A DNA stretch of 33,621 nt from a virus: IMG/VR virus record IMGVR_UViG_2799112904_000001, positions 1 through 33,621 of that record; one strand, given 5' to 3'. A model generated the notes under the pieces. The model was given only the letters and a program-made list of their open reading frames with translations. It searched no databases and was not told the origin of the DNA. The translations under genes and the position numbers were made by a program. Of this stretch, positions 1 to 33,621 are shown one piece after another (positions within the stretch are counted from its first letter, which is position 1; every line of letters starts with the position of its first letter).

Positions 1-98
1 CTTTCATATCACACCTCATTCAATCCACCAACTACATGCTTCAAGTTCCTTTCTTACTTCATCTTCTTTTTCTTTCTGTAATTCTTTATCAGAATCAT
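1..98. repeat. Terminal direct repeat, copy 1 (circular assembly overlap)
   Basis: 1-98 is identical to 33524-33621. Confidence 0.97.
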
Positions 99-258
99 AC
101 TTAACTAATCCATTTTCTCGAATATAAGTCATTACATTCTTTTTACCTTTTACTTCTATCTTTTTAGTATCTATATCTCTATATTCTATTAATAGATAAT
201 ATTTGTTATTATGCTTTACTGCTCTATACTTCAACCCATTTTTATCTATTAGTATCAC
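16..258 (-). CDS. Hypothetical phage protein (80 aa)
   Basis: ORF packed against the RusA gene with a GAGGT SD; no recognisable motif. Confidence 0.75.
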   Translation of the reverse strand: MILIDKNGLKYRAVKHNNKYYLLIEYRDIDTKKIEVKGKKNVMTYIRENGLVKYDSDKELQKEKEDEVRKELEACSWWIE

Positions 259-259
259 A

Positions 260-613
260 CTATACCTCCTCTATTTCTAAAATTACTTTTGTTTCTTTAC
301 CATAACTAAACTCATCAGTAAATCCAGTTACACATCTTCTATTATCATCAGTTAATTTACCTTTCTTTACCATAGCATCTAATATAAATTTTTTAGCAAA
401 ACAAATATTATCTAAATCTCGCCTTTTATTACCTTCTACCCAGTGAAAATATATTTTAATAGGATTACTCCAGTTAGGCATTTTCGTTAAATAAAATCCT
501 ATTTCTTGTTCTATATTAGCTTTATATTTTCCTGCTTTAAACTTATTTGTTCTACATACATCCACATAGTCATTTAAACTAGGTAATTTCATTGGTATTT
601 CAATTTTATACAT
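260..613 (-). CDS. rusA: RusA-like Holliday junction resolvase
   Basis: LPSLNDY N-terminus, RRDLDNI..AKKFILDA..K.G.L.DD acidic catalytic pattern. Confidence 0.85.
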   Translation of the reverse strand: MYKIEIPMKLPSLNDYVDVCRTNKFKAGKYKANIEQEIGFYLTKMPNWSNPIKIYFHWVEGNKRRDLDNICFAKKFILDAMVKKGKLTDDNRRCVTGFTDEFSYGKETKVILEIEEV

Positions 614-1043
614 ATAACTTACTATCCCTTTCTATTTCTTCAGGACTACGGGTGTCTATTCCCTGTTGCTCTGCCTCGTGTATAAGCCCATCAAGTAGTA
701 TTGCAAATTCGTCTGTTTTTAATTCATGACTTGGTGTATATACATGATATACATTAAATCTTTTTCCATTTTTTATTATAGTAGATTTTTTTTCATAGTA
801 CTCAATACCTGTTATTTTTGTATCTTCAGGTACTAACATTTCCCATACTGTACTATAATTTTTTAACATATTAAAATGTAGTTCTTTCCATCCAATTTTT
901 AACTTTTTTGCAAGTTCATTTAATAATTTCCAATACTTAGCATTTTGGTTATTGTTTCTTTTTTCTTTATAATTGCCAACTTTAAATATTCCATCTTCTT
1001 GTTCTAATAACCAATTAATACATTGATTCTTATTTCCTATCAT
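606..1043 (-). CDS. NinB/Orf-like recombination mediator
   Basis: KR...QNAKYW..L.ELA motif and T.EL...EF..L.D..I..A C-terminus; located in the recombination module. Confidence 0.7.
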   Translation of the reverse strand: MIGNKNQCINWLLEQEDGIFKVGNYKEKRNNNQNAKYWKLLNELAKKLKIGWKELHFNMLKNYSTVWEMLVPEDTKITGIEYYEKKSTIIKNGKRFNVYHVYTPSHELKTDEFAILLDGLIHEAEQQGIDTRSPEEIERDSKLYV

Positions 1044-1252
1044 TTTATAACCTTTATAGCTCTAGACCTATTGCCTTCTACTTCAATATATCCTTTTCTC
1101 TCTAAAAGCCTTAATCCATGCCTTATTGCACCTATACTTTTGTTAAGGGCTTCCCCCAACTCATTTAAAGTTGGAGGATAACCATTTTCTATTTTGTATT
1201 TAATAATTGCATTATATATATTTGCTTGTTTCTGTGTTAACCCTTCTTCCAT
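1040..1252 (-). CDS. Stand-alone LexA-type DNA-binding domain protein (no peptidase domain)
   Basis: LT.KQ..IY..I..Y..ENGYPPT..ELGEAL......IR..L..LERKGYI....RSRAI.V. Confidence 0.85.
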   Translation of the reverse strand: MEEGLTQKQANIYNAIIKYKIENGYPPTLNELGEALNKSIGAIRHGLRLLERKGYIEVEGNRSRAIKVIK

Positions 1253-1264
1253 TATTCCACCTTC

Positions 1265-1399
1265 CTATATCTCTTCTTTTATCTCTTTTATCAATTCATC
1301 TATATTTTCCTCAATTACACTCTTTATCATATCATCTGTAATATATACATGAGGATTATCTTCTTTATATGTTACTATTTCAAATATTATTTTTTCCAT
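1265..1399 (-). CDS. Small acidic protein (44 aa, MEKIIFEIVTYKED...), not in the ORF track
   Basis: AGGAG SD, ATG at 1399, TAG at 1265; fills the gap between ssb and the LexA-like gene. Confidence 0.7.
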   Translation of the reverse strand: MEKIIFEIVTYKEDNPHVYITDDMIKSVIEENIDELIKEIKEEI

Positions 1400-1410
1400 T
1401 ATTACATCTC

Positions 1411-1797
1411 CTAATCTAAAAAGTTATCATTTATATCTACCCTATCCCCAAATTCTTGAAATGGGTCATGTGATTCTTCTTTTACTTCTTGCTTGTTTCC
1501 TTTTGCTAAGAATGATATTTTATTAATTATAAAACTATAATCATAATGTTTATTTCCGTTTTTATCTTCCCAATTATGATTTTTTATAATTGATTGTGTA
1601 CCTATTAAATCACCTTTTTTACTATATTTACTTACTAATTCTGCAAGTTTATCAAAAGCAGTTAATCTTATAAATGTTGTATCATCTTTGCCATTATTAA
1701 CTGCTATATTTATTAAAGTTACTGCTTTATTGCCTTTTGTATAACGTGTTTCTGGATCACGTGTTAAACGCCCTATAATTGTAAAATTATTAATCAT
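1411..1797 (-). CDS. ssb: Single-stranded DNA-binding protein
   Basis: N.FTIIGRLTRDPE.RYT OB-fold start, acidic C-terminal tail ending DNFLD; start moved to the ATG after the GGAGTGA SD. Confidence 0.93.
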   Translation of the reverse strand: MINNFTIIGRLTRDPETRYTKGNKAVTLINIAVNNGKDDTTFIRLTAFDKLAELVSKYSKKGDLIGTQSIIKNHNWEDKNGNKHYDYSFIINKISFLAKGNKQEVKEESHDPFQEFGDRVDINDNFLD

Positions 1798-1809
1798 TTT
1801 TATCACTCC

Positions 1810-2331
1810 CTATTTATAATATTTTTTGATTTTAAATTTTTTTATATAATTAAAAACTGTTCCTTGAGCAATACCAAGTATTTTAGCTATTTCATTATAA
1901 CTTTTTCCACTATTCAACATTTCTAACATATCTTCTCTACTAATAGTGTTAATTTTATGAATAATTAATTCATTTTTTATTGCATGTTCAATATTGTGTT
2001 TTTGAGTACACCATTCTAAATTTTCTACTTTATTATTTAAAGGATTACCGTCCTTATGGTTAATTATAGAATAATTGTTAGGATTGGGTATAAATGCTTC
2101 TGCTACAAGTCTATGAACTTTCATATCTTTGCTTTTTTTGTTTTTCATTAACTTTACAACATTTCTATAATATGTGTTATTAGTATTTGTTTTTTGTATA
2201 TATGGATTAAGCATTTTTTCTCTTTTTACATATTTTTTACCATCCCAACCAACAAAACTTTTTATCCTGCCATAATTACTAACTTGATATAATCCTTCGT
2301 ATCCTTTAATATCTTTCCAGATTTCTTTCAT
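1810..2331 (-). CDS. NUMOD4 + HNH homing endonuclease with C-terminal HTH
   Basis: EIWKDIKGYEGLYQVSNYGRIKS; VHRLVAEAFIPNP....INHKDGN.LNN.V.NLEW. Confidence 0.92.
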   Translation of the reverse strand: MKEIWKDIKGYEGLYQVSNYGRIKSFVGWDGKKYVKREKMLNPYIQKTNTNNTYYRNVVKLMKNKKSKDMKVHRLVAEAFIPNPNNYSIINHKDGNPLNNKVENLEWCTQKHNIEHAIKNELIIHKINTISREDMLEMLNSGKSYNEIAKILGIAQGTVFNYIKKFKIKKYYK

Positions 2332-2357
2332 AATATACCTTCTTTCTGCTTATAAAC

Positions 2358-2444
2358 AAAAAGACGCTTATATGAATAGATTAGGCTTTATTGCTAGATG
2401 ACCACCTAGTCTACTCATATAAACATCTCTTTGTCATCTAGCAA
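2358..2444 (-). ncRNA. Structured leader upstream of the HNH gene (two interleaved helices)
   Basis: Perfect 12-bp inverted repeat 2433-2444/2391-2402, interleaved with a 28-bp helix 2405-2432/2358-2385 (4 G.U, 1 mismatch), followed by a U-run. Confidence 0.6.
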
Positions 2445-2448
2445 ATTA

Positions 2449-2477
2449 ATTATAACATATATTTTTTCATTTTACAA
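2449..2477 (-). promoter_or_regulatory. sigmaA-type promoter for the HNH gene
   Basis: TTGTAA-17 nt-TATAAT with extended TG. Confidence 0.75.
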
Positions 2478-2559
2478 CTTCCATATTATTCTCCTTTTCA
2501 CATTTTTTTATTAATTTTAATAAATTCTTTTTAAATTCTATTGTATCTTTATTATTCAT
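2467..2559 (-). CDS. Possible 30-aa ORF (MNNKDTIEF...)
   Basis: TAATG overlap with the upstream gene and GAGGT SD; very short. Confidence 0.4.
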   Translation of the reverse strand: MNNKDTIEFKKNLLKLIKKCEKENNMEVVK

Positions 2560-2870
2560 TATTTTACCTCTTTCATTTTATTTAATTTTTGTTGTTCTCT
2601 CCATACTTTGTTTCTTTGATTTTCAATTTCTTTGTTTTCCCAATATTTTTTGTATCTATCGTTTGCTTCTTTTAATCTTTTTTGTGTATGTTCCGTATGA
2701 TAAGTATAGTTACAGCATCCGCCTTCCTCAATAGGATATCTATAACCATCATTTTTTCTCCATTTTTTTAAATCTAAATAATTTTTAAATACATAAGATT
2801 GTCCTTCATCTGGATGAAAAACACTTAATAAAAATTCTTCACTCATTATTTTACCTCTTTCATTTTATTT
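2556..2870. repeat. 28-bp direct repeats flanking ORF 2559-2846
   Basis: tcattattttacctctttcattttattt at 2556-2583 and 2843-2870. Confidence 0.9.
2559..2846 (-). CDS. Hypothetical protein (95 aa)
   Basis: ORF with SD, coupled by TAATG. Confidence 0.75.
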   Translation of the reverse strand: MSEEFLLSVFHPDEGQSYVFKNYLDLKKWRKNDGYRYPIEEGGCCNYTYHTEHTQKRLKEANDRYKKYWENKEIENQRNKVWREQQKLNKMKEVK

Positions 2871-3061
2871 TTAATCATTGTTTCTTTTAATTTATTTCTA
2901 AACTTAGACATTGGAGAGGCATATATATAATGCCTACACCAACTACAAACATTTTTATCTCCATTAAGTACGTATTGTTTATGTCCACAATACTCACACG
3001 TCCTTTTAAATGGAGCTAAACTGTCATATTTCACACTTAGCTTGTCCTTTTTTTTCTTCAT
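2846..3061 (-). CDS. Small putative zinc-finger protein
   Basis: CEYC...CSWC pair. Confidence 0.7.
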   Translation of the reverse strand: MKKKKDKLSVKYDSLAPFKRTCEYCGHKQYVLNGDKNVCSWCRHYIYASPMSKFRNKLKETMIKNKMKEVK

Positions 3062-3063
3062 TT

Positions 3064-3891
3064 TTATTCTCCTTTTAATAGATTTTCTGCATCTTCATAA
3101 GTTAAATCACTTAATTTACTTTTATTTAATTTTATTAATATGTTTTTTATCTCATCTGCACTATATTTATCTTTTATTCTTTGCTTTTGTGTTTCTATAA
3201 TAGGCATTGCATTTATTTCTTTTTTTGTTTCTTCTGGTGTCATTTCAACTAATCCCGTTAATATGCTTACTGCCTTTTTTATATTTTCATCTTTCCCTTT
3301 ATCAAATAACCATTCAAGATATTTTACATCTCCTGATTCATATATCTCACCAATTGTTTTTCCGTTGTACTTTCCAAAATTAATTACTAATCCTTTAGCA
3401 TCTTCTTTTGTTTCTATTTTTTTATTTGTATTATATTTGCTATCTCCCCAGTAAACATTAGCTCCCATTCCTAACATTTTACATGCTACTGATAAAGCAT
3501 CTGTATAAGCCATTTTAAAGCATTCATCACTTGTATATAATCCGTTTTTTTCTTTTGCTATAAATGAACTTCCACCTGTTCCTATAATTGGTTCACTCCA
3601 TAAATTATCTTCTAGATTATATGGCACTTTATAATTTACAAATAAATTAATATCTACAATTGCAATTTTTTCTCCATTTGCTCCATCTATTATTTCTCTT
3701 TTTGTTATTGGTGCATGCCAACCTAAACCAACAGGTCCAAATATTTCGGTTAATTTTTCAATTCTCCACATTGGTTTTATATCAGTCATTCCTGACAATC
3801 TTCCACCTGTAATTGGTTTCTGTGCTTCTTTTGGCACTTCTTTTATCTTATTATATATTCCTAATGTTTCATAATTCTCTAAATTTTCCAT
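3064..3891 (-). CDS. Sak/Rad52-family single-strand annealing protein with C-terminal FGKY (ExoX-like) domain
   Basis: TDIKPMWRIEKLTEIFGPVGLGW; AYTDALSVACKMLGMGA.VY; INFGKYNGKTI.EI.......YLEWL. Confidence 0.8.
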   Translation of the reverse strand: MENLENYETLGIYNKIKEVPKEAQKPITGGRLSGMTDIKPMWRIEKLTEIFGPVGLGWHAPITKREIIDGANGEKIAIVDINLFVNYKVPYNLEDNLWSEPIIGTGGSSFIAKEKNGLYTSDECFKMAYTDALSVACKMLGMGANVYWGDSKYNTNKKIETKEDAKGLVINFGKYNGKTIGEIYESGDVKYLEWLFDKGKDENIKKAVSILTGLVEMTPEETKKEINAMPIIETQKQRIKDKYSADEIKNILIKLNKSKLSDLTYEDAENLLKGE

Positions 3892-3892
3892 A

Positions 3893-4108
3893 TCATTTAC
3901 CTTCCTTTATAAAATAATTTTTATATTTAATTTTTTCTCCAAATCTGTTTGTACCTTCCATCCATTCGTCTTGTATATTATATTCTAATCTTAATTGTCT
4001 AATATACTCTGATAATCTTGTACATCCCAAATCCATAAATGCTTGAAATGTATTTATACTTCCAAATCTTTGAATGTATTCTAGAACTCTATTTTTCACA
4101 CTTACCAT
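3893..4108 (-). CDS. Winged HTH protein (HTH_39-like)
   Basis: RVLEY....GSI.T.QA..DLG.TRLS..I..LR. Confidence 0.75.
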   Translation of the reverse strand: MVSVKNRVLEYIQRFGSINTFQAFMDLGCTRLSEYIRQLRLEYNIQDEWMEGTNRFGEKIKYKNYFIKEGK

Positions 4109-4341
4109 CCCATTTCTTCATAACTTAAAGGTCTATAATTGTCGTCTCTTTCTTGTATTATTTCTTCTTTTTCTTCTTCTAACCTATCAATTTCATTTAA
4201 TAAATCTTCTACTATATACATAATATGTTCTACATTTATAAAATCATTTTGTATATCATATTCTGTAATAGTTCTTTGTTGAACTTTCTTAATGATTTCC
4301 TTTTCATCATCACTCAATTTGTAATACATTTTATCTTTCAT
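4102..4341 (-). CDS. Hypothetical acidic coiled-coil protein, first gene after the early promoter
   Basis: ATG at 4341 lies 8 nt after the AGAAAGGTG SD. Confidence 0.75.
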   Translation of the reverse strand: MKDKMYYKLSDDEKEIIKKVQQRTITEYDIQNDFINVEHIMYIVEDLLNEIDRLEEEKEEIIQERDDNYRPLSYEEMGW

Positions 4342-4370
4342 ACCTCTCACACCTTTCTAGTAATTTTAAT

Positions 4371-4417
4371 TACATTATAATTATAACACATATATGTTAG
4401 TTTGTCAACACTTTTTT
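4371..4417 (-). promoter_or_regulatory. Consensus sigmaA early promoter, twin copy A
   Basis: TTGACA(4403-4408)-17-TATAAT(4380-4385), TG extension, upstream A-tract; 45/47 identical to 12105-12151. Confidence 0.9.
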
Positions 4418-4964
4418 ATAAATTTTCTAGTATTTCGTCAATATGATAATTAATAGGCATTCCTTTATAACTTCTTATTGCATTTTCTAAGCATCTTTTT
4501 TCTAATCCTTCAGGCATTATCTCATATAAATTATAACAGAATCTCCAGTACATCTCTTCGAACTCATTATCTGGTAATTTTTCTAAAGCATATCTATTTA
4601 AGCTTCTGTGATAAAATCTTTTATTCATCCTAATTACATAATCCACTGAACTACATCTGTCATAATGTTCCTGATATTTTGCTTGTAGCACGGTTTTCCC
4701 ACACAAACTGCATTTAATAGTAATATTGCTCATTGAGAATTTTTCGTTGCTCTTAACAAGGTATTTTGTCAAATAATAAGGGTCTGGATATTGTCCAAAA
4801 TTTTTACTTTCTCTAAAATATTCATCTAGCTTTTCATCTACATCTTTATAATCATAATCTTTCAATATTTTATGCCATTCATCTACTGTGTCTTTTTTTA
4901 TTAAAAACGATTGTCTAAAAGTTACTATTTTTCTTAATATTTTATTTGTTTCTGTTATTTCCAT
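4416..4964 (-). CDS. Putative helicase loader/inhibitor (SPP1 G39P-like N-terminus)
   Basis: E...IL..I...........W...L.DYDY.....  ..SK....P pattern; directly downstream of the initiator gene. Confidence 0.5.
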   Translation of the reverse strand: MEITETNKILRKIVTFRQSFLIKKDTVDEWHKILKDYDYKDVDEKLDEYFRESKNFGQYPDPYYLTKYLVKSNEKFSMSNITIKCSLCGKTVLQAKYQEHYDRCSSVDYVIRMNKRFYHRSLNRYALEKLPDNEFEEMYWRFCYNLYEIMPEGLEKRCLENAIRSYKGMPINYHIDEILENL

Positions 4965-4965
4965 T

Positions 4966-5727
4966 TTATTTCTCCTCTTCTACATACTGGTCTAATATAG
5001 CTAATCCTTTATAATATTCTCTTTCTCTATAACTCATTCCTTTATACTTGTTTTCTTCTTCTTTTCTTTCTCTAAATTTTTTATCAGCTTTTTGTGCTTC
5101 TACAACTGTTGTTATATTTTTAGCTTTATAACTGTCTAAAATTGTATTAATATAGTTTGTGCTGTAAGCACCATTTAACACCGCTTGTTTTATAGCATGT
5201 CTAGTAACTTCGCTATCTTCCCATTTTGTTATTTCTTCAATTTCTGCTGGTCTTAACATTCTTCCGAAGTTATTTTGGATAAAATCGAAAAGGTCGTCAT
5301 CGTGGTCATTGTTACCTTGACTTACCTTACCTATACTTACCTTACCTAACTCTAACCTATCCTTACCTGTGTATCCATCTTGTATACATTTTGTATACGT
5401 ACCGTTTTTTTCTTGATATAATTCATTTTTTTCATCTAAATATATTGTTTCTTTATACCTGTCTTTTTGTATGTAATTATGAATTTTCCAATGTTTAATA
5501 ACAACTATTCCTGTATCAAATGGAATAATAAATTGTTTTGTTGTTAATACTCTAAAATCATCTTCATTACATCCTACCATTTTCATTATTTTTTTAGGAC
5601 TTGATACAAAACCATCATCATCAGCTCTCATACATAACTCATAATATAATAACCTGCTTGATTGAGGCATTTCCATAAATAAATCTGTGTCTATAATATC
5701 TAAACTAAACATTCTTCTTTTTGCCAT
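4966..5727 (-). CDS. Phage replication initiator (replisome organiser N-terminus + DnaD domain)
   Basis: MAKRRMFS..IIDTDLF.EMP.S..LLYY.L.M.ADDDGFV; F...FGR.L.P.E.E.I..W......HAI..AV.......YI..IL..Y. Confidence 0.88.
   Translation of the reverse strand: MAKRRMFSLDIIDTDLFMEMPQSSRLLYYELCMRADDDGFVSSPKKIMKMVGCNEDDFRVLTTKQFIIPFDTGIVVIKHWKIHNYIQKDRYKETIYLDEKNELYQEKNGTYTKCIQDGYTGKDRLELGKVSIGKVSQGNNDHDDDLFDFIQNNFGRMLRPAEIEEITKWEDSEVTRHAIKQAVLNGAYSTNYINTILDSYKAKNITTVVEAQKADKKFRERKEEENKYKGMSYREREYYKGLAILDQYVEEEK
5311..5400. repeat. Iteron-like repeats inside the initiator gene (putative origin)
   Basis: acttaccttaccta at 5320-5333 and 5335-5348, further ttacct units, two ttgtatac copies. Confidence 0.55.
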
Positions 5728-5729
5728 TC

Positions 5730-5846
5730 TTATTTCTTCCTTTCTATTAATAACATTCTAATATAAGCATTTAAACTTAATTGCAATTTTTTTGCTTCTT
5801 CAACTAATTCAGCTTTTAATTCATCTGATATTGTTATATGCATCAT
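5730..5846 (-). CDS. Ribbon-helix-helix (Arc/CopG-like) microprotein, 38 aa, not in the ORF track
   Basis: MMHITISDELKAELVEEAKKLQLSLNAYIRMLLIERKK; GGGAGG SD; own promoter. Confidence 0.8.
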   Translation of the reverse strand: MMHITISDELKAELVEEAKKLQLSLNAYIRMLLIERKK

Positions 5847-5870
5847 TTTTTATCCCTCCCATCTGCTACC

Positions 5871-5899
5871 ATTTTACTACATCATAATTATTAAGTCAA
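5871..5899 (-). promoter_or_regulatory. sigmaA-type promoter of the RHH-initiator operon
   Basis: TTGACT-17-TAAAAT. Confidence 0.75.
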
Positions 5900-5912
5900 T
5901 AGTTTTTTAAAT

Positions 5913-5940
5913 AAAAAAAACAATTTATTTAAAATTGTCT
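5913..5940 (-). terminator. Intrinsic terminator after HNH gene 5940-6254
   Basis: AGACAATT/AATTGTTT hairpin followed by a U-run. Confidence 0.6.
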
Positions 5941-6254
5941 TAATTAAAATACTTCTTATATACCAGATTTTCACGTTTTAAACCCTCATATTTTGATAAA
6001 AGATACTTCCAAGTATAATTTATCATTGGACGTGGATTTCTTCCAAAATCGTACTTATAATGGCATTCATGGCAGGCAGTAACAACATTCTGCTCTATAC
6101 CTAGTCCTAATTGACTTCTTTTTATAAAATGTGAGTTAGCACATTCTACAGGTACATAAGAACCACAATAGATACATTTATGCTTATCTCTTTCCCATAC
6201 TATTTGCCTTACTTCTTTACTTATAGCTGTTGCTTTTGCTAATTTACTTTTCAT
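5940..6254 (-). CDS. Small HNH / NinG-like nuclease
   Basis: VWERD...CIYCG......SHFI.RS.LG.G...N.VTAC..CH..YD. Confidence 0.8.
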   Translation of the reverse strand: MKSKLAKATAISKEVRQIVWERDKHKCIYCGSYVPVECANSHFIKRSQLGLGIEQNVVTACHECHYKYDFGRNPRPMINYTWKYLLSKYEGLKRENLVYKKYFN

Positions 6255-6474
6255 TTTTTCTCTCCATAATATCTTTCAGATTTATTGCAAATTCTATTTT
6301 TTTATTTATCTCTTTTATTCTTGTATTTATATCTCTTATTCTCCAAAAATATTTATGTTTTCTAATAAAATAGTCTTTTTTTCCTAATGATCTTTCTATT
6401 ATAAAATTAATATTATCACGTTTTTTTTGTAAATCCTTTTTTTCCCCAATTAATCTTTTTAAATATTCGTGCAT
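6244..6474 (-). CDS. Hypothetical basic coiled-coil protein
   Basis: ORF with GGAGAGG SD and an upstream promoter. Confidence 0.7.
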   Translation of the reverse strand: MHEYLKRLIGEKKDLQKKRDNINFIIERSLGKKDYFIRKHKYFWRIRDINTRIKEINKKIEFAINLKDIMERKNEK

Positions 6475-6497
6475 ATTACCTCTCCATTATTAATTAA

Positions 6498-6526
6498 ATA
6501 ATATACCTTAAATAATAAAAAGTCAA
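6498..6526 (-). promoter_or_regulatory. sigmaA-type promoter
   Basis: TTGACT-17-TATTAT. Confidence 0.7.
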
Positions 6527-6527
6527 T

Positions 6528-6653
6528 AAAAAACTTACCCATTAAAATGAATAAGTTCTTATACATCTTTATTTGTAGATGCACAACACATTTAGTAATT
6601 TATATTTTAAAATTACTAGAAAGGTATTTGAGTGATGCGATGTTTTCATCACA
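6528..6653 (-). ncRNA. Putative trans-acting small RNA (about 125 nt, four hairpins, intrinsic terminator)
   Basis: Hairpins at 6636-6653, 6593-6618, 6562-6583 and a terminator at 6532-6557 with U-run; no credible ORF; 19-nt perfect antisense (6607-6625) to the mRNA leader at 4351-4369. Confidence 0.65.
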
Positions 6654-6658
6654 AATTA

Positions 6659-6687
6659 ATATTATCACAAATAAAAGAAAATGTCAA
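6659..6687 (-). promoter_or_regulatory. sigmaA-type promoter for the putative sRNA
   Basis: TTGACA-17-TAATAT with TGn extension. Confidence 0.7.
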
Positions 6688-6698
6688 ATTTACATTTT

Positions 6699-7580
6699 CT
6701 ATACTTTATATAAATATGATCCAACTACCCAGAACTTGTATTTATCGCCAATTCCTGCATCTAATTGATAATACTTAATACCACCATCAGTAGCAGTTTT
6801 TGATATTCTAAATGCTCTATTGAATACAAACTTATATCCCTTTTTCATATGGATTAAATCACTATTCCATGTCTTCTTACCATTTGAATTAACTATATCA
6901 ACAAACTTTTCTGGAATACCATTGTCTTTCCAACTAAAACGATTTTCACCACCAGCATTTAAATCTTCTCTTACTTGATACATTCCATATATTTTTTGAA
7001 CATCATCAGCAATATAATAATTGTAATGGTCTGCAGTTCTTATTTTTACATAATCTCCTACTTTAAATGTTGATGATGGTTGTGGTGTAGGCTCACCACC
7101 ATTCATAGCAATTCTTACTCTGTCTTTAAAACTTTCCCATCTGTTCTCTGCTAATATACGGTGTGGGCAATACTTACCACTCCAGTCTTGATGTTTCTTT
7201 ACTCTATCTACACCAAGTCCATATTTTTTAAGTAAATAAGCAACTAATTGTACACAGTTCTCTTCTGCTTGTACATATCTAGCACCACCACTTTTTGAAT
7301 AGCATATCTCAATAGCGATAGACTTTCTGTTCCCTGTACCATTAGCACCATCTCCACAAGAAAAGTTATTCCTATCAAGTGGAAGTCCTTGTCTTGCTTC
7401 TACATCGTCAACTGCAAAATGATATGAATTATATGAGTTTCTTTTCATATAAGCAATTTCATTTAAAGCACTAGCATCATTTGCTGTATTATGAATTGTT
7501 ATATACTCAGGTGTCATGTGATATGGACATTGAGTATTATATTTTGACTCACTTACTAAATCTTGAACTATATTAACCAT
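6699..7580 (-). CDS. Endolysin, N-acetylmuramoyl-L-alanine amidase (Amidase_2, CwlA/XlyA-like) with C-terminal putative cell-wall-binding region
   Basis: ITIHNTAN.ASA.NE; YHFAVDD; GNRKSIAIEICYS; KKHQDWSGKYCPHR; Pro-rich linker. Confidence 0.93.
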   Translation of the reverse strand: MVNIVQDLVSESKYNTQCPYHMTPEYITIHNTANDASALNEIAYMKRNSYNSYHFAVDDVEARQGLPLDRNNFSCGDGANGTGNRKSIAIEICYSKSGGARYVQAEENCVQLVAYLLKKYGLGVDRVKKHQDWSGKYCPHRILAENRWESFKDRVRIAMNGGEPTPQPSSTFKVGDYVKIRTADHYNYYIADDVQKIYGMYQVREDLNAGGENRFSWKDNGIPEKFVDIVNSNGKKTWNSDLIHMKKGYKFVFNRAFRISKTATDGGIKYYQLDAGIGDKYKFWVVGSYLYKV

Positions 7581-8085
7581 TTATTTCATCTCCTTTTTTA
7601 TATTTCCAAAAAAACCCACCAGCAGTTTTTCTTTCTCCACGACATACATCTGTTATGTGTGTTGTGTGTGGATTTTCTTTTCTTGCTATTTTTATACTTG
7701 GATATTCTTTAATAAAATTTCCTTGTAAATCAAATTGACATACTGGACTTATTCTTGTAGGTAATAATAATTTTAATTTATATGCATGCTTTGTGTTATC
7801 ACTTGGTGTCACCCATTCTAAATTATTAACATTGTTATTGAGTTTATTACCGTCTTTATGATTAATTTGTAACAATTTTTTTGGATTAGGTATAAATGCT
7901 TCTGCTACTAATCTATGAATGTTAAAATATTTTTTCTTATTGTTTTTGCTAAGTTTAACTCCATAATAAGTCCTTAAACTTTTGTACAAGTTTTTGTTTT
8001 TCCCAATTCTTTTTACTTCTCCTTTATTGCTTACTTGATATAAGCCTTCATATCCTTTTATATCTTTCCATATTTCCTTATCCAT
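7573..8085 (-). CDS. NUMOD4 + HNH + NUMOD1/IENR1 homing endonuclease between holin and endolysin
   Basis: EIWKDIKGYEGLYQVSN; IHRLVAEAFIPNP...INHKDGNK.NN.V.NLEW; V.QFDL.G.FIKEY.SI..A...CRG.RKTAGGF.WKY. Confidence 0.92.
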   Translation of the reverse strand: MDKEIWKDIKGYEGLYQVSNKGEVKRIGKNKNLYKSLRTYYGVKLSKNNKKKYFNIHRLVAEAFIPNPKKLLQINHKDGNKLNNNVNNLEWVTPSDNTKHAYKLKLLLPTRISPVCQFDLQGNFIKEYPSIKIARKENPHTTHITDVCRGERKTAGGFFWKYKKGDEING

Positions 8086-8095
8086 ATTATCATCT

Positions 8096-8168
8096 CCCTT
8101 ATAAATGATTGAGGGTAGATAAGGGCTACCCTCTTTTTAATTATACTAATAAATTATATATTTTGCAA
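8096..8168 (-). promoter_or_regulatory. Promoter and SD-sequestering leader of HNH gene 7573-8085
   Basis: TTGCAA(8163-8168)-17-TATAAT(8140-8145); stem GAGGGTAG/CTACCCTC whose loop CCCTTAT is complementary to ATAAGGG overlapping the SD. Confidence 0.7.
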
Positions 8169-8372
8169 ATCGTCGTCTTTTTTCAATAACGACAAAGTTA
8201 AATTTGTAATAGCACTAACTCCAGAGGCTATTGTACCTATTATTAAGCCTTTTATAGCCTCTTTATCAGTAAAGTCAGTAGTAGATATGCTTACAGTTAA
8301 ATAAGCAACTATACCTTGTATAAACGTTTTTAAACATCTAATTCCTATATCTTTCCAATTAATTTTTTTCAT
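8154..8372 (-). CDS. Holin (r1t-holin-like)
   Basis: WKDIGIRCLKTFIQ; two hydrophobic segments; GAGGAGG SD before the ATG at 8372; lies upstream of the endolysin. Confidence 0.8.
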   Translation of the reverse strand: MKKINWKDIGIRCLKTFIQGIVAYLTVSISTTDFTDKEAIKGLIIGTIASGVSAITNLTLSLLKKDDDLQNI

Positions 8373-8385
8373 AATTACCTCCTCT

Positions 8386-11151
8386 TTACTCAATTAATCC
8401 ATATCCTCTTAATACATTTTCAAGTGTCCCTTTTGATATAAAATGATTAACTCCTACATTTTGATAATTTGTATATGATAAATTAGTAGCATATAAGTTA
8501 CCGTTAGCATCAATATTTGAACTATAACCAGTTTTTATAACTCCACCTTTAGATGATGAAGCATAATCAGTATTTTTAACATAATCTGTTAAATCTACAT
8601 AGGTTTCTGCATCTATAATAAATGGCAAATCTGTATTTGTTTGAGAAATGTTAGTTTGTGTATCATAAGCAAGTGCATATTGTAAATTGTCTAATTGAGT
8701 TTGTAATGTATCATTTAATAATGTGTATGTTGGTGTTGCAAGAACATAATAAACCGTTGTATTATGTGATGACAACCATGTTTTAAAATCATCTGCAGTT
8801 TCAGTCCCAGCCAAACTTCCTTGCGTTTTTACTATCATATTTGAGTCAAACCACATCCCCACAACTTGCTCACTCCATGTAGATGTTGCTTTAAAATAAT
8901 TACATAGTAATAACTTGCCATCGGTAGTTTGTTGATTTACACTAGGCCTATATTGATAATAATATTTATTATCTGTTAGTCGAGTTCTTTGCCAACCTTC
9001 ACTACCATTTAAAACCTTTTTCCCTATTCTATTTAATTTATACCATTTATTCAATACTAATGAACTGTCATAATATGTGCTATCCATTGTATTTTTAAAT
9101 AATACATCTTTATAATCACTTATTTTGCATAGTTCTATATCACCTAAATTAATAGGATATTCTTGTGATTTTGTATTATCACTGTTTGATATAGTTATTG
9201 CATTATCTCCACTTATAGTGTGTACTGTTTGTGGATAACTTGGACTTGGTGAAGGTTGACCACCTGTATATGGTTCATAGTCTCCACCACTTGTAGAAAC
9301 CATTATTTCTGATATAGTAGTCGCTTCACTTCCATAGATATAGATTGCGGCTTTGTTTACATCAGAAGTAAACTCTGCAGTGTTTGAAGTTACATCATTA
9401 AGATTAACTGTTTTTTGATATCCACCATCGCCCTTAAATGTAAATAATACATTATTATTAACACTTTTCTTTAATGAAAGTGTGTAAGTTCCTGCTGGTA
9501 TTGTCTGAATTGTAGTATCTCTTAATACATATTCGTTACCCGTTTCTGTAGTATATGAACTATTTAAAGACCATTTGTTTTTCCCTGTTGTTGTTACTTG
9601 ACTTGATGTTGTTGTATCAAGATTTAATTTCATAATTGTATCTGATGTATCATTTAATGTAATATTTGTACCTGTTGCTGTTATTTTACCAAATAGATTA
9701 GTTAAACTAAATAAATAATCATATTTAGTATTTACATCATCTTTAATAATAACATCATTATCATATACACATTTTGCACTAGGATATTGAACATCAGTTG
9801 AACTTGATGAAATGCTTGTTACTTTATTATTAGCAGTTTCTAGATTTTTACCTGTAATAACATTTTCAAGTGTTCCTTTTGATATAAAGTTAGCATCTGC
9901 ACCAACACTATATTGTGAAAAAGTTTGCACCGTTCCGTATGGTATTCCATTTGAATTTACGTTAATTAAAGAACCAGTTTTTATAACTCCACCTTTAGAT
10001 GATGTAGCATAATTTGTGTTTTTTACATAATTTGTTAAATCACTTTGGTCTAATTTATTATTCCAAGTAGTTTTTTCTGTACTTGTTACAAATAAATTAG
10101 TCTGATTAGTGTCATCTACTAAATCACTTGGTAATTTATTAGTAGGTGAAATTGTATTTTGTTTCGCATTAAGTAAAGTGTCAGTCTCGCTTTTTGTATA
10201 ATATGGGCCTTCGCTTCCTACATATACCCAACTACCAACATGATTCACTATTACCCATCTATAATAAGAAATAGCATTATCATGAGTACTATCTTGCATA
10301 ACCTTAATAATATCGTTAGCTTTAATATGTTGCGTATCATAATCAACTAAATCTTGATATGTACTTACAACATCAACAACGTCAGAACTTACTGTTATAG
10401 CGTCAATCTGATTTTGTAAACTATTATCTGCATTTTCTCTTGCAATTCTTTCATTACCTACTGCATTATTTATAGCGGTTTGCATATCAGTTGATTTTGT
10501 ATAATATGTTAAATCATCGACATCTTTTGTAATAAAATTACTTACGTCAGGTATATCGCTCATATTTGCCTTATTATTCCAATATGTAATATCATTATCA
10601 GTTATTGAATATGCAGGGCTATTTGTAAAGATTGGATCTGTCTCTTCTGTTACCAGCGTAAGATTACCACCACTTAATATTGATTCATTATTAATAGTCT
10701 TGATGTTAACTCCACTGATTAACTTATCTTGCTTATTCGCTTTTAAATCAGTAATATCATTTGTATTCTTTTGAATAGCAGTTTCCATTTGTTCTTTATC
10801 TGTTGGAGTTAATGGCTCAGTATTATCAGGATCTCCTGTATATGTTCCACTTGTAATGTATTTATTTACTGGTGATGTTGATTGAACTAATATATCAGTA
10901 TCTGCGTCATAGCCATATACACCAATTTTAATAGTTCCTTCCATTACAGTTGCTTCATATGGTACTTGTGCGACATTATCAGTTATTAACATATCATAAC
11001 TATTGTCTTCAACAAAATAACGAACTTTATTTACTAATCCATTAAATTCAGGACTAAGTTCTACTTGAACTGTATGAACATTATAATCCCCGACATTCCA
11101 TATCTCGTTCTCTTTTATTTCGCATAAATCTTTTGTTACTTTTATTTTCAT
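8386..11151 (-). CDS. Tail fibre / receptor-binding protein with BppU-like N-terminus
   Basis: 921 aa, Thr/Asn-rich; N-terminal F....NG..............VP.E......IKIGVYG; KQDKLISG.NIKTIN..SIL..GN repeat typical of tail fibres. Confidence 0.75.
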   Translation of the reverse strand: MKIKVTKDLCEIKENEIWNVGDYNVHTVQVELSPEFNGLVNKVRYFVEDNSYDMLITDNVAQVPYEATVMEGTIKIGVYGYDADTDILVQSTSPVNKYITSGTYTGDPDNTEPLTPTDKEQMETAIQKNTNDITDLKANKQDKLISGVNIKTINNESILSGGNLTLVTEETDPIFTNSPAYSITDNDITYWNNKANMSDIPDVSNFITKDVDDLTYYTKSTDMQTAINNAVGNERIARENADNSLQNQIDAITVSSDVVDVVSTYQDLVDYDTQHIKANDIIKVMQDSTHDNAISYYRWVIVNHVGSWVYVGSEGPYYTKSETDTLLNAKQNTISPTNKLPSDLVDDTNQTNLFVTSTEKTTWNNKLDQSDLTNYVKNTNYATSSKGGVIKTGSLINVNSNGIPYGTVQTFSQYSVGADANFISKGTLENVITGKNLETANNKVTSISSSSTDVQYPSAKCVYDNDVIIKDDVNTKYDYLFSLTNLFGKITATGTNITLNDTSDTIMKLNLDTTTSSQVTTTGKNKWSLNSSYTTETGNEYVLRDTTIQTIPAGTYTLSLKKSVNNNVLFTFKGDGGYQKTVNLNDVTSNTAEFTSDVNKAAIYIYGSEATTISEIMVSTSGGDYEPYTGGQPSPSPSYPQTVHTISGDNAITISNSDNTKSQEYPINLGDIELCKISDYKDVLFKNTMDSTYYDSSLVLNKWYKLNRIGKKVLNGSEGWQRTRLTDNKYYYQYRPSVNQQTTDGKLLLCNYFKATSTWSEQVVGMWFDSNMIVKTQGSLAGTETADDFKTWLSSHNTTVYYVLATPTYTLLNDTLQTQLDNLQYALAYDTQTNISQTNTDLPFIIDAETYVDLTDYVKNTDYASSSKGGVIKTGYSSNIDANGNLYATNLSYTNYQNVGVNHFISKGTLENVLRGYGLIE
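8415..10004. repeat. In-frame internal duplication in the tail fibre gene (offset 1446 nt)
   Basis: 33-bp identity 8526-8558/9972-10004 and 27/28-bp match 8415-8442/9861-9888. Confidence 0.9.
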
Positions 11152-11163
11152 ATTTTACCTCCT

Positions 11164-11496
11164 TTATTTTAAAATATCTGTTGTAACAATTTTCCAGTTT
11201 TCTATTTTTCTTTTTAATGTATGACAATAATCATTTCCACCTAGACTTTCATACATTTTCATTGAGTTTAACCAATTTTTATATACATAATCAGGTATTT
11301 CTTCAATAGAAGCATATTTATAATAAGTATTAGTTAAATTATTTTGTAATATAGTCATTAATGCATCCTTTAAAATTTTACCTTCTTCTTCTTTTTGATT
11401 TAATTTTTTTTTATAATTTCTCATACTATTTAAACAATACCCTAAAACACTACTCACTGAGAATGTTAAAATTGTATTCAAAAAAAGTTGTGTCAT
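11164..11496 (-). CDS. Membrane-anchored phage protein often found near lysis genes
   Basis: N-terminal hydrophobic helix, coiled coil, Y..Y.....I......NW......YESLGGN motif. Confidence 0.65.
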   Translation of the reverse strand: MTQLFLNTILTFSVSSVLGYCLNSMRNYKKKLNQKEEEGKILKDALMTILQNNLTNTYYKYASIEEIPDYVYKNWLNSMKMYESLGGNDYCHTLKRKIENWKIVTTDILK

Positions 11497-11537
11497 AATT
11501 TATCCTTTCCCGACCTAGACCTGACCTATCTTTGATA

Positions 11538-11566
11538 ATTATAACACGACTTACTATTTTTTTCAA
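11538..11566 (-). promoter_or_regulatory. sigmaA-type promoter for the fibre/lysis genes
   Basis: TTGAAA-17-TATAAT with TG extension. Confidence 0.7.
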
Positions 11567-11567
11567 A

Positions 11568-11687
11568 TTAATTGTTTATCATAACTTTTAATTTATCTAA
11601 TTCTTTTTCTATCTCATTTATTGTATTATTTAGACTAATTATTTCTTTTTTTACTTTTAATATACCTAATTTATATAATAACCACAT
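11568..11687 (-). CDS. 39-aa coiled-coil microprotein (MWLLYKLGILK...), not in the ORF track
   Basis: GAGGA SD; tightly packed. Confidence 0.65.
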   Translation of the reverse strand: MWLLYKLGILKVKKEIISLNNTINEIEKELDKLKVMINN

Positions 11688-11695
11688 AATTCCTC

Positions 11696-11830
11696 CTAGT
11701 TTACTTCTTTTGATATTTCTTCTACCAATATATCAATATTATCTAATATATAGTTTTTTATAAGTTCATCATCAATATTGAAACCTTTATCTTCTTTTAA
11801 ACATTGTAGCATACATATTATATCTTCCAT
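11696..11830 (-). CDS. 44-aa acidic microprotein (MEDIICMLQCLKED...), not in the ORF track
   Basis: AGGAGAG SD; similar to ORF 1265-1399. Confidence 0.7.
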   Translation of the reverse strand: MEDIICMLQCLKEDKGFNIDDELIKNYILDNIDILVEEISKEVN

Positions 11831-11839
11831 ATTACTCTC

Positions 11840-12085
11840 CTATCCAGCTATTCTTTCGCAATAATTTTTTGAATGATTTTTCATACAGTTATTTACTGCT
11901 TCATTTTTTTGTTTTGTTAAATTTATACAAGCAATAATAAATAATGCAATTAATAAAATTATTAAAATGCCTTTTGCTAATCCTAAAACATCAATTAAAG
12001 ATTTAGCAGTTACCTTCTTTTTTAATTGCTTTTTGTGATTTTGATGTATAATATCTAACATCTTTTTGCTTTCTAAATCGTTCAT
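11840..12085 (-). CDS. Single-pass membrane protein (81 aa)
   Basis: GILIILLIALFIIACI helix; start moved to 12085 after AGGAG because 12109 lies at the predicted transcription start. Confidence 0.75.
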   Translation of the reverse strand: MNDLESKKMLDIIHQNHKKQLKKKVTAKSLIDVLGLAKGILIILLIALFIIACINLTKQKNEAVNNCMKNHSKNYCERIAG

Positions 12086-12104
12086 TTTTTCTCCTACCTT
12101 TCTG

Positions 12105-12151
12105 TACATTATAATTATAACACATATTTGTTAGTTTGTAAACACTTTTTT
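12105..12151 (-). promoter_or_regulatory. sigmaA early promoter, twin copy B
   Basis: TTTACA(12137-12142)-17-TATAAT(12114-12119); 45/47 identical to 4371-4417. Confidence 0.88.
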
Positions 12152-12154
12152 AAT

Positions 12155-12180
12155 AAAAAAAGAACTTTTTTGTTCTTTTT
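12155..12180 (-). terminator. Intrinsic terminator (weak, possibly bidirectional)
   Basis: AAAAAGAAC/GTTCTTTTT hairpin with a U-run. Confidence 0.55.
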
Positions 12181-12424
12181 AATTAATCTGTTGTTTTTTG
12201 AAACTTTCTCCATTCGTTCCAAAGTAAAGTTCCACCTTCTTTTTTATATTTTTTATATTGCTTTTTATTATTTCTTTTTTAAAATTGCTTATTCCATATT
12301 TTTTTATTGATTTTTTCAAAATTTTTCCACTACCCATATATTTGTCATTAATGTTTTTGTATTTGTGTTGCCCTATATATGTTTTTCCATTAATTAAATT
12401 TATTATTCTATAAATATAATACAT
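12179..12424 (-). pseudogene. Truncated GIY-YIG (SegA-like) homing endonuclease
   Basis: [19 protein letters not shown]....Y.GSG..LK.SIKKYG..NF.KEII; the expected catalytic Glu helix and GYN motif are absent. Confidence 0.75.
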
Positions 12425-12447
12425 TTTGAATCACCAATATTATTATA

Positions 12448-12927
12448 TCACACATCTGTTGTTTTTGTATATTCTAAAGCAATATATATTTCCGATGGGA
12501 ATAGACCTCCAATGTTATCAATATGAACTTCTGTATCATTAACATAAATAACTAATTTAATTGCACTATCATTTGTACCGCCAACTAAATTAAACACATT
12601 TCCTGATAGATGTTTTCTGATTGAATGAGCACTGTCTATCCAAATTAAATCTACATTTGCTATATTATGATTAAATGAACTAAGATTATTGCCTCTATTA
12701 AACACTTTTCTATAAATAGGTTTATTGTTAATCCAAGTTCCAACTCTTATTTCATCAGTGGAATAAGTTGTTGCATTTGTTAAATTTGTACTAATTGTAG
12801 TCATATCATCATCATTATTATTTACAACAGTTTTAATTTCATTCATATCATCATCGGTTATTTTATTGATATTTGGTATTTCTGCATTTTCATTAATTGC
12901 TACTTTATTTGCATACGTTAATTTCAT
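12448..12927 (-). CDS. Minor tail / fibre-associated protein
   Basis: YSTDEI.VGTWI..KPIYRKV...EYTKTTD C-terminal module common in phage tail proteins. Confidence 0.65.
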   Translation of the reverse strand: MKLTYANKVAINENAEIPNINKITDDDMNEIKTVVNNNDDDMTTISTNLTNATTYSTDEIRVGTWINNKPIYRKVFNRGNNLSSFNHNIANVDLIWIDSAHSIRKHLSGNVFNLVGGTNDSAIKLVIYVNDTEVHIDNIGGLFPSEIYIALEYTKTTDV

Positions 12928-12938
12928 ATTTTACCTCC

Positions 12939-14810
12939 TTAATCCACGTAAACGCTCTGACTTATTTTATAATACTTGCCGATTTCTAACTCAGGACGTA
13001 TAGTATTATAAATAGTATTCTCATCATTTGAAATAAAATCTATACTTGATATTTCTTTATCAATATATATCATAAATTCTGTATAACAGTCTCGAGCTGT
13101 AATAGTAAAATCTATATTTAATATTTTATTAGTATTATCACTATAATTTATTCTTATTTTTGTTGCTTTTGCATTGTTATAATCTTTTACATTAGAAACA
13201 CTTGAATTAATTCTATTAGAGCCTACTTGATTAAATATTTGATTATTAGGATCATTATTATTAATCATTCTTAAAGTAACATAGAAATTAATGTTTAAGT
13301 TTTCATAAATGTTTTTTGCAATACTTTCTTGATTATTCATTAATACATAATTTGTTTCTCCGATTAAACTTTGTTTATAAATTGTAACATCATTCAAATT
13401 AGTGTTAGGAATATTTAATGTTGATATAGTAGTATTAGCATTTATAATTTTATTATATAAATTTCTAGCAAATATCATTTTGTTATTATTATCATATAAT
13501 CTTGCTTTAGTTGGAGATAATGAATTGATATTCGAATATGATTCACCATTGTAATTAATAGAATTATAATCAAAAACAATTTTTTTAGTAGTATTAGTTG
13601 TTGAATATAAAGGAAAATACATTTCTACTAAATTATATTTGTTTCTATAATAAAAATCTACATAGTCATATAATCCCGCAAAAATCTCTACTCCATTATA
13701 AGAACCTACTAAATTTAATATATATGAATTATCATTTTTAATATATCCAATATACAATTTTGTATCATCTGTATCTCTAAAATCCAAATAAAAATATACA
13801 CCATTATTTATTTCAAAAATCGTACAATATGACACTTTATAACCTGTATCACCATATACTAAATTATATTCATATATTGTTTCTACTTGATTATTATTAA
13901 TTTTATAAATTCCACCTTTACCGACTGATGTATACATCAAAAACAAATAAATATTATTCATATCTTTTACATATATCTGAGATAAAAACTGTACTAAATA
14001 AGGTAATGTTATTTTTTTTACTAAAGTATAATTATTATCATAAATTTTATATTCATAATATGATGAAGGATTATCTGTATCTATTCCATAAATGTAAAGA
14101 TTTTCTTCTCCAGTAGATTTATCTAATTTGACATCAAATCTTGTATAAAAAGCAACAGGAAGAATTGTTTCACTCCATTCATTAGACGCTCCTACATTTA
14201 TTACAAATTTAATTATTCTTTCTTTGCCATCTTCATTAAATATAATATAATAAGTTGCTCCATCAGGAGACTTTATTATTCTATTTTGCCTATATGGTGC
14301 TTGATTATAGTGATATGGAATAATATAATCATTCCTCAATATAACTTCATACTCACCACTAATTAAACCACTCGCAAAAATATTATTTAATAATAATACC
14401 TTACTTATCATATCATATTCTCCTATAGCGAATGTTAATCCATAGATATTATTATCTTCTGCTTGATTTAATGCTGTAATAGGATACAATTTTGTTCCAC
14501 TTGCAAATTCAGTTATCATTTGTATTTCGTTTAAATTACCATCTACTAAATATATAAATCCATAATAATTATCTGATGTATCTTTATAGTATCCATAAAT
14601 TAAATACTCTTCATACATTTCATTATATAATTTTCCTAATGCAACGACAGAATTTGCATTCTGCTCATTAATTAAAATATTATTTATATTTTCAGCAATA
14701 TTTTTATTCAATGTTTCGCTATTTTCAAAAGATGGAATATTATTACCATTTTCTATATCTAAATTGCCTGTTAAATATTTTAATAAATTATTTTTATAAT
14801 CTTGCGTCAT
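12939..14810 (-). CDS. Large minor tail/baseplate protein (beta-rich)
   Basis: 623 aa, second gene after the tape measure gene, Y/N/I-rich. Confidence 0.6.
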   Translation of the reverse strand: MTQDYKNNLLKYLTGNLDIENGNNIPSFENSETLNKNIAENINNILINEQNANSVVALGKLYNEMYEEYLIYGYYKDTSDNYYGFIYLVDGNLNEIQMITEFASGTKLYPITALNQAEDNNIYGLTFAIGEYDMISKVLLLNNIFASGLISGEYEVILRNDYIIPYHYNQAPYRQNRIIKSPDGATYYIIFNEDGKERIIKFVINVGASNEWSETILPVAFYTRFDVKLDKSTGEENLYIYGIDTDNPSSYYEYKIYDNNYTLVKKITLPYLVQFLSQIYVKDMNNIYLFLMYTSVGKGGIYKINNNQVETIYEYNLVYGDTGYKVSYCTIFEINNGVYFYLDFRDTDDTKLYIGYIKNDNSYILNLVGSYNGVEIFAGLYDYVDFYYRNKYNLVEMYFPLYSTTNTTKKIVFDYNSINYNGESYSNINSLSPTKARLYDNNNKMIFARNLYNKIINANTTISTLNIPNTNLNDVTIYKQSLIGETNYVLMNNQESIAKNIYENLNINFYVTLRMINNNDPNNQIFNQVGSNRINSSVSNVKDYNNAKATKIRINYSDNTNKILNIDFTITARDCYTEFMIYIDKEISSIDFISNDENTIYNTIRPELEIGKYYKISQSVYVD

Positions 14811-14818
14811 AATACCTC

Positions 14819-16315
14819 CTATTGTATAAATGGTGCATTTAATGAATTATTTAATACGTTATCATTAGTAATTGTTATTTCTTCTACAATTAAATTTTCC
14901 CATATTATATTAGCACTTGCTTCTAAGTCTATATTTCTTGTTATATATTCGCCTTTATTAATATTACCTTTTGCTTTATTTCTCTGATTATCAAACCAGT
15001 TAATAGCCTTTTCAGAATTATAACTTGATGTCAATGTGTAGACATAGAATACTTCAAATGTATTCTCGCCACTTGCATATATTTGAGTTGTTTTACTCTT
15101 TACCATATACCATTTTTTTAATTCATTAATCGGTGCATTGAAATATACACTAGAACCAATATTATATAAATTATCTTGATAAGTTTTTATTGTTAAATTT
15201 ATTTCTGGATAACCTTTATATTTGATATAAGTCTGTGCTATTTGCAATAATTCATCACTTGATAATACATCGTTTCGACTTTCATATCTTTCTATTACAC
15301 CATTTCTGCCTGTGTTTTGATTAATGCGATTAATTTCTTCAATGTTTGATACAACCTGTCTACCTTCTATTATTGGCGTATATGTAATTTCTATTACTGT
15401 GCCGGCAGGATATATATTCATGCTATCATTACTTACAAAACGTGCTTCTGTAGGCTTATAATAAAAATCTGTGTCAATTCCTAATTCTTTGTCATTCATT
15501 GTTGAAAATGTTTTTTCAATACCATTCACTAATATTGATGTTATACTTCCTATAGGTGTACTTGTAATAAATTCTCTTGTATAACCACTTGCAATTAAAG
15601 TTTCTTTATAATCAATAGAGCCAAATACTTGATTAGAAATTAAAGACTGTTTATTTCTATAATCTGATGTTGAATAACTAAACGATATATCTTGAATATT
15701 ATGTTCTTCAAAAAAACTTTGAGTATATTCTATTTCTGTTTGTTTAGTCATAAAATCAGGGTCATAAAAGTCTATTGCTATAGTATTTTGGTCTATCATT
15801 CTAGTAAACCATTTAGAACTACTTATCTCAGCAATATATTGAAATACATCGTACGCTGATTTATTTTGAGTATTATAAGCTCCGATAGTATCATCTGCTC
15901 CATATATTTCAACATTACCTAAAACAAAACCATAATCGCTTATTTCATCTATTATTAATTGTATAGATTCTAAAATCGTTTTATTATCAATAACAAAATC
16001 AAGTATTTTACCTTCGCTTAAGAATGTTTTATAATCTAATATCTCTAAAGAACAGAACTTAGGCTCTCTAGGATTTAAACTTATTTTACCTGTATTCTTT
16101 ACTACTCCACAGAATATTAACTCAGTATCGTGATATATTAAACATTGAGAATAATCTTTTGGGTAGTAAAAATTATTAACATAGTCATGATTCTCTTCCC
16201 AACTCTTAGGGTAACAATTATTCAAGATAGTTGAAGAAGTAGAAAGCATTTCTTCTTTAATCTCTACTAAATTATTACAAACTACTTCTTCATTGTCTAT
16301 ATACATTTTAATCAT
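14819..16315 (-). CDS. Tail tip / baseplate hub-like protein
   Basis: 498 aa, immediately after the tape measure gene; assigned by position. Confidence 0.6.
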   Translation of the reverse strand: MIKMYIDNEEVVCNNLVEIKEEMLSTSSTILNNCYPKSWEENHDYVNNFYYPKDYSQCLIYHDTELIFCGVVKNTGKISLNPREPKFCSLEILDYKTFLSEGKILDFVIDNKTILESIQLIIDEISDYGFVLGNVEIYGADDTIGAYNTQNKSAYDVFQYIAEISSSKWFTRMIDQNTIAIDFYDPDFMTKQTEIEYTQSFFEEHNIQDISFSYSTSDYRNKQSLISNQVFGSIDYKETLIASGYTREFITSTPIGSITSILVNGIEKTFSTMNDKELGIDTDFYYKPTEARFVSNDSMNIYPAGTVIEITYTPIIEGRQVVSNIEEINRINQNTGRNGVIERYESRNDVLSSDELLQIAQTYIKYKGYPEINLTIKTYQDNLYNIGSSVYFNAPINELKKWYMVKSKTTQIYASGENTFEVFYVYTLTSSYNSEKAINWFDNQRNKAKGNINKGEYITRNIDLEASANIIWENLIVEEITITNDNVLNNSLNAPFIQ

Positions 16316-18150
16316 GAAACACCAACTCCATAATTATAATCATTAGGACTTCCACCACTATAAGTTTTAATATTATGAACTAATTGTCCTAATGGGTCTT
16401 GTTCAATATTAACATTATTATATACTTGAATATTAGGATTATATGTATTTTGCATTGATGATATTCTCGTACTATCTATTCCGTTTGCATACGGATTAAA
16501 CTTTTTAGGTACTACCGCTTCACCTTCGTGAATCATTGCTAACATATCATCTGGTACATAATTTGTTCCTGTTGCAAGTTTTGGTATTAATGGTATGTTT
16601 ATTCCTTTACCACCAACTACAGGCACCCAATTTGGTATTTTAATTTTATTTAATCCTTTAATAAATCCATTTATTCCGCCTATAATTGCATTTATTGGTG
16701 CTTTTAATATATTAGCAATACCTGACATTATACTCTTAAATATATTTACTACACTTTGCCATGCGGCTTTCCAATTTCCGGTAAATACATTTTTTATAAA
16801 ATCAATTAAATTACTTATTATATTTTTTATCATATTAAATTGATTTCCTATTAAATCAAATATAGGTTGTACTATACCAAATGCTGCTTGAATTTTAGTA
16901 GATAATACACTTGCAAAAAAATCTATTGCTGCGGTTAATGGTGGTAATATTACTTGTAGTATCGTACTTAATAAATCAATAAAAGGTGGTAAAATAGATG
17001 ATATAATTTGTACTAAAGGTGTTATAATTGACATTAATATTTTAATTATTGGATTTAATAAATCTGCAATAGGTTTCAATAAAGGTAATAATGAATTAAT
17101 AATCTGTGTTAATGGTGGTAATATCATTTGTATAATTTGAAGCAATGGTGGTATTAATGTGTTTAATATTTGAATTGCTATTGGCATTATTGTTTGGAAA
17201 ATATTAGATAATACCGGCATTATTTGACTTAATAAACTTTGTAAAGCAGGTGCTATTGTTTGTATAATTTCTAATAAAGGTGGTATTATTACCGGAATAA
17301 TTTGTCCTAACCCACTAAATACTTTTTCTCCTACTTTTCCTAATTTTGATATAACTCCGGTTAAACCTCCGAATGGCTCTAGTGCTTTATCCACAGATTT
17401 CATTATATTAGCAACACCTCTAACTAATGCTGTTCTAGCATTTGCAATAGATGTTTGAATTCCACCTGTTGCGGTATGTGCTGACTTACTTAAAGCTTCC
17501 ATTGAACCTGTACCCTCAGAATCAAGTTTATTTAGTGCCTCATTAAATTGGTCAATAGATATACTTCCATCTGATAAACCATCCTTTAAATCTTTAAATG
17601 AAATACCCATTGATTCTGCAACTTTACTCATTAATCCAGGTATTGCCTCATTCATTTGATTAAAGTCTTGAGCAGAAACTTTACCAGCAGATAATGCTTG
17701 TTTATACCCATAAATAAATCTATCGACAGCCTCAGTAGACCCATTAGCAAAAACCATTGCACTATCATTTATCGATTTAAACATTGCTTCCGACTTTCCT
17801 AAGTCACCCGTTACTGTAAATAAATCTTGCACTCCTGCTACTGCTTGGTCTAATGACGTAGGTAACCCCTGCACTGATTCATCAATTCTTTTAACTGATT
17901 CAGCAGCTTCATCAGCACTTACTCCGAATAGTTCCATTACTTTAGGGTAATTATTCATTGTATCAATTCTTTGAGAAGCTCTATCGACATTTTCTCCAAT
18001 TAGTTCTATTCCTTTTGAAACTGCTTTTGCTGTGATATTTCCAATAGCCATTGCTGCAGACATTTTACCGAATGAAGATGTAATACCTTTTGTTTTACTA
18101 TCTAAATTAGAAGTATCACCGACAAACCTTACTAATACTTCACCTTCCAT
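16312..18150 (-). CDS. Tape measure protein (612 aa)
   Basis: Tape-measure N-terminal domain (RIDT.N....M...G.....A......LPT.LD.A...YKQALS.GKV..QDFNQM), about 11-residue I/L-x-P repeats, WK.AW motif. Confidence 0.92.
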   Translation of the reverse strand: MEGEVLVRFVGDTSNLDSKTKGITSSFGKMSAAMAIGNITAKAVSKGIELIGENVDRASQRIDTMNNYPKVMELFGVSADEAAESVKRIDESVQGLPTSLDQAVAGVQDLFTVTGDLGKSEAMFKSINDSAMVFANGSTEAVDRFIYGYKQALSAGKVSAQDFNQMNEAIPGLMSKVAESMGISFKDLKDGLSDGSISIDQFNEALNKLDSEGTGSMEALSKSAHTATGGIQTSIANARTALVRGVANIMKSVDKALEPFGGLTGVISKLGKVGEKVFSGLGQIIPVIIPPLLEIIQTIAPALQSLLSQIMPVLSNIFQTIMPIAIQILNTLIPPLLQIIQMILPPLTQIINSLLPLLKPIADLLNPIIKILMSIITPLVQIISSILPPFIDLLSTILQVILPPLTAAIDFFASVLSTKIQAAFGIVQPIFDLIGNQFNMIKNIISNLIDFIKNVFTGNWKAAWQSVVNIFKSIMSGIANILKAPINAIIGGINGFIKGLNKIKIPNWVPVVGGKGINIPLIPKLATGTNYVPDDMLAMIHEGEAVVPKKFNPYANGIDSTRISSMQNTYNPNIQVYNNVNIEQDPLGQLVHNIKTYSGGSPNDYNYGVGVS

Positions 18151-18170
18151 AATATCTCTCCTTTCTATTA

Positions 18171-18198
18171 AAAAAAGTGAGGTTTACCACCCCACCTT
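18171..18198 (-). terminator. Intrinsic terminator between major tail and tape measure genes
   Basis: AGGTGGGG/CCTCACTT stem followed by a U-run. Confidence 0.65.
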
Positions 18199-18208
18199 AA
18201 AGGATTTT

Positions 18209-18682
18209 TTAACTTGAAGCAATTTCAGTTCCTTTTCCTATTAATTGCATTTCAAAACTAAATTCTGATTCATCTTCAGCTGCACCACCTAAATCACTTA
18301 TGTTAAGTGAAACTTGTGCTTGGTAAGTAGTATACTCTAATACTCCACCAGTTGCTCCTGATAATAAATCAAATTTAATTTGTACTCCTGAGAATTGTGC
18401 TACTTCACCATCTGCAATCAATGTATGAACTTTGTCTAGAAAAGCAATATCACCAGTATTATTAACATCTAACTTTAATGTTCCAGTTAATGTAACACTA
18501 GCACCAGTAATTACCTTTCTTTGCAAAGCATCACAGAAAACATAAAAATCTTTTTCTTCTAGCTCAGTGTCCACACCGATTTCAGAAGTTGTACAGATAT
18601 CTGTAAATACAGGATTTTCAGTTGTTCCAGTATTTATTGCTAGATTTTTTATTAATTCTCTATTATTAATATACCATTCCAT
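18209..18682 (-). CDS. Major tail (tube) protein
   Basis: Acidic beta-rich protein of about 157 aa before the tape measure gene; GG.AEDESEFSFE; start moved to the ATG after AGGAG. Confidence 0.8.
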   Translation of the reverse strand: MEWYINNRELIKNLAINTGTTENPVFTDICTTSEIGVDTELEEKDFYVFCDALQRKVITGASVTLTGTLKLDVNNTGDIAFLDKVHTLIADGEVAQFSGVQIKFDLLSGATGGVLEYTTYQAQVSLNISDLGGAAEDESEFSFEMQLIGKGTEIASS

Positions 18683-18698
18683 GAATTTTCTCCTCTCA

Positions 18699-19103
18699 TT
18701 ATGATATTCTGTTGACAATACATTGTAAAGTCATTGTATAAGACACACGTCTTATATCTTCATATGCTATTGTTCTTGGATTAGAAAATTGTTTTATCAT
18801 TATTTGCCATTGTTGGTCGTTCCATTCAAAATAAATGTTATTTCCTATTAAATTACCAATTTCTACACTTACATTTTTAGCATTTTGAATATTATCTCCA
18901 TAAATGTTTACATCATAATAATTATATAATGGATCAGTATTCCATAATACAATTTTTTGACCGGATGTTTCTTGCACAACAATAACTTGTATGTCATTAT
19001 CAGCATGTGTACTATATTCAGCCTTTATTTTGTAACCATCTATTATAGATCGTAAATAATCAATTAATACTAGGTTCTTATTTTTAATATCTTGCTCACT
19101 CAT
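18699..19103 (-). CDS. Tail terminator / tail completion protein
   Basis: Position and size; Y.M.LQ-type C-terminal strand. Confidence 0.6.
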   Translation of the reverse strand: MSEQDIKNKNLVLIDYLRSIIDGYKIKAEYSTHADNDIQVIVVQETSGQKIVLWNTDPLYNYYDVNIYGDNIQNAKNVSVEIGNLIGNNIYFEWNDQQWQIMIKQFSNPRTIAYEDIRRVSYTMTLQCIVNRIS

Positions 19104-19104
19104 A

Positions 19105-19467
19105 TTATATCTCCTTTAATGCAGATGAAATAGCATTCTTAACAATTTTTCCACTTGACTGACGGAACTGTCTAAAATACCATTGAGGTTTAGTACTCTT
19201 ATTTGTCCAATTAACATCTTTCATTCTCCATACATAAACATCATAGCCAGTTCCACTTAATAATGAGTATGTTTTATTATACCCTCTTATTGGTTTTGCC
19301 ATTTCTGACCTTGCTAATTTTCCTGTTAAGTATGGATATGCATCTGTTGCTTTGGTATATTCGCGGGTGAATACTGCTACATTATAGACAACTCTATCTT
19401 CAAACTTGTTTATTTGTTTTATAGGTAATTCTTTTACCCATTGAAATTTTATTTCTACTGCACTCAT
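19105..19467 (-). CDS. Neck protein (HK97 gp10 / A118 minor capsid-like)
   Basis: PY.TG.L.RS; Y...V......NW.......WY. Confidence 0.65.
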   Translation of the reverse strand: MSAVEIKFQWVKELPIKQINKFEDRVVYNVAVFTREYTKATDAYPYLTGKLARSEMAKPIRGYNKTYSLLSGTGYDVYVWRMKDVNWTNKSTKPQWYFRQFRQSSGKIVKNAISSALKEI

Positions 19468-19766
19468 TTTACTGCGATTATAATATTTGCAAGTTTATTC
19501 CAAATCCAATCATCTCTAACATCTATTATAGAAAAAGTATGATTACCAAATATTAATTGGTCTCCTTCTTTAACAGGTGTTTTACCTTTAACTATGAAAT
19601 ATCCTTTTGCTTCTGCTACTGTATCAGTACCAAATTTAACGGACATATCAGCGTTATATGGACATACTTTTATCTTTACTTGACGTTTATCTTGGTCATC
19701 ATAATAATCGCTAATACCGCGGTTATTTTGTACCAAAATAGCTTTCATTCCATTAACATTAAACAT
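19464..19766 (-). CDS. Head closure (stopper) protein
   Basis: VKEGDQL.F....F.I..V; start moved to MFNVNG after the GGTGA SD. Confidence 0.6.
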   Translation of the reverse strand: MFNVNGMKAILVQNNRGISDYYDDQDKRQVKIKVCPYNADMSVKFGTDTVAEAKGYFIVKGKTPVKEGDQLIFGNHTFSIIDVRDDWIWNKLANIIIAVK

Positions 19767-19767
19767 A

Positions 19768-20136
19768 TTAATCACCAAATGGTAGATTAACACCCATGTT
19801 ATAATTAATTGGATTTCCTCTATATAATAACCCAGCATTGCCTAATATTCTAAGTGCGTCTTTTGATATATCACTTATCAAATCGCTTTTCATTGCTCCT
19901 GCTTCTATTGCACCACGATTATCTAAACTAGGAATATCATATTCTTCTATAAAACGTAATTGTTCCATACTTGCGTTTTTAACAGCCTTAGGACAAGATA
20001 TAGAGTCCCAATTAGGATTTCTATATCTTATACCTATTTGACTGTATATCATTTCACAAGCCTTTTCAATTTTCCACTCTTCTTCAATAGTCATATTATA
20101 TTTGTTATTAAACTCTTCTATTGTAAAGAAAGTCAT
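19768..20136 (-). CDS. Head-tail connector (adaptor) protein
   Basis: Directly after the major capsid gene; P.AVK.A..EQ and A..IL..AGLLYRG motifs. Confidence 0.7.
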   Translation of the reverse strand: MTFFTIEEFNNKYNMTIEEEWKIEKACEMIYSQIGIRYRNPNWDSISCPKAVKNASMEQLRFIEEYDIPSLDNRGAIEAGAMKSDLISDISKDALRILGNAGLLYRGNPINYNMGVNLPFGD

Positions 20137-20154
20137 AATTGACCTCCTTTCTAA

Positions 20155-21018
20155 TTATGCAGATATTTCTTCTACTAATTTAATTATTGCATTTGGTTCA
20201 ACAACTTTAGCTCCAAACATAATGTTTCCTTCCATTACGTAGTAACCTGGAAAACCTGGATAGTTGTTATTGTATTCTACGAATGAATCGAAGAATGAAT
20301 CACCAACTACTGCTAGTGGATTATAGAAATATCCTTTTACATCTGATAACATTGTATCATTGATTGGGAATATTTGAACTCCGTATGCTTCGTCAACAAC
20401 ACCCATATCAACACCTTTAACTCCAACTTCTGTTTCATAGTGAAGAATTGAAGTAAGTGCTGAAGCTAATTTTGCATGTTCTGTAGCAGCAAGTCCTAAT
20501 CTATAATCGCTATATACATTTTTATTAAATAAATTTGCTTTAAGATTATTTAATATTTCAATGTAATCAGTCTGAGTTGCTGGGTCCCATTCTGCTTCTT
20601 CAGTTACACCATTAGCAAGAACAGTACCAAAACCGTAAGTATCAACTCTTCTAGCAACTGCTTGGTCTTTTTTAGCCATAGCGTCTTCTAGTGTATTAAT
20701 AAAGTTAGTTCCTGATACTAATACTGGAATACGAATAGAATAATCCATAGGTAATTCTGTTAAATCTACCTTTTGTGAACTATATCCTAATAGTCCTGGT
20801 GTAAGAGCATTTGTAATTTCTTTTGTGCTTCTTACATTAACAGTAGCGTCTCCTGATTTTAAAATTTCTATCATTGGAGTACCTGCTGTTCTTAATTCTC
20901 CAATATAATTTGGATTTAAAAATTTGTAAAATTGTGAGTTATAAAGTAAAGATTCATAAATACGTTTTGCAACACTTTGTAAATCTAGACTATAAACTCC
21001 GTCTTGTGTATAATTCAT
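20155..21018 (-). CDS. Major capsid protein
   Basis: 287 aa after the scaffold gene; C-terminal G.IMFGAKVVEPNAIIKL typical of HK97-fold capsids. Confidence 0.88.
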   Translation of the reverse strand: MNYTQDGVYSLDLQSVAKRIYESLLYNSQFYKFLNPNYIGELRTAGTPMIEILKSGDATVNVRSTKEITNALTPGLLGYSSQKVDLTELPMDYSIRIPVLVSGTNFINTLEDAMAKKDQAVARRVDTYGFGTVLANGVTEEAEWDPATQTDYIEILNNLKANLFNKNVYSDYRLGLAATEHAKLASALTSILHYETEVGVKGVDMGVVDEAYGVQIFPINDTMLSDVKGYFYNPLAVVGDSFFDSFVEYNNNYPGFPGYYVMEGNIMFGAKVVEPNAIIKLVEEISA

Positions 21019-21020
21019 AA

Positions 21021-21542
21021 TTAATTCCTCCTAATCAAATCTTTTAAACTTGTTTTTCTTGTAACTTTTATTTCTTCTTTTGGTTTTACTGTCGAATTAA
21101 AACTTGTTTCGTTTGGTATCTCGGTCTTCTTATCAGGTTCAGGAAAATAGGTCGCTTTATATTTTTCCTTAATCATTGAAATAGCTTTTGCGTCATCTTC
21201 TTCATCTTTAAATAATGAGTTTCTTAACGCAGATATCTCTTCTAGATTTTCTTTCTTAAACCCTTGAGACACCATTTCTACTTGAAGTTTTAAACCTCTA
21301 GTATTATTAGTAAGTTCTGTGTTTCTTGATTCAATGTCATTGTAAGACTTTTCAAGTTTGTTATATTTCTCTTCTAGTTCCATATAATTTGCAGTGTTTT
21401 CTTTTATGGTATCTTTTCTTACCTTTTCAATTTCATCACTTGAAACATAACCCTTCCTAATATCTTTTTCCAACTTTTCGATGTTTATATCATCATTGGA
21501 TAGTTGGATATCCTTGTTTGTGATATACTTTGATATATCCAT
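21021..21542 (-). CDS. Capsid scaffolding protein
   Basis: Charged coiled-coil protein before the capsid gene; I...KEKY...F motif. Confidence 0.75.
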   Translation of the reverse strand: MDISKYITNKDIQLSNDDINIEKLEKDIRKGYVSSDEIEKVRKDTIKENTANYMELEEKYNKLEKSYNDIESRNTELTNNTRGLKLQVEMVSQGFKKENLEEISALRNSLFKDEEDDAKAISMIKEKYKATYFPEPDKKTEIPNETSFNSTVKPKEEIKVTRKTSLKDLIRRN

Positions 21543-21630
21543 TTTTTTCTCCTCCTATTTGTCGACATATTTAGAAGTGCGGTGTCTACTTAAAGTTTAT
21601 AGACATTCAAGTAAACATGCTGGTCTTTTT

Positions 21631-22608
21631 TTATCTGTATATTGCCACCACTTGTTTCTTTAATGAAACAGTTGGCATCGTATTTTGCAATTCCTTTATT
21701 TTAGAATTGACTTTTTTTATTTGTTGATTTAATTTATCAACTTCTTTTTGTTCACCATATAATCTTTGCATTTTTCTATCAGTAAGTAATCGTTCTTTTT
21801 TTAATGTTAAACTATTTACTTTTTGTCTAGTAATTGCAATTTCTTCTTTTTCCCCATAACTTAAATCACTTTTAGGTATAGGTTCTGTTGGTTTCCATAT
21901 TGTTATTTCACATTTACAATTAGGATGTAATATATCGCCTTCTGCTTCTTCTGCAACATCAGCGATTCTTATTACATCACTTCTTGTTAGTAGTTTCTCT
22001 TGATAAGGTAAACAATGTTCACAACTAAATGGATGATAAGGTATCATAAAATATCTTTCCCCAGTTAATTGTGCGTCATTTAAAGTTCTATTCCAACCCT
22101 CACGCACTAAATTAGTGTTATATATCATTGAATTGTAAGTACTTAATTCAACATATCTGCAAATATCATTTGTTCCTTTATAATAATAAGGTACTATTTG
22201 ATTATTATATCTAGGTATCTTTTTACTTATATATTCAACTTTATCCACTTCATAAGCTGGACTTTTTAAAGACCTAGAATATTCTCTTTTTTTGTAGTTC
22301 TTGAACTTTTTTTCTACTCCTAATACAACACTAATAGGCACTAGACTAAATATACTTCCTTCAGGTTCTTCTCTTATTATTGTTTTTCCTTTTAAGTTTC
22401 TTTCGTGAATCATAGTAGAATATTCTTCAACTGCTTCATTAAAGAACTTATGACTTTTACCCCATATTTTTTCTAACTCTTTAGCAAAATATTCTTCGCT
22501 TTTGCCTTCATATAAACATTTAAAAAATAACTCTTCTGTTTTGTTTTGCATACGTGCATATTTTAAATTAACATTAAATACACTATCTGCAATACTATAA
22601 CTCTTCAT
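21631..22608 (-). CDS. Minor capsid / head morphogenesis protein (gp7/MuF-like)
   Basis: H..SC..C.P.Q....; HPNCKC motif; follows the portal gene. Confidence 0.8.
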   Translation of the reverse strand: MKSYSIADSVFNVNLKYARMQNKTEELFFKCLYEGKSEEYFAKELEKIWGKSHKFFNEAVEEYSTMIHERNLKGKTIIREEPEGSIFSLVPISVVLGVEKKFKNYKKREYSRSLKSPAYEVDKVEYISKKIPRYNNQIVPYYYKGTNDICRYVELSTYNSMIYNTNLVREGWNRTLNDAQLTGERYFMIPYHPFSCEHCLPYQEKLLTRSDVIRIADVAEEAEGDILHPNCKCEITIWKPTEPIPKSDLSYGEKEEIAITRQKVNSLTLKKERLLTDRKMQRLYGEQKEVDKLNQQIKKVNSKIKELQNTMPTVSLKKQVVAIYR

Positions 22609-23935
22609 ATGTTAACCTAATATCTTCTCGTTCTTGATTATATGCTTTAGTTAAACTTTCAGCATCTGTTTTTTCATCAATTAACTTATTAAGTATTGGT
22701 GTTAATATTTTTGCACGTGTGCTATATGGAATAGCCATTGCTCTTTGAATAGCTTGTAATGTATTTATCTTTTTATTATCATCAAGTTTTTCATTGCCTC
22801 CATAATCCCATACCAGATCACTTGGTATTTTATTATCTTGTATATTTAATAATTCTTGTAATTTAACTATGTTCTCTATTAAATGATTAACTTGTGGTTC
22901 TATTTGCTTTTTAATAGCTTCAATAGTCATCTCAGTTAAATTCATAGATAAATCAACACTTGCAACATTTTGGTAATTATCTTTTTCATATCCGAATGTT
23001 GCTGGGCTTAAATTAGCCATTTGAATAATTTGATAATCACAGAACTTAAATGTATCAACATAATCATTTACTCTTAAATTACCCTGTAAATACTCAAATA
23101 CACTATGTTCTTTATCTCCTGGTAATAATGTAAAGAAATCTTGTAAATTACCAACACTAATGGTTTTGACATCATATATATTTGCACTTGGTTGCCATTG
23201 ATTATAAATATCTCCACTTTGAAAGTGTTGAGTTGTTGCTATTCTTGTTTTTGTTTTCTGTACCTCTTCACATAAAGTATTATATACTTCCATTTCTTCA
23301 TTTAAGAACTTAATACTATCCTTAAAGAAGTCTTGTCCTGTATCTATATTAATTAATACTTCATAAGGTAATTCATATACTCTTTTATATTCAGTATCGT
23401 TAATTTCATTGAATGCTTGTAAAGACATTTCTTGCCATTCTCCACGTTGTTTTTCTTTTTTGTAAGCAGTAAATACTAACTCTGTTTTACCGCCCTCTAT
23501 CTCAATATGTCTTTTTAAAGCATAATCAAATTCTTCACCTTCAAAATCTTGTATAATATCACAACTATATACTTTGTCATATTTTTGTACTAGATTATGA
23601 ATATCACATTTTTTAATACATTCTAAATATACTTTATCTTCAAATTTGTGTATATATATAAAACTTTCTTTTTCATATACAGCAAGTTCTAATGCTTCAC
23701 CTAATGTAGGCATTAACCAATTTATGTCTAAACCTTCTGTTTGTGTTAATAAATCACTACCAAATAATTGATTTCTAATGTATGTTCCTATCTTTTTTGC
23801 ACTTGGTGCAAGTACATATCTTTCCTCATTTTCTATGTTTGGCTTTCCATTTGTTATACCTGGGTTAGTTATTTTTACATTAATCTTAATATAAGGTGTC
23901 TGTAAAGGGTTAAAATGTCTTAATTTTCCTAACAT
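22595..23935 (-). CDS. Portal protein (A118/SPP1-type)
   Basis: 446 aa; GLSP-like NLSPATFG segment; position between terminase and minor capsid genes. Confidence 0.82.
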   Translation of the reverse strand: MLGKLRHFNPLQTPYIKINVKITNPGITNGKPNIENEERYVLAPSAKKIGTYIRNQLFGSDLLTQTEGLDINWLMPTLGEALELAVYEKESFIYIHKFEDKVYLECIKKCDIHNLVQKYDKVYSCDIIQDFEGEEFDYALKRHIEIEGGKTELVFTAYKKEKQRGEWQEMSLQAFNEINDTEYKRVYELPYEVLINIDTGQDFFKDSIKFLNEEMEVYNTLCEEVQKTKTRIATTQHFQSGDIYNQWQPSANIYDVKTISVGNLQDFFTLLPGDKEHSVFEYLQGNLRVNDYVDTFKFCDYQIIQMANLSPATFGYEKDNYQNVASVDLSMNLTEMTIEAIKKQIEPQVNHLIENIVKLQELLNIQDNKIPSDLVWDYGGNEKLDDNKKINTLQAIQRAMAIPYSTRAKILTPILNKLIDEKTDAESLTKAYNQEREDIRLTYEEL

Positions 23936-23946
23936 ATCTTATCCTC

Positions 23947-24189
23947 CTATACTTCTATACCTGTTTCTAATGTTGTTCCCCAATAAGTTTTTCTATTCTT
24001 TTCATCATTCTTTAATAATCTTATTGGTCTAACTACTACTCCCGCTATAACATTTTTGAATAATTGCTTTTTAAAATATACTCTAATAGCATAACTGTTT
24101 TGTGCAGGTGCCTCGTCCTCACTTATTCTTAATTTTTTAATAAGCACTCCATTATAGTACAAGTACAATTTCCATTTCTTTTTTTTCAT
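23947..24189 (-). CDS. Small basic hypothetical protein
   Basis: GGAGG SD; first gene after the 24275 promoter and leader. Confidence 0.75.
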   Translation of the reverse strand: MKKKKWKLYLYYNGVLIKKLRISEDEAPAQNSYAIRVYFKKQLFKNVIAGVVVRPIRLLKNDEKNRKTYWGTTLETGIEV

Positions 24190-24199
24190 TTAAACCTCC

Positions 24200-24303
24200 A
24201 AAAAAAGCATAAGGTTATCCCCTATGCTTCCAATTGCACCATAAAAGGCCAATTCACTGCACTTCCACGATATAATAATATCATAATATTTATTATTTGT
24301 CAA
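24200..24303 (-). promoter_or_regulatory. Promoter and attenuator-like leader of the head operon
   Basis: TTGACA(24298-24303)-17-TATTAT(24275-24280) with TGn; 10-bp terminator stem AAGCATAGGG/CCTTATGCTT plus U7 abutting the SD. Confidence 0.7.
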
Positions 24304-24496
24304 CTTTTCTATTTTCAACAAAAACATAATGGTCTTCATATATCCTGTATACTTCGCTTTCATGACAAGCCCTACAAGGTACTACAATTTCAAGTGGTAT
24401 TTCTAATGCTATCCCATGTTTTTCTATTACCTTTATTATATCATCATAATTAATCTCCATTAAAAATCTTTTTGATTTTTTACATTTTATTTTAAT
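24293..24496 (-). CDS. Com-like zinc-ribbon protein (probable ATT start)
   Basis: IKCKKS.RFL.E ... IVVPCRACHE; AAGGTG SD 5 nt before the ATT. Confidence 0.5.
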   Translation of the reverse strand: MKIKCKKSKRFLMEINYDDIIKVIEKHGIALEIPLEIVVPCRACHESEVYRIYEDHYVFVENRKVDK

Positions 24497-24497
24497 T

Positions 24498-25124
24498 TTA
24501 ACACCTTCTTTTTTGTTTAGGTCTACAATTATAGCAATATTTTGTTTTCCCATATTTATTAGTCATAAAAGGATGGTTGCATTTTAAACATATTCTTTCT
24601 ATATTATCAATTCCGCTTTCTCTACGATATGCACTTTTGCATTTTAAAGAACAAAATCTATTTTTTTGTTGCTTATATGTTTTATATTCTTTGCCACAAT
24701 ATTCACAAATAAACCTTAACTTTTCTCTTTTTGCTAAACTTACTTCATATTGTTTTTTATGCCATTCTCTTCCTTCTTTAGATTTATGCCATTTTATTGC
24801 TTTAGGTCTAGCATTTTCATTAAGATTTTTCCTGTATTTTTCTTTTGTTTCTTCTGTTATTTCCATTGCATGTCTTTTACTATGTTCTTTTTTTGTCAAT
24901 AATTCTAAATTATTTATTTCATTATTATTTTTATTATGGTCTTTATGATGTACATGATATCCTTTAGGAATTTTTCCATTATAATATTCCCATATATATC
25001 TATGAAGTCTATACCTTTTACCATCAATAGCAGAACTTAAATAATACCCTGTTTTATCATCTTTTGTAAATTTATATCCATTAAAATATGCATATTTTGT
25101 TTTTTCAATATATTGCACCTTCAT
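24498..25124 (-). CDS. HNH endonuclease with C-terminal zinc ribbons
   Basis: LHRYIWEYYNGKIP.GYHVHHKD.NK.NN.I.NLEL...EH...H; CEYC, FCS.KC, CLKC, YCYNC. Confidence 0.9.
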   Translation of the reverse strand: MKVQYIEKTKYAYFNGYKFTKDDKTGYYLSSAIDGKRYRLHRYIWEYYNGKIPKGYHVHHKDHNKNNNEINNLELLTKKEHSKRHAMEITEETKEKYRKNLNENARPKAIKWHKSKEGREWHKKQYEVSLAKREKLRFICEYCGKEYKTYKQQKNRFCSLKCKSAYRRESGIDNIERICLKCNHPFMTNKYGKTKYCYNCRPKQKRRC

Positions 25125-25136
25125 TTTACCACCTCA

Positions 25137-25170
25137 AAGATATTATACCATAAATATCTTGTCGCGTCAA
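25137..25170 (-). promoter_or_regulatory. HNH promoter with an inverted repeat straddling the -10 element
   Basis: TTGACG-17-TATAAT; AAGATATT-8-AATATCTT at 25137-25160. Confidence 0.75.
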
Positions 25171-25176
25171 TCTACG

Positions 25177-26562
25177 TTATATAACTGGTGCACGTCCCGT
25201 TAGTTTGAATTCCATAATGCAATAGCGTACAGAATCGACATAATGGTCAAATTCTTTAACATAGGCATTTATTCCTTCACGTTCACTTCTTAACTTATCA
25301 TAGTGATAACTTTCTAACTCTTCTAGACCAATGTCATGACCACCATATATAGGATTACTGTTAATAAAATATCTAATATGTGGCATTTCTATTATCTGTA
25401 AAAACTCTTTATAAAATAAACTTTGCATATACTGTACTGATTCATCAACACTCATATTATTTTTTTTAGCAAGTTCATGTCTTATTCCATCAACTTCAAG
25501 CCTATTGCAGAAGTGGGAAGCCTCACTATCTACTACTAAAGTATTGACAGGAATATGTGGGTATTTTTCATGTAATAATTTTATAAACTCTTTTAATTGA
25601 TTACTATAAAATTCTGTGGTTGGTGTATCGTTTTCAACTTTTGGATCATGATAATATTTATCAATTAAAACCAAATTCCATAATCTTGTCTCTTGATTCT
25701 GTGCTAATGCTATCGCACTAAAAGTAGTAGCATTTACAGAACCATAGTCACAACCTATACCTATTTCACGTATAACATATTTATCCTTAAATTCTTTTTC
25801 TGACATCTTAGGTATATGATTAAATACTACTCCAGATGCTATTACCCATTTATTAAACACCTTCTGGTCTCTTAAACTGCCAGCAGGAAAACTCTTTACT
25901 GCTTCTTTTATCTTTTCTTCTGTATCCAATACAGGATTGTCATAAGGAAAGAATACATACTTAACCCAATCTCTACCATCAATATAATCTTTTTTATACG
26001 GGTGATTCTGACTTCCTTCCACATTAAAACTATCTATTCTTTTATAGTATGGATGCCCTGCATAGCTCATCATACGTCCTGGTATTTCATTAAATGATTC
26101 ACGTAATTGACCTTGTGTATATATTCTAGCTGCTTCATCTATCCAACAAAATACCAAAGGTTTACCTAGTATTCTATTAAATGATAGTTTAGTATTGAAT
26201 CCAAAAAAGTAGAACCTAATATTAAATATCTCTAAGTATTTATCTTGCTGACCGTATTTTAAAGTATAATGTTTATATTTTATTTCATCTAATATCTTTA
26301 CTAAATTATCAACTATATTTGATTTTACTGTATCAGTTGTCCACCCTATAATAGCGCCATTATATTCACGTGGTAAATAATCTTTATTCTTACGTTGCTC
26401 TTTTTCATAATTATAAAGGTTCTCAGCATACTTTATAAGTGATAAGCATATATCGTATGTCTTACCACTTTGCGTACTTCCTAATACACTTATATTTGGT
26501 ACATTAGAACTTATTATATCATTATATAGTGATATCTGTTTCTTTGATAATATCATCTGCAT
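25177..26562 (-). CDS. terL: Terminase large subunit (PBSX/headful-type)
   Basis: Walker A GSTQSGKT, Walker B WIDEA, nuclease GCDYG...T and DH..DS.RY. Confidence 0.93.
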   Translation of the reverse strand: MQMILSKKQISLYNDIISSNVPNISVLGSTQSGKTYDICLSLIKYAENLYNYEKEQRKNKDYLPREYNGAIIGWTTDTVKSNIVDNLVKILDEIKYKHYTLKYGQQDKYLEIFNIRFYFFGFNTKLSFNRILGKPLVFCWIDEAARIYTQGQLRESFNEIPGRMMSYAGHPYYKRIDSFNVEGSQNHPYKKDYIDGRDWVKYVFFPYDNPVLDTEEKIKEAVKSFPAGSLRDQKVFNKWVIASGVVFNHIPKMSEKEFKDKYVIREIGIGCDYGSVNATTFSAIALAQNQETRLWNLVLIDKYYHDPKVENDTPTTEFYSNQLKEFIKLLHEKYPHIPVNTLVVDSEASHFCNRLEVDGIRHELAKKNNMSVDESVQYMQSLFYKEFLQIIEMPHIRYFINSNPIYGGHDIGLEELESYHYDKLRSEREGINAYVKEFDHYVDSVRYCIMEFKLTGRAPVI

Positions 26563-26809
26563 TCTCCTTTTGAGGTGCAGTATCTAATTCATCCATTGTT
26601 TCAACTGGTACGAACTTTTCTTCTTTTATCTTCTTTAATCTTTTTTTGTTTTTAGTTAGTTTTTGAGTTGTTTTACCTTGACATTCATTTGATTGAATAT
26701 CTTTAAGAATCAATTCTTTATTTTCTAACTCTAACTTTTCTTTTTCAGTAATAATTCTACCATTACCATTTTTAATCATATAATTCTTACCAACTTTTAT
26801 AAATTCCAT
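26522..26809 (-). CDS. Hypothetical protein between the terminase genes
   Basis: ORF with AGGAG SD. Confidence 0.7.
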   Translation of the reverse strand: MEFIKVGKNYMIKNGNGRIITEKEKLELENKELILKDIQSNECQGKTTQKLTKNKKRLKKIKEEKFVPVETMDELDTAPQKENADDIIKETDITI

Positions 26810-26811
26810 TT

Positions 26812-27177
26812 TTATTCCTCCTCATATAGCGTTTTTTCTAAATTACTATTATCAGTTATTGTAATATTAAGGCTAGGTGTTTCTTGTTCTTTTTCTTCTT
26901 TTAACTCACCTAATACCGCAAGAATAGTTTTATAAGCTTCAGGACTACCGCCTTTTGTTTTATCTATTGCATTGGCTAATAATCCTAATGTAACTTTATT
27001 TTTATAAGTCATATTATCATCTGTAGTTTGTTTTAGCATTGCTTCTAGTTCTTGCTTCATCATAGCCCTTTCTCGCCTCACTTCTCCTGACCTTATTCCA
27101 CCTTTTTTTCCGTTTATCTTGGCTTCTTCTCGGTTTTGTTCGCTTGTAAATGGTATTAAGTTATCTTCTTTTGCCAC
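26812..27177 (-). CDS. Putative terminase small subunit
   Basis: NLIPF......EEAK..G.KGG..SG..RR; lies upstream of terL. Confidence 0.65.
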   Translation of the reverse strand: MAKEDNLIPFTSEQNREEAKINGKKGGIRSGEVRRERAMMKQELEAMLKQTTDDNMTYKNKVTLGLLANAIDKTKGGSPEAYKTILAVLGELKEEKEQETPSLNITITDNSNLEKTLYEEE

Positions 27178-27686
27178 TATATCACTTCCTTATTATTTTC
27201 TAAAATATATTTGTGCATTTTTTTGTGGCAATTAAAACACAAATATATTAAATTATAATAATCGTCATTTCCTCCTAAACTAATTGGGATTATATGATGT
27301 AATTCTAAATTTTCTTCATTTCCACAGCAGCCACATATTAAAGGTTTTACAATTTCTTTGTTTTGTATCTTTTTTGTCAATTCTTTTCTTCGCTCATAAT
27401 TTTTTCTTTTACTATAATCTATTCTTTTTGTATGAACTAAATTATAACTCCTAATAACTCTTGATACTTCTACATTAGACAATGGTTTTCCCTTAGCCCT
27501 ATTGCTGTAACATATTATGTCTTTATCATTTAATTGACTTATTTCAAGTGCGGTTTTATTTTGAATAAAAGCATATTCTAAAATTTTCTTATTTCTTTTT
27601 TCTATATTGTTTTTAGGGTTATAATTATCTATAAAATCATATATTTCTTTTAAATTCTCATTAGATATATTCCAACCTCGTCTCAT
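27177..27686 (-). CDS. HNH endonuclease
   Basis: C..CG...NLELHHIIP.S.GG.D...NL..LC..CH...H. Confidence 0.88.
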   Translation of the reverse strand: MRRGWNISNENLKEIYDFIDNYNPKNNIEKRNKKILEYAFIQNKTALEISQLNDKDIICYSNRAKGKPLSNVEVSRVIRSYNLVHTKRIDYSKRKNYERRKELTKKIQNKEIVKPLICGCCGNEENLELHHIIPISLGGNDDYYNLIYLCFNCHKKMHKYILENNKEVI

Positions 27687-27739
27687 TTTTTATCTCTTTC
27701 TATACTATTTATATCAACATATTCAATTTCTAATTTCAT
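27683..27739 (-). pseudogene. 18-codon remnant resembling the N-terminus of a phage ParB-like/methylase protein
   Basis: MKLEIEYVDINSIERDKK*, with ATGA overlap into the HNH gene. Confidence 0.45.
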
Positions 27740-27740
27740 A

Positions 27741-27890
27741 TTATTTCCCTTTCTTTTTAGACGCTATTTTTGGTAATTTCTTCCCTTTAGTTGCTTTATC
27801 CCATTCTTCAACCGCTTTCTTACCACCTAATGCTTTTATACCTTCAGGTGTATGTCCCCATGCTCTTTGGCTTTTTGACTTCCATGGCAT
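27741..27890 (-). CDS. 49-aa basic phage microprotein (MPWKSKSQRAW...EWDKATKGKKLP), not in the ORF track
   Basis: AGGAG SD, tight packing, resembles a recurrent small phage protein family. Confidence 0.8.
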   Translation of the reverse strand: MPWKSKSQRAWGHTPEGIKALGGKKAVEEWDKATKGKKLPKIASKKKGK

Positions 27891-27892
27891 AC

Positions 27893-28501
27893 TTATTCTC
27901 CTTTCTTATATTTATCGTTTATTTTTCTTCCTGATTTAATTAAACTATCAGGACTAAACTGTTCATAATAATATAATACTTCTGTTATATTTGCTTTTTT
28001 ACCTCTCCTTACTTTTTTATTAAATTGATAATCTTCAGCTATTACTAATTCAGGATTAAATCTTATATTACCAATTAAAGACTTTTTATAAATACAATTC
28101 CAAACACAACAATTCCATTTTGGTGGATTATCTTTTATAATTATTTTATGAGTGCTACATTCCCAACTAATATAACAATAATCCCATTCTTCTTTTGTTT
28201 TATCTAATATTGTTTTAATATAATTGTCTTTTACTGAATCATCACTATCAATAAAAGCAATATATTCTCCTTTAGCATTATCCAATCCAACATTTCTTGG
28301 AATACTAGCTCCACCACTGTTTTCATTTAATCTAATGTATTTAAACCATTTAGGAAATTCTAATTTTAATTCATTATCGCTATGGTCATCAACAACTATA
28401 ACTTCAACCTCTTTTGTAATTTGTTTTTTTAATACTTGTAATAATCTTAACAAATTTTCATTTCTATTATATGTTGGTATTATTATAGATAATTTAATCA
28501 T
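27893..28501 (-). CDS. Glycosyltransferase family 2 (GT-A)
   Basis: SIIIPTYNR; VIVVDDHS; N.GG.S..RN.GL..AKGEYIAFIDSDD. Confidence 0.93.
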   Translation of the reverse strand: MIKLSIIIPTYNRNENLLRLLQVLKKQITKEVEVIVVDDHSDNELKLEFPKWFKYIRLNENSGGASIPRNVGLDNAKGEYIAFIDSDDSVKDNYIKTILDKTKEEWDYCYISWECSTHKIIIKDNPPKWNCCVWNCIYKKSLIGNIRFNPELVIAEDYQFNKKVRRGKKANITEVLYYYEQFSPDSLIKSGRKINDKYKKGE

Positions 28502-29153
28502 AAAATCCCCTTCTAGAATAATCTATTTTTATCCCTTCTTTTTCAAAAAAAGGTATTACTTCTCTAGCCCATTTTCCTTTCATAACTCCTACATTATGAA
28601 ATGTTCTATATCCCCAATCGATTATATAATCTCCGCTATTGATTAAATAATCATATCCTTTTGTATCTTGATTATATTCAACTGTCCACGGATCACTATC
28701 TTTTTGTAATATATTAATTAACTTTTCTTTATCCCATAACCCACACATTAAACTAAGTTCATATTCACTGCCTTTTTTTCGCATTTTAAAGCCATTTAAG
28801 TCACATTCTTTATCTTCTTTATTAAATACCTTTTCAAAGTTAATTAATGCAACATTACCTTTTAAAACACTTCTAGCATACTCTATACGCTTTATATCGA
28901 CTGGTTTTCTTATAAATATATCATCAATCATTAATAATATCTGTTTATCATTTATTTCTGTTAATGTTTCTCTTATTCTTTTAGTCCATTTATTTAAAGG
29001 ATAATCTTTATTAATTGTTCTATAATATGGATTTTTTATTGTTTCTGTTGCATATATAATTTCAGGGTGTTCTGGATAATATTTTTCTATACATTGATGA
29101 AATGGTTCAAATAAGTCATCATTTTTATCACATGAGCAAACTAATATAACCAT
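28494..29153 (-). CDS. Putative GT-A-fold glycosyltransferase
   Basis: ILVCSCD.N.DL; LLMIDDIFI with a DD motif; flanked by two glycosyltransferases. Confidence 0.6.
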   Translation of the reverse strand: MVILVCSCDKNDDLFEPFHQCIEKYYPEHPEIIYATETIKNPYYRTINKDYPLNKWTKRIRETLTEINDKQILLMIDDIFIRKPVDIKRIEYARSVLKGNVALINFEKVFNKEDKECDLNGFKMRKKGSEYELSLMCGLWDKEKLINILQKDSDPWTVEYNQDTKGYDYLINSGDYIIDWGYRTFHNVGVMKGKWAREVIPFFEKEGIKIDYSRRGFYD

Positions 29154-30184
29154 TCTACCAATCCTTTAGCTTCAAGATAACTTGCTCTTTGATTAATTAT
29201 TTCATTTTCAATTATACCATTACTTCTCACATAATGTTTACCAGTAACTATATCTGTATATCCTTTTTTAACAATAACTTTAGCATAATCATCAGGATTA
29301 TAATCACTTTTATTATCTAAATATTTACCCCAATTACTTTTTGGTGGTTTATACTTAAATTTAAAAGACTGTTTTACCCTATTTATATCCACTTTATTCA
29401 TCGATAAATCGCAGATAATAGAATTCCCCTTGTTTAGTCCTAATTCTTTAAATACGGGCAAATCTGTGCAAATTACGGGTGTATTTACCATAAGGCTTTC
29501 TACAACACTATAACAAAATGCTTCACAATCGCTTAATTGAACTAAAAAGTCGGCTTTTGAAACATCTTCTATAATATCCATTTTAGGCTCTTTATATATA
29601 ACATTTTTGCCTATTCCTTCACGGTGTCTATTAGTATATACTAACCACTCATAATTAACACCCGCTTTATCTAACATTCTAGCCAACTTCTGCATTCTTT
29701 TTAGACCTTTTTCCTTAGTTAATCTAGTAGCACTAATTAAATGTATTTTATCATCATTATATTTTTCAACTTTAGGAATATCTATTGAAACAGGGTTGTA
29801 AATTAATTCATAGTCAACGCCTGTTATTTCTTTAAAACTTTCTCCAGCCAATTTGCTTACTGCAATATACTTAGTAAACTTTGGATGCATTATAGGACTA
29901 AAACTAACTTGCTTATAATCGCAATGAATTAAATGTATGTAATTATTAGCAATTACGTTATCAATTATATCCGGATTATAACAACAGAAAAAATTGTCAC
30001 ACTTAATTATTTCATTTTCTTTATACTTGTGTACTTCTACATTTTTTGCTAATCTTTTTATTTGTTCTGGATGTGCTTCTTTATAATATACTACCATATT
30101 TTTGTATAATTTTGATAAATAGTAAAAGAAACTCTCACATCCACCAATATATGATATTACTTTAAAATAGAATACATTTTTCAT
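29141..30184 (-). CDS. GT-B glycosyltransferase (GT4/group 1-like) with an extra C-terminal domain
   Basis: IGG.E; IAVS; IYNP; SATRL..EKG; DFLVQLS..EAF.YS.VE.L...TPVI.TD. Confidence 0.9.
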   Translation of the reverse strand: MKNVFYFKVISYIGGCESFFYYLSKLYKNMVVYYKEAHPEQIKRLAKNVEVHKYKENEIIKCDNFFCCYNPDIIDNVIANNYIHLIHCDYKQVSFSPIMHPKFTKYIAVSKLAGESFKEITGVDYELIYNPVSIDIPKVEKYNDDKIHLISATRLTKEKGLKRMQKLARMLDKAGVNYEWLVYTNRHREGIGKNVIYKEPKMDIIEDVSKADFLVQLSDCEAFCYSVVESLMVNTPVICTDLPVFKELGLNKGNSIICDLSMNKVDINRVKQSFKFKYKPPKSNWGKYLDNKSDYNPDDYAKVIVKKGYTDIVTGKHYVRSNGIIENEIINQRASYLEAKGLVEWLY

Positions 30185-30582
30185 TTTAGATAACCAAACA
30201 CTTTTTCATTTATTTCTTTAGATGTTTTCATTGCTTCATCTTTATTTGTAAAGCTCTTAAATGCTCCTGCTGTGTTTGACACATTCCATATCTTTCGTAC
30301 TGCAACTTCTTTTTCAGTTATTGTAAACTTATCTTCATCCTTACCGGTTATTTCATTTTTTGGTACTGCCTTTTTAATGTTTTCTATTTTATAATCTAGA
30401 TCATCTATCTTTTTTTGAAACTTAGCTGCTTGATATTCTTCTTTTGATAATTCTAACATATCAACCCTAGTTAATAAATGTACTGTATTTAATGGAAACA
30501 TTACTCCTTTTTCCTCATCTGTATATATTGAAAATTCTTTACCTAATATCTCTACTTTTTCCATAAATTCATCTAATTTCAT
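30181..30582 (-). CDS. Hypothetical protein (133 aa)
   Basis: ORF coupled to its neighbours. Confidence 0.75.
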   Translation of the reverse strand: MKLDEFMEKVEILGKEFSIYTDEEKGVMFPLNTVHLLTRVDMLELSKEEYQAAKFQKKIDDLDYKIENIKKAVPKNEITGKDEDKFTITEKEVAVRKIWNVSNTAGAFKSFTNKDEAMKTSKEINEKVFGYLK

Positions 30583-30920
30583 TTTATTCCTCCAACTTTC
30601 TTAAACATTTCTTTCATATTCATATCTAATTCATCACTACTTAGATATATATCTGGTATTTTATTTATTTTCTTTTGTTTTCTCCAATATTTGCGTTCTT
30701 CTTTGTCTTTTATTGTACTAACATTTATTATACGAGATTTTATTATGTTAAATATAGGCTCTGATTCAGGTATACTGTTTAATTTCATCATAAATTCGGT
30801 TATTCCTAATTTTAAAAATTCTTTATATCTAATATTTTCATATCTAGCACAATAAAAGGCATATAACTGTTCTAAATCTTTATCGTAAGCAAAGCAAATC
30901 GGTGTTGTATTATTTTTTTT
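30579..30920 (-). CDS. Tail assembly chaperone GT extension (Gp15-like), reached by a +1 frameshift
   Basis: The +1 frame is open for at least 43 codons upstream of the annotated ATG (30791): DLEQLYAFYCARYE...EFM.KL.SIPE....IIKSR. Confidence 0.65.
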   Translation of the reverse strand, partial: KKNNTTPICFAYDKDLEQLYAFYCARYENIRYKEFLKLGITEFMMKLNSIPESEPIFNIIKSRIINVSTIKDKEERKYWRKQKKINKIPDIYLSSDELDMNMKEMFKKVGGIK

Positions 30921-31332
30921 CTGAGGGTGTTTTGGTATTGCCTAACAATGCATTACTAAAATCTAAGCCAAATGCTTCACTTTCATTTTCATTTAGCCCT
31001 ATATCTAAAATTAATTCTTGAAATATCATTCCTGTTGCTTCTTTTGATATTTCATCATATATTTCTAAAAAAGCCATTTCTGTATAATATTTTTCTAATT
31101 CATTAAGATTTGAATTGTCATAATATGTTTTCCCTTTTTCTTTCTTTTCAATTACTAAATCTTTTTTAGTTATTCCTTGCTTAGAAAAATCTATCATCAT
31201 TTTAGTTCTTGCTTTCATATATACGCTTTGCATTTTAGCAGTTAATTCTACATCTCTTTTAATTTCAAATTCTTTGTTTTTATATGTTAACTTTGTTATA
31301 TCGTCATCAATTTTTTCAAATTTATATTTCAT
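30910..31332 (-). CDS. Putative tail assembly chaperone G (140 aa)
   Basis: Size and acidic helical composition; ends ACA CCC TCA GAA AAA AAA TAA overlapping an open +1 frame. Confidence 0.6.
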   Translation of the reverse strand: MKYKFEKIDDDITKLTYKNKEFEIKRDVELTAKMQSVYMKARTKMMIDFSKQGITKKDLVIEKKEKGKTYYDNSNLNELEKYYTEMAFLEIYDEISKEATGMIFQELILDIGLNENESEAFGLDFSNALLGNTKTPSEKK

Positions 31333-31349
31333 ATTCCCTCCTATATTTA

Positions 31350-31378
31350 ATTATATCATTTTATTAATAAAAAGTCTA
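31350..31378 (-). promoter_or_regulatory. sigmaA-type promoter of the chaperone-glycosyltransferase-terminase operon
   Basis: TAGACT-17-TATAAT with TGn. Confidence 0.7.
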
Positions 31379-31630
31379 TTTTGTTTTTTGTTTACCTTTT
31401 TCATATATTCTTTCATAATGTGGCCTTAATACTTCTATAATTGTATAATCGTCGTTATAAATATGATTTAAATCATCATCATAAAACTTTAATATTGTCC
31501 AAAAGTATTGTTCATATAATACTGCTTTCTCACCATTTTTATATATTAATACATCATTTGGTAATATATCTCTTTTAGGTGATTTCATCATTGCCCTTAT
31601 CATTTCATAGTTATATATATTACTTTCCAT
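31376..31630 (-). CDS. Hypothetical protein
   Basis: ORF coupled to the upstream gene. Confidence 0.7.
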   Translation of the reverse strand: MESNIYNYEMIRAMMKSPKRDILPNDVLIYKNGEKAVLYEQYFWTILKFYDDDLNHIYNDDYTIIEVLRPHYERIYEKGKQKTK

Positions 31631-32075
31631 TGTTACCTCCTTTGTTTAATATTTTAAATAATTTACCCAATCCTGTTGTAGTTAATTCACTTCTTATAAT
31701 CCAACCCTTATCAATTGTAATTATGTCACAATTTTCTTTCATATAATCTATAGCTTTTTTTCTTATGTTTTCTAATTGTTCAACCTTTTTCTCTGCTTTA
31801 GTTAAATCTGCATTATATAAAGATTGTCCATATAATTCACACATTCTATTTAATTCTTTATTTTCTTTTTCTAGTTGTTCTACTTTTTGTTGTAAATCTT
31901 TAATTGCTTTATATAATTCTTTTTTATCAAAATTAATGGAATATGAAACATTTTTTATTCTAGGTGTTTTTGCTTCAGGCTCATAAAAGCGAGTGGGTTC
32001 TGTTCTATCTGTTATAAAAGTTGTTTTTGATGTATCATATAATCCTTTAAAATTTTTATTTATTTCTTCACTCAT
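31620..32075 (-). CDS. Hypothetical coiled-coil protein
   Basis: KVEQLE repeated twice; GGAG SD. Confidence 0.7.
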   Translation of the reverse strand: MSEEINKNFKGLYDTSKTTFITDRTEPTRFYEPEAKTPRIKNVSYSINFDKKELYKAIKDLQQKVEQLEKENKELNRMCELYGQSLYNADLTKAEKKVEQLENIRKKAIDYMKENCDIITIDKGWIIRSELTTTGLGKLFKILNKGGNNGK

Positions 32076-32444
32076 ATTTACTTATTCTCCAATCTTATAT
32101 TCCATACAACTAAATTGTTCTTTTGTTACTATTGATTTAATATCTAAATATTTAACATATTTCATATTTCTGTCTTTCAAATCAATATATCTTAACTCAT
32201 TATTAATATCTTTTTCTATAACTAAATATCCATTAACATAGTCTCCTACTTCTATTAAATCTATTATATTAGGGCTTGATTTGATAATTTCACTTTGTTC
32301 ATATAAGGTTTCATATTTATTTTTGTCAGTAGTAATAATTTTTTCATATCCTTGAAAGTGTACCCATTCTTTTATATCTGTTATTTTTTCTATTCCATGT
32401 TTAGTTCTTACATAATCTCCTTCTGTCATATTTACTTATTCTCC
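32072..32444. repeat. 19-bp direct repeats flanking ORF 32082-32429
   Basis: tcatatttacttattctcc at 32072-32090 and 32426-32444. Confidence 0.85.
32082..32429 (-). CDS. Hypothetical phage protein
   Basis: GDYVRT..G; S.NIIDLIEVGDYVNG; IKSIVTKEQF, recurrent in Bacillota phages. Confidence 0.75.
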   Translation of the reverse strand: MTEGDYVRTKHGIEKITDIKEWVHFQGYEKIITTDKNKYETLYEQSEIIKSSPNIIDLIEVGDYVNGYLVIEKDINNELRYIDLKDRNMKYVKYLDIKSIVTKEQFSCMEYKIGE

Positions 32445-32716
32445 TTTAATAGTAATTCTTCTATTTCTTCAATGGTGTAAGGGTAATCTTTATCTAAAGC
32501 CCATATTTCAGTGTGATACCAATACTTATCTCTATCTTCAACAAATTCATATTCAAATTTATAATTTAACGCACCATTCTCTTTAAATGTGTCATAGTAA
32601 TATACATTAAAATATTTTTTATCATTAATTTTTTTCTGATAAAATCTATCGCAATTTTTCCATACTGGTACATCATATTGTTTATATCCGCTATTCAATA
32701 ATACTTTTTCTGTCAT
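32432..32716 (-). CDS. Hypothetical protein
   Basis: ORF with GGAGG SD. Confidence 0.7.
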   Translation of the reverse strand: MTEKVLLNSGYKQYDVPVWKNCDRFYQKKINDKKYFNVYYYDTFKENGALNYKFEYEFVEDRDKYWYHTEIWALDKDYPYTIEEIEELLLKENK

Positions 32717-33027
32717 TTATTTTCCTCCTTTAATTCTTGTAATTTTTCAAAATATTTTAACCAACATTTTTTATAAATATCATTACAATTTTCTTCACAA
32801 TAATCATCTTCATAAAATACATCCTGTGCTTTTTCTTCTTTTTCATCTTCAAAACCAAAGTTTAAAGGGCATTCTTCTTTAAAAAAACTAAATTCTAACA
32901 TTGTATCTATTATATTATTTAATCTATCTAACTCTTCGATTATTTCATCAGCATCTGGAGCTAATACTTTATAAGGCACTAATTCTTTTAATCTTTTTGT
33001 TTGTCTTAAATCTAAATAATCATACAT
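32713..33027 (-). CDS. Hypothetical protein with a Cys-containing C-terminus
   Basis: ECPLNF...YCEENC.....CWLKYF. Confidence 0.7.
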   Translation of the reverse strand: MYDYLDLRQTKRLKELVPYKVLAPDADEIIEELDRLNNIIDTMLEFSFFKEECPLNFGFEDEKEEKAQDVFYEDDYCEENCNDIYKKCWLKYFEKLQELKEENK

Positions 33028-33382
33028 CTTTATTATTCTCCTTTAATTCTTTTAAATCTTGTAATTCCATAAATGATATTGTAAATCCTGTTAAATCGCT
33101 ATTATCATACTTGTTTTGCATAAATTTAAATATGTTATCTATTATTTTGTTTAGTCTTTCATTTTCATCTAATAAAGTAATGTCATTTATATTATGATTT
33201 TCTCTTAATTTACAATTTTCATTATAAATTCTTTCATACTCTTTATTTAATCTATCTATTTCTTTATTTTTCTCTTCTAATTGTTTATTTAATGTACCTT
33301 TATATTCTTCATAATGCTCAGGTGATAAAACTAAATCTACCCCCGCTAATGTTCCTAATATTAATTTATCTTCTTTATTCAC
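33020..33382 (-). CDS. Hypothetical coiled-coil protein (probable GTG start, MNKEDK)
   Basis: GGAGG SD before the GTG, which overlaps the upstream stop codon. Confidence 0.65.
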   Translation of the reverse strand: MNKEDKLILGTLAGVDLVLSPEHYEEYKGTLNKQLEEKNKEIDRLNKEYERIYNENCKLRENHNINDITLLDENERLNKIIDNIFKFMQNKYDNSDLTGFTISFMELQDLKELKENNKDV

Positions 33383-33530
33383 ACATCCATCCTCCATATT
33401 TATTACAATATTTTTGTAGTATAACTTTTTCCATATCTTTCATTTGTGATTCTTTAAAAGCATATCCTAAACCAAATCCAAACAATAATACCAATAACAT
33501 AATACTTATAAAACTTAACTTGTCTTTCAT
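33375..33530 (-). CDS. 51-aa single-pass membrane protein (MKDKLSFISIMLLVLLFGFGLGYAF...), not in the ORF track
   Basis: GAGGTG SD; hydrophobic helix. Confidence 0.7.
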   Translation of the reverse strand: MKDKLSFISIMLLVLLFGFGLGYAFKESQMKDMEKVILQKYCNKYGGWMCE

Positions 33531-33621
33531 ATCACACCTCATTCAATCCACCAACTACATGCTTCAAGTTCCTTTCTTACTTCATCTTCTTTTTCTTTCT
33601 GTAATTCTTTATCAGAATCAT
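33524..33621. repeat. Terminal direct repeat, copy 2
   Basis: Identical to 1-98. Confidence 0.97.

Follow-up and report, generated by a model that had tools for sequence, protein, structure and literature searches.

A predicted small-RNA gene with a conserved antisense match to the leader of an early recombination operon in an uncultured gut/rumen phage

The stretch of DNA analysed here (the window, 33,621 nucleotides; IMG/VR record IMGVR_UViG_2799112904_000001) is a phage genome, complete at 33.5 kb; it carries a terminal repeat of 98 nt, has a GC content of 27%, and encodes every gene on the minus strand. At the lysis end, genes for a tail fibre (921 aa), a holin-like protein (79 aa), a NUMOD4-HNH protein, and an amidase endolysin follow one another in the order of transcription. 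On the other side of a 224-nt intergenic region lie genes for a 76-aa basic protein, an HNH protein (104 aa), a 38-aa ribbon-helix-helix (RHH) protein, a DnaD-like replication organiser, and a 182-aa loader-like protein. A further operon encodes, in this order, a 79-aa protein, a winged helix-turn-helix protein (wHTH, HTH_39), a 275-aa exonuclease/annealing-type protein, another HNH protein, SSB, a LexA_DNA_bind-like 70-aa protein, and RusA. Three HNH-type endonuclease genes (7573–8085, 5940–6254, and 1810–2331, all minus strand; two NUMOD4-HNH and one small HNH) differ in their presence among related phages, at module borders, which is consistent with homing-driven mosaicism around the two loci described below. 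The conserved 38-aa ORF between the HNH and replication genes (5730–5846, minus strand) gave HicB/RHH_1/FitA-like matches, making its product a candidate early transcriptional regulator.

Neither an integrase nor a CI-type repressor was found among the non-structural ORFs scanned. The preliminary description of this DNA had stated that both were absent, which held for these ORFs; the early region nevertheless encodes the 38-aa RHH protein, the wHTH (HTH_39) protein, and the LexA_DNA_bind-like protein. With no lysogeny genes among the ORFs scanned, the phage looks non-temperate. From the binning of related contigs into metagenomically assembled genomes (MAGs) alone, we would guess that its host is a member of the Firmicutes/Clostridia.

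The intergenic region downstream of the endolysin gene houses a compact transcription unit, the features of which are as follows (all on the minus strand, hairpins according to the predicted fold).

6699–7580, minus strand: amidase endolysin gene
6475–6698: 224-nt intergenic region between the endolysin and 76-aa genes, housing the small RNA (sRNA) gene
6659–6687, minus strand: promoter P1 of the sRNA (-35 TTGACA at 6687–6682, 17-nt spacer, TG-extended -10 TAATAT at 6664–6659)
6652–6528, minus strand: predicted non-coding sRNA of ~125 nt, delimited by promoter, fold, and terminator
6632–6652, minus strand: hairpin 1 (GUGAUG / CAUCAC)
6625–6607, minus strand: antisense core ACCUUUCUAGUAAUUUUAA, the exact complement of 4369–4351
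6593–6618, minus strand: hairpin 2 (UAGUAAUUU / AAAUUACUA)
6561–6584, minus strand: hairpin 3
6528–6555, minus strand: intrinsic terminator (CUUAUUCAUU / AAUGGGUAAG followed by U6; stem 6555–6534, U6 6533–6528)
6498–6526, minus strand: promoter P2 (TTGACT-17-TATTAT) of the 76-aa/HNH/RHH/replication genes, directly 3' of the sRNA terminator
6244–6474, minus strand: gene for the 76-aa basic protein, always adjoining the sRNA

All elements of the self-contained unit proposed earlier (a TTGACA-17-TAATAT promoter, three hairpins, a terminator, and ~125 nt devoid of ORFs) are indeed present. The predicted RNA has a minimum free energy of -34.8 kcal/mol (z = -5.98), and none of 200 shuffled sequences folded as well. 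By sequence alone, the locus thus combines the promoter, stable structure, Rho-independent terminator, and lack of an ORF expected of an independent sRNA gene. The sRNA terminator is also the sole terminator 3' of the endolysin gene. In the predicted fold, the anti-Shine–Dalgarno (anti-SD) 5' part of the antisense stretch (~6631–6619) is single-stranded between hairpins 1 and 2, while the 3' part of the antisense core forms the 5' arm of hairpin 2. The 3' arm of this hairpin, AAAUUACUA, repeats the sequence of the target itself, so that half of the antisense stretch would be held by an internal decoy. The toehold-type layout suggested by the preliminary description, with an unpaired seed and the remaining antisense stretch sequestered in hairpin 2, is therefore borne out by the prediction, the internal target copy being what holds the sequestered part.

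Comparison of indels among relatives revealed no conserved ORF in the sRNA locus on either strand. A plus-strand frame opening at ATG 6635, with an SD-like copy of the leader in front of it, was discarded as a candidate, as it is reduced to six codons in L007-type relatives by a 6-nt deletion and is absent from the divergent lineages L020 and L021. A search of the whole window against 4,227 Rfam families (cmscan, E ≤ 1) gave no family match for the sRNA, with only two chance miRNA matches elsewhere, and relatives likewise had no match in Rfam. Taken together with the conservation described below, we consider the predicted small-RNA gene at 6652–6528 (minus strand) to be real and conserved.

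The complement of the antisense core lies at the start of the operon headed by the 79-aa gene.

4380–4408, minus strand: consensus promoter of the target operon (TTGACA-17-TATAAT, TG-extended, 12 of 12 hexamer positions)
4339–4373, minus strand: type A leader of the 79-aa gene (5' hairpin GUAAUU..AAUUAC, SD AGAAAGGUG, ATG 4341–4339)
4102–4341, minus strand: 79-aa protein gene, first of the target operon (ATG 4341–4339)
3893–4108, minus strand: wHTH (HTH_39) gene
3064–3891, minus strand: gene for the 275-aa exonuclease/annealing-type protein

Positions 4369–4351 correspond to approximately +4 to +22 of an mRNA started from the promoter at 4408–4380 and span the SD region of the 79-aa gene. The 19-nt exact antisense match between 6625–6607 and 4369–4351, originally reported to cover the SD of the first gene, is there as described, and the inverted similarity between leader and sRNA continues imperfectly to 31 nt, reaching the ATG of the 79-aa gene. 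Segments of the sRNA predicted to be exposed are thus complementary to the ribosome-binding site (RBS) region of an mRNA encoded elsewhere on the same strand. The target promoter belongs to a twin block (4371–4417 and 12105–12151, minus strand; 86% identity over 65 nt), which is kept well past the hexamers in all relatives and partly even in the distant phage L006 (7347–7387). Divergence between them sets in precisely at the transcription start, and they hence appear to be one promoter module with different leaders attached.

An exact inverted repeat of at least 19 nt was the longest in 14 of 100 dinucleotide shuffles of the genome, meaning that the raw length of the match is not significant in itself; its significance comes from position, energy rank, and conservation. 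This particular 19-mer would be expected 0.1 times in the search with three mismatches allowed. When the antisense part was scanned for duplex formation against the whole sense strand (3,359 windows; mean -7.6 kcal/mol, SD 3.0), the leader was the single best site at -34.0 kcal/mol, followed by an internal coding position at -22.7 kcal/mol. The genome-wide interaction check put forward in the preliminary description, as applied to the phage sense strand, accordingly ranked the leader first. The anti-SD part resembles the complement of any extended Firmicute SD, making the pairing in part generic. The 9-nt match to the leader of the twin promoter (12096–12104), which had also been noted, does exist, but at -15.8 kcal/mol (net -11.7 kcal/mol) it falls within the background tail, like other SD-like sites, and we rejected it as non-specific.

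The predicted duplex with the cognate leader comprises 21 contiguous pairs, including G·U, and two short extensions (CUC:GAG and CAU:AUG) that carry it to the start codon. With intramolecular structure taken into account, the net gain was -21.5 kcal/mol for the cognate leader, compared with -7.9 and -5.4 kcal/mol for the leader alleles of relatives that lack the sRNA. The geometry of this duplex also bears on the sign of any regulation. Pairing at the 5' end of a message can be protective in Gram-positive bacteria, with FasX–ska and VR-RNA–colA as precedents for positive action. An RNA of this kind could shield the operon mRNA from 5'-exonucleolytic decay or trigger a stabilising cleavage, and it would fit such a role that pairing begins at about +4 and that the leader's own 5' hairpin would be replaced by a longer duplex with the sRNA. 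While the RNA is bound, however, ribosomes would be unable to load, as the duplex would occupy the SD and its extensions would reach over the start codon, and for this reason we regard a positive role as highly improbable.

Relatives were collected mainly via homologues of the 76-aa and 79-aa proteins, which are common in gut and rumen metagenome assemblies from ENA, Logan, and NCBI (roughly 270 for the 79-aa protein) and gave access to ~45 syntenic loci. Near and distant DNA searches of a cultured-phage collection yielded no relative, the only match being one of 74% to a Staphylococcus jumbo phage that we attribute to chance; pattern and protein scans of IMG/VR returned chance matches, the distant phage L006, the partial relative L107, and nothing more. 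L006 has a short unrelated leader without an antisense partner. A metagenome scan added one close relative, and of 59 matches in a genome scan with the 17-nt core, four were at loci of relatives, a rumen Clostridia MAG and a cattle-cecum Clostridium MAG contributing two contigs apiece. In the L020 lineage, the target leader is outside the comparison, since all three of its contigs break before it. These three independent assemblies (3' ends of L020, L100, L101, and L102) break at one point, inside the gene following the Phage_rep_org_N gene, and this points to a repeat, or to heterogeneity among strains, shortly upstream of the expected target leader.

In close relatives, the intergenic region is 89–96% identical and hence carries little information; the divergent lineages L020 and L021 are the informative ones. 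The -35 hexamer of P1 is invariant, and the position of the -10 box and its TG extension are kept in all relatives, including L020 and L021 (TACAAT and TAAAAT). P2 retains its hexamers and 17-nt spacing with a variable spacer sequence, and the consensus promoter at 4380–4408 is conserved in all relatives, with or without the sRNA. Predicted sRNAs of relatives fold with z-scores from -3.4 to -7.1 and an unchanged order of elements. An 18-nt block, TACCTTTCTAGTAATTTT, is invariant in all nine sequence variants, and the 3' arm of hairpin 2 is also kept. The remaining hairpins are built from other sequences: in L020, hairpin 1 is GCAUU/AAUGC, unrelated in sequence, and hairpin 3 and the terminator are fused (GACACG/CGUGUC followed by a U-run); in L021, a different stem of 10 + 3 bp, with G·U pairs, makes up hairpin 1, and hairpin 3 shows a compensatory change from CAUCU/AGAUG to CACCU/AGGUG. 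Hairpin 2 of L021 has 11 bp with one U·G pair, which fits an RNA helix and not a DNA palindrome. Fold prediction left the seed unpaired in both L007 and L021. With hairpin sequences replaced while architecture and antisense core are kept, this comparison indicates that selection acts at the RNA level.

Several changes preserve the pairing between the two sites. An A-to-G substitution in the target (AGGAAGG) of L013, L021, and L117 yields a G·U pair with the unchanged sRNA, and in L021 the U-run of the sRNA and the A-run of the target have both grown from 4 to 5, keeping the register (duplex -29.9 kcal/mol) and lengthening the pairing in the direction of the mRNA 5' end. These changes are suggestive and supportive yet thin, because the antisense core never varies. 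Of the compensatory covariation proposed in the preliminary description as a check, relatives thus provide one peripheral case (L021) and the G·U-compatible substitutions, but almost no two-sided covariation. A covariance-model alignment drew weak false matches and was left out of the pair statistics.

The distribution of the two sites among relatives serves as a natural knock-out experiment. Across 27 related contigs, the sRNA was accompanied by a type A leader in all 19 sRNA-bearing contigs that show the downstream site, and a different leader was present in all 8 contigs without the sRNA (L089/L109, L097, L098, L108, L110, L112, L113, and L116), with no discordant case. The proposal had been that the match would have to be co-conserved in relatives, and it is. 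Leaders of the sRNA-minus contigs are of type B (...GTAATAGAAAAGGTGGTGATTAAAATG) or type C, and a four-way DNA alignment confined the class difference to a leader cassette of ~35 nt, the sequences being nearly identical as far as the -10 box and from the ATG onward. Across the sRNA classes, identity is 90–100% for the upstream 182-aa gene, the promoter to its -10, and the 79/80-aa ORF; the 79/80-aa proteins are at least 87% identical between classes, and the 182-aa proteins of the sRNA-plus L019 and the sRNA-minus L112 are 97% identical. Identical copies of the 38-aa RHH protein occur in sRNA-plus and sRNA-minus phages, and the HTH_39 gene is absent from the sRNA-plus L019 and present in the sRNA-minus L108. 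At least two types of replication module lie between both sites in both classes, namely DnaB_2 (~253 aa) with the 182-aa gene, and MTES_1575 with DUF6291. Given flanks, proteins, and replication modules shared across classes, the association of sRNA and leader is not one of simple linkage.

Cognate sRNA/leader duplexes ranged from -30 to -36 kcal/mol, and the intergenic regions of sRNA-less relatives paired with their leaders at -11 to -17.5 kcal/mol. No antisense partner of B or C leaders rose above background within 8–10 kb in these relatives, and no second matched pair of sRNA and leader specificities was found, the coupling observed being one of presence and absence. In some sRNA-minus relatives, the spacer between the endolysin and the next gene is a 75-nt stretch with a plain terminator and promoter, while others carry a different insert.

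The latter, a different structured element of ~190–245 nt (L089:3176–3421, which is on the same contig as L109:3126–3371), occupies the place of the sRNA and has its own TATAAT-like box and terminator (AGCACU..AGUGCU followed by a U-run), without a match in Rfam; part of it is common to L020:6741–6810. One stretch of this insert, CAAGGUGUUCCAGAAU, is the antisense of codons at ~3510–3525 in the 72-aa gene downstream; its score of -28.5 kcal/mol lies ~6 SD under the average of the scan across the locus. Separately, some relatives of both classes carry an extra element directly 3' of the endolysin stop codon, consisting of ATTTATGTTATAATTAA and then a hairpin GGTGTTTT..AAAACACC, at the following positions.

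L095:162–228: extra post-endolysin element
L117:3095–3160: extra post-endolysin element
L108:2335–2400: extra post-endolysin element

The structured RNA and its terminator could be real even if the complementarity were an evolutionary remnant, left behind by an inverted duplication or at a joint made by recombination, without regulatory use, the RNA then working in cis as the 3' end or stabiliser of the lysis transcript, or acting on a host target. An inverted copy of the leader would account for the imperfect similarity extending to 31 nt with its ATG-like end; chance 19-mers are not rare at this composition, and the element does act as the sole terminator following the endolysin gene. A relic would, however, be expected to decay, yet the 18-nt core is the most conserved intergenic block while its flanks have been replaced, and a perfect association with a 35-nt leader allele 2.2–3.2 kb away, across shuffled replication modules, would be unexpected. 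We therefore hold this explanation to be quite improbable. On the evidence of energy rank, conservation, and co-occurrence, the predicted complementarity to the early-operon leader is specific and selectively maintained.

The 76-aa protein, whose gene starts just downstream of P2, is the sole protein whose allele tracks the sRNA: sRNA-plus phages encode a 76/85-aa form and sRNA-less phages a 72/74-aa form, 39–43% identical to it. Its predicted structure is a plain antiparallel two-helix hairpin (pLDDT 93), in which we found no HTH/RHH or other DNA-binding fold, no significant structural match, and no family assignment. The top structural neighbours, which are non-significant, include the tRNA-binding coiled-coil arm of seryl-tRNA synthetase, and an RNA-binding role for the 76-aa protein is conceivable from the model.

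It follows from this allele distribution that a site-tracking protein partner exists, and the two copies of the core might be sites that a single phage protein recognises, as operators in DNA or else in RNA, with the 76-aa protein as the best candidate and the antisense relation incidental. The preliminary description had itself pointed to GTAATT/AATTAC half-sites in both copies. The target copy at +4 to +22 is in a classic position for a repressor, the core is invariant at both sites as it would be for operators, and the 76/85-aa allele always occurs together with the sRNA and leader A, the diverged 72/74-aa forms being those of sRNA-less phages. Against this, the copy in the sRNA locus occupies +27 to +45 relative to P1 and is separated by ~95 nt from P2 further downstream, overlapping no promoter that it could control, and the modelled helical hairpin of the 76-aa protein is without an HTH or RHH fold. 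The canonical DNA binders of the phage (RHH, HTH_39) do not track the site, the hairpins next to the core co-vary as RNA, and the hairpin-2 U·G pair of L021 and the A-to-G substitutions in the target are neutral for RNA pairing while making the two 'operators' unequal. The shared DNA operator is weakened by these observations, and binding of one protein to both copies seems to us unlikely.

On comparative support that is unusually clean, we favour, with some confidence, a trans-acting antisense sRNA that blocks the RBS of the 79-aa/wHTH/annealing-exonuclease/SSB/RusA operon, the sRNA and leader A most likely forming an RNA-based translational off-switch. The sRNA would be transcribed from its own sigma-A-type promoter P1, and its single-stranded anti-SD seed, AAAUACCUUUC, would nucleate on the leader of the mRNA started at the promoter 4408–4380. 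Strand displacement would then spread the pairing into hairpin 2, with an outcome of ~21 contiguous base pairs and the two short extensions to the AUG. With the SD and AUG of the 79-aa gene covered in this way, initiation of translation would be blocked and the leader probably exposed to double-strand-specific cleavage, so that expression of the early recombination/replication operon may be damped or turned off as the sRNA accumulates. In this scheme, transcription, the direction of repression, its timing and strength, and the involvement of an RNase are what we infer.

Because the endolysin gene is without a terminator of its own, the sRNA is probably also the 3' end of the late lysis transcript. 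A bolder extension, which we consider possible though doubtful, is that late transcription delivers the antisense RNA and irreversibly silences the early operon. This would amount to an RNA-only timer by which late expression shuts off early expression in a virulent Firmicute phage, made up of an optional two-part cassette (the sRNA and the 35-nt leader allele) that is gained and lost jointly, and with it a resident phage could also silence co-infecting relatives with the same leader. Since P1 and the target promoter both resemble host sigma-A promoters, a simple early-to-late switch is not self-evident. The idea of an RNA-based immunity system, also raised at the outset, finds no support here, with no lysogeny genes among the ORFs scanned and nothing pointing to a carrier state.

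These findings suggest that regulatory RNA cassettes of this small, two-part kind are in circulation among mosaic phages. The relatives without the sRNA are in effect natural 'knock-outs' already present in databases, as the RNA and the 35-nt leader allele are gained or lost together while their surroundings are shared. The candidate described here comes from an abundant group of uncultured gut/rumen phages that show no lysogeny genes, whereas the few phage RNAs known to act in trans on messages of their own phage, such as P1/P7 c4, come essentially all from temperate Gram-negative phages (PMC12197685). In P1/P7, it is the RBS region of the ant message that the c4 RNA (immI; Rfam C4) blocks, and heteroimmunity rests on this RNA (PMC12197685). 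Like c4, the predicted sRNA is a structured phage RNA encoded on the same strand as its target and apart from it, with exposed segments that would pair with an RBS region, as those of c4 do in blocking translation (PMC12197685). Alleles of c4 and its target mark specificity classes among related phages (PMC12197685), to which the coupled presence or absence of the sRNA and leader A may correspond.

In other respects the two differ. The sRNA has no sequence or covariance-model similarity to c4 (no Rfam match at E ≤ 1) and possesses its own promoter and terminator. In contrast, c4 is processed from a transcript that also bears its target. Two short loop–target pairs in c4 correspond to one long contiguous duplex here, and the target is a recombination/replication operon instead of an antirepressor. 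Immunity of the c4 type operates in a lysogen, a setting that does not apply to a phage without an integrase or CI among the ORFs scanned. The earlier characterisation of the element as conceptually like P1 C4 without similarity to it was therefore apt: the logic is the same, while membership of the family fails on the lack of a model match, a different organisation and target, and a phage that appears not to be temperate.

Other phage antisense RNAs, namely P22 sar, lambda OOP and aQ, and BTP1 STnc6030, are cis-encoded (PMC12197685). They share with the predicted sRNA a small size and pairing at or near the translation start of a phage gene, which they repress. Being transcribed from the strand opposite their targets, they are complementary automatically, whereas the sRNA gene lies on the same strand as its target and 2.2 kb away, so that its complementarity must be kept by selection. 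VP882 VpdS, lambda PreS, and Phi24B 24B_1 are phage sRNAs that act in trans and whose targets belong to host and phage alike (PMC12197685). They resemble our candidate, as predicted from its sequence, in independent transcription and base pairing in trans, but are Hfq-dependent RNAs of Gram-negative temperate phages that use short seeds on mostly host targets; the sRNA described here has a 19–21-nt match to the leader of its own phage, in what we guess to be a Firmicute/Clostridia host.

Engineered toehold-type riboregulators place a single-stranded seed beside a hairpin and bind by strand displacement. The seed of the predicted sRNA similarly adjoins a hairpin that holds the remaining antisense sequence, but the element is a natural one, and its hairpin resides in the regulator and not in an mRNA switch. 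We place the predicted sRNA among the trans-acting phage antisense regulators, outside the c4 family.
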